Of a stretch of 64,000 nt of DNA, positions 1 through 64,000 are shown piece by piece. The notes beneath the pieces were generated by a model. That model worked only from the letters and a program-made list of their open reading frames with translations. It did no database searches and was not told where the DNA came from. The translations under genes and the position numbers were made by a program. The DNA is from a virus: the IMG/VR virus record IMGVR_UViG_3300005613_000011, positions 49,267 to 113,266 of that record, one strand, 5' to 3'. Positions within the stretch are counted from its first letter, which is position 1; the number at the start of each line of letters is the position of its first letter.

Positions 1-153
1 GGTGGGGTATTAGGGACTTTGAGCAACTTGACAAAGATGACATTGGATGCTCGTAACGCTATTTCGCAAGATGGTGCCATGGTTCGTGTTACTAAGTCAG
101 GATATGGTATTATTGTCATGGAAAACAACACTGGATCTAAACCTCTTTTTTAA
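1..153 (+). CDS. 3' end of an upstream gene (partial, hypothetical)
   Basis: Frame 1 is open from base 1 (GGVLGTLSNL...GSKPLF) to TAA at 151-153. Confidence 0.5.
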   Translation, partial: GGVLGTLSNLTKMTLDARNAISQDGAMVRVTKSGYGIIVMENNTGSKPLF

Positions 154-290
154 AGAGGTGAGCGGGAAATCACTGTAGATTTAGCATAAGGATGAAAGCA
201 AACGAAAATTTAGTCTCGCCTAATGCCGATAAGTTTCTAAGAAAAACAATTAAAAGGATTTAGTTAGTTAAAAAAGGAAAATTAAATTAA

Positions 291-497
291 ATGTCCATTG
301 AAAACTCACTTGAAATTTTTGCTAGGCGAAATCTTGAATCTGTTAGAAGTGAAATTAGCAGTAATGATGTTATGGATGATGTTTTGAAAATGGCAGATGG
401 TTGGAGAGAACTGGGTCTTTTTATGACTGGTGGTTGCACTAATGTTTCCGGTAATTTTGCCAAGATAGGTCAAGGAGGAAAGGTTGTAGGAAGGTAA
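291..497 (+). CDS. Small hypothetical protein
   Basis: 68-aa ORF just downstream of an AAGGA-N18-GAAAAT promoter-like motif. Confidence 0.45.
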   Translation: MSIENSLEIFARRNLESVRSEISSNDVMDDVLKMADGWRELGLFMTGGCTNVSGNFAKIGQGGKVVGR

Positions 498-498
498 T

Positions 499-615
499 GT
501 CAACTATATACTTCTTAAGTGAAGAGGCTTGTAAGAGTCTAAGTTGACCAGACCACTAACAGGAGAATAAAAGTTGTTAGTAAACGATAAGGAAGAAATT
601 AGAAACGAAAGGATG
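499..615 (+). ncRNA. Truncated IscB-type omega-RNA (HEARO-like) / IS200-IS605 end remnant
   Basis: GTCAAC(499)...GGCTTG...GTTGAC(543)CAGACCAC...GTAAACGATA layout matches the 5' part of IscB leader RNAs; no iscB ORF follows. Confidence 0.55.
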
Positions 616-656
616 ACAGCCACTCTTTTTTAAAAAGAGTTTTGTTATAAAGTAAT

Positions 657-2297
657 ATGCCTGGATTCACTCAATGGTACAATCTCGCATACTTTGATTT
701 TGGAGATGAGCTTGATACTACTATCAACGCTCAGCTAGAAGCGGATCGTTTTGTCACAATAGACAGACAGATGTATGGGTTGTACAGGATCTTTGGAGAT
801 GGAGTTATAAGCGGTTGGGAGGTATACAATAATGGTTATAGCGAGTCTAATGGCATATCTATAGGCATAACAAACGGGGTAGGCGTTATAAGATATACTG
901 CTGTAGAAACAGATGCTCCTTATTTTATCAATTCGTTAGTTCCTAATTCTGTTATTTATATATACGCTTTACCGCTATCTAGTTCGTCAAGCACTAGAGG
1001 CGTTGAATTTATAGCGAGTCTTACGGAACTGTCTGGTTTTGTTGTCAGAATAGCAACCATTATAACAGAAAATACTGGTATTAGTACTATAGATAATACC
1101 GTAAGAGACTATATTGCTTTTGAACGCAATATATTAAATGTTATTAACAACCACACTCACAGAAACAGCATCACAAAAATAAATCTATCAACTGAAACGA
1201 AAGGCGTTCTGCCTGGTTCTAAGATAGATGGTTTTGATGTTGATAAACTGGAAACAGGCAGGCTAGATTCTGAAAGAATACCTGTTTTAGACCATAACGA
1301 TCTGGAAAACGCAGGGAACCTTACCCATGCACAAATAGATAGTGTTATAGAGACTATCAGCGACAATAATCTTGGTCTTCTCGGAGAAGTGGCAACAGTT
1401 AACTTGTTGAGGCAAATTATATTTTTGCGTTACAGGTACGACAATGCCGATCAATATTTTGTAAACGAGCTTGTTATCATTCCTGGTTTTTCTACCTCTA
1501 GACATATTGATTATAATTCAAGTTCTGCTCTTATCGATGAAGATAATAGTTGTATAATAGGCTATCCTGTTGGTAGCTCGTATACTTACTTTTTTACACA
1601 AAATTTCACATTGCCTGCCAGAGCTACAAAAGCTATAATAACGAGTAATAAGTCTGTTCCTTCTGATTCATCTATCGTGTTTGGTGTCAATACCACAAAT
1701 TCCATTGATTTTGATAATTATACAACTGTTACAGAGGATTCGGTTACAGACATTCCTTTAGGGGGAACAAGCATAAGAGTAGGAATACAGTTTTGCTGGA
1801 CAGGCACTGTTCCTGATTTTAGCGATTCTGAAGATACTTTCAGTGATTTTGTTTATTTCTTCTTTGAGAATACGGCAGCAGAACAGGAGTTTCATTTCAG
1901 AGTAAGATTTTACGATTCATATGATGGCACGAATGTTAGCGGGTTGTTATTGACAGCGGAAAGCAGGACAGATCAGGAAAGGTGGTTTGTAACAGACGAA
2001 GACCAGACATTTACTGATGCTATGCCATGTTGCGGATATGAGGTTGATACAAACCAGGAAATAGTAGTGAATTATTATCCTGATTTATCAAGATTTTTAT
2101 TTAATAAGAGATATTACGTCATTGTAGACGTGTGGGACGGAGATTCCTACACGCTTGCTTCGGACGTTTCTACGTTTAGGGTAGCAGGTGGCAGTGTTGT
2201 TGATTTATGCACTAAGTATGATTATCTCCCAATAGTAAAGAATTTTGGTATTATGTTCGAGCTAGAAAACGGTCAACATGTAACGTTGAATATATAG
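657..2297 (+). CDS. Putative virion structural protein; N-terminal domain paralogous to 2301..8018
   Basis: Shared motifs with the next ORF: MP.T.Y.L..F, RF..ID.Q, GDGVI.GW.V, NHxH, LPG.K, P..DH. Confidence 0.6.
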   Translation: MPGFTQWYNLAYFDFGDELDTTINAQLEADRFVTIDRQMYGLYRIFGDGVISGWEVYNNGYSESNGISIGITNGVGVIRYTAVETDAPYFINSLVPNSVIYIYALPLSSSSSTRGVEFIASLTELSGFVVRIATIITENTGISTIDNTVRDYIAFERNILNVINNHTHRNSITKINLSTETKGVLPGSKIDGFDVDKLETGRLDSERIPVLDHNDLENAGNLTHAQIDSVIETISDNNLGLLGEVATVNLLRQIIFLRYRYDNADQYFVNELVIIPGFSTSRHIDYNSSSALIDEDNSCIIGYPVGSSYTYFFTQNFTLPARATKAIITSNKSVPSDSSIVFGVNTTNSIDFDNYTTVTEDSVTDIPLGGTSIRVGIQFCWTGTVPDFSDSEDTFSDFVYFFFENTAAEQEFHFRVRFYDSYDGTNVSGLLLTAESRTDQERWFVTDEDQTFTDAMPCCGYEVDTNQEIVVNYYPDLSRFLFNKRYYVIVDVWDGDSYTLASDVSTFRVAGGSVVDLCTKYDYLPIVKNFGIMFELENGQHVTLNI

Positions 2298-2300
2298 AAA

Positions 2301-5300
2301 GTGCCAATTAATACAAGATATTATGGTTTGACAGCATTCTCTTTGAATGATGTTTATAGTGCAAGTGCTGATCTTGTTCGTTTCAATATTATTGATAGTC
2401 AATTATCCTCTTTGTCGTCATTTGTTGGAGATGGGGTTATATATGGTTGGGATGTCAGGGATGTAAGCCCGTCAGGCAGTTTAATCATTGAAGTTACTGC
2501 TGGTATTGGCATATCTGACAGGATAGTGTACAGAACTTTTGGAGATATACGTTATACTGTTGCTGATAATACTTCTGTCTATGTTTATATGCAGAAAAAA
2601 TTCAACTATATTGGAGGGTTTAGTCCTTTCTCCAATATAGTAACAATTCAATATGAAGACAATTTTCCTCCTCCTCCCCCTTCTTCTATTACTGTTGTGG
2701 GTTGGGATTACAATTTTGTAAGCATTAGTTGGGATTCTATTCCTTCCGAAGAACCAGATTTCAGCCATTATGCTGTTTATAGGAGTACTGATAATTTTGC
2801 AACTGAAGCGCAAATAGATACGTCAACAACTAACAGTTATACTGATACTACGGTTGTTGAAAATACCATTTACAGATATAGGGTTACATCTGTTGACTTG
2901 ACAGGGAACGAGAGTAACCCTTCTCCGTCAACAGGGGATATCACTACTTTAACCAATATCATCCCGCCACTAGATCCGTATTATATTTTGGCATTTCCAG
3001 GCGATGAATTTCTTAACATAATGTGGAAGGCATCGGAATCTGTCAATACACAAAGATATGAACTTTGGATACAAGAGTTAGATGACGAATATAATCCGGT
3101 TGGTGGCGTATCTGTAGAATCGTTAAATCCTGATGTTCTTAGTTTTAAAATCGAAAATTTAGTCAATGGTGTTTTCTATCGTGTAACATTGTACACTGTT
3201 AATAGCAATAATATATATTCTTCTGGTATAAATGTTATGGAATCTCCAATATCTAATTTTGGACCAGAAGAAGTTTCGTCTATCACTTTGTCTGATGAAC
3301 AAAACGTTAAGAACCAGTATGGTATAAGGTTGAATATTGGATTTGTACCGGGAGTAGATCCTTATAACGAGTTTGTGACAGAAAGATATGTTATAACAAT
3401 AATCGAAAATGGAGTGATAACATCTGAGCATATTTATGTATATAATGAAACCTCGCTTTTTGTAGATTTATTTATTGTTAATGGTGGGTATCGTCCATTT
3501 TTATCATCTACAGATTATATAGTAAAAATAGAAGCTGAAGATGAAGAGGGACATCTCAGTAATCCCGTTGTAAACAGGATAGAAACTTCTGAATATATAA
3601 CACCTGCCGCTCCAACCGGACTTCAATCCAGTCAAAATAGTGATGGAGATTTAATCTTCTCTTGGATTAATAGCAATAGCGATTTTGATTATAACGAAGT
3701 TTCTTTGATAAGGACAAACTTATCGAACGGACAGGATGTAACTATTGAAGATAAAACTAATTATTTGAAGCAATCTACATATAGAATAGAAAGAGCAGAT
3801 TTGGCTCTAAATTCAAGGTACACAATTACATTGAGATCTATTAGCTCTACTGGTATACGCAGCGAACCTGTTAGGACTGGTTTTGATACGCTTGAATCTA
3901 TAACCGGGACAGCGGACATTCCGACAGGCTTAACAGCATTGAGAGGGAATGGATTTGTGAGGTTACAATGGGACAAAGTAACAAGTACTTTTCCTTCTCA
4001 GTATAAAATATGGAGAGCACCATATGTAACGTATGGATTATCAGCATCTGATTTTAGTTTGGTAGCTACAATCTCTTCTGATTATACCAGTTATGATGAT
4101 TACACAATTTCTACTGGTGGAAGGTATTATTATTTTGTTACAACTGTTGACGTGTATGGCAGGGAATCTTTGAATCCTATAGACGACAACTATTTCTTTT
4201 ATCCACTGGCTTTTGGTTACTACCGACCTGATGAGTCGCAATCCCAGGTTTCTGATTTGCAGGCCCAGGCCGATGAACACGATGTTATTGTCTCGTGGGC
4301 TGAGACCATTGACGAATTTGACGGTTATGAGATTTGGAGGTCTGATGGGGATGACGCATCTTGGGAAAAAGTAGGAGACGTTTCAAAAGAGTTTACAGTC
4401 TTCATAGACGAAAATGCTTTATTGGTTGGTGGCCAGTATTATTATATGGTTAGAAGATTTCGTAACGAAGGACATCTATTTGTAACAAATTCTTTTGCAG
4501 AACCTGTTAATTCTGTTTTACTTGCTATAGTTACTGCTAGAAATGGTTCTATTAGTATAAACACTTCGGTTAAAGAAAATGTTGATGTTTTTTCTACTAT
4601 GCTTGAAAATTTTATTGAGAACGAAGTTACTAATCATTCCCATGATTTGGCATCTGATCGTGATTTAAGAATAGATCTTGACAAAAACGTTACTGTTACC
4701 GATTCGGATTGGGAAACAACAGATAATATTGTTTTTACTACGACAAAAGACATCGTCGGGGCATCGGATTATGTAGTATGGCAGGCTGGGGAGATATTGT
4801 CTGTGCCATTTGAGGTAGATGCGAATGCCGGTACAATAACATTTTCAGAAGTACTAGGTTCTTCTGCTATAACGCTTGAGTGTGTTGGGCTTGATGAGAC
4901 AAATAATACATTGCCAGGAACCAAGGTTGGTTATCCTAGTGCGACGAAAGCATATTCAGGTCGTTTCCCGAAAGAACAATTGCCAGCGATAGATCACGAC
5001 GGGAGAAAAGAACAAGAATTGTTACCGTTGCAACTTCCAATGGTTACTAGTGATGGATACGGTTTCGGAATAGAAGAAAATCAAATATATGCAACAAGAA
5101 CAGCGAATCTTATTGCAGCAGATATTGGGGAAGAACAGGAGATATCTGGAGAAAGTATTGGAAGCTCAATTACATTTTATGATATTGTCGATTTGTCTGA
5201 AAATATTAGTAGTGGTTTAAAGAATTGGTTCCCTGTTTTTTGGGTTCCTAAAAAATGGGTTCCTCAACGTTGGTTCCCAGGTTCTGAAGAAGAGATTGTT

Positions 5301-8018
5301 TTTAGACTTAATGATACATCTTCTGTAGCTGCTGCTACGAGCAGGGGTTTATTGAGGTGGGGTGGTTCTGATTGGGAGGTCGCTATGGAGACGGATAGTG
5401 CTCCTCATAGAATCTATTATGCTTCCTCAATTGAAAAGTATTTTGCTTTAACAGGAACGTCTGTTTATGTCAGCAATGACGGACTCACATGGGTGCAATG
5501 TCTGGGATTTGACGGGATCTCTGTGGTTAGAGATATTACAGAGGATAGCAATAATAATGTTTTTGTTACAACGGACAGGGGTGTATATAAAACTAACGAA
5601 ACAGATCCATTTGCCGAGTATTTGTTTTGGGAACAAACATCACAAGTAGATTCTCTTACTTCCAATACTTATGCGATATGGAACGATATTACTAATAGTA
5701 GAATTGTAGTATCTGCTGAAAACGGATTATTCTCAACAGTAGATGATGGGAGTACCTGGAATGCAATTGTAGAGATAGATTCTGACGAAATGGTACAGTC
5801 GTTTCTCAGGGAAGGTGATTTAGTTTATGCTTTAACAAATAGTAGTGTTTGGAGGAAGCGTGTTACTGATGGAGAGTTTGAAGCGATAGCCTCTTTAAAT
5901 TCTGTTGCTGCCAGGAAGATATTAATATTCGAAGACAGGCTATGGATTACGACTAATGTTGGATTGTTGGTTTCTGATAGTAGCAGCAACATATATACGG
6001 ACTCAATTATTAGTTTGCAAGAGAGTATTCCAGGTATTAATTTTACACATGTGCCAGTTCCTGTTACTTCTTTAAACAGGAACAGTACATCTATAATTAT
6101 AGGCACTGATTCTAAAATATTTACCGGGACCGACACGGAGAAGGTCTCAGTCCTTTATGACGATACTTCTTCCACTATCCCGACTATATTTGTTAATTAT
6201 GAGATGTATGATATTGGTTTTACTTATTATACTGTTACCAATACTGTAAGGTTTGATCATTTTATCCCTCACGATTCTGTTGTCACTGTTGCCAATCAAT
6301 ACCAACACTACAGGGCCAGAAACAAGGGTTGGTTGGACAAGAGATATGACGCTGATTTAACTGTTTATCGGAACGGGCTTTTGTTGGCAAATGTTTCTGG
6401 AGATGATGCTCCTGCCGTTGCTTCGCTTTTGAATGTGGAATTTGAAGACTTTACCGAGATCGATTCTTATGTTAGTGGAGCTGAAGAACAGCAGGAACAG
6501 TTTAATACTGATGTCGATAATCTTGTTGCTGCTCAAGAGCAGGGAGTGACAGATCTACAGCCTTATATTTCTGACGCAGTTGATTCTTATAACAAGGTTT
6601 ATTCCAACGTTCACGGCAGGGTCAGGTTTGTTTCTGTTGAAGAGATAGATGATGAGAGTTACGTTATTTTTGAATACCAGAAAATACCTTTCGATTTTTA
6701 TCCTCAAATGTTGTCAGACTATGAAACAGTCCCTGAGATTCCCGACGTTCTCGCATCTGATGCTGATGGTGTTGTTAGTTGTAATGTGGTTAGCGGTGTT
6801 TTTAGTTTTTTGAGTTCTTACAATAAATATGATTTTTTGACGATTGACTTGAGAAATACAGCGTTTGGAGAGGACTTGGATAACAATCATCGAGAAATAG
6901 AAAACGGTTTGCAGTTGATCAACTCAGGCTTGTCTATGTCTATGGGCGAAGTCCAAGAGTCTAACTTGCTGAAAATGGGATTGTTTTTTGAAAGAGTGTG
7001 GACAGGAGATCAATGGGAAGTTGATGAATGTTTCTTGCCTATGCTTGCTACCTACAATCTCAGGTATAATCTAACTACGAATAATAGCTGGTACGATGTT
7101 TTGAATTCAACAGTTGATTATGCGGTACATGTTGACTATGACGATGTTGGTTTTGATTTTGATTATCCAACAGCCGTTTATTATGAATCTAATATTGGGA
7201 AGGTTTTGGTTGGTTGCAGGACTGGTGTTATAACAGTTGATACTACCGATTATTCGTTGGAGGTTTTGGATTTTAACGATTCCAAACAAGAATTTGTTAG
7301 AGAAATAAAAACATATGATAATATTTTGTATATTTTGACTGATGATAATTTGTATAGAAGTTCTGATCACGGTATCAATTGGTCGAGAGAGGAGTTACCT
7401 AATTTGAGTGGAAAGTTTTTACAATTTTCTAAGTTCAGGAACTTCTTTATTATTGCTACTGACAATGGTGTTTATTACAAGAGCCTGGTAGATGATTATT
7501 GGTATAGGTCTCTTGTGAATTCTGAGATAACTAAAATACACAGCGGGACGTATCTAGTCGCTATCAAGGACGGAGACAAGGTTTACTATAGTTCAAATGC
7601 TGTTGATTGGGTTTCTGGCGGTACTTTACTGGATAATGTCAGGGTAAATGCTATAGAGTCGTATAACGGCTTGTTGCTGCTTGCTACAGATCAAGGATTG
7701 AGGTATGATAATTCTACGTTTTATAGTGATGCTGCCGCTACTTCTTTAATTGATGTAGCTGTCGATTTTGATATATCGGTCGCTCTGGAGTTCAACGATG
7801 TGGCTGTAAAGTCTATTGATGGCGATCACGTTGGTGGAACTAGCGACGGTAATTATTATGTTTGGAACGGGTCTAGTTATAGCAGAACTGTTACGGACTT
7901 GGAATCTATACATAAGATAATTTATGTTAACGATGAATATTGGGCGTTTGGATATGATAGTGTTTGGATATCATCTATTAGTCATTCGATAAAAATAACA
8001 CTGGGAGTTCCTTTTTAA
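2301..8018 (+). CDS. Large putative virion/tail protein with about 6 FN3 domains and Asp-box (BNR) beta-propeller repeats
   Basis: FN3 signatures (ISWD...Y.VYRS...YTD...Y.YRVTSVD.GNES) and Asp-box-like motifs SNDGLTW, TVDDGSTW, SSDHGINW; GTG start. Confidence 0.7.
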   Translation: MPINTRYYGLTAFSLNDVYSASADLVRFNIIDSQLSSLSSFVGDGVIYGWDVRDVSPSGSLIIEVTAGIGISDRIVYRTFGDIRYTVADNTSVYVYMQKKFNYIGGFSPFSNIVTIQYEDNFPPPPPSSITVVGWDYNFVSISWDSIPSEEPDFSHYAVYRSTDNFATEAQIDTSTTNSYTDTTVVENTIYRYRVTSVDLTGNESNPSPSTGDITTLTNIIPPLDPYYILAFPGDEFLNIMWKASESVNTQRYELWIQELDDEYNPVGGVSVESLNPDVLSFKIENLVNGVFYRVTLYTVNSNNIYSSGINVMESPISNFGPEEVSSITLSDEQNVKNQYGIRLNIGFVPGVDPYNEFVTERYVITIIENGVITSEHIYVYNETSLFVDLFIVNGGYRPFLSSTDYIVKIEAEDEEGHLSNPVVNRIETSEYITPAAPTGLQSSQNSDGDLIFSWINSNSDFDYNEVSLIRTNLSNGQDVTIEDKTNYLKQSTYRIERADLALNSRYTITLRSISSTGIRSEPVRTGFDTLESITGTADIPTGLTALRGNGFVRLQWDKVTSTFPSQYKIWRAPYVTYGLSASDFSLVATISSDYTSYDDYTISTGGRYYYFVTTVDVYGRESLNPIDDNYFFYPLAFGYYRPDESQSQVSDLQAQADEHDVIVSWAETIDEFDGYEIWRSDGDDASWEKVGDVSKEFTVFIDENALLVGGQYYYMVRRFRNEGHLFVTNSFAEPVNSVLLAIVTARNGSISINTSVKENVDVFSTMLENFIENEVTNHSHDLASDRDLRIDLDKNVTVTDSDWETTDNIVFTTTKDIVGASDYVVWQAGEILSVPFEVDANAGTITFSEVLGSSAITLECVGLDETNNTLPGTKVGYPSATKAYSGRFPKEQLPAIDHDGRKEQELLPLQLPMVTSDGYGFGIEENQIYATRTANLIAADIGEEQEISGESIGSSITFYDIVDLSENISSGLKNWFPVFWVPKKWVPQRWFPGSEEEIVFRLNDTSSVAAATSRGLLRWGGSDWEVAMETDSAPHRIYYASSIEKYFALTGTSVYVSNDGLTWVQCLGFDGISVVRDITEDSNNNVFVTTDRGVYKTNETDPFAEYLFWEQTSQVDSLTSNTYAIWNDITNSRIVVSAENGLFSTVDDGSTWNAIVEIDSDEMVQSFLREGDLVYALTNSSVWRKRVTDGEFEAIASLNSVAARKILIFEDRLWITTNVGLLVSDSSSNIYTDSIISLQESIPGINFTHVPVPVTSLNRNSTSIIIGTDSKIFTGTDTEKVSVLYDDTSSTIPTIFVNYEMYDIGFTYYTVTNTVRFDHFIPHDSVVTVANQYQHYRARNKGWLDKRYDADLTVYRNGLLLANVSGDDAPAVASLLNVEFEDFTEIDSYVSGAEEQQEQFNTDVDNLVAAQEQGVTDLQPYISDAVDSYNKVYSNVHGRVRFVSVEEIDDESYVIFEYQKIPFDFYPQMLSDYETVPEIPDVLASDADGVVSCNVVSGVFSFLSSYNKYDFLTIDLRNTAFGEDLDNNHREIENGLQLINSGLSMSMGEVQESNLLKMGLFFERVWTGDQWEVDECFLPMLATYNLRYNLTTNNSWYDVLNSTVDYAVHVDYDDVGFDFDYPTAVYYESNIGKVLVGCRTGVITVDTTDYSLEVLDFNDSKQEFVREIKTYDNILYILTDDNLYRSSDHGINWSREELPNLSGKFLQFSKFRNFFIIATDNGVYYKSLVDDYWYRSLVNSEITKIHSGTYLVAIKDGDKVYYSSNAVDWVSGGTLLDNVRVNAIESYNGLLLLATDQGLRYDNSTFYSDAAATSLIDVAVDFDISVALEFNDVAVKSIDGDHVGGTSDGNYYVWNGSSYSRTVTDLESIHKIIYVNDEYWAFGYDSVWISSISHSIKITLGVPF

Positions 8019-8032
8019 GGATAAGAATATAA

Positions 8033-9025
8033 ATGGCAAGTATGTTAGTGGATGGCAAATTGTCTACTGGTACAAATTCAGGTTTAGTCAATGATGGTTG
8101 GGCTAATGCAAAACAGGGTGCAGCTGGTCTACAAACGGCAATAAACCAGGCAGATGCTGGAGACACGTTGTATCTTGTTAGAACTTTTGCTCTTACTGCT
8201 GCAATAGATATAGATATTAATCAGGGCGACGACGGTTCGCCTATTAGAGTTATTGGATACAATTATAATGAAGGTTCTCCTGTTTTAGATGGTTCAAGAG
8301 CGGTAGTTGATGCTAAAGGAACTGTTGCTAATTGTATTGTTGTTGATGGAAACAATCATTGGATTTGGGAAAATATAGAATTTAAAAATGCTACAGGTTC
8401 TAACCTTATAAACAATGCCGTGGATAATTATGCCAGAGATTGGTTTTTTATAAATTGTATTTCTCATGGTTCAGTATCTGGCGATGGTTGGGGGCCAGGG
8501 GATAGTGATTTTTATGATTGCAGATTTTTCTTTTGTAAAGCTTACGACAACGGAAATGATGGCATAAATATATATAGAGGTACTATTTTTGGTTGTACTA
8601 TTAATGATAATGGCAGATATGGGATTTATGGGAGAAAAACAGATACTACAAATTCAGTTATATATAATAATACGAGTTATGGTATATTTTCTGATCTTGG
8701 GAATAATGCTGCTTCTATAGATAATTGTGTTTTAAATAATAATGGTAATGCTGCTATTTATACGGAGGACATAGCATATGTTATTGGATGTAGGATAACG
8801 AATCATGCTGTTGGAATTTTAGGAGATGGAGGATCTACTGTTTTTAATTTTTGGAACTTTTTTAAAGATAATACGGTTAATAGTAGTAATATTACTGATA
8901 TCTATACTTTTCGTGGAGAAGATACAAGAATAACTAATGGTGTTACTGGTTATACCAATGTTAATAACGATAATTTTAATTTAATGCCTGATGCTGCTGG
9001 AAGGCGTAAAGAAATAGAGATTTAA
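8033..9025 (+). CDS. Right-handed parallel beta-helix (pectin-lyase-like) protein, probably virion-associated
   Basis: LQTAINQADAGDTLYL cap followed by repeated N/C-ladder coils (DNGNDGI, DNGRYGI, NNTSYGI, NNGNAAI). Confidence 0.7.
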   Translation: MASMLVDGKLSTGTNSGLVNDGWANAKQGAAGLQTAINQADAGDTLYLVRTFALTAAIDIDINQGDDGSPIRVIGYNYNEGSPVLDGSRAVVDAKGTVANCIVVDGNNHWIWENIEFKNATGSNLINNAVDNYARDWFFINCISHGSVSGDGWGPGDSDFYDCRFFFCKAYDNGNDGINIYRGTIFGCTINDNGRYGIYGRKTDTTNSVIYNNTSYGIFSDLGNNAASIDNCVLNNNGNAAIYTEDIAYVIGCRITNHAVGILGDGGSTVFNFWNFFKDNTVNSSNITDIYTFRGEDTRITNGVTGYTNVNNDNFNLMPDAAGRRKEIEI

Positions 9026-9987
9026 TGTCTACTTATATATATATGACATCTGGTGTACCATGTGGAGATGTTCTTCTAGAGCCTTCTTCTACTCCTGTCG
9101 TATATATCACTTCTGGGCTAATCGGTCCTGATGCTCTTCCCCTTCCGGAACTAACTAGTGTTAAATTAGCACAAGTTTTTGGGGTATATGATCAGTTTGT
9201 ACCAACTAAAGCATCTGTTTATCTTAAGCAAAAAGTGTCTGAAAGTATTCCATATATTCTTATAGATGGAGATGTGGCTGTCGATGCTCTCAACTTTTCT
9301 AATTTATTGCAAGGGACAAATAAATTATTGCCATCTACAACTTTTGCCGATTATTCTGGTCATGGCCATTTGTGTGTAGATGAGTTTGATTCTAGTGGCT
9401 CTTATGGAGTTGTTGAGTACCCTATCAAATCTGGATCTCCTGGTAATTATAATATCATGTTTCGTTGTAGGAAGGCAGGCAACCCGTTTATAATGAGAGT
9501 ATATTTTGACGGAGTATTAATCAATACTATTAATGAAAATTTAGCCGTTACTGGAGCTTGGAATTGGCTTTTCATAACTGTTAACATACCGGACACACAG
9601 ATTCATACGCTGGGATTATCTTTAAGACAAGGAAATGCTGCTCTTGATAAAATAGTTATAGCTAACGAATGGCTTACACTTGCTACGGTTAATAATTATA
9701 CCGATTCATATATTACTATACACACAAATCTTTATACTGTTGATGCAAACGATAGACCAGAATCAGAAATGTATATTTATGATTTTAAAACTACAATAGG
9801 TGAAGTTCAAACTGATGATTGGTACAGTTTTGATCTCAGTTTTTTAGATGACTCAAGAGCAGTTAATTTCGAAGATAAGCATGCTCTTGTTTTATATTCG
9901 GTTGGTTCAAATCAAAACAAATATGTGATTTGGGAAATTTCTGATTCTGATGAATACATAGATGGTCCATCTGCCATAAAAGCCTAA
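9025..9987 (+). CDS. Hypothetical virion protein with a carbohydrate-binding-module-like jelly-roll segment
   Basis: GNYNIMFR...GAWNW...HTLGLSLRQGNAALDKI pattern resembles CBM6/35-like folds. Confidence 0.45.
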   Translation: MSTYIYMTSGVPCGDVLLEPSSTPVVYITSGLIGPDALPLPELTSVKLAQVFGVYDQFVPTKASVYLKQKVSESIPYILIDGDVAVDALNFSNLLQGTNKLLPSTTFADYSGHGHLCVDEFDSSGSYGVVEYPIKSGSPGNYNIMFRCRKAGNPFIMRVYFDGVLINTINENLAVTGAWNWLFITVNIPDTQIHTLGLSLRQGNAALDKIVIANEWLTLATVNNYTDSYITIHTNLYTVDANDRPESEMYIYDFKTTIGEVQTDDWYSFDLSFLDDSRAVNFEDKHALVLYSVGSNQNKYVIWEISDSDEYIDGPSAIKA

Positions 9988-10058
9988 AGGACTAGATGTA
10001 ATAAAATCGAAAATATATACGGTATAACTGTTTTTTTGAAAAATAGGTAAGTCTATAT

Positions 10059-13000
10059 ATGAGTGTTTGTTCATTTAATCCTAGTAATCAGTGGAGTTTG
10101 ATAAATTATTATTGTCTCTATTATAACATAGGGGACAATTGGGCCAGCGGGACGTGGTATATCAACAACGACAAGAAGCATGCTATCAAGATTTTTGGAT
10201 CTAATGAAAACGGGGGTTTCGGGGACAACAGTATTACAGTTTCCCCTCCTTCTCAAGAGTCTTTTATAAGTAGCTATTTTGATAGTAATAATCTTGTATT
10301 GAATGGTACAAGATTGCAGGATGATGCATATGGTTTTAATGATATAGGTCTTGATTTCAATAACAACATAATAACTTTTCTGTTTGATGAAAGTGGGAGC
10401 ATGCTGTGGAACGATAATGGTGGTTTCAGGTACGATCTTGCAAAAAGGTATATTAATCGGGTTGCTGGTGCTTATCCGGCAGAAGTGTTATACAAGATAT
10501 TTAAGTTTGGAGGACAAAAAGTAAAACTTACCATTGGGGCCGATTTAGAGTCATCTAATCAATTGAGTCAATTAAGGACGGAGTTTTTCCAGCAATATTT
10601 GTTTGGCGATTCTATAATAAACTTTACTGGCATAAGAGTTGTAAGAAGAGAAGACGGTTTTCCGTCTAACCCTATTGATGGAGATATAATATTTGACGGC
10701 ATTTCTAATGGAGTGCAAGATTTAAACGTTTCTGCCGATTCAACATATTATTATACCGTTTATACTTTCAATAGTAACTATCAGTTTAGTGATGGTGTCA
10801 GAATACAAGTGACTTCTCGTGATGGAGATTCTCCAAGAGGTGTAAAAACCTTTGACTATGAAGTTCTTTCTGGTTCCGGTGTGCCTTTTGATGAGAATAT
10901 TGTAGGGGTTTGGCATTTTGACGAAGCAGATGGTCAGGTTGTATATGATTTTGCCACTAATGTCGATTTGTCTGTATCTGAGACTAATGCGATTTGGTTG
11001 ACCGAGGAAGATGTTCCTGTTGGACAGTCTGGTTTAAGGTTTAATGGAGAGACAACTTCAGTTTCAACTCAATCTGTCGTTTCTAATTTTGAACTCAGAC
11101 AAAGTAGTTATATGACACTTAGCGCTTGGATCAAGCCTTATAATTTTTCTTCGAATAGAGCAATTATTTCCAGGCAGGATGGAACTAATCTAAACTATTT
11201 TCTGTATACTAACACATCAGGAGGGTTGACGTTCGAGACCGCGTTTACGAACGCCTCATCAACGAATGGAATTTTGACGGAAGAACAGTGGAATAAAGTA
11301 GACGTTGTTATAGACATGTTTACTGGTATTGTTTCTTTTTATGTGAACGGGTCTCCTGCTGGATCTCCAGTCCTGTCTAATTTAAACCTGACTTTTGGAA
11401 ATATGTATTTTGATGTTGGATATAACAGGGGAGCAATTTCTGGAATTGAGAGATTTTTTGGGGAAATTTGCGAAATCTCGGTACACGATGTAGCAAGAGG
11501 TTTTAACTATATCACTGAGCACCATAATATTTTGAGAAACGATAATGGCGATAGACTCGTTATTCTTAAATATGCCATACCTGAAGTTTATAATTTTAAT
11601 GGTAATGATGTTGTTATTATAGCGAACGAGATGAGAGTTCCTTCTTATGTCGGAGACGGTCTAGAGATACATTCTAATACTATAACTTCGTCAGGGGATT
11701 TTTATACTACGTTTAGGGATGAGTTTCTACTAGGTTCGAACTACTATTTTAGAATATTCTCCAAAAATCAAAACCGTCACTACTGTCATATTGATGATGC
11801 TATGTCATTATCTGTACTTGTCCCAAACATTGATACAGAAAACAGAGAGATAGTTCCTTCTCTTTCGTCTCTACTTGCCCCGCCTTACAATATCGAGGCT
11901 ATAGCTGGTGACAGGAAAGTATACATAAGGTGGGATTTGGATCCGTCTGATGAGAGGTTAAAAAGAGTGAGGCTGTACAGGTCTGATAGTGCTTTCCCGA
12001 TATTAGACGAGGAAGGTAATAGTGATAGTATCTTGATTTTCGATGGTGACACATATGAAACTGGTTATGTTGACGTTCTACTGTCTAATAATGTTCGTTA
12101 TTATTACACTTTGTGTTCTATTGACAAATATGGGAGACCGTCTGAGGAGAGTACTGTTGATGTTGTCCCGTCTAGTGGACTTGATGAATCACGAATACCT
12201 TTAAGAGATGTGAAAAATGTTCGTTATGAAATTGTAGATGGAAATCATCTTAATTTGATGTGGGATGAATTTGTGTTAGAAAGAGACATTAGCACATTTT
12301 TTAGCGAAAATATAGTTTTCTATATGAAGCTAACAGACCAAAGCGGCAATAAGTTAACTAAAGATTATACTATTTCTTGTGATATCATAGATGCGTCTTA
12401 TACGTATCCAGACGATGTTGCAGAAGATATTTTTATCAACGACACAAATATTCCAACTCCTGATATAAACGATTTGTATAGTTTAACTGTTACGTCCGTT
12501 GACAAGGGTTTATCAAAAGGGCTGGTCGAACTGACAAAAGATAATAGTTTGTTGACTAATATAAAATCTGTCTTGTTAGTTTTAAGATTTAATGTTACTT
12601 TTAGTAGCGTTGGTGATAGTGAGTTTGTATACAGGTCGAGACCGATAGTTGTAGAGTGGAAAAATAACTTATCTGTTGATATCACTAATAAAGATAGTAA
12701 ATATGTAGAAATCACCAGTAAGCATAAAATCAATGCTTTAGATGATCAAGTCCCGTCTTCTGTTGTAAAATATAACGGTATTTATGCCACATCTTCTAAT
12801 AATTATGTTTGTAGAGTTTATTTATATAATGCTGGTCAACAGGCTTCAATTGTGAGTTCTACTGTTGATGTTGCTGTATATGATGCAACGATAGATTTTG
12901 ATGATATAGTCCCGACTCCAGTTAGAGGAAATATTAGTTCGACAGTTCGTGTTCTTAATTCTTTGAGTATTGTGTCTGGGACGAGAGAAGTTAGAAATGT

Positions 13001-16000
13001 TTATGGAGAATTTACGGGGGAGACTGAAAATGTCACCTATGTTGATATTCTTCTTTTTACCCCATCTCAGGAGCATACTGTTCTTTTGTATGTCAAGTCG
13101 CGTTTGATTGACGGGTCTACGATTATCAAGAAAATATTAGTTGTTTTTAAGAGCCCGTTGATTGTTGATATACTACCAAGTGTTCCGGTTGGTGATGGGA
13201 GACAGGTCAGGGAGCAAAGTGCTCTTGTCTATATGGTCGATCCAGACGATCCTGACGATTTATCCAAAAGAACATATTTGCCTGATACAACGATGGTCGA
13301 ATGGAAGTTGGAGAAAAAGTCCGACGCAATTGATAGAATATTTTATTCTATGGATAGCACTCCATCGACTGATGGCATTTTTTCATACCTGAACAGAGGA
13401 TTAGCCAGAAACGTTTTTCTTGGCCCAATTAACAATGTAAAAGTTCATGGGTATGATAGTGCCGGGAATCCACAGTATGAAACTCATACTATGAGTGTTT
13501 CTGTCTTTTATGACGGAGTATCAGCAACTGATTCTCAAGATATAGAACTGATTCCATTGAGAGAGAAAGGTCATCGTGTTATGCCTTCTAATTTCTTAAT
13601 GGAATTTAGTGATCTGAAACAAAAATTCTGGACCGATGGCATAGGATATGCAACTCTTATAATTTCACACAATGCCGAATCTTCAACTACTAAGTATTCT
13701 CAACCATTTAGACAGTGCATGTCTTTGGCCGGTAAACAAATATATCAGTTGAATAGTGGTATGATGGTTAGGATAGATACAAACGATCCAGATGTTGAGA
13801 TTATATGGGGCGATGTTGTAGAATATCTTGACCCGTATCTAGACAGATGGGTTTTGGATACGAGCAATGCTCATATCGCTTATGGAGCAGCATCTGTTAA
13901 TCTCTCTCAATATAATGATACTTATGTTTATTTCAGGCAAGATAAAAAATATACAAGTCAAGGAGCAGCCGGGTTTGAGAGGTTGCGAACCGATTGTTCG
14001 TCGTTATCTGCTGATAAATATACTTTGTATAATGATGAAATAACTGTTACTGGGCATATTGTTTCTGATTTTAATGGAGACCTGTTGACTCTTACTGGAG
14101 GTGGTTCTTTTGGAACTGGTCTTGTTCCAACTGTTTTAATACCTGAAGAACCATTAAGAGTCAGGGCCGTGGACAGAAGGTCTAGAATCGGGAACGCTAT
14201 TACCAGGCAAGAAGGAATTATACTTGATGGTGTTAGTATCAACCAGTTTGTTTTGGATGTGTCTTTTGCTGAGACATGTGTTCCTGATGGGACTCCTATA
14301 GACATAGAAGTAGTTAATTATTCAGAAAATTCTGTTGAGCCTGTTAATAGTAGAATAAGAACGGCTACAACAGTTGATAGCGATATTGATCCAGACAGGG
14401 AACGAAGCTATGCCGTTTTTGAGCTGCAACCCCTACAACCAAAAAAGAACATAGCCGCTAATATCTATTTGACAGCGACATATCATATAGAACAGGAAAA
14501 TATTGGTGTAATAGACAGGACTGAAACAATTTGTTTGCTTGTCAGGTATGATGCTGACGATTGGAAGGACCAGTCTTCTGCCAGTAATATCAGAAGTATT
14601 TTCAGTGGAAGGGTTGATAGGTATAATACTTCTACAAATGCGTGGACTCAACTTGCTTCTATGAATACAGCAAGGGGCCATTTGTGTGTAGAATCAGTAG
14701 GAAATATAGTATATGCTATTGGCGGGATAGGAGCGAATGAAATATTATCTACTGTCGAAGAATATGATATTTCTTCTGATTCTTGGGCAGAGATGACTTC
14801 TATGAATACCGCCAGAATGGGTGCCATGTCGGTGGTTGTTGGAACCGACATATATGTTCTTGGTGGCATAGAATATGATAGGACTAATAACAGAGTATAT
14901 GTTTCTCGTGCAGTAGAAAGATACGATACACTAGGTAATTCATGGGCAGAACTTGACAGTATGCCAACAATAGATGTTGGTTCTATTGAAAGAATCCCAT
15001 ATGGAGTTGCTTTTGGTTGTGCTGAGTACATTCAGTCTTTGAACAGGATTTATGTTGTCAGTGGGATAAGGGATATTACTGATGATGCGGCTTTTATTGA
15101 TCACAACAATAGGGTTTTATATTATGATATAGATAATGATGAGTGGGGTTATTCCGATCCTATTTCCGAGACAGAGTTTCGATCCTATTACAGGATTTCT
15201 CCAATATCTTTTGTAGATGGGAATGAAATAATTGTTCTCTCCGGAGCATACCAGAAACTGAATGGGTCTTTGGAATATTATGTAACATCTTATGCATATA
15301 ACACATCTTCTGGATCTGTTGAATCTAGGGAAGACGAATTTAATCATATGTTGCAACCAAAGTATTTTGCGGCATCTGCGACAAGCGGGACAGAGACTTA
15401 TTCTGTAGGTGGTTTTGGGCCTGATTCCGAAACGTTGAAAACATTTGAGATTGTGGAGAACGTTGGTGGGAACCCGTTGTATGATGTCGCCGAGTTGGGT
15501 AATACAACGAAATCCAAGAATGGTGGTGGATGTTGTTTTGTATCGAGCGGAGGAATCACTAATCTTATATATGCAGGTGGCGTTGAAAGTGGTAAGGGTA
15601 ATGGTTTTCTTAAAATGACCATTAGTCCATATGAAGACGAAATGATGCTTAATGGCAGACAATATCTTGGGGCTAGAGTAAGCATGACTGATGACAGTGG
15701 CGAGAATGATGTTTTAGCCACAGCTAGGATTACAGGATATCTACAAATTACAGATCCTATAGACGAAACTTTAGTTCCTCAAGATTTACTTCCTTATAAT
15801 ATTCTTTTTGACGAGGAGGTGTTGGATATAGTTGATGGTAAGGCGGAAGTTTCTTTGAAACCTCGCTCCGACGATATCTTAAAGAAACTTAATACGAGTC
15901 TTAATTTTACAGAAGGTTCTGATAATAATCTTTATAAGATTGTTTTGCAGTCTACTATAATAGATGGTTATGTTCCTGAGACTATAGGTACTGCTGGACA

Positions 16001-18002
16001 GGGGCCGGTCCCGTATTACGGACAGACGTTGTTAAATACAATTAGTGATGATAGTAATGCTACGGTTCTTTCGCCAACATGTATTGTCCCTGTTTCTTCG
16101 AATATAATTATAGCATCTCTTAATTCCGCATCTATATTTGAAGATAATGTATTTAAGCTTATTTCTGCACCATTATATCAAAACAGGTCTGTTGCTACGG
16201 ATGTTTCAGCTAGTAGCATGGTTATACCGTTAGTGGCTGATTTGACAAGTGGTGGTCCTGTGCAATCGTCTTCAGCTATATCTGTTATAGATGAAATGGC
16301 TGATGCTATTCCTGTCGGTTGTTCTCCTTTGTATGATGCTCTTGAAGTTGTATCCAACACGCTAAATAATGAAGAGTTTGACAATTACGGTAAGTCAATA
16401 ATATCTTTTGTTGATAGCGATCCAAACACTTCGGATAATAGCAACCAGGATGCTATAGATGCTGTTAATAATATTGATAATTACCAGGACGTTCCTCTCC
16501 TTGTTGGCAATTTGTCTATGAGTAGTCCGTATGTTGTTTCTTCTAGTCTGGAAATGACGGGTTCCGTAGAACTCGATAAATTGGCCTATTTTACGGGTGG
16601 TCAAAGTTTTAGTATTGTATCAACGCAATTTGAGGATGAATTGGTTTGCATGATGACGGGTAGAGCGAGAGGTTCTCTAGGTTATGGTTCTGCTGTTTAT
16701 ACGATAGATTTGGGTGAATTCGTGAATCTTGAATCTGCTAATGTAATCTTTTCTTTGCCAGATAACACTTATGGGGAATGGAGGATGTCTGTAAGCGAAG
16801 ATGGGTATGATTATACTCCGTATACTATTTATTTTACACCTGGTTTTGATGTTGGGTTTTCGAGTTTGGATACAAGGTATATTAGATTTGATATGAGATT
16901 GCAGAGTTGTTTGACTATTACTAATGAAGAATCTGATGAGAGTTCGCCAACCGGGATGCCTTTGATAGAAGGATTGAATTTTGGTTATACACCAGTAAAA
17001 ACAGATTATTTGTTTGTTAATGAGTTAACTGTAAACGACAATACGCAGCAAGCGATAGCGACTCTGGACGCAGACGACGAAAACGGAGAAATACAGTTTG
17101 GTATTTCTACTTCTAAGTCTCATAACTGGAATGATTTTGATAGTGATTCTAAACCTTCGAGACCTATTGCTGGTGGTAATGTAATTTTACCAGTTAGAAA
17201 CAGGGATATAGTAGGTATTCGTTCTGAAGAACTAATAAACGTAGACAATTGTGTATTTAGAGCGAGATATGGTAATTGGGATTATGAATCTACAGTTGCG
17301 ATTTATGATTCTTCTAATGATTTGATTGATTCTAGTTTATACAAAACATATCCAAGGCAAGGCAGGGTAATTTTTTCTGCAAAGATGTATGATAGTTATA
17401 TTATAAGAATACAAGATCCTGATAAGATCAGGTCTGGTTTTAGGATTAACAACAGCAATTCTAATGTTCCTGTTAACATATATGGGCTTGGAGAGATGTA
17501 TGCTTCTCAGAGATCGATTAAGGATTATTTGCAGGGGACAACTTCTGCTACAACTGCTACAACTGTCTGTGTTGAATTTCCATGGATTACATGTAGCAAT
17601 CCATCTCATTCTGTTGCTTCAGTAGCGATTGATTCTGTCCCTGGTAACGGTTGTTATGATAGATCTAGTGGAACTTACGTATATGATTCAACATTAGATA
17701 CAATCGGTTTTACTGGTTGGTGGTTCAGAAAAGTTGCTACTAATATTGCTTTAATTATTCTGTTTTGTAAGAGTGATGAAAAATATTATGCCGAGATATA
17801 TGACATATCAGCAGACGAAGCAATATTTGGTGCAGATACAAACGAATGTCCATGTGTTAGTTTGGAGAACGATAAGTTAAGAGATCTCTCTGGTACAGGG
17901 TTATGTTGCGATAATGTTTCAGAAGCAGTTATTGGTGAGTTTGTCTTGAGAGGAATCGGAGATTGTTCTTTCTATAATGCGACAGTTACAGTTTCAGTTT
18001 AA
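10059..18002 (+). CDS. Giant multidomain virion/adhesin protein: vWA (MIDAS), FN3-like, LamG/ConA, Kelch repeats
   Basis: FLFDESGSM MIDAS; GVWHFDE...GLRFNG...TLSAWIKP...FFGEICE LamG; Kelch repeats (VYAIGG...VEEYD...W..M.SMNTAR). Confidence 0.75.
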   Translation: MSVCSFNPSNQWSLINYYCLYYNIGDNWASGTWYINNDKKHAIKIFGSNENGGFGDNSITVSPPSQESFISSYFDSNNLVLNGTRLQDDAYGFNDIGLDFNNNIITFLFDESGSMLWNDNGGFRYDLAKRYINRVAGAYPAEVLYKIFKFGGQKVKLTIGADLESSNQLSQLRTEFFQQYLFGDSIINFTGIRVVRREDGFPSNPIDGDIIFDGISNGVQDLNVSADSTYYYTVYTFNSNYQFSDGVRIQVTSRDGDSPRGVKTFDYEVLSGSGVPFDENIVGVWHFDEADGQVVYDFATNVDLSVSETNAIWLTEEDVPVGQSGLRFNGETTSVSTQSVVSNFELRQSSYMTLSAWIKPYNFSSNRAIISRQDGTNLNYFLYTNTSGGLTFETAFTNASSTNGILTEEQWNKVDVVIDMFTGIVSFYVNGSPAGSPVLSNLNLTFGNMYFDVGYNRGAISGIERFFGEICEISVHDVARGFNYITEHHNILRNDNGDRLVILKYAIPEVYNFNGNDVVIIANEMRVPSYVGDGLEIHSNTITSSGDFYTTFRDEFLLGSNYYFRIFSKNQNRHYCHIDDAMSLSVLVPNIDTENREIVPSLSSLLAPPYNIEAIAGDRKVYIRWDLDPSDERLKRVRLYRSDSAFPILDEEGNSDSILIFDGDTYETGYVDVLLSNNVRYYYTLCSIDKYGRPSEESTVDVVPSSGLDESRIPLRDVKNVRYEIVDGNHLNLMWDEFVLERDISTFFSENIVFYMKLTDQSGNKLTKDYTISCDIIDASYTYPDDVAEDIFINDTNIPTPDINDLYSLTVTSVDKGLSKGLVELTKDNSLLTNIKSVLLVLRFNVTFSSVGDSEFVYRSRPIVVEWKNNLSVDITNKDSKYVEITSKHKINALDDQVPSSVVKYNGIYATSSNNYVCRVYLYNAGQQASIVSSTVDVAVYDATIDFDDIVPTPVRGNISSTVRVLNSLSIVSGTREVRNVYGEFTGETENVTYVDILLFTPSQEHTVLLYVKSRLIDGSTIIKKILVVFKSPLIVDILPSVPVGDGRQVREQSALVYMVDPDDPDDLSKRTYLPDTTMVEWKLEKKSDAIDRIFYSMDSTPSTDGIFSYLNRGLARNVFLGPINNVKVHGYDSAGNPQYETHTMSVSVFYDGVSATDSQDIELIPLREKGHRVMPSNFLMEFSDLKQKFWTDGIGYATLIISHNAESSTTKYSQPFRQCMSLAGKQIYQLNSGMMVRIDTNDPDVEIIWGDVVEYLDPYLDRWVLDTSNAHIAYGAASVNLSQYNDTYVYFRQDKKYTSQGAAGFERLRTDCSSLSADKYTLYNDEITVTGHIVSDFNGDLLTLTGGGSFGTGLVPTVLIPEEPLRVRAVDRRSRIGNAITRQEGIILDGVSINQFVLDVSFAETCVPDGTPIDIEVVNYSENSVEPVNSRIRTATTVDSDIDPDRERSYAVFELQPLQPKKNIAANIYLTATYHIEQENIGVIDRTETICLLVRYDADDWKDQSSASNIRSIFSGRVDRYNTSTNAWTQLASMNTARGHLCVESVGNIVYAIGGIGANEILSTVEEYDISSDSWAEMTSMNTARMGAMSVVVGTDIYVLGGIEYDRTNNRVYVSRAVERYDTLGNSWAELDSMPTIDVGSIERIPYGVAFGCAEYIQSLNRIYVVSGIRDITDDAAFIDHNNRVLYYDIDNDEWGYSDPISETEFRSYYRISPISFVDGNEIIVLSGAYQKLNGSLEYYVTSYAYNTSSGSVESREDEFNHMLQPKYFAASATSGTETYSVGGFGPDSETLKTFEIVENVGGNPLYDVAELGNTTKSKNGGGCCFVSSGGITNLIYAGGVESGKGNGFLKMTISPYEDEMMLNGRQYLGARVSMTDDSGENDVLATARITGYLQITDPIDETLVPQDLLPYNILFDEEVLDIVDGKAEVSLKPRSDDILKKLNTSLNFTEGSDNNLYKIVLQSTIIDGYVPETIGTAGQGPVPYYGQTLLNTISDDSNATVLSPTCIVPVSSNIIIASLNSASIFEDNVFKLISAPLYQNRSVATDVSASSMVIPLVADLTSGGPVQSSSAISVIDEMADAIPVGCSPLYDALEVVSNTLNNEEFDNYGKSIISFVDSDPNTSDNSNQDAIDAVNNIDNYQDVPLLVGNLSMSSPYVVSSSLEMTGSVELDKLAYFTGGQSFSIVSTQFEDELVCMMTGRARGSLGYGSAVYTIDLGEFVNLESANVIFSLPDNTYGEWRMSVSEDGYDYTPYTIYFTPGFDVGFSSLDTRYIRFDMRLQSCLTITNEESDESSPTGMPLIEGLNFGYTPVKTDYLFVNELTVNDNTQQAIATLDADDENGEIQFGISTSKSHNWNDFDSDSKPSRPIAGGNVILPVRNRDIVGIRSEELINVDNCVFRARYGNWDYESTVAIYDSSNDLIDSSLYKTYPRQGRVIFSAKMYDSYIIRIQDPDKIRSGFRINNSNSNVPVNIYGLGEMYASQRSIKDYLQGTTSATTATTVCVEFPWITCSNPSHSVASVAIDSVPGNGCYDRSSGTYVYDSTLDTIGFTGWWFRKVATNIALIILFCKSDEKYYAEIYDISADEAIFGADTNECPCVSLENDKLRDLSGTGLCCDNVSEAVIGEFVLRGIGDCSFYNATVTVSV

Positions 18003-18091
18003 TTGTACGAATCAGTTTCATATATGTATATTATCGGAATTAAATAGAAATTCCTTTAATTATTTTAAAAATATTTTTAAGAAAAGAGAAG

Positions 18092-18134
18092 AGGCAATTC
18101 CTCCTCTACGACAAGCGTAGAGGTTTCCTTGCCT
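18092..18134 (+). mobile_element. Orphan IS200/IS605 (IscB-type) end hairpin; may double as terminator of the structural operon
   Basis: AGGCAA-TTCCT-CCTCTACG-acaag-CGTAGAGG-TTTCC-TTGCCT: nested inverted repeats with the GCAATTCCTCC...GGTTTCCTTGC frame typical of IscB element 3' ends. Confidence 0.5.
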
Positions 18135-18142
18135 TACAAAAT

Positions 18143-18934
18143 ATGAAAAATGTAGTTGTTTTTCCAAAAAAAGAAATTTCAAGTCCTGTTTGCGTAATAG
18201 TTCTTACTCATAATAGACTTGATGTCACAAAAGAATTTTTGTCTTCTTTTTTATTGAACACTTTTAATAAATATGACCTCGTGATTGTAGACAATATGTC
18301 TACGGATAGGACAAGAATTTTTCTGGAATATTTTAAGTATGAGTATAATGATGTTCATTTAATTTTTCTCGATCATAACAGCGGTGTTATTGAAGGGAGA
18401 AACGAAGGTTATGAAAGAGTAAAAGAATTTCATCATGATTATTTGATATTTTTGGATAACGATCAAATCGTACAGGAAGGATGGCTCAGTCAACATATTA
18501 ATGTTTTGAATAGTGGTTATGATCTCGTGGGTGTAGATGCCTGGACGATGAATGATAATTTTCGTCCAATAAGATCAATTAGTAATCCAGACGAAACTTT
18601 TTCATATGTTGGTTGTGGTGGGATGATAATAAAAAGAGAAGTTATTGAAGAGGTTGGTTTATTTGATCCGATTTTTAGTCCTATGTATTTCGAAGATCCC
18701 GATTTCAATTTTAAATGTCATAATGCTGGTTTTAAAATCGGGTGGAATTACAAGGCGAAAATAAATCATCTTGCTCATCAGACAATGGAAATAATTTCTC
18801 AACAGGAAAGACGCAAAAACTTTAAACAAAACTTAGAAAAATTCCGAAATAAATGGAAAGGGTATAAACCCTTGAGATTGAAGCAGTCAAAACTTAAAGT
18901 ACTTGATGATTACTATTATAACAACTGTTTATAA
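18143..18934 (+). CDS. Glycosyltransferase family 2
   Basis: VIVLTHN, IVDNMSTD, FLDND (DxD), YFEDPD motifs. Confidence 0.9.
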   Translation: MKNVVVFPKKEISSPVCVIVLTHNRLDVTKEFLSSFLLNTFNKYDLVIVDNMSTDRTRIFLEYFKYEYNDVHLIFLDHNSGVIEGRNEGYERVKEFHHDYLIFLDNDQIVQEGWLSQHINVLNSGYDLVGVDAWTMNDNFRPIRSISNPDETFSYVGCGGMIIKREVIEEVGLFDPIFSPMYFEDPDFNFKCHNAGFKIGWNYKAKINHLAHQTMEIISQQERRKNFKQNLEKFRNKWKGYKPLRLKQSKLKVLDDYYYNNCL

Positions 18935-19613
18935 TTGTGGCAAATACATAAAAGAATCAATAGATTCGATATTAACCCAAGTTTTTGATGATTTTGAGTT
19001 GATTATAGTAAACGATGGTTCTACTGATGATACGTCAGAAATTATCAGATCTTTTGATGATGACAGAATTATATTCATAGATCATGAAGAAAATGCAGGA
19101 ATTCCAATTCGAGCTAACGAAGCTATAGATATAGCAAAAGGAGACTATATAGCGATACACGATGGAGATGACATAAGCCTTCCTTTAAGATTAAGCGTAG
19201 AATTTTCTACTTTAAAATCTGATAAAAGTCTATTTTGTGTCGGTAGTTATGCTATAATAATTGATGATAATAGTAATGAGATAGATCGTTGGAGACATCC
19301 TCCAACGAATAATAATGATATGATTAATATGATCGCCAGGGGCAAGAATCCTGTAATAAATCCTTCTTCCATGTTTAAGAAGTCCGATTTTAACAAAGTC
19401 GGAAAATACACAACGGAGAAGAAATTTCAACTCGTTCACGATCTTGAGCTTTGGGGTAAATGCTTATTTTCCGGTCTGAGATTTTGCACAATAGAAATTC
19501 CATTAGTTAAATATAGGATTAATAATAATGGTTTAACATTTGGTAGAACATTAGAAATGAGGAAATCTCACCATTTATTGTTAGGAAAATGGAGAGAGGA
19601 AGGAAAATTATGA
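18903..19613 (+). CDS. Glycosyltransferase family 2
   Basis: TVYNCGKYIKESIDSIL, VNDGSTD, HDGDD motifs. Confidence 0.92.
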   Translation: MMITIITTVYNCGKYIKESIDSILTQVFDDFELIIVNDGSTDDTSEIIRSFDDDRIIFIDHEENAGIPIRANEAIDIAKGDYIAIHDGDDISLPLRLSVEFSTLKSDKSLFCVGSYAIIIDDNSNEIDRWRHPPTNNNDMINMIARGKNPVINPSSMFKKSDFNKVGKYTTEKKFQLVHDLELWGKCLFSGLRFCTIEIPLVKYRINNNGLTFGRTLEMRKSHHLLLGKWREEGKL

Positions 19614-21853
19614 GTAATAAAGATAAAAAGTTTAAATTTGGACCTAGAACATGGACGGAACATGAAGAGATATTATTATATTGTATGAGGGAAGACGGAG
19701 TAAATTATCGTATTATTGCATCCGAATTATATCGTTCTATAGATTCCTGTGAGAAGAAATACAGAAATACAAACTGGTCGCAAAAATCGTTTTACGATCA
19801 CCAAAAACACACGGTTAAAGAAGGACTAAAAAGAGGATATCTTGAACGCATTACGCAGTTAAGAGATAAGAGACTTTATGATTATAAAGTAAAAGCAGAC
19901 ATTATAGCTGATCGTATTGCCCGAGCTGTTGAGGGATTGCCAAGAGTTCCAAAACCAAGATATAGTCGCAAAAAAAGCCATAAAAAAGACCATATAGAAG
20001 ATGTAGGTCTTGTTTTGAGCGATTGCCATATTGGTCAGGAATTCACTATGGAAGAAACAGGCAATTTATGCGAATATAATTTGCAAGTGTTTAAGCGTAG
20101 GATTAAAAATCTTATGTATGCCTCTGCGGATATTGTTGAATTGCATTCTCAGTTGTACCAATTGCCAACAATGCATATTTTTTGTTTGGGAGATATAGTA
20201 GCTGGCATGAACGATGTTGGTGCTTGGTCGCCAACTTATATTAATATGCCTATTTTCGAGCAGTTTGTAGAAGGTGTCGAGGCGATATCTGATACTATTA
20301 ATTATTGGCTTGGTATTTTTGATAATATTAGATTTTATGGTGTCTACGGAAATCATGGAAAATGTCAAGACAAAAATACAAAAATTCTAACACCAGATGG
20401 ATATAAAACTTACGACCAAATAAAAGAAGGTGATCTTGTTGGCACGGTTAATATGGAAAGTAACAAATTTGAGTTCCAACCAGTACAAAAAGTTCATATT
20501 TATGAAAACGAACCAAATCTTGTGGTTGGCAAGACTGCTTCTGTAGAAATAAAGCAAACATTAGATCATGATGTTTTAATTTATAGTCGGGATAAAAAAA
20601 GACTAAGCAAGGTTAAAGCTAAGTCATTAGTGAAAAATACTAGTACGCATCATATAATACCAGTTTCTACACGTTCTAATAATGCTGATTACAATATATC
20701 AGATGACATGTTACGTTTGTTGGGTATCATTATGACAGATGGCAGATATCCTCCTAGATGTAAAAGTATGATGATTTATCAATCAAAGATTAAAAATATA
20801 AACAAAATAAAGAAATTACTTGAAAGATTAGGTTGCGAATTTAAGATATATAAAAGAAAAAAGAATGTTGATTCAATTTTAGGGAAAAAACTTAAATCAA
20901 CTAAAATAGAAAATTGTTTTTATATTAATTCTTCTGATCTGACACGAGAAATAAGAGATCTTTTACCGATTAAAGAATCTATACCTAATTGGATGTATAA
21001 TTTATCTGATCGTCAAGTTAAAATTATTTTAGAATATATAGTACTTGGAGATGGTAGTGTTAGAAAAAAGAAAAAACGTAAAGACGGAAACATAAGAAAA
21101 GGAGGGTTAGATATAATCTGGGGTAAAAAAGATTTTATTGAATCTCTTGCAGGTTTGTTAATCTCTCATAATATCTCTTGTTCACTAAACAAACATAAAA
21201 GAAAAAAACATAATTCGCAAACAAAAAATCAAGAAAATTGGTATTTGCAAATTAAGAAGCGAGCATGTTATTGTATCAAGTCAAGCCAATTTAATATTGT
21301 TGATTATAATGATACTGTATGGTGTGTAACTGTTGAGAATGGAACTATTGCTGTTCTTAGTGGCCAGGGAGACGCATATTTTACTGGTAATTGCGCTTCT
21401 AAGGGTGTTGAGAAAGAATATGTCAACTGGGATTATATGTGTTACCAGTTTTTGATGGCAAGATTTAAAGGCAATCCAAGGATAGAATTTATTGTACCTA
21501 AGACATGGTGGATATTCGAAAAAATAAGAAATCATAAATTCCTTATTGTCCATGGTGACGATCTAAGAGGGGTGACTTGGCCTGCTCGTAATCTCGTTAA
21601 TTACGAACAAAAAATGATGTCCATCCTTAAGGACATACCAAATTATACGATAGCCGGGCATTATCATAGTGCAGCGGAACTTTCTACTAATCATGGTAAA
21701 GTGATGCTAAACGGTGGATTTGTAGGAGGTGATATTTATTCGTTGAAGAATCTCCAGAAATCTTCAAAGGCAGAACAAAAAATATTTGGTATTCACGATA
21801 AGCGCGGTGTTACTTGGACATATGATCTTGATTTAAATGATGACCGGAGGTGA
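19610..21853 (+). CDS. Calcineurin-like metallophosphoesterase with N-terminal Myb/HTH-like segment, interrupted by an intein
   Basis: Motifs SDCH, LGD, GNH, HGD, GHYH; likely start is ATG 19610 (ATGA overlap with the upstream stop). Confidence 0.8.
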   Translation: MSNKDKKFKFGPRTWTEHEEILLYCMREDGVNYRIIASELYRSIDSCEKKYRNTNWSQKSFYDHQKHTVKEGLKRGYLERITQLRDKRLYDYKVKADIIADRIARAVEGLPRVPKPRYSRKKSHKKDHIEDVGLVLSDCHIGQEFTMEETGNLCEYNLQVFKRRIKNLMYASADIVELHSQLYQLPTMHIFCLGDIVAGMNDVGAWSPTYINMPIFEQFVEGVEAISDTINYWLGIFDNIRFYGVYGNHGKCQDKNTKILTPDGYKTYDQIKEGDLVGTVNMESNKFEFQPVQKVHIYENEPNLVVGKTASVEIKQTLDHDVLIYSRDKKRLSKVKAKSLVKNTSTHHIIPVSTRSNNADYNISDDMLRLLGIIMTDGRYPPRCKSMMIYQSKIKNINKIKKLLERLGCEFKIYKRKKNVDSILGKKLKSTKIENCFYINSSDLTREIRDLLPIKESIPNWMYNLSDRQVKIILEYIVLGDGSVRKKKKRKDGNIRKGGLDIIWGKKDFIESLAGLLISHNISCSLNKHKRKKHNSQTKNQENWYLQIKKRACYCIKSSQFNIVDYNDTVWCVTVENGTIAVLSGQGDAYFTGNCASKGVEKEYVNWDYMCYQFLMARFKGNPRIEFIVPKTWWIFEKIRNHKFLIVHGDDLRGVTWPARNLVNYEQKMMSILKDIPNYTIAGHYHSAAELSTNHGKVMLNGGFVGGDIYSLKNLQKSSKAEQKIFGIHDKRGVTWTYDLDLNDDRR
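20363..21391 (+). mobile_element. Cis intein (343 aa) with LAGLIDADG endonuclease in the phosphoesterase
   Basis: Starts CQDKNTKILTPDG, block B TLDH, LAGLIDADG-like LLGIIMTDG and YIVLGDG, ends VWCVTVENG...FTGN followed by Cys(+1). Confidence 0.9.
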
Positions 21854-22311
21854 ATTGTCTTTTGAAAAAAATGAGCGTACATTTTTCTAGCAAGGATATG
21901 ACATGGGAAACTCCGCAGGATCTTTTTGACAATTTAAATGCCGAGTTTAATTTTACACTAGATCCTTGTTGCACAAAAGAAACTTCAAAGTGTGATAAAT
22001 TCTTTACCCCTGATGATGGGCTTTTACAGGATTGGAGTAAAGATATCGTTTTTATGAATCCTCCTTATGGTCGTAAAATAGGTTATTGGATGAAGAAGGC
22101 ATTTCTTGAGTCTCGGAAAGGTGCAACTGTTGTGTGTCTCATCCCTTCAAGGACGGATACTGCTTGGTGGCATGATTACGCCATGAAAGGCGAAATTCGA
22201 TTTATTCGTGGCCGACTCAAGTTTAGTGGAGCGAAATGCAGCGCACCATTTCCATCTGCTGTTATAATATTCAGGCCAGCGATTACTTTTTTAGAAAACA
22301 AAGAAATATGA
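21850..22311 (+). CDS. Phage-type DNA N6-adenine methyltransferase (Dam-like)
   Basis: WETPQ, FTLDPC, NPPY, LIPSRTDT, IRFIRGRLKF. Confidence 0.9.
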   Translation: MNCLLKKMSVHFSSKDMTWETPQDLFDNLNAEFNFTLDPCCTKETSKCDKFFTPDDGLLQDWSKDIVFMNPPYGRKIGYWMKKAFLESRKGATVVCLIPSRTDTAWWHDYAMKGEIRFIRGRLKFSGAKCSAPFPSAVIIFRPAITFLENKEI

Positions 22312-22393
22312 TTAGAAGAAATCCTTGATATAGAACCGAGATAATTCAAGGATTTTAAAACCATTTATCGAAATAATAGATGGAGATAAAAAA

Positions 22394-22861
22394 ATGATCG
22401 ATTTGCCACAATGGTTAGAAACTCATATATCCGACATAGAGTGTCCTAATTGCGGTAAAAGTCTCAAAAGTGAAACTGTAACAGCGGTTGGAATCAAGGA
22501 ATACAAAGAAGGTAAGAACAAAAAGAAAAAAACTTCTTATCTTACAATCGAACATACTTGCGATTATTGCGGTAAAAGTTATGGTTTTGATATAACGCAA
22601 TGCGATGTTAAAGAATATATTTGTGACATGATAGAGAAATACGGTCTTGCAGAACAAGTTGATAATGATGAAGGGGATGAAGTTATTCCCAGTTTTTCCG
22701 TAAGTAAAAAAGAGAATGATAAAAAAAATCAAAGCGGTATTTCACAGGAAGAGGTGGACTGTTTCAGACTTATTACAAAAAACATTTTAACGTGGGAAGC
22801 TATGATGAAAAGTGTTGGAATTTCAAAGGATGATATTGAAAAATATATTAAAGAGAAGTAA
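22394..22861 (+). CDS. Zinc-ribbon hypothetical protein
   Basis: CPNC and CDYC pairs; GGAG RBS. Confidence 0.6.
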   Translation: MIDLPQWLETHISDIECPNCGKSLKSETVTAVGIKEYKEGKNKKKKTSYLTIEHTCDYCGKSYGFDITQCDVKEYICDMIEKYGLAEQVDNDEGDEVIPSFSVSKKENDKKNQSGISQEEVDCFRLITKNILTWEAMMKSVGISKDDIEKYIKEK

Positions 22862-23916
22862 TGCCAACAGTTAGTTATTATAAATTGTCTTTTTTTCTCA
22901 TAGAATCAGCTTGCACTGGTGTCAATTGTTCTTTTGTCGATTTACAAGTCGATACGTCAAAAGATGGTTTTGTTGGTTTCAAGAACGGAAAGATTTGTGT
23001 TGGAGAACCTGTTAGTTGGGCCGAAACAAATAGCAGAATTGTTTCTGTGTATTTTGAGAATTTTAAGAAGATCTGTAATTGCAGTTTATTAATGAATCCT
23101 TCTGAAACTAAAAAAGTATTAGAATTATGGGAAGAGTTTTTAGCTTTTATATGCTATGACAATGAGTCGTTGGAAGAATCTAGACCGAACGAATCGATTA
23201 AGCTCAGGTTATTCCAGTTCCCTATTGTTTGGTTATTGATGAAGGATATTATATGTCCTTCATATGAAGTAACTATAAAAAATGCTCCAGTAATAGTCGT
23301 GAAAGACACTCCGCTATGTGATGTCTCAAATTACGTTGATAAAGACGAAGACTCGTTTATAATCGTTAATAGTGATGTCGAATACAAACCGGTGAGAGAC
23401 GCATTTGTTCTGTTGTCTGTTCTTGAGTATCATGGTTTTAACCCCTGTGATTTGATAAGGGAAATAATGTTATCAGATCTGAAAGATAAAGTTACTAATG
23501 CCATGAAACTGGCTTATAATAAAGACAAGGAAATAAATGATTTCTTGATGACTCTTCTCACTTTTGCTGGTATAGAAAATAAAGTTGAACAACTTGTAGT
23601 CGATTCTGTAAAAAGAGCTAGTAGCAACAAGATAGTTAAGCAGGCACAATATAATAACCTTACTAATTCCTTTTGGTATTTTGGTCTTTTAGAGAAAATG
23701 CTTGAACCGGCGAGAGGATCCGATTGGAGTGTTTATAGAAATCTTCTTCCATGGTTCAAGGATATAGAGACAAAAATCGAAAAAGAGAAGAGAAAAGCAG
23801 GGAGGGACGGAGTTAATTACGAATATATGCTGAGAATAAAAAGTGGAGAAAACACTAAGGAAGAAAACGAAAAAATTATTGAAAAGAGACTTGGGACTGA
23901 TAGAGTTGGACCATAG
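22861..23916 (+). CDS. Hypothetical protein
   Basis: 351-aa ORF translationally coupled to the upstream gene (TAATG). Confidence 0.6.
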   Translation: MPTVSYYKLSFFLIESACTGVNCSFVDLQVDTSKDGFVGFKNGKICVGEPVSWAETNSRIVSVYFENFKKICNCSLLMNPSETKKVLELWEEFLAFICYDNESLEESRPNESIKLRLFQFPIVWLLMKDIICPSYEVTIKNAPVIVVKDTPLCDVSNYVDKDEDSFIIVNSDVEYKPVRDAFVLLSVLEYHGFNPCDLIREIMLSDLKDKVTNAMKLAYNKDKEINDFLMTLLTFAGIENKVEQLVVDSVKRASSNKIVKQAQYNNLTNSFWYFGLLEKMLEPARGSDWSVYRNLLPWFKDIETKIEKEKRKAGRDGVNYEYMLRIKSGENTKEENEKIIEKRLGTDRVGP

Positions 23917-23931
23917 AGAAAAAGGAATAAA

Positions 23932-24117
23932 ATGTTAGATAATAAAGAAATATACGATATATTGTGCAATATTTTACAGAAGTTTAGAGTAGCTAGAAGT
24001 CTTCTTGTTGACGGAAAAGAAATTCCAGCCGATAAAAAGTTTCAAGGAATTTATGATAACCTTATAAAACTTACACAATTATTAGAGACCGAAAGTGAAG
24101 ATAATAAAAACTCGTGA
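23932..24117 (+). CDS. Small hypothetical protein
   Basis: AAGGA RBS; fills the operon. Confidence 0.5.
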   Translation: MLDNKEIYDILCNILQKFRVARSLLVDGKEIPADKKFQGIYDNLIKLTQLLETESEDNKNS

Positions 24118-24292
24118 ATATATGAAAATTGCAGGAAGCTGGGACATATATCCTAATTTTCACAAGCACAGAGATAGGGGGGATGAGGGATCTGTCTTAT
24201 TCCAGCAACCTTGCTTACCAAAAACGGAAGACGATATTAAAGAAGAGTGGGGAAAAAAGAAGAAAAAGAAGAAGAGTAAAAAGAATAAATGA
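24095..24292 (+). CDS. Small basic hypothetical protein
   Basis: Overlaps both neighbours; Lys-rich C-terminus. Confidence 0.45.
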   Translation: MKIIKTREYMKIAGSWDIYPNFHKHRDRGDEGSVLFQQPCLPKTEDDIKEEWGKKKKKKKSKKNK

Positions 24293-25824
24293 GTGATGAA
24301 ATATCTTTAATAATTACTAATACTACCACTTTTGTAAAAGGCAGACTCAAGTCTGATATATATCAAGGGCTTAAGAGAAAACTTGGATATATGCCTACAA
24401 ATGCCTTTTTCACTGTAAAGTATTTAAAGATGAATCCTGAATTCAGCAAGAAACCCTGGCTGAAGAATTATGACGGGCATATCACTACTGTATGTTATAA
24501 CAAGGCAAAATGCAGATGTACTATCAAGAAAGAAGGAACTCACTTCCCAACAGGTCTTGTTAGTAAGGCAATAGAATATTTCAAAAGCAAGTATGTTAAT
24601 TGTAAAGTCTACGATAAGCGTACTAAGGTTGAACCTTCTCTTTCTTTAAGCATAAACGAAGAGAAATTTGAACTTAGAGATTATCAAAAAGATGTAATTG
24701 ATAAGGCTCTGTACGCTGAACGAGGTATTATTAAGATGGCGACTGGTGGGGGGAAGACCCCGACTGTTGCTGGCATTATATCCAAGGCCAATATTAGTCC
24801 TTTTGTGTTTTATGTAACGTCAAAAGATTTACTGAAACAGGCAAAAAGCGAATTGCAAAAATTTGTTCTTTGTAACGGTTCTCATTTGGATGTTGGAGTT
24901 ATAGGTGACGGTCAGTGTGACATTAAAGATATAAATGTTATGACAGTTCAAACCGCTGTTCGTGCTTGCGGGATGAAATATAAAAAGTTTGATGATGAGG
25001 AAGAATCTAAAGAGAAAGGTATTTCTGAAAAATATAGGGATGATATTAAAAATCTTATAACTTGTGCTAAAGGGATATACGTTGATGAATGCCACCATGT
25101 GAGATCAGAATCGTGTCAGATTATTTCTGATATGTCTGTTAATGCTAGACTAAGATATGGTGGTTCAGCTACACCTTACAGGGACGAGAGTGATGACATA
25201 TTAATAGAATCTTGTTTTGGTAGAAACATATGTGATATTAATGCTTCTTTCCTTATTAATGCCGGTTATTTGATCAAGCCTGATGTTTATTTTGTCCCAA
25301 TTAACAATATGAGAGGCAGGGGATTCGGAACATATGTGACAGCATATAAAAAAGCAATAGTAAAAAATTCGGTAAGAAATGATATTATTGTGAAAGTTGC
25401 AGAACAATTTGTAAACAACGGAAGAGTAATTTTGATTCTTTGTCGTTATATTGAACACGGGAAAATGTTGGAGAAATTGATTCCTGGTAGTGTTTTTCTT
25501 CATGGCGCTCATTCCTCTAAAAAAAGAAAAGAACATTTAGATAAAATTAGAAAACGAAAGGCTTCTGTTACAATATCTTCCATTATTTTTGATGAAGGAA
25601 TTGACGTAAAGCCATTAGATACATTAATTCTTGCCGGTTCGGGGAAATCGGCTACTCGTGCATTGCAAAGGATTGGTCGTATCTTGAGAACTTTCCCAGG
25701 TAAAGACGAAGCAACTGTTATTGATTTTATGGACAACTGTAAATATATGTTATCTCATAGTAAAAGGCGTAAGAAAATTTATAAGACCGAGCCGGAATTT
25801 AATATTGATCAACTGTCCTTTTAG
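24289..25824 (+). CDS. Superfamily 2 DNA helicase (UvsW/XPB-like)
   Basis: LRDYQ, ATGGGKT, DECH, SATP, DEGID, QRIGR motifs. Confidence 0.92.
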   Translation: MSDEISLIITNTTTFVKGRLKSDIYQGLKRKLGYMPTNAFFTVKYLKMNPEFSKKPWLKNYDGHITTVCYNKAKCRCTIKKEGTHFPTGLVSKAIEYFKSKYVNCKVYDKRTKVEPSLSLSINEEKFELRDYQKDVIDKALYAERGIIKMATGGGKTPTVAGIISKANISPFVFYVTSKDLLKQAKSELQKFVLCNGSHLDVGVIGDGQCDIKDINVMTVQTAVRACGMKYKKFDDEEESKEKGISEKYRDDIKNLITCAKGIYVDECHHVRSESCQIISDMSVNARLRYGGSATPYRDESDDILIESCFGRNICDINASFLINAGYLIKPDVYFVPINNMRGRGFGTYVTAYKKAIVKNSVRNDIIVKVAEQFVNNGRVILILCRYIEHGKMLEKLIPGSVFLHGAHSSKKRKEHLDKIRKRKASVTISSIIFDEGIDVKPLDTLILAGSGKSATRALQRIGRILRTFPGKDEATVIDFMDNCKYMLSHSKRRKKIYKTEPEFNIDQLSF

Positions 25825-25831
25825 TGATAAA

Positions 25832-26060
25832 GGGTTTGAGTAGTGATGCTCAACGTAAGAGTTGATTAGGGAGCTTAACTTAGGAAAAAGTTATGCAGAA
25901 GTTATTAGAAAAGTTAAAGAACACACCTACAAGTACTTTCCTAGCTTGTAGCCCTGTAAATCTTGTATTAAACAAAGTTGAAAGACTTAGTGTACAGGAT
26001 AAAGTACTGTCTAATAACAATCCCGAAGGGAATCTACCTCAACGTAAAGAGGAGAAGAAC
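25832..26060 (+). ncRNA. IscB omega-RNA (OMEGA system), 5' end apparently eroded
   Basis: TTGAG...CTCAACGTAAGAGTTGATTAGGGAGC, CTACAAG...CTTGTAG stem, AATCCCGAAGGGAA, located directly upstream of a PLMP-domain ORF. Confidence 0.7.
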
Positions 26061-26478
26061 TTGAGAGTATCTTCTAAAGTTTACGTATTAAGTAAGAGAG
26101 GAGAGCCTTTAATGCCTTGTTCTCCTAGAAAAGCAAAGAAATTATTAAAGGAGAAAAGAGCAAATGTAATCAAGAGATCACCTTTTACGTTAAAATAACA
26201 AGAAAGCCCACGACTTTAGTCGTGGGAGTATGTCAAAATTAAATAGAAAAGGCTTTAAGAGATCTATTAGGAGAAAGAGATATAATATCCAACCTAAAGA
26301 TTTAGTCAAAATTAGTAATAAGTGGTTTGAGACAAAAGGTAGTCATTGCAAAGGTTCTAGAGTAATGATCTCAGGTAAATCAATGAATATTAATTTAGTA
26401 GAACGAGTTTTTCATTATGGATCTTTAGTGTGGAGGAGTGTGGAGGTTGGCTATTCTTTTGTCAATAATATAGCATGA
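26061..26478 (+). pseudogene. iscB: IscB pseudogene: PLMP N-terminus and C-terminal domain kept, RuvC/HNH core missing
   Basis: TTG start after GAGGAG; VYVLSKRGEPLMPCSPRKAKKLLK...PFT, then NRKGFKRSIRRKRYNIQPKDLV...KGSHCKG C-terminal segment in another frame. Confidence 0.8.
26189..26236 (+). mobile_element. 48-bp IS605-family mini-element (left-end/right-end hybrid)
   Basis: Follows TTAC (26185-88); 33-bp identity to the left end at 55920-55952 and 25-bp identity to the right end at 57291-57315; ends in TCAA. Confidence 0.85.
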
Positions 26479-26714
26479 AAATGATAATTAAAACAAGCAT
26501 TATAACTGATACCGGTGGTTCTGGTTTATATTCAATAAAATCAAGAGACTGGTCCATGCTAGAGTCTTTGTCATTTTCTTTTTCGTTAGGTGTTGATGGT
26601 TCTGAATTTGGATCAAATAATAAGTTTATTTGTTTTTCGTGGAGAGAAAATTGTCGGTCAAGTAGATCGTGGGATTGGCATTGTGTTTCATCCTATAAAC
26701 CTTACCATCGTTGA
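26475..26714 (+). CDS. Small Ser/Trp/Cys-rich hypothetical protein
   Basis: 79-aa ORF with ATGA overlap. Confidence 0.4.
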   Translation: MKMIIKTSIITDTGGSGLYSIKSRDWSMLESLSFSFSLGVDGSEFGSNNKFICFSWRENCRSSRSWDWHCVSSYKPYHR

Positions 26715-26732
26715 TTTTAAATTATTAAAAAT

Positions 26733-27821
26733 ATGAGATCGTATTCACCTGTTCATATTGATTTTAATACTTGCAAGTGTTGTGAAACTTTTTATTCCAA
26801 AGTTAATTATATCGTTAATAGAATAAGTGGAATGACAAATCCTTATACAGGGAATAAAAGAAATATCATTCCAACGATGTTGAATCTGCTTGAAAAAGAA
26901 AATATAGAGTACGATTCTGTTCTCGACTTATTTAGCGGTAGCGCTTATGTCTCTATGGCTATGAAGTATATGGGAAAAAACGTTATATCAAACGACATTT
27001 TATTAAGTTCTTATTATTATGCAAAAGCATTTGTTGAAAATGATTTTATGAAGATCTCTGAAGAGCAAAAAGATTATTTATTGAATAATGAAAATAAAGA
27101 TAGGAGTAGTTTTGTAGAAGAAAATTTTCATAACAGGTTCACAGATAACGAAGCGAAGTTTCTTGATAATTTTCATGCAAACGCAAAAAATCTTGATAAT
27201 GATTATGCGGAAGCATTAGCTTTTTCCAATATGCAAATGTATATAGAGGACAGGTGTTTTTTAGGTGGAAGACTTAATAATGGACAAATTATAGCAGAAC
27301 TTGATTTTAGAATATCTCACAATAGAAATAAAGGTTTTGAGATGCCGTTTACGAATATGCGTTGGTATTCCTTCGTAGATGATTTTAATACTGTGACTTG
27401 TTGTAAATCGTTTTGCGAAGATTCAATTGAACTTTTGGAGTCAGGTAATGTTGGTGTTGACTTGGCATATATAGATCCTCCCTATGGTGGTCAACAAAGT
27501 GATTATGGTTTTATGTACAACTTTTTGGAATCTTATGTCAGACAACAATTACCTGAAAAGTGGCCTACTGCACAACATATGAAAAGATTTGTCAAGAAAG
27601 ACGATTATGAAGACAATTTTATAGAGATGATAGAATTAGTATCTGATATTCCTGTTCTTGTTGTAAGCTATAATAATTCGTCTTGGTCAGAGATAGATCA
27701 CATAAAGGAAATTTTGTTTAGACATAGAGACGAGGTGCAAGCGATAGAAGTTAATTACGATTATAATTATCGTGATAAAAAGAACAAATCTGGTGTAGAA
27801 TATTTGATTATTGCAAGATGA
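26733..27821 (+). CDS. DNA adenine methyltransferase (D12/alpha class)
   Basis: PYTGNKR, DLFSGSAYV, SND, YIDPPY. Confidence 0.9.
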   Translation: MRSYSPVHIDFNTCKCCETFYSKVNYIVNRISGMTNPYTGNKRNIIPTMLNLLEKENIEYDSVLDLFSGSAYVSMAMKYMGKNVISNDILLSSYYYAKAFVENDFMKISEEQKDYLLNNENKDRSSFVEENFHNRFTDNEAKFLDNFHANAKNLDNDYAEALAFSNMQMYIEDRCFLGGRLNNGQIIAELDFRISHNRNKGFEMPFTNMRWYSFVDDFNTVTCCKSFCEDSIELLESGNVGVDLAYIDPPYGGQQSDYGFMYNFLESYVRQQLPEKWPTAQHMKRFVKKDDYEDNFIEMIELVSDIPVLVVSYNNSSWSEIDHIKEILFRHRDEVQAIEVNYDYNYRDKKNKSGVEYLIIAR

Positions 27822-28669
27822 AAAATAATAGCACAAAAAAAACAATACTCGACATACTGAAAAAAGAATTTAGTATAAAGAAGAAGAAAAACAAAAAGAC
27901 TCCTAAAGAACAACCAGTTGAACTGTACGGGTCTAATACATCAATAAAAGATATATCATTTTCTGATATTAAGAAAAATGTTTCCTGGACGATAAGAGAT
28001 GATATTCTCGACTGGAGAAACTCTGATTTTGTTATATATATACAAAACAAGTTTAATGAAAAAATAGATTCGACCTGGGAATGCGATAAAGTCGCAATGG
28101 TTCTATTTTTTGGTAAGATTACAGACACATTAACAGAGATTGTAAGTTTTTGTGATAATATAGTAATCAAAGATTATATAGACTTTTTCATAGACAACTG
28201 GGCGGGTTATTACGTACAAGAGAAGGGGAATTTTACACTTTGGTATATGAATGAAAATGCTCCTATGAAGGATTTTTTTAAGCGTTATGATTATAACGAA
28301 AGTTTCAGGAAATATTTCTCGGCTACTAAAAAGAAAGATGATAACAAAGAGGTTACTTCAAAAGAAATAGAACACTATTATTATGCTGGTGGGCAAAGCT
28401 TGATACTTGAATATGGTTTGCTTCTTCCTCTCAATTGGTTGATAGAATGTAAAAAATATTCACTTGAACAGTCTGTTATTTACATAGTAGGAGCTTTTGG
28501 AGCATTGCATTCAAATGGTAATTGGAGAGAAGTTATTCAAAAGACAGAAAGTTTAAACCCTTATCCAGGTAGTTTCTTTGTACAAAATTGTGATAGTATA
28601 TTTGAAAAGTTAAATCTTGATATAAAATTAAACCTAGTATTTTCGGAAAGGAATTGGTGTAAGTTTTAA
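27818..28669 (+). CDS. Hypothetical protein
   Basis: 283-aa ORF, ATGA-coupled. Confidence 0.6.
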   Translation: MKNNSTKKTILDILKKEFSIKKKKNKKTPKEQPVELYGSNTSIKDISFSDIKKNVSWTIRDDILDWRNSDFVIYIQNKFNEKIDSTWECDKVAMVLFFGKITDTLTEIVSFCDNIVIKDYIDFFIDNWAGYYVQEKGNFTLWYMNENAPMKDFFKRYDYNESFRKYFSATKKKDDNKEVTSKEIEHYYYAGGQSLILEYGLLLPLNWLIECKKYSLEQSVIYIVGAFGALHSNGNWREVIQKTESLNPYPGSFFVQNCDSIFEKLNLDIKLNLVFSERNWCKF

Positions 28670-29170
28670 ATGAAAGAGATTTTAAACGAAAGGATCAAGT
28701 CAGAAATTTTATTTTTAATTGCAGAAGATGGTTCTACCATAGGTGCGGTTACTAGAGAAGAGGCGTTGCAGAGGTCGAGATCTGCCGGATTGGATCTCGT
28801 GCTCATTTCGCATAAAAATAATGATAAACCACCGGTTTGTAAGATATTGGATTATGGTAGGATGAAATATGAAGAGAAGAAAAACAACCACAATAAGAAG
28901 AAATCGGTAGTTACGAAGGAGATTAGGCTCAGAAATGCTATGAATATTTCAGATCATGATCTTGATATCAAGCATAGGCAGATGAGAAAATTTCTTGAGA
29001 AGAAAAATAAAGTAAAATATGTATTTGTTGTGAAGGGAAGACAGCGTAGAATGATGGACGAAGCAAAAGAAAAATTAAATGAAAATTTGTCTCAGTTTAA
29101 AGATATTGCTACGTGGGATGAACCAAAAACATCTGATGGTACAATAATTGTATTGTTGTCCCCAAAGTGA
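28670..29170 (+). CDS. infC: Translation initiation factor IF-3
   Basis: LNERIK, GLDLVLIS...PPVCKILDYGRMKYE, KEIRL...ISDHDL..K, GRQ. Confidence 0.93.
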   Translation: MKEILNERIKSEILFLIAEDGSTIGAVTREEALQRSRSAGLDLVLISHKNNDKPPVCKILDYGRMKYEEKKNNHNKKKSVVTKEIRLRNAMNISDHDLDIKHRQMRKFLEKKNKVKYVFVVKGRQRRMMDEAKEKLNENLSQFKDIATWDEPKTSDGTIIVLLSPK

Positions 29171-29228
29171 TAGACGTTGTTGTTATAATAGATGCGGAAA
29201 TGGATTGTAACAGATAAGGAAGAATAAT

Positions 29229-30230
29229 ATGCCAAAGGAAAATGTGGATCAACACGAAGATGCATACAAGATTATGGGAACAAAGGAATTCAATGACGAG
29301 CTAATAGCTCTTCTAAAGATCCGCGCTCCGGTTGTTTTTCTCACCTGTCGTGAAGAAAAACGTATGCTGAATTATTTTAGGCATCTTTCTGAGGCTAGAG
29401 GTTTTAAGACGTATACGTGGGATCTTTGTAACGGTATTAGAAATCTGATCAGCGGCAAGCAGGAAAAAACAACTGGGGACGATTGTACTGAACCAGACAA
29501 TGCCTTGAATGTCATGATAGAGGAAGCAAGTAATGACAAAGATCAAAGAGTGAAGCTTGAAGCAAGCAAAATAAAAGGTAAGATTTATTTATTGCTGGAT
29601 TTTTATAAGTTTCTAGATGAACCAACTACTGAGCGTAGAATAAAAGAGTTTTCCAAAATCGATTCTATGACAACTATTATTTTGACCGGCCCGACTCTTG
29701 ATTTGCCAGTAAGTATTGAGAATCTATTCAGCGTCCTTGATTTTCCTTACCCTAACAATGAGGAAATCAGAGGTTCGATTACTAATCTTTTGAAAGCTGT
29801 TAAAAAGGAAAAGGTTGATCTGCATGATAAGTTGCAGAAACAGTTTAAAAAGGAACAGCATGAGATAATTGGTTCGGTTACAGGTTTGACACTTTCTGAA
29901 GCTCAAAAAGCGTTGTCTAAATCTGTTGTTGTAAAAGCCTCATTTGATATACCATCTATTCTTGCGGAGAAGAAGCAATATATTCGCAGGCGTGGTATTT
30001 TGGAATATTACGAACCCAATCTGACTATGGCAGATGTTGGTGGTTTGCATAGAATGGTCAGGTGGTTGAAGCACAGAAAGCTGGCGTTTAGTCCCGAAGC
30101 CAGAGAGTTCGGGATTCCAGCCTTAAAAGGTTTTCTTGCAGCTGGTGTTCCTGGATGCGTACTAGCTGATACGAAAATCATGATAAAAAAGATTTCTAGC
30201 GAAGGAAAACATAAAGTTATCGAATTTTAG
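29229..30230 (+). CDS. AAA+ ATPase (Ycf46-like), N-terminal part fused to a 24-aa N-intein
   Basis: GLTLSEA, AEKKQYIRRRGILEYY, DVGGL, GIPALKGFLAAGVPG then CVLADTKI...; stops inside Walker A. Confidence 0.88.
   Translation: MPKENVDQHEDAYKIMGTKEFNDELIALLKIRAPVVFLTCREEKRMLNYFRHLSEARGFKTYTWDLCNGIRNLISGKQEKTTGDDCTEPDNALNVMIEEASNDKDQRVKLEASKIKGKIYLLLDFYKFLDEPTTERRIKEFSKIDSMTTIILTGPTLDLPVSIENLFSVLDFPYPNNEEIRGSITNLLKAVKKEKVDLHDKLQKQFKKEQHEIIGSVTGLTLSEAQKALSKSVVVKASFDIPSILAEKKQYIRRRGILEYYEPNLTMADVGGLHRMVRWLKHRKLAFSPEAREFGIPALKGFLAAGVPGCVLADTKIMIKKISSEGKHKVIEF
30156..30227 (+). mobile_element. Split intein N-fragment (IntN, 24 aa)
   Basis: CVLADTKIMIKK is an intein block A directly after GVPG; TAG at 30228-30. 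Confidence 0.85.
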
Positions 30231-30282
30231 AAGTTTAAGAGAGATTTCAGAAAACCACCAAGAAGCAGATGGAGAAACTATT

Positions 30283-30660
30283 ATGCAAATTGGAGAAGAA
30301 ACAGAGATTACAATATCTGATTTTTTTAAATTAACAGCAAAAGAAGGAGGGAAATACAAGGTGAGTACACCAGATGGGTGGTGTGATTTAGGAGAACTGG
30401 TCAAGAAAAAGAACAAGAAGTGTTATTCGATTAGGCTTGATAATGGAATGGCAATGGCTGGTTCTGAAGATCACTTAGTTGAGACAAAAGAAGGATGGAA
30501 AAAACTCAAAGATTTAGAAGTTGAAAACGATATGATTTTAACGTCTGATGGTTTTTGTGAGTTAGTTACTATAGAAAGTATTGGTGTTCATGATACTTAT
30601 GATTTCGAGGTTTTGAGTGAAAAACACAGGTATTTTGCGAATGGAATTGTATCACACAAT
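30283..30660 (+). mobile_element. Split intein C-fragment (IntC, 126 aa, no endonuclease)
   Basis: VSTPDGW, block B SEDH, block F TYDFEV, block G YFANGIVSHN followed by Ser(+1). Confidence 0.9.
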
Positions 30661-31386
30661 TCAGGTAAAAGCTTGATTGCAAAGGCATGTTCTAGCGAAT
30701 ACGGGATTCCTTTGCTCCGTCTTGATTTTGGAGCGTTGTTTAGATCACATGTTGGAGAATCAGAGGCCACAACAAGAGATGCTATTAAACTGGCCGAGGC
30801 ATGTGCTCCGAGCGCCCTTTGGTGTGATGAAGTAGAAAAAGGCTTGTCAGGAACTAAGTCAAGCGGTTCGACGGACGGTGGTACTACCGATAGGGTTGTG
30901 TCTACTTTTTTGACTTGGATGCAAGAAAAGACATCTGAGGTCTTTGTGGTGGCAACTGCAAATGATATAGAAAAGATTCCCGTTCCATTTTACAGGCGTT
31001 TTGATGAAATCTTTTTCGTAGATTTTCCGAATAAGGAAGAAAGGGTAGAAATCGCTCAGGTGTTGTTGAGAAGATACAAAAGGGATTATAAGAAATTTGA
31101 TTGTGAAAGAATTGCTGAACTATCTAATTTGTATACCGGATCAGAAATAGAGAAGGCAATTACTATCGGGCTGTTTGAAGCGTTCGAACATAAAAGAAAA
31201 TTGACTACGGATGATATTGTCAATGCTTTTAATACGTTTACTCCTCAATATAAAATGAGGGAAGAGTATTTTGATAATATGAGAGATCATGCACAATCTT
31301 GTGGTTTTGTATTTGCGAACGAAGAAGTAAAAGAAAGTGCTGAAGGCGCCGGGGGCGATAGTATAGGAATAGATTTAAGCGAATAA
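30283..31386 (+). CDS. AAA+ ATPase C-terminal part preceded by a 126-aa C-intein
   Basis: GGAGA RBS 7 nt before ATG; HN/SGKS junction; Walker B LWCDEVEK, ATAN, RRFDEIFFVD, YTGSEIE. Confidence 0.9.
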   Translation: MQIGEETEITISDFFKLTAKEGGKYKVSTPDGWCDLGELVKKKNKKCYSIRLDNGMAMAGSEDHLVETKEGWKKLKDLEVENDMILTSDGFCELVTIESIGVHDTYDFEVLSEKHRYFANGIVSHNSGKSLIAKACSSEYGIPLLRLDFGALFRSHVGESEATTRDAIKLAEACAPSALWCDEVEKGLSGTKSSGSTDGGTTDRVVSTFLTWMQEKTSEVFVVATANDIEKIPVPFYRRFDEIFFVDFPNKEERVEIAQVLLRRYKRDYKKFDCERIAELSNLYTGSEIEKAITIGLFEAFEHKRKLTTDDIVNAFNTFTPQYKMREEYFDNMRDHAQSCGFVFANEEVKESAEGAGGDSIGIDLSE

Positions 31387-31420
31387 AAGATAAATTTGTT
31401 ATATCCGTATTAATTAAAAC

Positions 31421-32218
31421 GTGAAAGATATATCTAATATTAAATCTAAGTACGAGAAGTATTATGCCAAGAAATGTTTTGGCGGGACTAGTATATCTCT
31501 TTGTCCACATGGGGAGAAGTGTGTATGTAAGATAGCTGCTGAAATCAGAGCTTACATGCATTGTATCATACCCCATCCATATTACAAATATACGATATGG
31601 GATTTTACTGGTTTAATAAATCGGAAAATGGCGTTACCAGCGAAAGTTGTTAGTGACGCAAAAGAAGTTTTACTTAATTATTGCTGGTATGGTGTGACTT
31701 TGGACGATTTACAACTCTATGCGAATAACAAAGATGAATTGAAATTAGATCAAAAATCCATAATGAATGCCAGGCGTACAAATGGTACTAATTTGATTAT
31801 ATATTCTCCTAGCAAATCACAAACAGGGAAAACTCTTTTGGCTTCTATAGCAATGAGAGAAGCAATAAAGCAGAGATCGAAACCAGGTCATTTTGTTGAT
31901 ACATATGACTGGATATCATTTGTTATGCTTAAGGACTTAATAAGGAAAAAGAGCGATAAAGTTTCATATCTCGAATCTTGTGATTGGTTGGTGGTAGATA
32001 ATATTGTTAATGATACCGGAGTCTCCAGGGCATCCGAATCTTACATCTCTTCTATAATAGATCCGTTTTTTACCGAAAGACTAGAAGACGGATTTCCGAC
32101 AATATTTGTATTTAAGTTTGATATAGAAGAAGAATCGATTAGATGGGAAGAAAAATTTGGTTTGGCTATAGCAAATGTAGTTAAGAATTATTCAAAATAT
32201 AAAATAAAATTGTTTTGA
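31421..32218 (+). CDS. DnaC/IstB-like ATPase (putative helicase loader)
   Basis: SQTGKT Walker A, LVVDN Walker B, R...PTI; N-terminal Cys cluster; directly upstream of DnaB. Confidence 0.7.
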   Translation: MKDISNIKSKYEKYYAKKCFGGTSISLCPHGEKCVCKIAAEIRAYMHCIIPHPYYKYTIWDFTGLINRKMALPAKVVSDAKEVLLNYCWYGVTLDDLQLYANNKDELKLDQKSIMNARRTNGTNLIIYSPSKSQTGKTLLASIAMREAIKQRSKPGHFVDTYDWISFVMLKDLIRKKSDKVSYLESCDWLVVDNIVNDTGVSRASESYISSIIDPFFTERLEDGFPTIFVFKFDIEEESIRWEEKFGLAIANVVKNYSKYKIKLF

Positions 32219-32219
32219 T

Positions 32220-33725
32220 ATGAGTGAAAAAGATAAACTACAAAACGAGATGGACTTTTTGAGTCTGTTGTTAAGGCACAAAGATCTTGTTGATGAATGG
32301 ATATCAGAAGGACCGGAGATTAAATTCTTTGATGAAATTCATCATCCTATTCTCGATGCTGTAAGAGTTGCATTTAATCAAAATGTGTTGTTAACAAGAA
32401 GGCAATTTGTAGATATACTGAAAGCTGGACCATATAAAAAAGTCGATATTATCTCCCAAGAGTATCTCTATAATAGGATCAATCATAATATCTCAAATGC
32501 CAAAAGAGATGATTTTTATCATTTGAGATCTAAGATTGTAGAATCTCACATTTCTAAATATATAGTCTCTTATATAGACGATTATAGCAGGGAATTGAAG
32601 GATAAAGGAGGGTTGTTTGCATCAAAGAAATTATCTTCTCGCTTGTCTCGTTTGATGGTTGACAGTGAAGATACAAAGCAAGCCGTTTACGAGGATGTTC
32701 GTGAATATTATCCTGACTATATCAAAGAGATAGAAGAAAAAGCATCTAAAGAAGATGAAGATATTATTACTTGTGGGATTAAAGAGATAGATTATGCTAT
32801 GGTCGTTGGTTTTGCCCCTGGTACTTTGACATTGTTTTGTGCAGATGTTGGAGCTTATAAAAGTACTATGATGCTAAACATAGCCGTTAACATATGGAAA
32901 TCTGGCGATAAAAATGTTTTAGTTGTCCCTCTTGAGATGCCGAGAAGTCTATGGTTACAAAAAATGATGTCAAGAGAGACAAAGATACCATTTGATAAAA
33001 TCCAACATCCAAAGATGCTTAATGAAGAGGATTGGAATAAATTAAAAAATGAGAGTCAAAAATGGGATAATTTGAAAAAGTTCTATATTATGGAGGCACC
33101 TGAAAGAATACCTATCTCATATTTGAGAAGAGAAATTGAAAAACATATAGACAGTTTTAAACCTGATGTAGTTATAGTTGATTATATTGCCAATTTGGTA
33201 TCCGAGAGAAGCTGGGAATCTCTTAGAAGTGACGAACAAATAGGTAATATGCTTAAAGATTTGCGCCAGCTTGGTCGTCCTGGCGGGATGGGTCTACATA
33301 AGGGAGGTTTTTCTGTTATTTCTGGAGCACAAATAAACAGGGAAGGGTTGAAGAGATATAGGAAAAGTGGAGCAGTTAAAGGAAGTTTCTTTTCCGAAGA
33401 CATTCACGGTTCTCATCAGTATTCAGCAGACGCAGATAATATTTTCGGACAGATGAAAGATATGAGCAATAGTGATCGTTTGCATATATTTGTCATAAAG
33501 ACCAGGTATGGAAGAGGAATTTTCCCGAACGGTTCCAGTAAAACTGCTCTTGAGGTACAGGGGAATATAGGTCTTATTAAAGGGGAGAATACTGATTGGA
33601 TTGACGAGATAGCTCAAGAAACTATTCTGTCGAAAGTTGACGATCCTTTAGAAGACTTTGATGCCAGCGAACTTGGTTTGGTCACTGATGGAGATTTGCC
33701 TTGGGGAGATATTGAGAAGATATGA
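32220..33725 (+). CDS. dnaB: DnaB-like replicative helicase
   Basis: GAYKST, PLEM, VIVDY, AQINR, ADAD, KTRYG. Confidence 0.88.
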   Translation: MSEKDKLQNEMDFLSLLLRHKDLVDEWISEGPEIKFFDEIHHPILDAVRVAFNQNVLLTRRQFVDILKAGPYKKVDIISQEYLYNRINHNISNAKRDDFYHLRSKIVESHISKYIVSYIDDYSRELKDKGGLFASKKLSSRLSRLMVDSEDTKQAVYEDVREYYPDYIKEIEEKASKEDEDIITCGIKEIDYAMVVGFAPGTLTLFCADVGAYKSTMMLNIAVNIWKSGDKNVLVVPLEMPRSLWLQKMMSRETKIPFDKIQHPKMLNEEDWNKLKNESQKWDNLKKFYIMEAPERIPISYLRREIEKHIDSFKPDVVIVDYIANLVSERSWESLRSDEQIGNMLKDLRQLGRPGGMGLHKGGFSVISGAQINREGLKRYRKSGAVKGSFFSEDIHGSHQYSADADNIFGQMKDMSNSDRLHIFVIKTRYGRGIFPNGSSKTALEVQGNIGLIKGENTDWIDEIAQETILSKVDDPLEDFDASELGLVTDGDLPWGDIEKI

Positions 33726-34402
33726 TGAGAGACAGTCTACATACACTTCATTCTATTAGAAAAAAACATAAGATAGTTGACTATCTCGATTCTAAGGGAA
33801 TTCAACCAGTAGGATCTTATGGAGATAAATTCTCTTACCTGTGTCCTCTCCATAAAGAATCTCAGCCTTCTTTCGTAGTATATTTGCCACAAAAAGAAGA
33901 TGAATATGAGAATTATTTTTGTTTTGGATGCAAACAAAACGGTTGCATTATATCTTTGTATTCAAAATTAGAGAGTGTCTCTTGGAAAGATGCGATCATT
34001 GCGCTTTCAGATGATTTGGAAATTACTGAAACAAGTGAAATAGATTTTCTTGTCAAAATATTAAATAATCAGATTGGCAACGAAGATCCTAATGATGTAA
34101 ATGAAATTGGCAGATTGTCTCTTAGCCTAAGTCTTATCGGGTATATGCATGCCAAGTACACAAAATGCGATACTGAAGAAATGGAATTTCTTGAAAATTT
34201 TTACAGGAAAATTGATGAAATAGTTGAAAAAGAAAGTTTAGAAGACATGCAAAAATTATATCTTTATGTTATGGATAAAATAGTGGAGAAAAGAGACGGA
34301 GAAGAATTGACTCCATTTTTGTATAGGCAAAAAGAGTGGGAAAACCGAGAAAGACAGAAAATAATAGAATGTGCTAAGGCATATGAAAGGATAGGTAATT
34401 GA
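33722..34402 (+). CDS. Stand-alone DnaG-type CHC2 zinc-binding domain protein
   Basis: CPLHKESQPSF...YFCFGC; no TOPRIM domain. Confidence 0.85.
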   Translation: MMRDSLHTLHSIRKKHKIVDYLDSKGIQPVGSYGDKFSYLCPLHKESQPSFVVYLPQKEDEYENYFCFGCKQNGCIISLYSKLESVSWKDAIIALSDDLEITETSEIDFLVKILNNQIGNEDPNDVNEIGRLSLSLSLIGYMHAKYTKCDTEEMEFLENFYRKIDEIVEKESLEDMQKLYLYVMDKIVEKRDGEELTPFLYRQKEWENRERQKIIECAKAYERIGN

Positions 34403-35283
34403 ATATCATTAATACTATTATAAATAAGGATGTTTTAGAAGGTCTCAAAGATATAACAGACGAAATTGTTTCGTTGACAACTACCTCACCTCCGTATAAC
34501 GTTTTAAGTGGTTCAAAAAATTATGATTCTATAGACGATGATTTGCCATATAAAGAATATCTTGATTGGCTTAAGAAAGTTTTTACTGAAGTATTCAGAG
34601 TGACACGCCCCGGCGGTAGGTGCGCTATTAATATTGACGCAATGACCAACAGGCAAGACGATAAAGATCAAGAATATGTAAGATGCATATATGCACATTT
34701 ATATAACATAATGACAGAAATAGGTTGGAAGTTCAGGACTGAAATTTGCTGGTATAAGCAAAATACTGTTGGGAAAAAAACAGCTCATGGTAGTTGGGAC
34801 TCGTGTTCTAACCCTGTTATTAAGAGAAACCATGAATATGTTCTTGTATTTTCAAAAGATTCTTGGAGACTGGAAGGAGATGATGAGTTATCTGATATGA
34901 CTTCGGAAGAATTTCTTAGGTATACTATGAGCTGTTGGGGAGTTGAGAATAAAGACAGAATCGCTCCTGAAACTAGGAATCTTTGTGGTCATCCATGCCC
35001 ATTTTGTGAAGAACTTGTCAAGCGTTTGATAAAGCTATTTTCTTATCGTGGGGATTTGGTACTTGATCCTTTTAATGGGACTGGCACTACAACTTGTGTA
35101 GCAAAAAAACTATCAAGGAATTATATAGGAATAGATATAAGCGAAGATTATTGCGAGTATGCCAGGCAACGTACCGCTCAAGTGATTGATCTATTTGAGG
35201 TAAAATATATTCCTAGATCTGAAAGATTAAAACGAAAAAAAAAGAAAGAAGAAAAAGTAGAGGATATGTTTGCAAGTGACTGA
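34399..35283 (+). CDS. DNA methyltransferase, beta class (N4-C/N6-A)
   Basis: TSPPY, HPCPF, VLDPFNGTGTT, GIDIS. Confidence 0.92.
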   Translation: MNIINTIINKDVLEGLKDITDEIVSLTTTSPPYNVLSGSKNYDSIDDDLPYKEYLDWLKKVFTEVFRVTRPGGRCAINIDAMTNRQDDKDQEYVRCIYAHLYNIMTEIGWKFRTEICWYKQNTVGKKTAHGSWDSCSNPVIKRNHEYVLVFSKDSWRLEGDDELSDMTSEEFLRYTMSCWGVENKDRIAPETRNLCGHPCPFCEELVKRLIKLFSYRGDLVLDPFNGTGTTTCVAKKLSRNYIGIDISEDYCEYARQRTAQVIDLFEVKYIPRSERLKRKKKKEEKVEDMFASD

Positions 35284-35746
35284 ACCTGAGAATAATTTTG
35301 AATTTGAATTACACTTTTCTGACCTGACTATACTTGAAGGTGATGGAGAGTATGCTGAGGTCAAAAAGATCATGGAAAGTGGATTGTATAAGGACGCTAC
35401 ATGGATGTTGCGTTCTGATTTGACTATAGATTTTCCTGCTGGTTCTTGTATACTGATTTTACATTTCTATAGTGACGGGAATATATATATAATGGATTAC
35501 AAGTCGTCAGTATCGGATGTATTTTACAACCCTGACATACCTTGTATCTCGATGTGGGCGCAGGAAAATGGTTGGAATATTCCTCAGCCTCATCCTGACC
35601 TGATTAAGACAGGACTAGATTTCTGGAAGCATTTTTGGGATACGAGAATTATTGATTCTGATTATTTAGACCAGAAATACGGAGAAAGACATATTGTCGA
35701 TTATGTCGATGATGATATAGACGACGATATAGAGGAAGATAAATGA
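35270..35746 (+). CDS. Hypothetical acidic protein
   Basis: Overlap-coupled ORF. Confidence 0.55.
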   Translation: MQVTEPENNFEFELHFSDLTILEGDGEYAEVKKIMESGLYKDATWMLRSDLTIDFPAGSCILILHFYSDGNIYIMDYKSSVSDVFYNPDIPCISMWAQENGWNIPQPHPDLIKTGLDFWKHFWDTRIIDSDYLDQKYGERHIVDYVDDDIDDDIEEDK

Positions 35747-35967
35747 GAACCGTTTCTTGTCCATTTTGCGGTAAAGCATATGATATAGAATATGATCATT
35801 TTTTTGGTAAGATATGTAAATGTGGATTTGATATACCTCCAGATGAAGACATTGATCTTGTTAAAAAAAATAAAATAAAGAATGAAGAATTAAAGCAAAT
35901 AGCTATTGGTTCTGTAAAAGCCAAATACTCTTTTTTGAAGAGTATGAATCGTGAGGTTCAAAGGTAA
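35743..35967 (+). CDS. Small zinc-ribbon protein
   Basis: CPFC and CKC. Confidence 0.5.
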   Translation: MRTVSCPFCGKAYDIEYDHFFGKICKCGFDIPPDEDIDLVKKNKIKNEELKQIAIGSVKAKYSFLKSMNREVQR

Positions 35968-35970
35968 TTA

Positions 35971-36024
35971 CTTGGTTAGGGATCTTTAACTAGGAAAGTT
36001 AATGCAGAAGTTATTAGAAAAGTT
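35971..36024 (+). repeat. Orphan fragment of the IscB omega-RNA
   Basis: Aligns with 25861-25915, including the identical 23-mer ATGCAGAAGTTATTAGAAAAGTT. Confidence 0.75.
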
Positions 36025-36041
36025 TAAAAGGAAATTTCGAC

Positions 36042-36578
36042 ATGATTAATTCCGACAATAAAAAAGTGACTGTTGATTTTATTTGGACTTCACCATCTTT
36101 AAAAGATGTTACGTTTCATATTAAACATCATCATACTGAGGAATATGGACCGACTATATCAATCTCTCAAGATGCTGATTCGTTTTATGCGTTTCCGGCA
36201 GGAATGTTTGCAGAGATAGTTGATTTTTTGCGTTCAGAGGGAGTTATGAAGCAGGGAGATGTTAAGGTTAAAGAAATCCCACAAGAAAAGAAGAGCAAAT
36301 TGTCTGTCCCTGTAATTGAAAATGTTTCAGGGGGGAAAGAACAGGAACCTGATATTGCACCTATTCTTGAAGTAAAAGGAGAGCCAGTAGAGACGTTTTT
36401 TGATGGTGGTTCACAAAAATCGTCACAGGAGCCACAGTATACCCCAGGATCAACTAAAGTTGATAAACTGGCGTCAGATACGGATGCTGAAGACATGGCT
36501 TTAGAGCGGCAAACCGCTGCTAGTAAAGCTAAAAAGACACCTGGTTTTAAACTCTCTCATAAGTCTAAAGAAGAATAG
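36042..36578 (+). CDS. Hypothetical protein with low-complexity C-terminus
   Basis: AAGGA RBS; 178 aa. Confidence 0.6.
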   Translation: MINSDNKKVTVDFIWTSPSLKDVTFHIKHHHTEEYGPTISISQDADSFYAFPAGMFAEIVDFLRSEGVMKQGDVKVKEIPQEKKSKLSVPVIENVSGGKEQEPDIAPILEVKGEPVETFFDGGSQKSSQEPQYTPGSTKVDKLASDTDAEDMALERQTAASKAKKTPGFKLSHKSKEE

Positions 36579-36581
36579 TAG

Positions 36582-36797
36582 ATGGAATATAAATGTGAAA
36601 CTATTTCGTTGCAGAAAATGTTGATAGGACCGAAGGGATCTCTTGAACCTCTTTGTAATATTTGTAAAGCAAAAGATTGTACAAACCCTGTCCAGTGGCA
36701 GAATATCAGTATAATGGGGGTAAAAAAGAAGTTTAAAATACTTACAGTAGGTGATTACTACTATGCCGTAATAAAGTGCGAAGGATTCCTGCCATGA
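36582..36797 (+). CDS. Small Cys-rich hypothetical protein
   Basis: CNIC...C...C. Confidence 0.5.
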   Translation: MEYKCETISLQKMLIGPKGSLEPLCNICKAKDCTNPVQWQNISIMGVKKKFKILTVGDYYYAVIKCEGFLP

Positions 36798-37606
36798 GAA
36801 AATTTTCTATAAAAGATTGGCTCAGTTACAAAAAGGCTAGAGACGTTGCTTATAAAGCACAATACAATCTTTCTATGGACAGGATGAAGAAAGTTAAATC
36901 CAGTTTTTCCACCAAGATTATAAAATATAAAGATTGTAAAAAGGCTTATGATTATGTTGATAAACTTTTCCCGAAAGCAGAAGTAAAAAAGGTCACAATA
37001 TATCGTGTTTCTCAAAGTTGCCTTAACAGAATCGGCCTCAAAGGTGTCGGAGGTTGTTATGATCGAATATCTCAGATCGTAGTTGTTGCCGAAGACATGG
37101 ATTTTTCTCACAGCAAAAAGAAGGACTCTACCTGGTCAACTATTGTAGCCAAAGCGGAAACTGACGAAGTTGTTGTACACGAGCTTCTCCATTATGTATC
37201 AATGCATAATAAAGGTCGTGTAACAAGCATGCACATGGAAGAAGAATTTGCCTATGGAAACTCTCTTGCATATTTGAAAGCGAATGGTCGTGATGATGAC
37301 GATATTATCAATAATAATTTTCTTCCATACTTTATGACTGCTGTTGATAGTAGAAAGATAGCTAGAAAAGTACTTGCTAAAAATGGATACGATATTTCAG
37401 AAGTAGCAACTAAGACTGAGAGCGAAAGAAAAAAGATCTTCAAGAAAGTTGACAAGGAACTTTTTGGAGAGACAAAGAAACAAGCGATAGTCAGAGCAAA
37501 AGAATTAATGCGCATATATTCGGGAAATTATATTGATGCCGAAGATGCTGTCGTCGATAATAGTAATGATAATGAATTTAGCATGATTGATTTTGGAGAA
37601 TTTTAA
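36794..37606 (+). CDS. HExxH zinc-metalloprotease-like protein
   Basis: VHELLHY followed by EEEFAY; likely start is ATG 36794. Confidence 0.65.
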   Translation: MRKFSIKDWLSYKKARDVAYKAQYNLSMDRMKKVKSSFSTKIIKYKDCKKAYDYVDKLFPKAEVKKVTIYRVSQSCLNRIGLKGVGGCYDRISQIVVVAEDMDFSHSKKKDSTWSTIVAKAETDEVVVHELLHYVSMHNKGRVTSMHMEEEFAYGNSLAYLKANGRDDDDIINNNFLPYFMTAVDSRKIARKVLAKNGYDISEVATKTESERKKIFKKVDKELFGETKKQAIVRAKELMRIYSGNYIDAEDAVVDNSNDNEFSMIDFGEF

Positions 37607-37643
37607 CATACCAATCTATTGCAATTAAATAGGAAACGAGAAA

Positions 37644-37838
37644 ATGGCGAATGAAGTTCAGTGTGATAAGTGTATAAATATTATAACAAAAGAGTTTTCC
37701 GGCTCTATTGCTGACAGAGTAGGCCGGTTGGTGTCAGAAATTATGAAAGAAGACATGATTGGTTGTAAAATTAACGATAAAATTAAGAGTTACTTAGATG
37801 CGAAGCGTCTTTGTCCTCTTAAGAAAGAAGTCGATTAG
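37644..37838 (+). CDS. Small hypothetical protein
   Basis: 64 aa with CDKC...C...CP. Confidence 0.45.
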   Translation: MANEVQCDKCINIITKEFSGSIADRVGRLVSEIMKEDMIGCKINDKIKSYLDAKRLCPLKKEVD

Positions 37839-38640
37839 GTTTTTTCTTTTTTACTGGATAAGCAGAGCGATATTTTTTCCAGACATTGTATTTTCTGTTC
37901 AGGTAAATTGATGCATCCGAATAAAGCCATTGAAGAATCTGTTCGCATTGTTTTGAACCACCGATTTCTAGAATGTATGCCTTGCCAGTTCTTTGATATT
38001 TTTTAGATTTATAATTAAATATGGTTATGAAAAAGGATTGTAAACTATCAAGAAAATTCTTAGTTCCTATGGTGAAGATTCTCATTTGTGGTGTGTTTTG
38101 GTTTTTTCTACAAATATTTATACACCCATCGCCATCAAAATATCCTCGTATAAAATGATTCAACAGAAAATTTGGAATGTTTGGAAATTTTAATTTTAAA
38201 CTTTTTCTTGGTATGCATCCGTGTTTAATAAGATCATTACATAGTATGTTAGAATAATGTCTACTTTCAATAATTTCTCTACCGTCTTTTAGTTTGTATT
38301 TTCTAGCTTTGATTTTTGAGTCAAGAAAGGTATGAAATTTTTTAAAATGTATTTCATCTTTTCCTGCTAATTTAAGGTGAAACCACTTTGTGTTTCCTTT
38401 AACGTTTATATATCCATCTGCCATTAAAAACCCAAGCCAATATGAGGTTTGTTCATTTTTAATGGTTTTGAAAGCGTGTTCGTTAAACCTTACATTCTTT
38501 TTGGTTAAATTGTGTTTTTTTAAATGGTAATAAAAACCGTTTCTTGATAAACCAACTAATTTGGCTATTTCTGGTACAGGTTTGTTAAAATTGTTATCAA
38601 GGAGTTTTAGTAATTCAGATTTTGTAAATTTATGTTTCAT
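37819..38640 (-). CDS. Free-standing double-motif LAGLIDADG homing endonuclease with N-terminal HTH
   Basis: YWLGFLMADG and FIRGYFDGDG motifs; YLNRKY end. Confidence 0.9.
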   Translation of the reverse strand: MKHKFTKSELLKLLDNNFNKPVPEIAKLVGLSRNGFYYHLKKHNLTKKNVRFNEHAFKTIKNEQTSYWLGFLMADGYINVKGNTKWFHLKLAGKDEIHFKKFHTFLDSKIKARKYKLKDGREIIESRHYSNILCNDLIKHGCIPRKSLKLKFPNIPNFLLNHFIRGYFDGDGCINICRKNQNTPQMRIFTIGTKNFLDSLQSFFITIFNYKSKKYQRTGKAYILEIGGSKQCEQILQWLYSDASIYLNRKYNVWKKYRSAYPVKKKKPNRLLS

Positions 38641-38750
38641 ACTTGTGTATTACTTATAAGGCATAAATATCCTTTAAATAATTTGATAATTTTTTATATT
38701 ATTTGCCGATAATTAATTGAAATAATTTAGAATTTATAGGAGTATTGGGC

Positions 38751-39020
38751 ATCCCCTTATACGAGTATTTCCATCCCGAGACAGGCGAAATATTTGAAGT
38801 GTTACGTCCGATAAAGGACAGAAAGAAAAAACACGAAGCTCCAGACGGGGTTATGTGCGATCCAGTAGAAGTTCCTGGCAGCATGGGATATTGCGGAGCA
38901 TCCGAGAACAGTAGAGAAGGGTTTCAGATGGACCCAGAACTGTATAAGAAGCGAAACCCTAAATTTGTGCGTTATAGGGATGGTCATCGGGAAAGATACG
39001 ACCCGACTAAACATTATTGA
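38751..39020 (+). CDS. FmdB-like zinc-ribbon/regulatory protein (degenerate Cys), probable ATC start
   Basis: (M)PLYEY...GEIFEVL N-terminus; AGGAG 8 nt upstream of ATC 38751. Confidence 0.6.
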   Translation: MPLYEYFHPETGEIFEVLRPIKDRKKKHEAPDGVMCDPVEVPGSMGYCGASENSREGFQMDPELYKKRNPKFVRYRDGHRERYDPTKHY

Positions 39021-39376
39021 TGAGATTCAAGAAAGTCCAAATTATTCATAGCGTTGTTGCAGATGAAGAAATTAACGATCTTCGAATCGCAAGAACTTTG
39101 TTTGAAAACCTGGCTGAAGCTAGCATGGACGTGTCTATAAAGCACATGTTGCCTGAAATCGGTAGTTATACTTTATGGAAGAAAGCTAGAATAAATTCCG
39201 TCGAAGGAGACAAGGTTAATGTCACGGTTTTCTTCACAGGCGGATCTGCGAAAAATCAATTAGAAATAAAAAATATAATTTTTGTTGGAGTCGTGACTGA
39301 CAGATCTAATATAATGTTCCATAAGGAAGAAATAACAAGATATGATTTTTTAGATTTAAGTAGTAATGACGAATAA
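39017..39376 (+). CDS. Hypothetical protein
   Basis: Overlap-coupled ORF upstream of dnaE. Confidence 0.55.
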   Translation: MMRFKKVQIIHSVVADEEINDLRIARTLFENLAEASMDVSIKHMLPEIGSYTLWKKARINSVEGDKVNVTVFFTGGSAKNQLEIKNIIFVGVVTDRSNIMFHKEEITRYDFLDLSSNDE

Positions 39377-42362
39377 AATAAGCAATAAAAACTTTGTTCA
39401 CACGCATGTTCACAGCTCTTATAGTCTCTTTGATGGGCTTGCAAGTGTAGAAGGTCTCGTTACGAGAGCAAGAACTCTTGGGTTTCCTGCACTTGCTTTA
39501 ACAGATCATGGTAACATGGGCGGTGCTATCAAGATGTTTAAGCATTGTCTAGCCACTAAGGACAAAAACGGGGTTGATATCGAAACCGATCCTATCAAGC
39601 CAATAATAGGCATAGAACTTTATATGTCTAAAAATAGGTTTAGTAAAGACAAAGAAAATCAACCAGAAGGGCAAAAAGGCAACTATCATATAGTTCTTTT
39701 AGCAAAGAATTGGGAGGGATACCAGAATTTATGTTTTCTTTCCAACGCTGCTTACACAGAAGGATTTTATTTTAATCCAAGAGTTGATTTTGATTTATTG
39801 TCAAAACATTCTGATGGAGTTGTTTGTTCTAGTGCATGTTTAAAGAGTCTTATTAACAGAAATCTATTATATGATAGATATGACGAAGCTAAGAAGGCAG
39901 CATCTATTTTTAAAGATATATATGGTGAAAATTTCTTTCTTGAAGTAATGTATAACGGTATTCCTGCTCAAATGAGGGTAATATCTGATATTTTCAAGCT
40001 AGGTGCAGATCTAAAAATATCTACAATAGCCACAAACGATTGCCACTATATCGACAAGGCGCAAGCAGAGTCACAAGAAGTTCTTACATGTATGTCAACA
40101 AGAACATGCTTATCTAATCCTAAAAGGATGCATCAGCCATATCCAGAGTTTTATTTAAAGACTGCTGATGAGATGTATAAGATATTTAAAGATAAGCCAA
40201 GGTGCTTGACAAATACGGTTTCAATTGCCGAAATGATCGATTCTGATGATATAGAGAAAAATTTGTTTGTAAAGAGGATGAGGTTGCCTGAGTTTGAAGT
40301 TCCTGAAGAGTTTTCGAGTCCGTTTGAGTATCTCAAAAGTTTGGCCTGGAAGGGAATGAAAGATTTGGGTTGGGATAAGAGGGAAAAACATGTAGAGGCT
40401 CTTGAGAAAGAATTAGCAGATATTCAGGTTGCTAAAGAAAATAACAATTATGACTTCGCAACTTATTTTTTGATAGTTTGGGATATTGTAAACTATGCAA
40501 GGGGAAAAGGTATTTTCACAGCTCCTGGGAGAGGTTCGGCTTATGCATCTGTTTTACTTAGATGTTTAAAAGTTTGTTATGGAAGAGACCCTATTGAAAG
40601 TGGATTACTTTGGGAAAGATTCTTGGCGTTTAAAAAATCAGAAGAAACTGGCAAGAGAGTTTTTGCTAGACCTGGTTTCCCCGATATCGATACAGATTTT
40701 GATTTTTTTAGAAGAAGCGAAGTTTACGATTATATTATAGATAAATATGGGAGGGGAAATGTAGCGAACATAGGGACATATATTGGTCTTAAGATCAGGA
40801 TGGCTCTGACAAGAATAATAAAGGCTCTTGATATCGCCGGGTCTTGGCATAAAGGCAAACAAGAATATATCAGCGACAATAATGCCAAGGTGGAAGAGAT
40901 ACTTGGTCAGCTTCCAAAACCTACCGGTGCATTTATGAGAGCCAGAGACGATCAAGGGAATGAACATTTCATAAAAACAATTGATGAGGCTTGTAAGTAT
41001 TGTCCTGATTTCAAGTATTACATGGACAAATATCCTGCGATAGTAAAACACTGTAAAAATATACAGGGGCTATTAAGCTCATTTAGTTGTCATCCTGCTG
41101 GTATTATCATATCTGATATACCTATGTCTAGTGTAGCTCCGGTTCGCAGGTCAAAACAAGGACAGTTCGCTACTCAATACGACATGGAAGATCTTGAATC
41201 TATTGGGTTGGTTAAGATAGACATTTTAGCAACAGCAATACTTACTGTTATTGATCGTACAGTCAAAATGATTAAAGATAATTATGGTATTAATATAGAT
41301 GTTGAGAATATGACGTATGAAGATGAAAAAACATTTGCTTTGTATCGTAGCGGGCGATTAAAAGGCGTTTTCCAGTGCGAGAATAGGGGTATGCAACAGG
41401 TTATGAGGGATATTGGAGTTAGTTCTTTTAATGATATAGTTGTTGCTATTGCCCTGTATCGCCCAGGCCCGATGGCTAATATCCCGGAATATTGTGACAG
41501 AAAAAAAGGTTTGAATACTGTTTCTTATTTTCATAAGTCAATTGAGCCATTTGTAAAAGACCATTTAGAGGAAACGTATGCCGTAGCAGTATTCCAAGAA
41601 CAAATTATGCAAATATGCAACTCTTTAGGTGGACTATCTGTTACTGATGGTTATATTCTGATAAAAGGTATAGGTAAAAAAAAGAAATATCTTATTAACA
41701 AATATAGAAAGCAATTTATCGATGGAGCTGTTAATAATGGTGTTCCTAAAGATATAATAGAACAATATTGGGACAAGTTTATAATCCCGTTTTCTTCTTA
41801 TGGATTCAATAAAGCTCACGCGGAAGCATATGGTGTAATTTCGTGGTATAGCGCATATCTTAAGGCAAATTATACTCCTGAGTTCATGGTTTGCTCATTA
41901 AATGTAGTAAATGAGGATAAAAAGCACGATAAAATTATAGAATTAGAAAGAGACCTAAAGCATTTTGATATTGAACTTGCTGATAAAGACTTAAATACGT
42001 GTGGTGTTGATTATAAAATTCTCAGAAAACAAGATAAAGAATCAGGGATAAATAAGACGCTGATTTCACCTAGTGTTATGGTTAAAGGGGTTGGATATAA
42101 TACGGCAAAAAATATTGCTGATAATAAACCTTATAATTCATTAAAGGATTTTGTCGCAAAAACCGATTCTAAACTAGTAACCAAAGATACTGTTGCTTCA
42201 TTAATAGATGCTGGTTTCTTTCATAAGATGACTAAGGATTATTATAAGAAGAACAAGAAGAGGCTTTCCAAGGGTAAGATATTAAATCAATTCTCTACTA
42301 TTCGTAAAGACTTGAGAAAGGCCGCTAGTAAAGGTGTAGAATCTGTGGATTTATTTGGATAG
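39366..42362 (+). CDS. dnaE: DNA polymerase III alpha subunit (family C), C-terminal OB region appears absent
   Basis: PHP HTHVHSSYS...TDHG, PGRGSA, PDIDTDF, HPAG, KIDIL, YGFNKAHA; 998 aa; no intein seen. Confidence 0.95.
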   Translation: MTNKISNKNFVHTHVHSSYSLFDGLASVEGLVTRARTLGFPALALTDHGNMGGAIKMFKHCLATKDKNGVDIETDPIKPIIGIELYMSKNRFSKDKENQPEGQKGNYHIVLLAKNWEGYQNLCFLSNAAYTEGFYFNPRVDFDLLSKHSDGVVCSSACLKSLINRNLLYDRYDEAKKAASIFKDIYGENFFLEVMYNGIPAQMRVISDIFKLGADLKISTIATNDCHYIDKAQAESQEVLTCMSTRTCLSNPKRMHQPYPEFYLKTADEMYKIFKDKPRCLTNTVSIAEMIDSDDIEKNLFVKRMRLPEFEVPEEFSSPFEYLKSLAWKGMKDLGWDKREKHVEALEKELADIQVAKENNNYDFATYFLIVWDIVNYARGKGIFTAPGRGSAYASVLLRCLKVCYGRDPIESGLLWERFLAFKKSEETGKRVFARPGFPDIDTDFDFFRRSEVYDYIIDKYGRGNVANIGTYIGLKIRMALTRIIKALDIAGSWHKGKQEYISDNNAKVEEILGQLPKPTGAFMRARDDQGNEHFIKTIDEACKYCPDFKYYMDKYPAIVKHCKNIQGLLSSFSCHPAGIIISDIPMSSVAPVRRSKQGQFATQYDMEDLESIGLVKIDILATAILTVIDRTVKMIKDNYGINIDVENMTYEDEKTFALYRSGRLKGVFQCENRGMQQVMRDIGVSSFNDIVVAIALYRPGPMANIPEYCDRKKGLNTVSYFHKSIEPFVKDHLEETYAVAVFQEQIMQICNSLGGLSVTDGYILIKGIGKKKKYLINKYRKQFIDGAVNNGVPKDIIEQYWDKFIIPFSSYGFNKAHAEAYGVISWYSAYLKANYTPEFMVCSLNVVNEDKKHDKIIELERDLKHFDIELADKDLNTCGVDYKILRKQDKESGINKTLISPSVMVKGVGYNTAKNIADNKPYNSLKDFVAKTDSKLVTKDTVASLIDAGFFHKMTKDYYKKNKKRLSKGKILNQFSTIRKDLRKAASKGVESVDLFG

Positions 42363-42372
42363 GAGAAAAACA

Positions 42373-42681
42373 ATGAGCGAAGAAAAAGAAAAGAGAAAAT
42401 CTAAAATTTCGAAATCGGTAAGACGAATTTACAACGTTGCACAATATGAAAGTCTTGAACTTGTTATTAACTATGAAGAAGAGATAGACTGGGACACAAT
42501 TAAGGAGCGGCAACAGAAATCCAAGAATATAACTTCTCTTCTTCTGGATGATTTTAAGAATACCAGAAAAGAAGTTTTTGAGGAATTGAACGAGTCTGAA
42601 AAGAAAGCGTATTTTAAAAATGCTCTTAAGTCAATGAAGGCTACAGAGGACGAATTAGAAAATTTTGATACTATTGAATAA
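42373..42681 (+). CDS. Hypothetical protein
   Basis: AGGAG RBS before ATG 42373; contains YNVAQYESL. Confidence 0.55.
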   Translation: MSEEKEKRKSKISKSVRRIYNVAQYESLELVINYEEEIDWDTIKERQQKSKNITSLLLDDFKNTRKEVFEELNESEKKAYFKNALKSMKATEDELENFDTIE

Positions 42682-42693
42682 AGGTGATATCAA

Positions 42694-43695
42694 ATGGCGG
42701 AAGTAACTGAAAAAGATTTAGAAGATGTTTTCGGAATCCCTTCAGACCCTGTGAAGAAAGATTCAGATGAAAATAGTACTAGTTTCGAAGAAGGTGTCGA
42801 AGAAATAAATGACACTTTGAAAGATATGGATGAAATAGTTCCTGTTTCAAAAAAGGAACCAGAGATAGTAGAAGAGAAAGATGAGCCTAAAAAAGACGAA
42901 TCCAAAGAATCTACTATAGATTTTGAAAAAGAAACAAAGCAAGTTCAAAAAGAAGCAGAAAGTATGAATGCCCCTGAGAAGAACGATCCCGTTCCAATCG
43001 AAGACAATGTTGATTCTGGTGATTTGCCAAGTGGAGAGATATCATGGCTTACGGTTCCACCTAACGCTAGATTTAACAATTTTTATAAGCAAAAGGTATC
43101 TATCATAAAGGAAATTTTGAAAGACAAACAAATACCTTTTGAGAAATACGAGAACGAACTCAGGAATAGTTATTGTGGTGTAAGATCATCTATATATGAT
43201 TTGCCTCAGCTATATAATAATATGAGTGAAGTTCACAAGATAAGGGATCGTGTATGTCAAATACGAACTGAAATCAATTCTCAGTATTTTAAATTTGAAA
43301 GAATTACTGAACTTTTAAGAGGACTTTTAGCCAGAACTTTATATGAAAGAGGGAAGCAGGAAGGTGTTCAATTTGAACATATGAGAGATGTGGAACTTTA
43401 TTTGGAGAGCCTAAGGTCTCTCTATAAAATTGCCGATATTATACATAAGAACTTGGATGCTGCTTCGGAGTTGTTATCTAGGCAAGTTACTATAGCAACA
43501 ACTGCGAGACCTCCAAATAGAAATATTGAAACTTCTCCGTCTCATCCCAATGAGACCTATATACATAAAGAAGTCCCTGAAGAACTAACGGGTTATGACA
43601 CTTTACCAGTTGGCAGTGGATCTACCGAAAAGAGTAATGTCAAACGGAAACCTGTTCAGGGAGTAAAATCTACAACATGGGATGAGGTGGCGTAA
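42694..43695 (+). CDS. Acidic/coiled-coil protein, possibly a recombination mediator
   Basis: Acidic N-terminus and long helical core, upstream of SSB and RecA; function inferred from position only. Confidence 0.4.
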   Translation: MAEVTEKDLEDVFGIPSDPVKKDSDENSTSFEEGVEEINDTLKDMDEIVPVSKKEPEIVEEKDEPKKDESKESTIDFEKETKQVQKEAESMNAPEKNDPVPIEDNVDSGDLPSGEISWLTVPPNARFNNFYKQKVSIIKEILKDKQIPFEKYENELRNSYCGVRSSIYDLPQLYNNMSEVHKIRDRVCQIRTEINSQYFKFERITELLRGLLARTLYERGKQEGVQFEHMRDVELYLESLRSLYKIADIIHKNLDAASELLSRQVTIATTARPPNRNIETSPSHPNETYIHKEVPEELTGYDTLPVGSGSTEKSNVKRKPVQGVKSTTWDEVA

Positions 43696-43724
43696 TAGGT
43701 CTCTATAGTAAGAGGTATAGTAGT

Positions 43725-44411
43725 ATGAGTACAGTTATTGATTGGGATCAAGTCGGTGAAACAAGTGGTTCAGGCAAGTCTAGAACAGGAGTTAATTTCC
43801 TGCAATTGAGACCAGGAACCTATGAAGTTAGGTTGCTTGGTACGCCTGTTGCCATGAACAAGTTCATGATTCAAGGCAAGGATGATCGTTGGAGAAGCGC
43901 GGTTGTCGAAGATCCAAAAGATAATCCTGTAACCAAGAATCATGGAGTAAATCCTTCCGAACGTTATGCCATTAATTGTTTGGACAGGTCTGATGGAAGC
44001 TTGAAAATTCTTGAAGGTGGAGTCAAGGTTTTTGGTGAGTTTAAGAAGTACTTTAAACACACTGGTAAGAATCCCGGTGCTTCTGATGACGGAGCAGATT
44101 TCAAGATTGTTGTCACTGGATCTGGTAGGTCAAAACAGCTCAAGACAAGTTTCGAGAAGAATACTCCTCTGACGAAAGAAGAGACCGCCTATATCAAGAA
44201 GACCTGTGGTGGTCTTTACGATTTGAAGGAAATTTTCAAGGTAACACCCAATGATCATCTTGAGGCTAGGTTGTTTCCTGATGAACACCAGCCTTCTGGT
44301 TCTCCAGAGCAAAAAAGCGCAGCGGACGATGTTGGTGTAAGTGCTGAAGAAGTTCCATCAGGTAATATTTCTCCTGATACAGAAGAAGTGGAAGATGCGT
44401 TACCCTTCTAA
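43725..44411 (+). CDS. Phage single-stranded DNA-binding protein (gp32-like)
   Basis: FLQL..G...VRLLG, RYAINCLDRSDG.LKILE, G.DFKI...G, acidic tail ending EDALPF. Confidence 0.75.
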   Translation: MSTVIDWDQVGETSGSGKSRTGVNFLQLRPGTYEVRLLGTPVAMNKFMIQGKDDRWRSAVVEDPKDNPVTKNHGVNPSERYAINCLDRSDGSLKILEGGVKVFGEFKKYFKHTGKNPGASDDGADFKIVVTGSGRSKQLKTSFEKNTPLTKEETAYIKKTCGGLYDLKEIFKVTPNDHLEARLFPDEHQPSGSPEQKSAADDVGVSAEEVPSGNISPDTEEVEDALPF

Positions 44412-44423
44412 ATAGGATTGAGT

Positions 44424-44464
44424 CAATTAGCGAGGAGGGAGATATTCTCCCTCCTCGCTAATTG
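44424..44464. promoter_or_regulatory. Perfect 19-bp inverted repeat between ssb and recA
   Basis: CAATTAGCGAGGAGGGAGA-tat-TCTCCCTCCTCGCTAATTG; no U-tract on either strand. Confidence 0.8.
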
Positions 44465-44490
44465 CGAATGTGTGCCTGGAGAAATAGAAA

Positions 44491-46830
44491 ATGGCTAAAA
44501 ATAAAAGTGATATAATAGTTGACAATTTGAAAGGTTTTATTCGCAAAGGCGCTTCTTCTACTCCCGAAGGTTACGTTCCTACTGGTCATTTCAGTCTAGA
44601 TTTCGTAATCAATCACGGAGAGCTACCAGAGAAAATAGATTTATCTGAATTGGAAGGATATGATCCTTCTGAAAATCTGGGTATTCCCCTTGGTAAGCTT
44701 GTAATGTTGTACGGAGAAGAGGGAGGGGGGAAAAGCTCAATTGCATACAGAATATCTGGTTATGCTCAAAAGTTAGGTTATCCTGTTGCATGGTTGGATA
44801 CCGAACATAGTTTTGCAGAGAATCTCGCTAAGATCAATGGGGTTGATGTAGACGAGTTGTATTATTCTACAATGTCTAATCCTAAAGATCCTGACAAGGT
44901 TTATTTTGCAGAAGATGTTTTTGATTCTATTATTGAATTGATTAAGTCTGGTGTCAAAGTAATTATTCTCGATTCGGTTGCGAATCTTGTTCCAAAAGAA
45001 AGGATGGAAGGTAGTGCTGAGAAGATAATTGTTGGGAAACTCGCCAGATTGATGTCTGAAAATCTTGGTAAATTGGTTGCTTATGCCGCAAAGTTTGGAA
45101 CTTTATTGGTTTTTATTAATCAATTAAGATTCAAGATAGGCATAATGTTTGGATGTTTCCATTATAATTCTCGTGTGGTTTTATCTGATGGGACAACGAA
45201 AAAAATTGGTACTATTGTCAATAATAAATTAGATTTGGAAGTTATGTCTTATAATCCTGATACAGGAGATATAGAGCCAAAGAAGATTATAGATTGGCAT
45301 GATAATGGTAGTTTAACAGAAGATGAATGCTTTTTGAATTTTGTTGTAGAAAAACACGGAGGGAATGGAAGGACTAGGTTTTCATGTACTCCAAATCATA
45401 AAATTTTTGTCCCTGAATCTAACGAAAAGTGTTCTAACTATAGCAAAACTATTAGTGCTGGAGATTTGGAGATTGGAGACGAAATATTAGTATCTCAACC
45501 TTACTATTTAAATGACGTGCAAAGACAAATTGTTTATGGGTCTATTCTTGGAGATGGGAATATAAGACCTGGTAGATATAATAGTTCTTGTAGTAATTTG
45601 AGGATTGGTCATGGTCGAGAACAAAAAGATTATTGTCATTGGAAGCAGGAAATTCTTGAGCCTTGGATTGGGTATAGTAAAAACAAGGAAGATAGATACG
45701 ATTTTGAAACTATCCCTATGTTAGAATTGACGAAATTGCAGTATTCCACTAAATATATAACACCAGATTCTAGAGATCCTAGAAATAAAGAAAAAATTAT
45801 TCCAGACGAAATTATTGATAATTTAGGTGAATTAGGGCTTGCTATTTGGTATCTTGATGATGGAACATTTGGTGGTCATTATTCTAAGTGGGGAAATGGT
45901 AAGTCTACTATTTGTTGTATTAAATTTTCCAATAGAGATAAAATGATGAAGACTTTTGATAAATTTGGTTTATGTCCTAAGTTAAAAAAAGTTGGATTTT
46001 TCTTTAATTCTGAAGATACAAGAAAATTACATTCTATTATATGTAAATATGTTCCACCTTGTATGGAATATAAAATTCATCCTAACTTTAGAGGTAAATA
46101 TGATTTTGATATTGACGATCAAGATGACAATATAAAAGAATTGAGAGCAATATCAGCAAAGATCATTGATATTCATGAGAAGGCACCTACAAGAACTAAA
46201 AAGAAATTTGATTTAACGATAGAAGATAATGCATCATATATTGTTGATGGAGCTATAGTCCATAATTCTCCGGAAACTACTCCTGGTGGTATGAGTTTGA
46301 AGCACAATTCATCCTTGATTATCAAGATCACAAAGAAGAAAAGTAGAGATGCCGAAATAGAAATTCCTGGCGAAGATGGAAAAATGAAGCTTATCGGCAG
46401 GAAGTCATACATGAAGGTTGAAAAGAATAGGTTTGCCAAGCCTTGTTTTGAGAATATAGAAGTTCCTATTTATTACATGGAATATTTTCCCAACATAGAA
46501 GAAATAATGTTTGAAACTGGTCGCCAGTTAAAAGTTATTTCTGTCAGGAAGGGAGTATTCAAGTGGACTGATCAAAAAGGCGAAAAACATGAAGCTGAAG
46601 GTAGGTCTGATTTTATAGAGCATATAAAATATAACGAACTTCGGTATTCATTGGCGAAGCATCTCTACGATGTTGCGAATGAAAGCGAAACTATTTTGCC
46701 TCCAGAAATAGTTAAGTGGTTGAAAAATCATGAAGTTAATAATAGTGGTAACAATGATGATGAGAAACCAACCGCCGAGAAGGAGACTGCCGGAAGTGGA
46801 GAGGAAGAAAGTACTCAATCTGGCGATTGA
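44491..46830 (+). CDS. recA: RecA recombinase with intein
   Basis: PTG, GEEGGGKS, LDTEH, ILDSVANL, FINQLR.KIG.MFG / SPETTPGG..LKH, KNR. Confidence 0.93.
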   Translation: MAKNKSDIIVDNLKGFIRKGASSTPEGYVPTGHFSLDFVINHGELPEKIDLSELEGYDPSENLGIPLGKLVMLYGEEGGGKSSIAYRISGYAQKLGYPVAWLDTEHSFAENLAKINGVDVDELYYSTMSNPKDPDKVYFAEDVFDSIIELIKSGVKVIILDSVANLVPKERMEGSAEKIIVGKLARLMSENLGKLVAYAAKFGTLLVFINQLRFKIGIMFGCFHYNSRVVLSDGTTKKIGTIVNNKLDLEVMSYNPDTGDIEPKKIIDWHDNGSLTEDECFLNFVVEKHGGNGRTRFSCTPNHKIFVPESNEKCSNYSKTISAGDLEIGDEILVSQPYYLNDVQRQIVYGSILGDGNIRPGRYNSSCSNLRIGHGREQKDYCHWKQEILEPWIGYSKNKEDRYDFETIPMLELTKLQYSTKYITPDSRDPRNKEKIIPDEIIDNLGELGLAIWYLDDGTFGGHYSKWGNGKSTICCIKFSNRDKMMKTFDKFGLCPKLKKVGFFFNSEDTRKLHSIICKYVPPCMEYKIHPNFRGKYDFDIDDQDDNIKELRAISAKIIDIHEKAPTRTKKKFDLTIEDNASYIVDGAIVHNSPETTPGGMSLKHNSSLIIKITKKKSRDAEIEIPGEDGKMKLIGRKSYMKVEKNRFAKPCFENIEVPIYYMEYFPNIEEIMFETGRQLKVISVRKGVFKWTDQKGEKHEAEGRSDFIEHIKYNELRYSLAKHLYDVANESETILPPEIVKWLKNHEVNNSGNNDDEKPTAEKETAGSGEEESTQSGD
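45154..46266 (+). mobile_element. Cis intein (371 aa) with LAGLIDADG endonuclease in RecA
   Basis: CFHYNSRVVLSDG start, TPNH block B, YGSILGDG and IWYLDDG, ends IVDGAIVHN followed by Ser(+1). Confidence 0.95.
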
Positions 46831-47491
46831 TACTTTATATTCACAAGAAGGCAAAGAAGCTCTAGATTATTTGAAAACATCACGAGGATTTTCTGCTTAT
46901 ACAATTAATAGTTTCGGGCTGGGATACGTTCCGTCCCGAGTAAATAATATTTATGGAGATCCTCATGAGTTCGCGGGAAGAATAGTGTTGCCAATTCGCA
47001 ATTCATATGGCGATTTGGTAGCACTATCTTCTCGTGATTTTCGTGAAGGGGCAAGGAACAAGTTTTTTCATGAACAGTTCAAGAAATCTAATTGTTTATT
47101 TGCACTTGATATAGCAAAAGCGTCGATTATAAAAAATAACAAGGTAATAGTTGTTGAAGGTGAATTAGATGTTATGAAGATGTATTCTGTAGGTATTAAG
47201 TATACGGTAGGTACTTGGGGGAGTTCTTTCAGCATAAAACAGGTATCTTTGCTTGCCAGATATTGTCAGGAAATATTTTTGTTATTTGATGGTGACGATG
47301 CCGGTAGAAATGTAATAAGGCGTTCAATGAAAATGAATATTACGTATGGATTAGACGGGTCCGGTATAACGCTTATACCTTCATATCTGCCTGATGGGTT
47401 TGATCCAGATGACTTTATAAAAGAAAACGGGAAAGATGAAATGATAAAACTTCTTAGAAGATCTAAAAAATCGATTGGAGATCAATCATGA
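46730..47491 (+). CDS. dnaG: DnaG primase catalytic core (TOPRIM) lacking the zinc-binding domain
   Basis: YLK.SRG, FGLGY, RIVLPI, VVEGELDV, FDGDDAG, DPDD. Confidence 0.88.
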   Translation: MKLIIVVTMMMRNQPPRRRLPEVERKKVLNLAIDTLYSQEGKEALDYLKTSRGFSAYTINSFGLGYVPSRVNNIYGDPHEFAGRIVLPIRNSYGDLVALSSRDFREGARNKFFHEQFKKSNCLFALDIAKASIIKNNKVIVVEGELDVMKMYSVGIKYTVGTWGSSFSIKQVSLLARYCQEIFLLFDGDDAGRNVIRRSMKMNITYGLDGSGITLIPSYLPDGFDPDDFIKENGKDEMIKLLRRSKKSIGDQS

Positions 47492-48501
47492 CTTTTGCTG
47501 ATATTGTTTACGTTCCACCTGAGTTGCAATCTATCATGGGATCTGTTGATACTTTTGTTAGACATAGGGCAAAGAGTAATACTAGAGCATATGATAAATA
47601 TCATCCATCTGCATTTGGGCAGTGTTTGAGAAAAATGCAGTACATGAGATATGTTTCTATGGGTTTGATACATGGAGAAGAAGAAGAGTTTGAAAGTAAG
47701 ATGCTTCGTTTGTTTGAGAAAGGACATAGTACACAAGCGAGATGGGAAAAGTATTTTATTGGGTTAGGAGTACTTCGTGGTATTTGGACATGTACTAATC
47801 CATTGTGTCGCCTTTTTGATGATTCTGGGGAGATTATAAAAACAAATGATGTTGAGTCTTATTTTAAAGAGAAGCCAAGGAAGTATGGAGAGGATAATAA
47901 GATAGGCATATTCAAGCCAGATAAATGTATTTGTGGGTGTAACAGGTTTGCTTATGAGGAGATTTGCGTTGAAGATGAAGAATTAAATCTGCGTGGACAT
48001 GTGGATATGATCTTGGATTTTTCCAGGTTTGATCCCTCTATATTTAATAGTACTCCTGTTTCTTTCGATGTTGGTAATTTCCCTAAATCTCCTATTGTGG
48101 TAGATATGAAAACAATGAATGATTATAGATGGAAACAAAAGCTTATGAAGAGTGGTGTTAGCTTGTCATACAGAATACAGCTTTGTATTTATGCTAATTT
48201 ATTAGATTTGGATTATGGTGTTTTAATTTACGAGAACAAGAATACGTCTGAAGCTAGGGCATTTAAAATAGAACGGGCGACAGATACAGTTTTTGCACAG
48301 GTAAAGCAACAAGCCATTGCCATGAATAAAATGGCTGCTTTAGAAAGGCCAAAACTTCCACCCCCCAGACCTGGGACTAAAGACGATTACGAATGTAGTA
48401 ATTGTGGTTTCAAGTCTGTATGTCATAAAAGTACAGTTTGGGCAGATGAGGATAAACTTAACGATAACAGACAAAAATTTTATGGTAATTTGCTGGAATG
48501 A
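47488..48501 (+). CDS. Cas4/RecB-like PD-(D/E)xK exonuclease with Fe-S cysteine pattern
   Basis: HPS...CLRK, GH, GHVD, VDMKT, QLCIY, C-terminal CSNC...C. Confidence 0.8.
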   Translation: MTFADIVYVPPELQSIMGSVDTFVRHRAKSNTRAYDKYHPSAFGQCLRKMQYMRYVSMGLIHGEEEEFESKMLRLFEKGHSTQARWEKYFIGLGVLRGIWTCTNPLCRLFDDSGEIIKTNDVESYFKEKPRKYGEDNKIGIFKPDKCICGCNRFAYEEICVEDEELNLRGHVDMILDFSRFDPSIFNSTPVSFDVGNFPKSPIVVDMKTMNDYRWKQKLMKSGVSLSYRIQLCIYANLLDLDYGVLIYENKNTSEARAFKIERATDTVFAQVKQQAIAMNKMAALERPKLPPPRPGTKDDYECSNCGFKSVCHKSTVWADEDKLNDNRQKFYGNLLE

Positions 48502-48584
48502 AGTGGAGGAATTGTTTTAAATAAGCGATATTAAAGATAGTAAAAATTGATTCATTAAAAATTGTTCTTACTTAGGAGAAAATA

Positions 48585-48932
48585 ATGATCGAAGACAGTA
48601 CTGAAAAAGTTCCTTATGTTAATTCAGATGACCCAACATTGCTTCTTATAAAAGGAAGCATACAAGACAGGGAAGAAGCAAAAAAGTATGTGAAACGAAC
48701 AGCCAATGCTGTTTTTCAAGTTATACAGAAACATAGCGTGGCTCATCTGAGATGTGTTGGAGCTGCTTCTCTTAATAATGCTGTGAAAAGCCTTATTATA
48801 GCTAGTGGCGATGCGAAGACTAAAGGTATGGATTTAGTCGCTTCCCCAAGTTTTCAAACAGTTACTTTCGGTGAAACCGGAGAAAAAACATCTATCGTAC
48901 TTAAAGTTTTCGATCTGGGCGAAGATAACTAA
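48585..48932 (+). CDS. spoVS: Stage V sporulation protein S-like (Alba fold)
   Basis: VGAASLNNAVKSLIIA...GMDL...PSF..V....EKTSIVL matches the SpoVS pattern. Confidence 0.8.
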   Translation: MIEDSTEKVPYVNSDDPTLLLIKGSIQDREEAKKYVKRTANAVFQVIQKHSVAHLRCVGAASLNNAVKSLIIASGDAKTKGMDLVASPSFQTVTFGETGEKTSIVLKVFDLGEDN

Positions 48933-48947
48933 CACAGGAGAAATATT

Positions 48948-49535
48948 ATGGATAGCAAAACCATTGCTACTATTTTATCTAGTGGTAATGTAAAGCCTCT
49001 GGATTCAGAATTCGAAATTGAAGAATTGATTCTATCCGTTAACGGCATTAATGAAAAAATAAGCTGGTATAAAGAACTAAAGAAACAGAGGATGGAAAAA
49101 ATAACGAGCGAAATAGACAAATTGGAAGGTAGAAGAAATCTTTTGAAAGAGATAATTATATCTACTCTAAAAAAGAACGAAAAAACATCACTTAACTTTC
49201 CCGGCATAGGTAAAGTTGTTATGAAGAAGACTGAAGGCATTTGGAAAGTGGAAGATGAAGAATCTCTAATTAAATATCTTGAAAAAGAACTCGATAAAGA
49301 CGAGTTTGAAAAAGTTGTTAAAATTAAAGAATCTATCGTGAAAGCAGTTTTGGATAAGAAACTTGATATGTGGGAACAGTCTGGTTCTCTTCCAAGTTCT
49401 GTAGCTAAAGAAGAAGGGAAAGAGTCTGTTGCCGTGATTATAGACAAGGATTTCTCTGATAACAAGAAAATGCAGGAGATTATCCAGTCTGTAGAAAGTG
49501 TAGATGTTGAAGATATGGACGATCTGGAGATATGA
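48948..49535 (+). CDS. Gam/Gp157-like host-nuclease-inhibitor-type protein
   Basis: N-terminal coiled coil then KTSLNFPGIGKV...W.V.DEE...VK.KE...K..L. Confidence 0.55.
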   Translation: MDSKTIATILSSGNVKPLDSEFEIEELILSVNGINEKISWYKELKKQRMEKITSEIDKLEGRRNLLKEIIISTLKKNEKTSLNFPGIGKVVMKKTEGIWKVEDEESLIKYLEKELDKDEFEKVVKIKESIVKAVLDKKLDMWEQSGSLPSSVAKEEGKESVAVIIDKDFSDNKKMQEIIQSVESVDVEDMDDLEI

Positions 49536-50251
49536 AGAAGCATTTATTAGATATTTCTAAGGTCAAAAAGGCACATAATAAACTGAGGAACTTGTATAAT
49601 AAGATTCCAGAGACCATAGGTTGTATGGAAAATCTTGATAAGTGCAAAAGTTTTTGTTGCAATATCCAAACACCTCAAGTTCTTTATGTCGAGTTTTTAT
49701 ATACTTGGAATGATATCCTTGCGAATTGGTCACTCCAAGATATTTTGGACCTGATTAAATCTGCTGTTCGTTGCTATTTGAGCAATAATACAATTAAAGG
49801 GTGTATTTTTAGAAATAAAGATACCGGCTTATGCATGCAACACAAAACCAGATGTTTTAATTGCTATTGTTACGGCATAACCCCTAAAGAAGAGTTCGAT
49901 CTGCGTCTTGAAAAGTTTAAAAAAATATATGAAGATAAAAATGTTGTGTTCCACGATCAATGTTCGTTGGTTAAAACAAAAAATGGTGAAGAGGTTACTA
50001 GTGAAGATTTGGATGGTTGGTGGGATGATCTTGTAAAAATTGAGCATTCTATAGGTATAGAAAAAAATCTTATTAATGATGGACCTGATGGATCATACAG
50101 GACTTATCACGATCATCTTGTATTACATTTGTTGCCTGATGTCGTTATAAACCAGATGACTATTATTAAGATGTCAATTGACGAAAGCGGGAAAGAGGCA
50201 TGTGTGCAGTCTTTAATTAATTGTCTTGCTAACAAGATAGAAATTATCTGA
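49532..50251 (+). CDS. YkgJ/FliB-like cysteine-cluster (putative Fe-S) protein
   Basis: C.....C...CC, CIF, C..H..R...C..YG. Confidence 0.65.
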   Translation: MKKHLLDISKVKKAHNKLRNLYNKIPETIGCMENLDKCKSFCCNIQTPQVLYVEFLYTWNDILANWSLQDILDLIKSAVRCYLSNNTIKGCIFRNKDTGLCMQHKTRCFNCYCYGITPKEEFDLRLEKFKKIYEDKNVVFHDQCSLVKTKNGEEVTSEDLDGWWDDLVKIEHSIGIEKNLINDGPDGSYRTYHDHLVLHLLPDVVINQMTIIKMSIDESGKEACVQSLINCLANKIEII

Positions 50252-51650
50252 AACTGAGCGAGAAAACTACAGTAATTTATTCCAAATAGATGATAGCGAA
50301 AAACAAAAAATAATTTATAAATAAAGAAGGATTTGGTAAATTGTGAGTGTATAATATAAGTATGCTTAAGTGTCTTAAACTACAAATAAGAAATCCTAAA
50401 CCAATACTAGAAGAACTAGGAAGAATAACTACAGGTCTATATAACACAGCTAACTACGAACGAAGACAACAATGGAAAGAAACAGGTAAAATCCCGAACT
50501 ATGTAGATCAATATAGAAGCTTAAAAGACAATCATCTTTATAAACTATTACATTCTCAAGTAGCACAACAAACCCTTAAAGAAGTTGATAAAGCATATAG
50601 ATCTTGGTATTCACTCAGAAAAAAAGATGAAAGAACTAAACCTCCTAGATTTCGTAAACCAGATACACCTAAGTCTATTTGGTTTACACCTGCTTCCTTT
50701 AAAGTAGTAAATAATAAAGAAATCAGATTATCTGTTGGAAATCTAAGAAAAGATAAACCGTTTGAATATATCAAAGTGAGTTTTGATTCAAGGTATAATA
50801 TTAAAGAACTAAGAGTGAAGATGATAAATGTTGTTTTTGAAGATAATAAAGTCTTTGCTTGTCTTTGTTGTGAGTTTAAGGAACCAGAATTGCAAGAATC
50901 AAAAGGCATTATTGCAATAGATTTAGGTATTAATAATTTAGTAGCTCTTACAGACGATCAAGGACATGAAGAAATAATTAGTGGTGGAGAGATACTTTCT
51001 CACCAAAGATATTTCAATAAGAAAGTAGGACAACTCCAGTCAAGATTAGATAAACCAAAATCAACTAAATGTATTAGAAGATTGAAACAAAAGCAGTCAA
51101 GACAGATAAAACACAAGTTGCATATTGTAACGAAGTATTTAGCAGAGAAAGCTAAACAGGAAAAGGCTAGTATTGTTATAGGAGACTTGAATGGATTAAG
51201 AAAAAACAAATCAAAGAAAAAGGTTGTTAATGAAGATGGTGAGACAAAGAATAAAAGACAGATTAATAAAAAAGCAGGACAGAAAATTCATAGCTGGTCA
51301 TACGCTACTTTCGCTTCGCTCCTTGACTATAAATGTAAGGAAAGAGGAGTAAAATTATTTAAAGTAAGCGAACGGTATACCAGTAGAAGGTGTTTTGCTT
51401 GTAGTAAGGTTAAAAGAAGTAACAGAGTAAAAAGAGGTTTATATAAATGTAGTTGTGGATATCAGTGTAATTCTGATATAAATGGAGCTAGAAATATTTT
51501 AGCTAACTTTACTACAAAAAACGTATCTCTTGTATCTAACAATATTAGAGTAGTTGCTACTGGCACTAGCCTATCTATACTAAGATTTCAGGAGACTGGA
51601 ATTTTAGCAGGCAGAGAATCTGCATGAATTTATTCATAGCAGAGTGTCAA
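50248..51650 (+). mobile_element. IS200/IS605-family (IS1341-type, tnpB-only) element
   Basis: TTAT at 50244-47 before a degenerate left end; right end GAAT-CTGCATGAAT-tt-ATTCATaGCAG-agtg-TCAA. Confidence 0.75.
50362..51627 (+). CDS. tnpB: TnpB RNA-guided nuclease
   Basis: LYNTA, AIDLG, IGDL, TSRRCFAC...CSC, SDINGARNI; likely start ATG 50362. Confidence 0.9.
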   Translation: MLKCLKLQIRNPKPILEELGRITTGLYNTANYERRQQWKETGKIPNYVDQYRSLKDNHLYKLLHSQVAQQTLKEVDKAYRSWYSLRKKDERTKPPRFRKPDTPKSIWFTPASFKVVNNKEIRLSVGNLRKDKPFEYIKVSFDSRYNIKELRVKMINVVFEDNKVFACLCCEFKEPELQESKGIIAIDLGINNLVALTDDQGHEEIISGGEILSHQRYFNKKVGQLQSRLDKPKSTKCIRRLKQKQSRQIKHKLHIVTKYLAEKAKQEKASIVIGDLNGLRKNKSKKKVVNEDGETKNKRQINKKAGQKIHSWSYATFASLLDYKCKERGVKLFKVSERYTSRRCFACSKVKRSNRVKRGLYKCSCGYQCNSDINGARNILANFTTKNVSLVSNNIRVVATGTSLSILRFQETGILAGRESA

Positions 51651-51664
51651 TCTTGGGAGTGATA

Positions 51665-52006
51665 ATGAGCGAGAAGAGAAGGATTAAAATTCTTGATACT
51701 GAATATAAAGAGGAAGAGAAATTAGTATACTGGCACATTGAAGTACTTGACGATAAAAGCAAGATAAAATTGGCTATGCGTGTCAAGGAATTGATGGATG
51801 GTTTTGGTATCGTTGGAAATGTAACTACTGAGCAGTTGTTGAAATTTCTTGATGATATAAAAGGAAAAGAGTTAGATTGGGTTTTTGAGGTAAGATCCAG
51901 TAATTTGCCGGATAAGGTTACTGAAGATAATGCTGGTAGTGTTGCTAGTGTTATAGACGGAGATCCTTATCCGGAAGTTTTTAGAGCGGAAACAAAAGAC
52001 TTGTGA
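51665..52006 (+). CDS. Hypothetical protein
   Basis: GGGAGTG RBS before the internal ATG (MSEKRR). Confidence 0.55.
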   Translation: MSEKRRIKILDTEYKEEEKLVYWHIEVLDDKSKIKLAMRVKELMDGFGIVGNVTTEQLLKFLDDIKGKELDWVFEVRSSNLPDKVTEDNAGSVASVIDGDPYPEVFRAETKDL

Positions 52007-52365
52007 AATTATTATTTTTTGGTAGTGAAGAGTGTGATTCATGTGATAAATGGCTTACTGCGTTTAAGGCCGAACAATTTCCGTCTTTTGTCCCTGGAGA
52101 AAAGAATACAAATATAGAATTTATTTATATAGACGCTTTTGCAGATGAACAGCAGAAGTTTTGTGACAATCATGAGGTTGACGAGATTCCTCATATCAAG
52201 GTCTACGATTCTAATAATCGTATCATTTTCAATAAGATAGGGTTTTTCCATCCGAAAGGTTTGTGGAAAATATTTTATTCTTCTGTTCCGATAAGAAAAA
52301 AGGCAAAGGCGATTTTCTCAGGATCTCGCAAAGTATCTGCTTTTAATCTTTCGAAAAATAAGTGA
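52003..52365 (+). CDS. Thioredoxin-fold protein
   Basis: CDSC near the N-terminus; cis-Pro motif VDEIP. Confidence 0.75.
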   Translation: MKLLFFGSEECDSCDKWLTAFKAEQFPSFVPGEKNTNIEFIYIDAFADEQQKFCDNHEVDEIPHIKVYDSNNRIIFNKIGFFHPKGLWKIFYSSVPIRKKAKAIFSGSRKVSAFNLSKNK

Positions 52366-53087
52366 TCAGAACAGAAATCAAATTAAAACCATATACTTTA
52401 TTAAAAGATAAACACATTGGTGAGTCTTGTTTTGTTGTAGCTTCTGGTACAAGTCTACATAGATTGGATATTTCTGGCATTCACAATCATGTTGTTATAT
52501 GTGTTAATGCTGGCATTTTATTAATGAATTGGGAAAAAGGTAAGCCAGACAAAAGATATTGGATCTCTAATGATGCGTTTTGTAGGCAGTGGAGCTATTG
52601 GAAAAATGTGATTGAGGCAAGGGCTAACAAAATTGTTAGAGACAGTTGGAGAAGATATTTCAGAGAGCTTAAAGGATTTTATGTATTTTCGCCCCGGCCA
52701 ACGGATGAAAATAAGGTTAATCCGGAAGATACTGGTCTTTGTCATTGTTCCAGCGTTCCTACCGCTGTAGATTTGGCCTTACAAATGGGGTGTAAGAAAA
52801 TTTGTCTTCTAGGGGTTGACCAGTATATACGAAAGTATGGTAGGCGTTATTTTTGGGAGCATTGGCCTAAGAGGGAACGCCCACGTTTCCAAAAGATGAT
52901 GCATTCTATATTTCATCAAAGCAAAACATTTATTTTAAATAATAAAGTGTACAAGCAATTGAAAATTTTTGCCGATTATAAAAAAGCAGTTATATATAAC
53001 TGTAATTTATCTAGTAAAATAGATATATTTGAAAAATTAGAATTAAATAAATTATTAGATTTAGCAAACTATGAAAATAGTGTTTAA
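52362..53087 (+). CDS. Maf/DUF115/GT29-like putative nonulosonate (sialyl)transferase
   Basis: CFVVASGTSL, VICVN, SV..AVDLALQMGCKKICLLGVD, IYNC. Confidence 0.65.
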   Translation: MIRTEIKLKPYTLLKDKHIGESCFVVASGTSLHRLDISGIHNHVVICVNAGILLMNWEKGKPDKRYWISNDAFCRQWSYWKNVIEARANKIVRDSWRRYFRELKGFYVFSPRPTDENKVNPEDTGLCHCSSVPTAVDLALQMGCKKICLLGVDQYIRKYGRRYFWEHWPKRERPRFQKMMHSIFHQSKTFILNNKVYKQLKIFADYKKAVIYNCNLSSKIDIFEKLELNKLLDLANYENSV

Positions 53088-53244
53088 AAATTCTCGTAAT
53101 AAATCTATTTGGTTAGAAGAGATTGGAGATTTGGGTGATTATGGTTTTTGTTCAACATGTTGGTCGATGAAAAGAATTTATTCAAATAATAGTGATAATA
53201 GATATTTAGTTAAGTCTTCTTGTTGGAATTCTTCTAGAAAATAA
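53071..53244 (+). CDS. Small Ser/Trp/Cys-rich hypothetical peptide (57 aa)
   Basis: Hand-translated MKIVFKNSRNKSIW...CSTCWS...SSCWNSSRK; fills the gap before neuA. Confidence 0.4.
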   Translation: MKIVFKNSRNKSIWLEEIGDLGDYGFCSTCWSMKRIYSNNSDNRYLVKSSCWNSSRK

Positions 53245-53251
53245 ATTATAA

Positions 53252-54028
53252 ATGATTAATAATAAAAAGATATTGTCTGTCGTGTTGGCTCGGGCTGGCA
53301 GTAAGGGTGTAAAAGGGAAAAATTATCGACCTCTTATAGGAGTTCCCCTTATTTGTTGGTCGATATGTTCATCTCTTCGTTCCAAATATGTTGATTTGAC
53401 TGTCGTAAGTTCTAATTGTAGATATATAAAAGATATTACATTTAATATTATTGATAAGTTGAAGAAAAACGAAGTAAACGAACCAAGGATATTTTTTGAT
53501 TTGATTAAGTCACGTAACCTGGAATTTATACAACGACCAGATGAATATGCGACAGATATTAGCAAGAACGAAGAAGCATTAAAGCATGCTTACGAGTATT
53601 CTAAAAGGCAATTTAATTTTGATGCAGATATTATAGTGAACTTACAACCCACTTCACCTATTCGTGATACTAGAGATAGTGTTTTACTGGATGACTGTCT
53701 TGAAAAAATGGAAAATGAAAAAGCAGATAGTTTGTTTGCTGTAAAGAAATGTACTCCATTTTTTGTTCATGAAGAGCATGGCGAATATATAATGAATAAT
53801 AAAACGCTTCTAAAGAATCGTCCTATGAGGCAGGAACTTAATTTACAGGACTGGTTTTTACACGATTGTGGGAACGTATATTTAACGAATAGTTCTATTT
53901 TGCTATCTGAGAATAATCGTATTGGCCCAAATTTTACTGTTTTTGTGCTTGATCAAAAAAGATCTCTTCAAATAGATAGTGAACTTGATTTTATGATAAT
54001 AGAAGAAGTGATGAAAGAATTCTTATAG
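53252..54028 (+). CDS. neuA: Acylneuraminate (CMP-nonulosonate) cytidylyltransferase
   Basis: ARAGSKGVKGKN, QRP...ATD, LQPTSPIR, SLQIDSELDF. Confidence 0.92.
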   Translation: MINNKKILSVVLARAGSKGVKGKNYRPLIGVPLICWSICSSLRSKYVDLTVVSSNCRYIKDITFNIIDKLKKNEVNEPRIFFDLIKSRNLEFIQRPDEYATDISKNEEALKHAYEYSKRQFNFDADIIVNLQPTSPIRDTRDSVLLDDCLEKMENEKADSLFAVKKCTPFFVHEEHGEYIMNNKTLLKNRPMRQELNLQDWFLHDCGNVYLTNSSILLSENNRIGPNFTVFVLDQKRSLQIDSELDFMIIEEVMKEFL

Positions 54029-54089
54029 TGAATTAATTTTCAATTTTTTCCTGTTTTTTATTTCTCCGTCTGTCAGATTCTTATTTTTA

Positions 54090-54486
54090 AAAGCGAGTGA
54101 TTTTTGTATTCCAATAAAAATAGCAAAAAAATATGGTTTCTTTTTTACCGGCAAAAAATATAATAGTCAACCATATCCAAAGAAAAGTATAATAAAAAAT
54201 ATAAATTTTTTAATTGGTATGATTAATTCTGATGGTTTTGCTGCTTATAAGAAAACAGGGTATTCGTATTTACAAAGCGTTGCCGTAAAGCCCAAGTGCT
54301 TTAGCTTTGGGATATAAGGCAACAAATTCAAATAGTAGTCAATGCCATTGCCTTGATAGTAAGTATAACAGTAAAAATTCTAGAGAAAAAATAAGATATG
54401 ATGTATTTATATCTAGTGAACGTCAGAGAGTAAAAATAGAGACTTTTGGTATTTTCCCAATAAAAAAAGCAAAATTTTCTAAATAA
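54090..54486 (+). pseudogene. Degraded LAGLIDADG endonuclease fragment interrupted by an IS605-type end
   Basis: Frame at 54201 reads INFLIGMINSDG (LAGLIDADG-like); no start codon; interrupted at TTAC 54270-73. Confidence 0.45.
54274..54342 (+). mobile_element. IS608-like left-end remnant
   Basis: TTAC + 13 nt + AAAG-CCCAAG-tgctttag-CTTTGGG hairpin; TCAA at 54339-42. Confidence 0.55.
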
Positions 54487-55356
54487 TTATTTTCTTAGTT
54501 TATTTTTTTGTTCAAGTTCTATATTGTCTATTGTATTTGGTTTGTATTTAAAGGCCGCTTCTAATGCTTTTAGGTTTCTAATTAACTTTCTTAATCCTTG
54601 TGGTTCAAGAGAACATGAGCTATCAGAGTGTGGAAATAACCTATTATCAATAAAATGGCGTTCAAAATATCTTGCTCCAAGAACATATGCTGCTGGTTCC
54701 ATAGCAATACCATATCCATGATTGGAAAATCCTAATTTTATTAATTTATTGTGTTTAAATTTGAAATACATTAATATTTTTTCAATTTCTTTTATATAAA
54801 GTTTATTAAATGGTACAGGATAGCCACTAGTACAATGGTATACTATTGTACGTTTTAAATTTTTATCTTTTTCTATTATATGATGAAATAAGGATTTTCT
54901 TTCAGATTTTGTGGTCATACCAGTTGATATATGAAGATCACAATCACTGTTATTATATACATAATCTATTAAGTTGAATTTGTGGTTACATGCACTAGGT
55001 ATTTTAATAAAATTTGGTTGTAATTCAATAATTTCCTTCGTTGACGTTATGTCCCATACAGATGTGCTGTATATAATGTTTATTTTTTCACAATATTTTT
55101 TTAATTCTGCATGTTGGTCTATGGAAAATTCAAGATTTAATCTATGTTCGAGATATGTTTTTCCGTAGGAAAATTTTTGGTTTGGATGAGGTTTATCCCA
55201 CCATTCTTTTGGAACACTTTCGTAAGGATTTCTTTTTTGGAATTTTACTACATCTGCTCCTGTTTCTTTAGCTAGTTTAATAAGATCTTTTGCTCTATTG
55301 ATATCGCCTACAGGTGTACACCCGACTTCAGCCACAATTGATATCTTATTTTCCAT
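54487..55356 (-). CDS. neuB: N-acetylneuraminate/nonulosonate synthase, lacking the C-terminal SAF domain
   Basis: VAEVG, ADVVKFQKR, IKIPSA, ISTGM, HCTSGYP, GFSNH, ERHF, SDSSCSLEP. Confidence 0.92.
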   Translation of the reverse strand: MENKISIVAEVGCTPVGDINRAKDLIKLAKETGADVVKFQKRNPYESVPKEWWDKPHPNQKFSYGKTYLEHRLNLEFSIDQHAELKKYCEKINIIYSTSVWDITSTKEIIELQPNFIKIPSACNHKFNLIDYVYNNSDCDLHISTGMTTKSERKSLFHHIIEKDKNLKRTIVYHCTSGYPVPFNKLYIKEIEKILMYFKFKHNKLIKLGFSNHGYGIAMEPAAYVLGARYFERHFIDNRLFPHSDSSCSLEPQGLRKLIRNLKALEAAFKYKPNTIDNIELEQKNKLRK

Positions 55357-55410
55357 TTTGTTCTCCTATTTTTTATCGGTTTGTGATCAAATTTTCGATA
55401 TAATATAAGA

Positions 55411-55923
55411 ATGGAAAACAAGATAATAAAAGTAGCCTTTTTTGATCTTGACAGTACTTTAACCGATGGTATTTACCAGGTGTCTTCTGAAGGTATTGTT
55501 ACCAAGTCTTTTTATGCGAGAGATTTTTATGGGTTGTATAAGTTGCAAGATCTGGGAATTGATGTTTGTATACTAACTAATTCTAATGATGGGTGTATAC
55601 AAAAACAAAATGAAAAATTGCCAAAGGTCTTTAAAAGTAGACTTGTAGTGCGAGAGAATGTTAAAGATAAAAAGACATATATAGAAGCAGGTTTTAAGAA
55701 GTATAAAATCACTTTTGATAATGTCGTCTATATGGGGGATGATGAAAATGATTTAGACTGTATGAGATTATCTGGTATTACTGGTTGTCCTGTTGATGCT
55801 ATTGAAGAAATAAAAGCAGAATCTAATTTTATCTCTGACTATCCTGGCGGGAAAGGTGCTGTAAGAGATTTTGTAGAATATTTGATAGGATTATCTGATA
55901 AAGGGATTATTACTATAACATAA
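55411..55923 (+). CDS. KdsC-like HAD phosphatase (KDO-8-P/KDN-9-P phosphatase family)
   Basis: FDLDSTLTDG, F.ARD..G, KDK, YMGDDEND, GGKGAVRD. Confidence 0.88.
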   Translation: MENKIIKVAFFDLDSTLTDGIYQVSSEGIVTKSFYARDFYGLYKLQDLGIDVCILTNSNDGCIQKQNEKLPKVFKSRLVVRENVKDKKTYIEAGFKKYKITFDNVVYMGDDENDLDCMRLSGITGCPVDAIEEIKAESNFISDYPGGKGAVRDFVEYLIGLSDKGIITIT

Positions 55924-55987
55924 CAAGAAAGCCCACGACTTTAGTCGTGGGATGAATTGATAATTATTTTTTGTTTTTTTTTAAAGA

Positions 55988-56137
55988 AAAGGATATAGCT
56001 CAAGAATACTAAGAAAAGAATTTAAAGAGTTAAGGAAAATACCTACCCTCTGGACACGCTCTTATTATTGCGAATCTGTAAGACATATATCACAAGAAAC
56101 TGTTAAAAAATATATAGAAGACCAAAAAGGTAAATGA
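55988..56137 (+). pseudogene. tnpA: C-terminal fragment of TnpA (Y1 transposase)
   Basis: KGYSSRILRKEF...LWTRSYY...VKKYIEDQK; the HUH-containing N-terminus is missing; ATGA overlap with tnpB. Confidence 0.85.
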
Positions 56138-57297
56138 TAATCACCTACAAGTACAAATTATACACTAACAAAAAGAATAAATATCTTAACAATAAAATAG
56201 ATATTTCAGGTATAATTTGGAACCATTGTATAGCTCTACATAAAAGATATTATAAAATATATAACAAGTATCTTAATCCTTATCAACTTCAAAAACACAT
56301 AACTAAACTCAAGAAATTAGATAAATATAAGTTCTGGAGATTAGTTAATTCACAAACTATACAAGATATCACAGAAAGAGCTGATAAGTCTTACAAACAG
56401 TTCTTCAGCAAGATTAAGAAGAAACAAAAAGCAAGACCTCCTAAATTTCAGAAAGTTAAGAAATATAAATCTATCACTTTTAAACAAACAGGTTATGAAC
56501 TGTTAGAAGATAATAAAATCAGAATACAAAATAGAACTTTCAAATATTCTAAGAGTAGAATAGCAGAAGGTGATATCAAGACATTAATAATTAAACGTAC
56601 TGATTCAGGTATCTATTTCTACGTTGTGTTTGATAAGAAATTAAAGGCTCCTACAAAAGATTTCAAGTTGGGTAAAATCACAGGGATCGATGTAGGATTA
56701 AAGACTTTTCTAACTTTATCGAACGGTAACAGAGAAGAGTCTCCTGAGTTTTTTAAGTCTAAACTGAAGATGATCAAACGATTACACAAGAAGTTATCTA
56801 GTAAGAAGAAAGGTTCTAATAGAAAGGAAAAGGCCAGAATCAATCTTTCTAAAGAATATGAGAAGATCGCTAACAAAAGAAAAGATTATTTCTTTAAATT
56901 AGCTAATGATCTGACTAAAGAATATTCTTATATCTTTATTGAAGATTTAGATGTTGAATTATGGAAAAAGAAATGGGGAAGAAAAACCTCAGATATTGCT
57001 ATTAGTGAATTCTTTAGAATCTTAGAATATCAAGGGAAGAAAAACGGTTGTATAGTTTATAAGATTAATAGATTCTTTCCTAGTTCTAAATTGTGTAATA
57101 AGTGCGGTTGGAAGAATGATTATTTAGCATTAAAAGACAGAATTTTTAAATGTAAAATCTGTGGTAATAAAATTGACAGAGATTTGAATGCTAGTATAAA
57201 TATAAAAAGAGAAGGGGCATCTTCTCTTAGATTAGACAGTGTAAATCTTTCGTTAGAAAGTAATTGTTGTTTGACTCTAGAATCCCACGTACTTTAG
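56134..57297 (+). CDS. tnpB: TnpB RNA-guided nuclease, catalytic D/E/D intact
   Basis: TYKYKLY, GIDVG, IEDL, PSSKLCNKC...CKIC, DRDLNA. Confidence 0.93.
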   Translation: MIITYKYKLYTNKKNKYLNNKIDISGIIWNHCIALHKRYYKIYNKYLNPYQLQKHITKLKKLDKYKFWRLVNSQTIQDITERADKSYKQFFSKIKKKQKARPPKFQKVKKYKSITFKQTGYELLEDNKIRIQNRTFKYSKSRIAEGDIKTLIIKRTDSGIYFYVVFDKKLKAPTKDFKLGKITGIDVGLKTFLTLSNGNREESPEFFKSKLKMIKRLHKKLSSKKKGSNRKEKARINLSKEYEKIANKRKDYFFKLANDLTKEYSYIFIEDLDVELWKKKWGRKTSDIAISEFFRILEYQGKKNGCIVYKINRFFPSSKLCNKCGWKNDYLALKDRIFKCKICGNKIDRDLNASINIKREGASSLRLDSVNLSLESNCCLTLESHVL

Positions 57298-57328
57298 TCG
57301 TGGGAGTATGTCAAATTAGGAGAAAATA

Positions 57329-57799
57329 ATGACTGTTAATATGACAAAGAAAAAAGTAGATGCCAAGAGACTTGGCGATGTTGAAAGCGTAAAGAATATG
57401 CAAAGAAAATTTGCTGCTGCTGCAAGATATAATCACGTTAGGGTACAGTTTCCAAGCGGAGAAGAAAAACATTTGCTTTTTACAGACTGGCAAATTAAAA
57501 GAGGATTGGAAAGGGCTAGGAAAAATCCAGAAGATCTTCCGAAAGTGACTTGGATCCGTGATATGATTGATGAGGTAAAAATATTTGATACTCAACGTTT
57601 GGCCGATTTGCAGGAAGTAATAAATAGCAATAATCTTCCTGTAGCTGCGAAGAAATATAATCATATAAGAGTTGTAATGGACGGAGAAGAACATCATTTA
57701 TTATTTACTGATAATGATATAATTGTTGCTCTTGAAAGAGCAGATAAGAATCCAGAGGACTTGCCGAAAGTCTCATGGTTGAAAGATATATTTGACTAG
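57329..57799 (+). CDS. Hypothetical protein made of two tandem ~70-aa repeats
   Basis: YNH.RV...GEE.HLLFTD..I...LERA.KNPEDLPKV.W..D..D occurs twice. Confidence 0.75.
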   Translation: MTVNMTKKKVDAKRLGDVESVKNMQRKFAAAARYNHVRVQFPSGEEKHLLFTDWQIKRGLERARKNPEDLPKVTWIRDMIDEVKIFDTQRLADLQEVINSNNLPVAAKKYNHIRVVMDGEEHHLLFTDNDIIVALERADKNPEDLPKVSWLKDIFD

Positions 57800-57817
57800 A
57801 CGAAAGGAAGGTGTATC

Positions 57818-58219
57818 ATCAGCGAATACCATATAGTAGAGGTTGGCTTACAAGACGAGAAATGTCTTGTTGAAGCATTGCAAGAGATGGGTTATAAACC
57901 ACAGGTCCATAAGGATGCTGTGCAATTGCATGGTTATCAAGGAGACAAGAGAAAGCAACGCGCTCATATTGTTATACCGAGATCTCAGGTAGGTAGTGCA
58001 GCCAATGACGTTGGTTTCGAGAAAAAGGGCAATGAATATATATTGCATATTTCGGAATATGACAAGAGACTAAAGCGGTTAGACAAGAATAAATTGAAGC
58101 AGATTTATGCAAAAAATAAAATAGAAAAGACATTATTAAAGAAGGCTGGCAAGTACAAGTTGAAATCCAAGACTGTTGATGAAAAAGGAAGAATTCGCAT
58201 TAAAATAGGTGTAAGATGA
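57818..58219 (+). CDS. DUF1257/Ycf35-like protein, probable ATC start
   Basis: (M)SEYHIVEV..QDEKCLVEALQEMGY...L.GYQG...NDVGF...LKQIYA...GRIRI. Confidence 0.7.
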   Translation: MSEYHIVEVGLQDEKCLVEALQEMGYKPQVHKDAVQLHGYQGDKRKQRAHIVIPRSQVGSAANDVGFEKKGNEYILHISEYDKRLKRLDKNKLKQIYAKNKIEKTLLKKAGKYKLKSKTVDEKGRIRIKIGVR

Positions 58220-58302
58220 TGAGTGAGAGCAATTTATTTAAATTTGGTAAGAAATATAAATATTTATAATAATGTTGTCTGAAGAAGAAAGGCTGGTGTA
58301 TC

Positions 58303-58701
58303 ATTAGCGAATCTATTAGCGTAGCAATAAACCTGACGAACGAAATTTGTCTTGTAGAAGCCTTAAAGGAAATGGGTTTTGTTGTTGACATATTTAAGTC
58401 TCCTCAGAAAGTGCAAGGATATTATACCAGTAAAAAAAATAAGAAGGCGCATGTAATTTTAAAGAAAAAATCAAATAAAATTTATGCAGATATTGGTTTT
58501 GAAAAGGTTGATGATAAATATGTTATCCATATGGATTCTATGGATAGTCGTAAGTTGAATAAGAAAAAGTTGATACAGTTGTATGCAAAATCTCGTTTAA
58601 AATTCGAAATAAAAAGAAAGAACGCTAAGTATGCTCTGAGATCAGAGACAGTAGATAAGGATGGTAGGATTCGTATAAAAATTGGTGTCCGTGGAGTTTA
58701 A
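58303..58701 (+). CDS. DUF1257/Ycf35-like paralog, probable ATT start
   Basis: (M)SESISVAINLTNEICLVEALKEMGF...ADIGF...LIQLYA...GRIRIKIGVR aligns end to end with 57818..58219. Confidence 0.7.
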   Translation: MSESISVAINLTNEICLVEALKEMGFVVDIFKSPQKVQGYYTSKKNKKAHVILKKKSNKIYADIGFEKVDDKYVIHMDSMDSRKLNKKKLIQLYAKSRLKFEIKRKNAKYALRSETVDKDGRIRIKIGVRGV

Positions 58702-59282
58702 TGTCAAAAAGGCGCAATAAGAATTTAAAAGATCTTCGTAAAAAGCTACGCAAAACAAGAAGAAGACAGATCGAACTTGAAGAGAGATTGAGAGAAAAAA
58801 TATTAACATTTGATGCACCTGAGTTGTATCTTAAGTCAAAAGAATTGAAAGAAGGAGATGATCTCGTTTTTATTAACGATATGAGGGATGTTTTAAAGGT
58901 CACTAAAATTGGTGTAGGTCTTGCTGCCTGTCAAATAGGGGTTAATAAGAGAGTTTGTGTTTTAAGGTTTAGGCCAAGGGACTATTCCATAATAACGTTA
59001 ATTAATCCTGTTATAATTGAGAAATCTAGTGTTAATGTTGTTGGTGAAGAGGGGTGTTTGTCTTTTCCTGGTATTGTTTCTAAAGTTAAAAGACCATATA
59101 AAATAAAAGTTAAATATCTTAAAGAAGATTTTACAGAATCTATCGCTGAATTTGTAAGTTTTGAGGCAAGGGTTGTTTGTCACGAAATTGATCATTTTGA
59201 CGGAATTTGTGCGGTAGGAGATAAATACAAAGAAACAAACAGGAGTGATATTGAAAGACAAGCAGGATCGACTACTGTTTGA
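58701..59282 (+). CDS. def: Peptide deformylase with basic N-terminal extension
   Basis: GVGLAACQIG, EGCLS, HEIDH. Confidence 0.93.
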   Translation: MSKRRNKNLKDLRKKLRKTRRRQIELEERLREKILTFDAPELYLKSKELKEGDDLVFINDMRDVLKVTKIGVGLAACQIGVNKRVCVLRFRPRDYSIITLINPVIIEKSSVNVVGEEGCLSFPGIVSKVKRPYKIKVKYLKEDFTESIAEFVSFEARVVCHEIDHFDGICAVGDKYKETNRSDIERQAGSTTV

Positions 59283-60222
59283 ATGCAAAATTTGTCCACG
59301 CAGATGCAAGTTAGAACCAAAGCAAGTTGGGTTTTGTGGCACTAGGGTAGCAGATAATGATGGCATTCGTTTTGAGGGATATGGCCGTATATCCAACATG
59401 GCTGTGGAGCCAATAGAGAAAAAACCATTTTTTCATTTCAAACCTGGTACTAAAGTATTGTCTGTTGGAGGTTATGGTTGCAATTTAGATTGTGATTTTT
59501 GTAATACAAGAGAGATAAGTCAAAAGCATGATCCTGATGGATGCAAATATTTTAGTCCTAGTGCAATAGTCCATTTAGCCGTAGCAAAAGGTTGTAGTAC
59601 TGTTTGTATGGACTATTCTGAGCCTATTGTTTTTTACGAGTTTCTTATTGACCTAGCTAACAAGTGTCATGACAGAGGTATTTTCTTTGCGATTAACACT
59701 AATGCCTACGTAAATGATAATATTTGGGAAAATATTTTAGACGTTACGGATGCGTTAAATATAGATTGGAAAGGAAAGTCTTGTGTTTACCATAATAGAT
59801 GTAAATCTGATCAATCTAGACCTATTCCTATAAGCAATAGAATAGAACGGTCTATTAAAAACAATAATCACGTTGAAATAAGTATACCTGTTTATCGTGA
59901 TAGTGTCGAAGATGATTTCAAAGATTTATTATTTATAGACATTTTTAATAACGGGAAATCAGACATCCCTGTTCATGTGTTGAAAATTTTGCTAGTTGAC
60001 GAAAATAATAGTATAGCTAAGGACAATGCGGTTTTTAATATCGCTCAATTTTTAAAAAGTAATGGTTTTAATTTCGTTTATGTCCATAACATATACAGTG
60101 AAAAAGCAAAGAATATGAGAAGTACAACATGCCCTAATTGTGGGCTTGTTGTTGCTACCAGAGACCCTTTTAAATTTGAAATAAGAGAGGGTTGTAAATG
60201 TAATCAGTCAATATTCAAATGA
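59245..60222 (+). CDS. AmmeMemoRadiSam-type radical SAM protein
   Basis: CKICPRRC...GFC..R, PIEKKPFFHF, CNLDCDFC (CxxxCxxC), C-terminal TTCPNC. Confidence 0.85.
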   Translation: MILKDKQDRLLFECKICPRRCKLEPKQVGFCGTRVADNDGIRFEGYGRISNMAVEPIEKKPFFHFKPGTKVLSVGGYGCNLDCDFCNTREISQKHDPDGCKYFSPSAIVHLAVAKGCSTVCMDYSEPIVFYEFLIDLANKCHDRGIFFAINTNAYVNDNIWENILDVTDALNIDWKGKSCVYHNRCKSDQSRPIPISNRIERSIKNNNHVEISIPVYRDSVEDDFKDLLFIDIFNNGKSDIPVHVLKILLVDENNSIAKDNAVFNIAQFLKSNGFNFVYVHNIYSEKAKNMRSTTCPNCGLVVATRDPFKFEIREGCKCNQSIFK

Positions 60223-61028
60223 ATATAATAGGTCAAAAAGAATTTAAGAAACTCAAAAAGAGTGATACGATAGTTGTATATGGGTGTGGATATTCCATTA
60301 ATGATCTGACTCTTAAAGAGAAGGAGCATTTAGAAAAATTTGACAGCATCGGATTTAACTGGTTTTGTAAGAGTAAAATACCAACTACTTTTTATTTATT
60401 AAGGGAGCAGGGGACAAAAGCGTTTGCTACTAGGGGAGAGACACAAAGCGTACTTGTAAGTATGTTAAATAAGTATTACGCCGATTCTTGTCTCATTGTT
60501 GATAATTTGCGATTTTCTGCTTCAAGATGGAAGAGATTGAACTCTTATGCTTTAAAAGTAGTTAATAATAGGTTTATACAAAAAGGCGTAGTGTTAAACG
60601 AGATTTTTGCCAGGGATAAATTTGACGAATTCAAAGAAAGGATGGGGAGTAAGGGCAGGCGTTGCAAGGTTGTTGTTGAGAAAATGGCTGATTATGATAT
60701 TTTTTCTGATGGATTGATATATGATTTTTGTTCGATGACATGTGTTATGCATGTTGTTTCGTATCTAGATTATGATAAAATTATATTTGTTGGTGTAGAT
60801 TTGTACGATCATAGGTATTTTTGGTTACCAGAAAATGCTTTGAGGGCAATCACACAAATCATGGGCAGGCAGCTTGATTCTAAGCATTTTGTTCATCATT
60901 ATACTTGTAAACTTGCTAGTATATATATGGAAAAAACTGGCAAGCAGTTGTATACATTCAATTCTAATTCGCTTTTAAAAGACCATATTCCGATATATGA
61001 TAAGAGTTTGATTAAGAAAAATGGCTAA
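60219..61028 (+). CDS. Second Maf/DUF115/GT29-like putative nonulosonate transferase
   Basis: IVVYGCGYSI, SIGFN, S...VMHVVSYLDYDKIIFVGVDL. Confidence 0.6.
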   Translation: MNIIGQKEFKKLKKSDTIVVYGCGYSINDLTLKEKEHLEKFDSIGFNWFCKSKIPTTFYLLREQGTKAFATRGETQSVLVSMLNKYYADSCLIVDNLRFSASRWKRLNSYALKVVNNRFIQKGVVLNEIFARDKFDEFKERMGSKGRRCKVVVEKMADYDIFSDGLIYDFCSMTCVMHVVSYLDYDKIIFVGVDLYDHRYFWLPENALRAITQIMGRQLDSKHFVHHYTCKLASIYMEKTGKQLYTFNSNSLLKDHIPIYDKSLIKKNG

Positions 61029-62088
61029 ACCGTTAATTATTCATTATGTTGATGATTTTAATATAGGTGGAGCGCAATCGATACTATTAGAGATTTTTTA
61101 TGCCATTAATAAGTACTCGGATTATAAGCAAATTGTTCTTTCTAGAAAGGTTAAAACGCAGAAAGCGAGAATCAATGCTTTGACATATGGGGCCAGAGTG
61201 GTAGAAGTAAAGAACGTTAATTTTTCTAAAACTATAATATCACACAGACCATGTATATTAATATACCATAAGTTATTTCATTCAAATACAAATATTTATG
61301 CTAATTTATTTTCTAAGGTTCCAATAATTGTAGTTAACCACACTTATACTATTAGTAAAGCCTGGTCTAAAATAAAGAGATGTAATTATATAGTATCTGT
61401 TTGTCATAGTATGTTGAGTGCATTGTCTAAGAATAGGAAAATTTGTAGTGGTAGGATAGAAGTAATTAGGAATGGGGTAAATGCTGATCGATATGAGAAG
61501 ATTAAACCAGATAGGAAATACAGGGGTAAAGTTTTTATAACCGGCAGAATAAACAGGTTCAATAAGTGGAAATATTCTGACGGATGGCTTAAATGGTGTT
61601 CTCAAGTTAATCTGCCTAAAAAAATGATTCATGAATATATCGGTGATGGTCCATTGTTCAAAAGAGCTAGAAAGTATTTATCCAAAGTGAAACATAAACG
61701 AAACGATATTTTTTTGAAAGGACCAGTTACTGACTTCAAAAAGAAGGGTTCTATAATTAAGGCATGGGATGTTTGTTTGTATGAAATAAATGAACAAGAG
61801 GGACTTAGCGTTTCTGTTTTAGAATCGTTAGCGTGCGGAACGCCTGTTATTTGCAGCAATCATTATGGCAATAAAGAAGTTATAGAAAACGGAGTTAATG
61901 GTTATATATTTGAAGATAGGAAGCACGCTAAAAAAATATTAACGGATCTTTGTAATGATGGTAATAAACTTATGAAACTGAAACAAACGACAAGGGAGCA
62001 TTTTATGGATTCCCATTTGGATGGCAAATATATGGCAAAAGGATATATGCAACTTTTTGAAAATTTGCGTAAGCTTAAATATGCATAG
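61021..62088 (+). CDS. Glycosyltransferase family 4
   Basis: GGAQ, IRNGV, EGLSVSVLESLACGTPVI (EX7E), E.IENGVNG. Confidence 0.9.
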   Translation: MAKPLIIHYVDDFNIGGAQSILLEIFYAINKYSDYKQIVLSRKVKTQKARINALTYGARVVEVKNVNFSKTIISHRPCILIYHKLFHSNTNIYANLFSKVPIIVVNHTYTISKAWSKIKRCNYIVSVCHSMLSALSKNRKICSGRIEVIRNGVNADRYEKIKPDRKYRGKVFITGRINRFNKWKYSDGWLKWCSQVNLPKKMIHEYIGDGPLFKRARKYLSKVKHKRNDIFLKGPVTDFKKKGSIIKAWDVCLYEINEQEGLSVSVLESLACGTPVICSNHYGNKEVIENGVNGYIFEDRKHAKKILTDLCNDGNKLMKLKQTTREHFMDSHLDGKYMAKGYMQLFENLRKLKYA

Positions 62089-63016
62089 TCCTTTGAGAAT
62101 ACAATTTTTTCACAGTAAAGGTGGTGGTCCTAGTGTTTTTATGAGAAGACTCAGAAGATATTTAGTAAAACACTATGATATTCAAGTAACTGATCGTAAA
62201 CCTCATTTATACCTGTCAGCAGTTTGGAGAGGAAAACCACCTAAAGGAGCGAAGACTGTACATAGAGTGGATAATTGTTATTTTGATAAACTCAACAAAA
62301 ATAGGAATAGATTAAATGATAAAATTAAACTTGCTATAAAGAAGGCAAATGGGGTTATATATCAAAGTGAATTTTCTTTTAAGTTGTGTAAGAACGTACT
62401 CGGTTTGAGAGCATCTAAGTATGTAATAATACATAATGGTTTTGATGAATCATTGTGTGAAGATGTCGTTCAATTTGAACATGGATATAAACACTTGTTT
62501 GTAGCTTGCGCTTTATGGAGACCTATTAAACGACCAAAGTCTATAATGAGAGCTTTTAGAAAAGCAGAGATTCCTGATAGTGCTTTAGTTATGATTGGCG
62601 GAGGGATTAGGCATCCACCATCAGACCCTAGAATAATTTGTACCGGCAGTATATCTCCTGCTGAAGCTTATAGGTATTATAAGGCAGCAACGGCTGTTAT
62701 ACATATTTCTAGACATGAATCGTGTCCTAATACGGCTGTAGAAGCACTCGCTTTTGGTAAGCCTGTCATTTGTAATAATTCAGGAGGCACCAAAGAAATT
62801 GTTGGCAATGATGGCGTTGTTGTTGATATAGATCCTGTTGATAAATTTAATTCTTTTCCAATGAAAAACCCTGAAAATATCGATTATGAAAAGATTTCCC
62901 AGGCTATGAGGGAGGTTGTAAAAAAAGAGTGGGACATATCGAGACCAGACTTGAAGATGTCAACTTGCGCTAAAAGGTATATGAATTTTTTTAACAAAAT
63001 CTTAAATAAGAAATGA
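62081..63016 (+). CDS. Glycosyltransferase family 4
   Basis: GGPSVF, IHNG, ESCPNTAVEALAFGKPVI; likely start ATG 62081. Confidence 0.88.
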   Translation: MHSPLRIQFFHSKGGGPSVFMRRLRRYLVKHYDIQVTDRKPHLYLSAVWRGKPPKGAKTVHRVDNCYFDKLNKNRNRLNDKIKLAIKKANGVIYQSEFSFKLCKNVLGLRASKYVIIHNGFDESLCEDVVQFEHGYKHLFVACALWRPIKRPKSIMRAFRKAEIPDSALVMIGGGIRHPPSDPRIICTGSISPAEAYRYYKAATAVIHISRHESCPNTAVEALAFGKPVICNNSGGTKEIVGNDGVVVDIDPVDKFNSFPMKNPENIDYEKISQAMREVVKKEWDISRPDLKMSTCAKRYMNFFNKILNKK

Positions 63017-64000
63017 AAATAATTAATATTATTGACAGTTTGGAGATTAATGGTGGATCAACGATGTTTCTTGAGATGGTTGCTGGCATGCAAAAATATT
63101 GGAAAGATGATGAGATTCATACATATGTTGTTAGTAAAACAGGACAGTTTGGGAGAAAAGGATTAGTTAATTCTTCTTTTGCACCGTCTTATGGAGTTGA
63201 TTTAGAAGTTTATGATTATGCTAATTTTGAAAAAAAGGTTGCTGTCGATCTTCGTGATGCAGTTATTTTTCATCATGTACTTGGATATACAAAAAATATA
63301 ACATTTCATCAATCGTGTAAGTATGTTGTGATAAATCATAGGGATGTAAATCTAAGAAGGCTACCTTCTTTTAATGCATCTGCAATTGTATGTGTGTCTC
63401 AATATTTCGCTCAACGGACTAGAAAAGCAAAAGCTGGTAAACCCATTGTTATATTAAACGGGTGTGAAGATTATTGTAAAATTAAACCGTCTGTCCCAAG
63501 CGATAAGTTGGTTTTGGGAAGATGTCAAAGAATAGTAGCATCAAAGTTTTTAAATGAGAGAATAAAAGATAAAAGAGTAGTACAATATGTGATTGGTCCA
63601 GTCAATTTTAAAAATAAACATTTACTTCCTAGGAAGTGTAAATCGTTTGGTCCTGTCTTTGACTTGGATAAAAAAATACCTATTATTAGAAGCTTCGATT
63701 TATATCTTCATGCTACATCTTCTGTAGAAGGTTGCAGTATGTCACTTCTTGAAGCCATGTCATGCGCTGTCCCGATTGTTGCGAAGAATATAGGTGGCGG
63801 TGTAAATGAAATCATTAAACCAGGTGTTAATGGTTTCTTGTATAGAAATACGCCTGAACTAAGAAAAATTATTTTACGTCTTTTAGATGATCGTGATTAT
63901 TTGGGGCAAATAAAAGAAAGTACGTATAAATATTTTTTGCAGAAATTTCATATAAAAAACATGTTGGATAATTATAGGAAAATTTTTTGTGAGTGTAAAG
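63013..64000 (+). CDS. Glycosyltransferase family 4 (runs off the window end)
   Basis: Hand-translated MKIINIIDSLEINGG...ILNG...EGCSMSLLEAMSCAVPIV...GVNG; no stop before 64000. Confidence 0.85.
   Translation, partial: MKIINIIDSLEINGGSTMFLEMVAGMQKYWKDDEIHTYVVSKTGQFGRKGLVNSSFAPSYGVDLEVYDYANFEKKVAVDLRDAVIFHHVLGYTKNITFHQSCKYVVINHRDVNLRRLPSFNASAIVCVSQYFAQRTRKAKAGKPIVILNGCEDYCKIKPSVPSDKLVLGRCQRIVASKFLNERIKDKRVVQYVIGPVNFKNKHLLPRKCKSFGPVFDLDKKIPIIRSFDLYLHATSSVEGCSMSLLEAMSCAVPIVAKNIGGGVNEIIKPGVNGFLYRNTPELRKIILRLLDDRDYLGQIKESTYKYFLQKFHIKNMLDNYRKIFCECK

Follow-up and report, generated by a model that had tools for sequence, protein, structure and literature searches.

A probable fractured gene in a huge phage: a naturally, atypically split intein in the Walker A loop of an AAA+ ATPase

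How can a phage come to encode an AAA+ ATPase whose nucleotide-binding loop is divided between two genes? The question is raised by a locus in the 64,000-nt stretch of viral DNA analysed here (the window), which belongs to a 113-kb metagenome assembly fragment of a much larger phage genome (CheckV completeness 20%). Gene 1 (29229-30230, + strand, 333 aa) opens with a region of about 309 residues, the N-extein (29229-30155), an open reading frame that includes the N-terminal domain of the ATPase together with the first half of the Walker A motif and ends in GVPG. Directly after it come a Cys codon (30156-30158), the first of the 24 codons of a putative N-terminal intein fragment (IntN, 30156-30227), and a TAG stop (30228-30230). 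Beyond a 52-nt spacer (30231-30282), gene 2 (30283-31386, + strand, 367 aa) begins in the +1 frame relative to gene 1, with a GGAGA Shine-Dalgarno motif at 30271-30275, 7 nt before the ATG at 30283. Its residues 1-126, the presumptive C-terminal intein fragment (IntC, 30283-30660), end in SHN, and SGKS then opens the C-extein (30661-31386), which comprises Ser+1 with the rest of Walker A, Walker B, the AAA core and lid, and the stop codon. Removal of both intein parts leaves GVPG-SGKS, a continuous Walker A loop, in a joined protein of 550 aa that falls within the length range of intein-less homologues (545-571 aa). Coordinates, frames, spacer, ribosome-binding site and junctions had all been given in a preliminary description of the locus, and each of these features was confirmed from the sequence.

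Profile comparisons place the two exteins in a single phage protein family of unknown function, phrog_8638, to which the N-extein aligns over positions 12-315 of 568 (E 2.2e-35) and the C-extein over positions 317-532 (E 3.3e-68), collinearly and with one position between them. From profile position 9 onwards the C-extein also matches the Pfam AAA family (PF00004, E 4e-20; score 73, cut-off 21.2), and Walker A and Walker B are both present, the former being whole only once the exteins are joined. As to subfamily, Ycf46 is named in the source at COG level only (SpoVK/Ycf46/Vps4), and the best NCBIfam matches are to the PAN and CDC48 models, far under their cut-offs. The nearest intein-less homologue (P0008, 556 aa) shares 71% identity with the N-extein and 76% with the C-extein; at the junction point the intein-less homologues carry G-x-P-G-x-GKS, and two of them (P0055 and P0063) have exactly GVPGSGKS. 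The two ATPase halves must almost certainly be joined by a naturally split intein whose first half is very short.

The residue pattern of the interrupting element is that of a class-1 intein, with a nucleophile as first residue, block B, the block F Asp, the terminal His-Asn and a suitable +1 residue all found. Alignment of the IntN with 26 relatives resolves about 16 structural residues, led by the catalytic Cys1, and a conserved 8-residue tail; Val2, Thr6, Ile8 and Gly17 are invariant, as is the Cys itself, which is shared by all 27 aligned sequences. The IntC carries S61 and H64 (the S-x-x-H of block B), T105 and D107 of block F, and H125 and N126 at the end of block G, plus Ser+1. In the IntC family alignments H64, D107, H125 and N126 are invariant, and S61 and T105 are at least 90% conserved; throughout the family, Ser, Cys or Thr occupies the +1 position. 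Searched against PDB sequences, the IntC finds VidaL (6VGV) as the best match (E 1.6e-8) and gp41-1 as the next (E 1.8e-7), while the IntN with five extein residues, too short a query, has no match there. Modelled by AF2 from 33 sequences (pLDDT 89.5), the IntC likewise has 6vgv as its top Foldseek hit (TM 0.86, rmsd 1.9 Å over 126 columns), and the top 50 matches are all inteins or bacterial intein-like (BIL) Hint domains, the HINT fold being judged here on an IntC-only model from which the IntN strands are absent. Since the exteins match one phage family and the IntC matches solved inteins, the reconstruction of GVPG-SGKS stands above chance. Together with the comparison with relatives set out below, these sequence data support the earlier proposal that the Walker A loop of an AAA+ ATPase is interrupted by a class-1 intein that is split naturally and atypically.

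The same model bears on where the intein is broken. Two split sites have been distinguished among the atypically split inteins, S1 in VidaL and PolB16, where the break falls after strand β2 and before helix α1, and S2 in AceL-TerL and GOS-TerL, with natural IntN lengths ranging from 15 to 37 aa (PMC13014065). The modelled IntC opens with ten coil residues followed by helix α1 at residues 11-21, which puts the split before α1, and residue 5 of the IntC aligns to residue 22 of the fused VidaL chain. As judged from the model, the split site is thus S1 rather than S2.

Could the division into two genes nonetheless be an artefact? No stop codon interrupts the gene 2 frame between 30187 and its ATG at 30283, a run of 32 codons that contains no ATG, GTG or TTG; a single base changed by an assembly or sequencing indel near the A-run at 30185-30190 could therefore fuse the genes, in which case the phage would really encode a contiguous cis mini-intein, as some relatives do (L115, L144, P0141 and P0183). 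The relatives at large, in which the preliminary description had proposed to look for the same split, speak against such an error. More than 30 metagenomic relatives (45-60% identity) break at the same two positions. A whole-protein search retrieved about 36 proteins of 350-410 aa (47-61% identity) that all start at the IntC position of gene 2, and on viral and metagenomic contigs the gene that precedes the IntC gene finishes with a Cys-initiated IntN that stops at the homologous codon. In 26 of 34 measured loci this IntN has 24 aa (22 of 30 without four duplicates). Because both break points are conserved in more than 30 independent loci, we regard the split as real. Moreover, gene 2 has its own Shine-Dalgarno motif and starts at the Met conserved in the family, the spacer is a recognisable relic of an endonuclease gene and not intein sequence, and a base gained or lost at the A-run would change IntN residues 11-24, which match the conserved family tail with its homologous stop (26/34 loci). 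As the frame change would destroy precisely the part of the IntN that matches this tail, an indel is very unlikely.

The spacer is best read against the corresponding gap in the relatives. In 33 related loci the halves lie 0.9-1.2 kb apart (2.5 kb in one of them), and in 14 they are separated by at most 142 nt. Wherever the ORFs were read, a free-standing ORF of some 300-370 aa occupies the gap, and in four viral loci this ORF (about 300 aa) matches NUMOD3 (E 1e-9 to 1e-14) and a TnsA-like N-terminal nuclease domain of the PD-(D/E)XK type (E 1e-6 to 2e-9), domain matches from which we read it as a putative free-standing homing endonuclease. The window has no such gene, but its spacer aligns with the 3' end, the last 14 or so codons, of the intact 358-aa endonuclease ORF of one related locus (L085) and with a decayed endonuclease remnant in the closest intein-bearing relative (L084). 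We dropped a reading of the relic in the gene 1 frame, as the endonuclease C-termini match the frame that ends 2 nt before the ATG. The L085 endonuclease has no match anywhere in the 113-kb record. The earlier statement that no endonuclease gene lies between the halves is thus accurate for the window itself, but the spacer is what remains of one and most relatives retain the gene. That this remnant survived is plausibly explained by its content, since it holds the Shine-Dalgarno motif of the IntC gene.

These gaps also bear on whether the halves might be made as one chain. A programmed +1 frameshift at the TTT-TAG-A end of gene 1 would yield a contiguous, cis-splicing precursor alongside or instead of the two separate proteins, and a +1 slip at 30225-30230 does enter the gene 2 frame, which is open over the 18 codons to the ATG at 30283. 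Yet the relation of the two frames is not conserved, as 15 short-gap relatives comprise seven with a +1 and seven with a +2 relation and one in frame; several short-gap relatives have stops in the joining frame, and the codons at the end of the IntN vary between loci. With about 1 kb, the size of an endonuclease gene, between the halves in 33 loci, the family must work in trans, and we consider a frameshift at the window locus highly improbable.

We therefore return to the split intein and to its origin. In the fractured-gene model (Dassa et al. 2009, PMC2677866), loss of the endonuclease leaves the gene halves adjacent (step III), and with its spacer being an endonuclease relic the window corresponds to this step. 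In all likelihood the locus is a fractured gene that lost its endonuclease and whose halves trans-splice into an AAA+ ATPase. An ancestral mini-intein would have resided in a huge-phage AAA+ ATPase of the phrog_8638 family, within its Walker A loop, and a free-standing homing endonuclease gene (NUMOD3 plus TnsA-like PD-(D/E)XK) would have inserted into the intein loop just before α1, dividing the gene so that the N-half finished with a short IntN and a long IntC headed the C-half. In the window phage the endonuclease gene would later have been deleted except for its last ~42 nt, which carry the ribosome-binding site of the C-half. Both halves would be translated from one operon. As family membership and the intact catalytic residues suggest, the 24-aa IntN would dock onto the 126-aa IntC to complete the HINT fold, and Cys1, the block B His, the terminal His-Asn and Ser+1 would perform class-1 trans-splicing, the expected product being the 550-aa ATPase with its continuous GVPGSGKS loop. 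The distribution of the intein is that expected of a mobile element: its presence is patchy, with the nearest extein homologues devoid of it, and the nearest intein-bearing relative is 67% identical in the C-extein and only 50% in the IntC.

The endonuclease having already been lost, homing no longer maintains the element as a selfish one, and it might be argued that the locus is dead, the mobile element having broken the ATPase gene and left two decaying remnants that do not splice. The sequence itself gives no hint of this, and the state of the genes makes it very doubtful: the exteins are full length and free of stops, an intact homologue shares 71% and 76% identity with them, the intein has its full set of catalytic residues, conservation extends to the IntN tail and the Shine-Dalgarno motif, and the same arrangement persists in relatives at 45-60% identity. 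The further suggestion, made in the preliminary description, that trans-splicing serves as a post-translational switch finds no support, as the halves lie 52 nt apart on the same strand and the spacer between them contains no promoter- or terminator-like site on the + strand; nor is there any sign of regulatory use of splicing by the phage in the sequence or locus layout examined.

Among the relatives, four contiguous forms fall into two kinds. Two loci (L115 and L144) encode a compact cis intein with neither the IntN tail nor the head of the IntC, and two others (P0141 and P0183) are in-frame fusions that retain the IntN tail, a linker and the IntC Met and that would, on the presumed order of events (from cis to split or the reverse), be genes fused again once the endonuclease had gone. 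These contiguous forms are natural precedents for a fusion of the two genes, which a single change could bring about. The tail and head themselves are conserved across the lineage, and the tail is also absent from VidaL. Tentatively, the 8-residue IntN tail and the ~7-10-residue IntC head could be a lineage-specific docking module, acquired together with the endonuclease cassette and aiding the strength or speed with which so short an IntN associates, although we hold this to be rather unlikely. If it were true, a full mobile-intein life cycle would be represented within one protein family, from a compact cis intein through endonuclease invasion and a fractured gene to decay that keeps the Shine-Dalgarno motif and, finally, re-fusion as in P0141 and P0183.

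A likeness to VidaL had been proposed in the preliminary description, and it is real, VidaL being the best PDB match by both sequence and fold and its natural locus sharing the insertion point. That locus was found in a metagenome scan, on a Lake Vida brine contig (L153) whose IntC matches PDB VidaL without a difference over the displayed part of the alignment. It encodes a 16-aa IntN after GESG, a 373-aa ORF without a Pfam match between the halves, and a C-extein that begins with SGKS; the host protein is RecA/UvsX-like (Pfam RecA, E 1.6e-10) and adjoins a gp32-like gene. From this layout, the window intein and VidaL share the Walker A insertion point (G|SGKS), the split site and a fractured-gene history. 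They further have in common Cys1, Ser+1 and the terminal His-Asn (PDB 6VGV/6VGW; Burton et al. 2020, as cited in PMC13014065) and a split before α1, with IntC starts that fall within two residues of each other in the alignment. The two inteins are, however, only about 27-30% identical, and the window IntN has 24 aa against the 16 of VidaL, the extra eight residues being the tail conserved in the window's lineage. Their hosts also differ, an AAA+ ATPase of phrog_8638 in the window and a RecA/UvsX-like recombinase for VidaL, as do the intervening genes, which in the window's relatives combine NUMOD3 with a TnsA-like domain; the endonuclease is lost in the window, whereas in L153 an ORF still separates the halves.

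Other known systems share single traits with the locus. The inteins of the fractured genes described in 2009 are reportedly split canonically, with a long IntN and a short IntC. Those genes have the same layout as the window's relatives, N-half with IntN, endonuclease gene, IntC with C-half, and likewise occur on phage contigs, and the endonuclease-less gp41-7 locus is an especially close parallel to the window (Dassa et al. 2009, PMC2677866); their hosts are enzymes of DNA synthesis and repair and their endonucleases GIY-YIG or Vsr-like (PMC2677866), unlike those of the window's lineage. Atypically split inteins date from later work, as PMC10189870 and PMC13014065 imply. Among these, AceL-TerL and GOS-TerL resemble the window intein in their short IntN (25 and 37 aa), phage origin and Cys1 (Thiel 2014 and Bachmann and Mootz 2015, as cited in PMC13014065), and the 24-aa IntN of the window comes close to AceL-TerL in length despite the different split site. 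Their break lies after α1, at S2 (PMC13014065), whereas α1 of the window intein belongs to the IntC, and their host is the terminase large subunit; Cat, a consensus intein derived from AceL-TerL, ranks only 49th by fold in the Foldseek list. Finally, the Walker A loop is an insertion hot spot shared with inteins of DnaB, MCM, RFC and RecA (Novikova et al. 2016, PMC4760082), but these P-loop inteins are mostly contiguous and reside in cellular replication proteins, in contrast to a short-IntN split intein in a phage AAA+ protein.

The preliminary description had also portrayed the short-IntN element as rare, which does not hold for metagenomes. A word-indexed search with the IntC alone gave seven proteins and was replaced by an exhaustive profile search, in which the IntC profile is matched by 58 clusters (50% identity) at E <= 1e-30 and by 1621 at E <= 1e-10. 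Among the best 60 clusters, the domain sits at the very N-terminus, as for a split at S1, in 41 and internally in 14, and 51 show N-[S/C/T]-GK-[S/T], the junction expected of a P-loop insertion. Other AAA+ proteins, ClpC-like ones included, carry the same IntC as well. None of the three traits is new, P-loop inteins, fractured genes and short-IntN split inteins having been described before (PMC4760082, PMC2677866, PMC13014065, PMC10189870), and the window locus is a genuine element of an already known type whose family is common in metagenomes. A literature search whose coverage excluded the primary VidaL papers, so that the lineage may have been listed before, found no paper describing it in AAA+ hosts, and an AAA+ protein as a hitherto unreported host for short-IntN split inteins is plausible.

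What does the locus mean, then, for the phage and for intein research? Few natural split inteins have an IntN that can be made by peptide synthesis, and reviews list VidaL, PolB16, AceL-TerL and GOS-TerL (PMC13014065). The window intein and its more than 30 diverged relatives offer a ready panel of VidaL-type inteins for protein semisynthesis, mostly with a 24-aa IntN, with Ser, Thr or Cys at +1 and with an additional conserved tail, the function of which is amenable to experiment. In the phage, splicing would be a precondition for the activity of a conserved ATPase that belongs to the replication module. For intein biology, a single protein family in which endonuclease-bearing, relic, endonuclease-less and re-fused states occur side by side provides an unusually complete evolutionary series.

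VidaL, an intein used in protein engineering, has its native site on a Lake Vida brine contig (L153, positions 1421–4100), where a RecA/UvsX-like gene is fractured at its Walker A motif, with an IntN of 16 aa and an IntC of 123 aa. The 373-aa ORF between the two halves belongs to phrog_22677 and has no Pfam match, and a gp32-like gene lies upstream of the fractured gene. The window holds an intein in a RecA gene, encoded on the plus strand at 44491–46830, whose 779-aa phage product gives Pfam matches to RecA (1.8e-40), LAGLIDADG_2 (2.2e-19) and Intein_splicing (9e-6). This intein, at about 45178–46266, is contiguous, carries a LAGLIDADG endonuclease domain and is the window's second, unrelated to that of the split ATPase.

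Contiguous versions of the split ATPase's own intein are of two kinds: a compact one with neither IntN tail nor IntC head (contigs L115, about 840–2260, and L144, about 1800–2942), and one, in the related proteins P0141 and P0183, in which the IntN tail, a linker and the IntC methionine are retained in a single frame. Because these elements persist, the sequences of the latter kind suggest re-fusion following endonuclease loss. In four endonuclease-less relatives (L082:1249–1386, L084:20–157, L098:1182–1319 and L109:847–984), IntN lacks its customary stop codon and extends into the former spacer to a total of 35–36 aa, and in L082 the extended IntN and the start of IntC overlap by 4 nt.

Relatives of the ATPase present a further intein site at Walker B, immediately 5′ of the conserved LWIDE motif, which is free of an intein in the window's ATPase. 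At this site the intein is canonically split in L005 (1531–4582) and L049 (2018–5707), with an HNH-like free-standing ORF separating the halves; it is contiguous in L085 (1770–3353) and probably also in L022 (4001–6418) and L026 (3968–5623). Separately, the 516-aa metagenomic ClpC-like protein P0125 begins with an IntC of the same type as that of the split ATPase (split before helix α1) and ends, after a second P-loop (GVGK), in a 32-aa Cys-initiated IntN-like tail. P0125 appears to be the central part of a Clp ATPase made in three pieces, which two different split inteins, each with a short IntN, would join.

Directly 5′ of the split ATPase lies a full-length IF-3 gene (28670–29170, plus strand; NCBIfam infC, 5.5e-35); in several relatives (L002, L003 and L026) the same position is occupied by 165–194-aa ORFs that appear IF-3-like by eye. 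On the 3′ side follow a gene bearing a P-loop-like motif, dnaB and a zinc-finger gene. Given these neighbors on either side, the ATPase is part of a conserved replication/translation block.

Follow-up and report, generated by a model that had tools for sequence, protein, structure and literature searches.

In Escherichia coli, infC, the gene for initiation factor IF-3, starts with AUU and is autoregulated through IF-3, and pcnB starts with AUU as well. In both, as we propose for the locus described here, the near-cognate codon ties translation to the proofreading of start codons by IF-3, and output is low or conditional. Other bacterial genes likewise tune the translation of a single gene by a rare start codon: the GTC start of Streptomyces sigR is repressed by IF-3, which makes the connection with this factor explicit (PMC5472188), and Enterococcus faecalis ebpA has an ATT start (PMC4447247). 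Within IF-3, R25 is invariant in bacteria and touches the elbow of the initiator tRNA; R25A did not restore start-codon fidelity in an E. coli strain with the IF-3 C-terminal domain only, and the triple mutant R25A/Q33A/R66A raised AUU initiation about 5-fold in E. coli (PMC9723500). In S. aureus, extended Shine-Dalgarno (SD) motifs drive initiation by long pairing with the 16S tail (PMC13009471).

Phage-encoded IF-3 has been catalogued since 2020 with no known role. The IF-3s of huge and jumbo phages have been proposed to redirect host translation (Al-Shayeb 2020, PMC7162821; Sharanji, PMC11895373), but these papers give no mechanism and no link to start codons, and in the second it is said that the role of IF-3 in phages cannot be stated (Sharanji, PMC11895373). 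Both phage IF-3 (PMC7162821, PMC11895373) and IF-3 control of near-cognate starts (infC; sigR, PMC5472188) are therefore already known; our literature searches found no paper linking phage IF-3 to phage non-AUG starts or reporting the loss of Arg25.

Here we describe a locus of an uncultured phage in a window of 64,000 nt (bases 49267-113266 of one 113,266-bp viral contig, G000; 35% G+C), in which a divergent IF-3 is encoded together with genes that appear to start at AUC or AUU (AUH; ATH in the DNA). Unlike in infC, the putative AUH starts are on phage genes and not on the IF-3 gene, AUC is used too, and the SDs are extended. Unlike sigR and ebpA, which depend on the cell's own IF-3, the genes here are accompanied by a divergent IF-3 that the virus supplies. 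The IF-3s of this phage clade are substituted at the same invariant arginine as the E. coli R25A mutants (PMC9723500), but the changes arose naturally and are of several kinds (F, T, I, V, M, D, N, L), where the mutants have Ala; and unlike the extended SDs of S. aureus (PMC13009471), those found here are gene-specific and paired with a non-canonical start codon. The locus offers a testable pairing of a divergent IF-3, changed at a fidelity residue, with a few genes whose AUC/AUU starts would sense it. Should the phage IF-3 indeed license such starts, it would be to translation what a phage-specific sigma factor is to transcription, and a phage IF-3 would for the first time have an assigned function.

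Two DUF1257 genes without a canonical start codon

The source contig is probably a fragment of a huge-phage genome, because related contigs of ~100 kb have a CheckV completeness of only 14-50% and complete relatives measure ~500-550 kb. The GenBank phages that we searched contained no DNA relative of it and no DUF1257 relative. Two paralogs of Pfam family DUF1257 are encoded in the window (E 2.6e-10 and 4.2e-7; 40.9 and 30.6 bits against a gathering cut-off of 22.2) next to a peptide deformylase gene (Table 1), and the synteny of DUF1257, deformylase and radical SAM genes is kept in L001-L007.

Table 1. Positions in the window of the genes, proposed start sites and ribosome-binding sites discussed in the text
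Feature	Position	Strand	Details
Phage IF-3	28670..29170	+	ATG start; Pfam IF3_N 79.2, IF3_C 60.9 bits
AGGAG SD of third gene	38738..38742	+	8 nt before ATC 38751, just 2 nt before TTG 38745
Small protein IPLYEYFHPETGEIF... (third gene)	38751..39020	+	proposed start ATC 38751
Extended SD GAAAGGAAGGTG, paralog 1	57802..57813	+	duplex -15.9 kcal/mol
DUF1257 paralog 1	57818..58219	+	proposed start ATC 57818, stop TGA 58217; Pfam PF06868
TTG, first canonical codon of paralog 1	57878..57880	+	internal Leu codon (TTA in paralog 2), no conserved start
Extended SD GAAAGGCTGGTG, paralog 2	58287..58298	+	duplex -14.2 kcal/mol
DUF1257 paralog 2	58303..58701	+	proposed start ATT 58303, preceded by ATC 58300; stop TAA 58699
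Peptide deformylase	58701..59282	+	Pfam PF01327, E 5.5e-37; start overlaps paralog 2 stop; conserved neighbour

A sequence-only reading of this DNA had pointed out that in both paralogs the stretch from the upstream stop to the conserved N-terminus is free of in-frame ATG, GTG and TTG codons, and our analysis bears this out. In paralog 1 the stop TAG (57797-57799) is followed by ACG AAA GGA AGG TGT ATC(57815) ATC(57818) AGC GAA, in which the SD leaves too little spacing for the ATC at 57815, and the first canonical codon is the TTG listed in Table 1. In paralog 2 a double stop, TAATAA (58267-58272), is followed nine codons on by ATC(58300) ATT(58303) AGC GAA; the first canonical codon is ATG 58372, and the sole near-cognate codon upstream, CTG 58279, is without an SD. 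The start context that the same reading had seen in both paralogs, GAAAGG-NN-GGTGTATC-ATH-AGCGAAT, is identical at 23 of 26 bases, despite saturated synonymous sites just downstream (pS 0.83).

When homologues are aligned, a check proposed with that reading, the isoleucine codon falls where relatives have methionine: ATC 57818 and ATT 58303 line up precisely with Met1 in the MSE[YF]H relatives, the form in which most of the 29 database relatives begin. Several relatives are called with an odd extension (..RCIISEYH) or are cut back to the Met of EMGY, as would be expected from a gene caller when no canonical start exists; for annotation this means that standard gene callers shorten such genes or extend them from spurious starts. 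The N-terminus that is lost in the shortened calls is under purifying selection, with a pN/pS of 0.3-0.5 at a pS of 0.7-1.0 for codons 2-20 between ATH genes (0.35 for paralog 2 against paralog 1), while the codons just before ATH vary, save those that spell the SD. In an AlphaFold2 model (pLDDT 84), residues 4-11 form a strand and residues 14-23 a helix, and both elements, strand 1 and helix 1 of the model, would be lost if translation began at TTG 57878 or ATG 58372. As to what the domain does, neither PHROGs nor the literature gives a function for DUF1257, Foldseek returned no PDB match at E <= 0.001, and the best VIA-align match (Z 5.8), to a KA1-like alpha+beta fold, is uninformative as to function.

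Other ways of reading the upstream region were tried and rejected. Read-through of the stop, or fusion with the upstream gene, conflicts with the TAATAA that precedes paralog 2 and with the upstream gene not being adjacent in L001 and L004. A start at the out-of-frame GTG 57811 followed by a frameshift would use a frame that is not conserved. The TATCAT over the initiation region of paralog 1 can be taken for part of a promoter (TTGACT-16-TATCAT, 57792-57819), but this is not conserved in relatives. A second promoter-like element, TTGTCT-18-TATCAT (58275-58304), overlaps the initiation region of paralog 2 and is not conserved either. The AT-rich stretch gave 11 promoter-like matches against 6.1 expected, and the hexamers over both initiation regions are probably chance.

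Between the paralogs lies a 17-codon upstream open reading frame, MMSESNLFKFGKKYKYL (MMSES...; 58216..58269, + strand), which overlaps the stop of paralog 1 as ATGA, is in the frame of paralog 2 and ends at the TAATAA, 31 nt before ATT 58303. Its MSES beginning is similar to the ISES with which paralog 2 opens, and the frame may be either a relic or a means of coupling. L003 and L007 do not conserve it and have promoters in that gap instead.

ATC and ATT recur at the start codon in one huge-phage clade

We surveyed the start codon in the DNA of 39 IMG/VR loci and found ATT in L002, L009, L011 and L012, ATC in L006 and L014, GTG in L004 and L005, TTG in L033 and ATG in all others. Tandem second paralogs add an ATT (L003b) and an ATC (L007b), in a AGGTGTATYATH context as in the window. 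Together with both window genes, ATT or ATC stands at the start codon in 10 of the 16 genes of one huge-phage clade and in none of ~80 homologues elsewhere: no ATH was found at the DUF1257 start codon of viral loci outside the clade, or at that of 54 loci from bacterial genomes (ATG in 47, GTG in 7). L006, L009/L011, L003b and L007b have no canonical codon between the upstream stop and the ATH. L002 and L012 carry an in-frame ATG 5-6 codons upstream of it, and L014 a GTG inside the SD; in these three, and in the third gene discussed below with its TTG 38745, a slightly longer product is conceivable.

In a maximum-likelihood tree the ATH genes are intermingled with ATG and GTG genes inside the MSE[YF]H clade, with at least 3 changes of start codon forced by well-supported branches and 7 on the best tree. 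Judging by these comparisons, the start pattern in the DUF1257 paralogs is more than chance, because the isoleucine codon aligns with Met1, ATH recurs only in this clade and the SDs are the strongest of all gene starts found in the genome (see below).

The ATH second paralogs of L003 and L007 are each preceded by a near-perfect sigma-70 promoter, TTGACA-17-TATAAT within the gap L003:10403-10509 and TTGAAA-16-TATAAT within the gap L007:10412-10509, which pairs a strong promoter with a weak start codon.

Extended Shine-Dalgarno sites precede the DUF1257 ATH codons

Duplex energies were computed against the 16S tail GAUCACCUCCUUUCU. By the two values for the DUF1257 paralogs (Table 1), no other gene start found in the genome has so strong an SD, and 49 confident ATG starts in it have a median of -3.8 kcal/mol; the canonical alternatives are weak, at -2.0 kcal/mol for TTG 57878 and -1.8 for ATG 58372. 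Across the clade, the median is -12.8 kcal/mol for the 10 ATH starts versus -6.4 for the 8 ATG/GTG orthologues (Mann-Whitney p = 0.002, with no correction for phylogeny). The register is constant in the DUF1257 ATH genes (GGTG + 3-4 nt), and all ATH cases have a ribosome-binding site at working distance, either GGTG + 3-4 nt or GGAG + 6-8 nt, with energies from -8.2 to -16.5 kcal/mol. On these computed energies, the strong SD is best seen as compensating for the weak ATH codon. RNA structure at the initiation regions gave z-scores of -1.5 to +1.6, with no conserved structure.

A third gene, and the rarity of ATH starts

A third case had been suggested at 38751, and it proved real: at the same codon four relatives of this small protein have ATT (L050), ATC (L052), ATG (L051) and ATG-ATT (L053), and in L050 and L052 there is no canonical start after the upstream stop. 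The nuance in the window is the TTG at 38745, in frame and two codons upstream of the ATC.

The gene class with ATH starts that had been postulated is small and made up of two families only, with ATH in 10/16 DUF1257 genes and 3/5 genes of the 38751 family. A search for conserved N-termini without a start revealed no further case among 54 genes shared by G000 and the complete relative G010, and no real case among 157 genes shared by G010 and G008; apart from the known cases, all that these comparisons turned up was spurious extensions, 5 against 5. SD-anchored scans of G000 and G010, which had also been proposed as a check, gave no ATH enrichment beyond these genes, and ATH starts are rare even in G010, an IF-3-positive genome. 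ATH starts are gene-specific and not genome-wide. A fourth candidate, G000:C1:23698-24114 (L138:698-1114), has an AGGAG 6 nt before an ATC and 15 nt before the first TTG; an ATC start is possible there but ambiguous, relatives starting at an ATG further in.

We found no tRNA in G000, and a special initiator tRNA was dismissed, since the complete relative G010 has none with a GAU anticodon: one of its 29 tRNAs is an ordinary elongator tRNA-Ile(GAU). Initiator-like tRNAs (CAU anticodon, 1:72 mismatch) do occur in G010 (L056-L083), at 180002-180078, and in G008, at L145:1475-1550. They have two of the three anticodon-stem G-C pairs that IF-3 inspects, and as a link to IF-3 this feature was dropped, being present in the IF-3-less G008 and not just in the IF-3-positive G010.

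The clade encodes an IF-3 without Arg25

The gene at 28670 had been read as IF-3, and rightly so: it encodes both IF-3 domains in one protein, joined by a linker, and the product aligns over its full length with the solved IF-3 structures from E. coli, G. stearothermophilus and T. thermophilus. In these and in MAFFT alignments its Phe15 occupies the position of the invariant Arg25 of bacterial IF-3 (E. coli numbering). Eleven relatives have T, I, V, M, D, N, N, M, N, D and L in that column, so that none of the 12 clade IF-3s has an arginine at position 25, the remainder of the N-terminal domain being conserved. Arg25 is present in 109/109 bacterial-type database matches with a residue in that column and is also kept in six other jumbo-phage IF-3s, namely those of Escherichia phage Ecwhy_1, Agrobacterium phage Atu_ph07, Sinorhizobium phage Phosso and three uncultured huge phages. 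By its sequence, the clade protein is an IF-3 homologue, but an atypical one.

An analogy with infC does not extend to the phage IF-3 gene itself, which begins with ATG and not AUU. The conserved IF-3 N-terminus has a Met, read from the protein and presumably ATG, in 9/11 relatives (the exceptions are L042 and L043), and most IF-3 genes of the clade appear from this to be without the AUU autoregulatory device of bacterial infC. At L040:1453-1894, on the contig of L014, the N- and C-terminal domains of IF-3 are in different frames, with the shift at ~1692-1694; the cause may be a frameshift, decay into a pseudogene or faulty assembly. The closest bacterial IF-3s to the window protein are from Polyangiaceae (Myxococcota), at ~43% identity, a weak hint at a host or donor for this phage of 35% G+C.

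An IF3_C search found IF-3 on 8/8 testable contigs with an ATH-start DUF1257 gene (five with an ATH first copy, G000, and L003 and L007 with ATH second paralogs), and the contigs of the 38751 family are IF-3-positive as well. On 11 contigs without IF-3, 7 of which are rated at least 80% complete, the DUF1257 starts are all canonical (0/11 ATH). At the same time, L003, L004, L005 and L007 are IF-3-positive and use ATG or GTG at a DUF1257 gene, and the association is inseparable from descent because every IF-3-positive contig belongs to one clade. The link between IF-3 and ATH starts is suggestive. For the start-codon circuit through phage IF-3 that the sequence-only reading had put forward, this leaves co-occurrence and the clade-wide loss of Arg25 in its favour, with common descent as a confounder. 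That reading had also left it undecided whether the factor shuts off or licenses these genes; of the two, licensing is favoured and shut-off less likely, because the clade IF-3 has lost Arg25, which is needed for start-codon fidelity.

Proposed mechanism and alternatives

The best overall explanation, which we regard as probable, is a gene-specific AUH start with an extended SD, the output of which is set by IF-3 proofreading. Translation would start at the near-cognate isoleucine codon (AUC 57818, AUU 58303, AUC 38751), which the ordinary initiator tRNA would decode as fMet, and in the DUF1257 genes the extended SD, pairing with most of the 16S 3' tail and placed at GGTG + 4 nt, would offset the weak codon. 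That both DUF1257 paralogs and the 38751 gene start at AUC or AUU is, on the comparative evidence, very likely. The output of such an AUH signal should depend on how strictly IF-3 proofreads start codons, and a phage IF-3 without the Arg25 contact to the initiator-tRNA elbow would, we infer, proofread less strictly, so that AUH mRNAs might be efficiently translated only once the phage factor occupies the 30S subunits. A licensing step of this kind is a tentative proposal, and the reading in full, with the clade IF-3 as a loose proofreader and selected AUC/AUU mRNAs with extended SDs translated well only on phage-factor ribosomes, seems somewhat doubtful.

The main rival is that the weak start merely sets low expression, with IF-3 a bystander. 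AUC and AUU would then be real and either hold expression low, as in pcnB and EbpA, or drift neutrally, a very strong SD making the start codon nearly irrelevant, and the phage IF-3 would be an unrelated marker of the clade. The start codon does flip often among ATG, GTG, ATT and ATC, canonical DUF1257 starts occur in IF-3-positive genomes too, and the co-occurrence follows phylogeny as described above; but relaxed proofreading should scatter ATH over many genes, and it is found in two families and in 0/157 of the G010/G008 genes, while the clade-wide loss of an otherwise invariant R25 would need an explanation of its own. We consider such drift a serious possibility, if not a likely one. A shut-off timer, in which a phage IF-3 with an ATG start and no autoregulation raises proofreading and the AUH genes are translated early only, would draw on the established repression of AUU starts by IF-3 in excess, known from infC autoregulation, and it agrees with the ATG, not AUU, at the start of the phage infC genes. 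Reduced re-initiation upon overexpression of IF-3 (PMC2268962) also counts for it. Against this, R25 loss predicts weaker and not stronger discrimination, and the ATH paralog in L003 and L007 has its own consensus promoter, which suggests that high expression is wanted; a timer is improbable.

The remaining alternatives deny the AUH start itself. If translation began at the first canonical codon (TTG 57878, ATG 58372), the proteins would be truncated and the upstream homology a decaying remnant, much as gene callers have treated the window's own protein (P0001) and several relatives listed as short forms from the M of EMGY. Neither codon has an SD at the energies given above, paralog 2 has TTA in place of TTG 57878, many relatives have Leu for the Met of EMGY, and the upstream codons are under purifying selection; strand 1 and helix 1 would be lost and the strongest gene-start SDs in the genome left without a function, which makes truncation very unlikely. 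We give as little credence to a start a few codons upstream (ACG 57800, CTG 58279 or the ATG of L002/L012), with the SD-like sequence coding for Lys-Gly-Arg-Cys. An in-frame ATG does exist in L002 and L012, and P0018 and P0024 have been called as MRCII and MGRCII, but these codons all lack an SD, the residues up to the isoleucine, save the SD-spelling ones, vary (I, L, P, T, N, D, Y), and in L006, L009 and L003b no usable codon lies between the isoleucine codon and a stop 3-9 codons upstream of it. As for a sequencing or assembly error that turned ATG into ATC or ATT, we saw nothing in its favour; the two different isoleucine codons in the window had already been held against it, and the same state in independent assemblies from different samples leaves it a negligible chance.

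Neighbouring and other open frames

Outside the window, an 83-codon open frame with a positive coding score (G000:C1:8291-8542) goes 51 codons without a canonical start; it opens where gene 7542-8297 stops, in the -1 frame, and is possibly a frameshift extension or another non-canonical start. Within the window, the protein encoded upstream of paralog 1 (57329-57799) matches no Pfam or PHROG family and is built from a ~70-aa repeat present twice, ..H[VI]RV...GEE.HLLFTD..I..LERA.KNPEDLPKV.W..D. Directly upstream of the DUF1257 operon, at 56134-57297, is a TnpB/IS605 OrfB gene with OrfB_IS605 and Cas12f1-like TNB domains.
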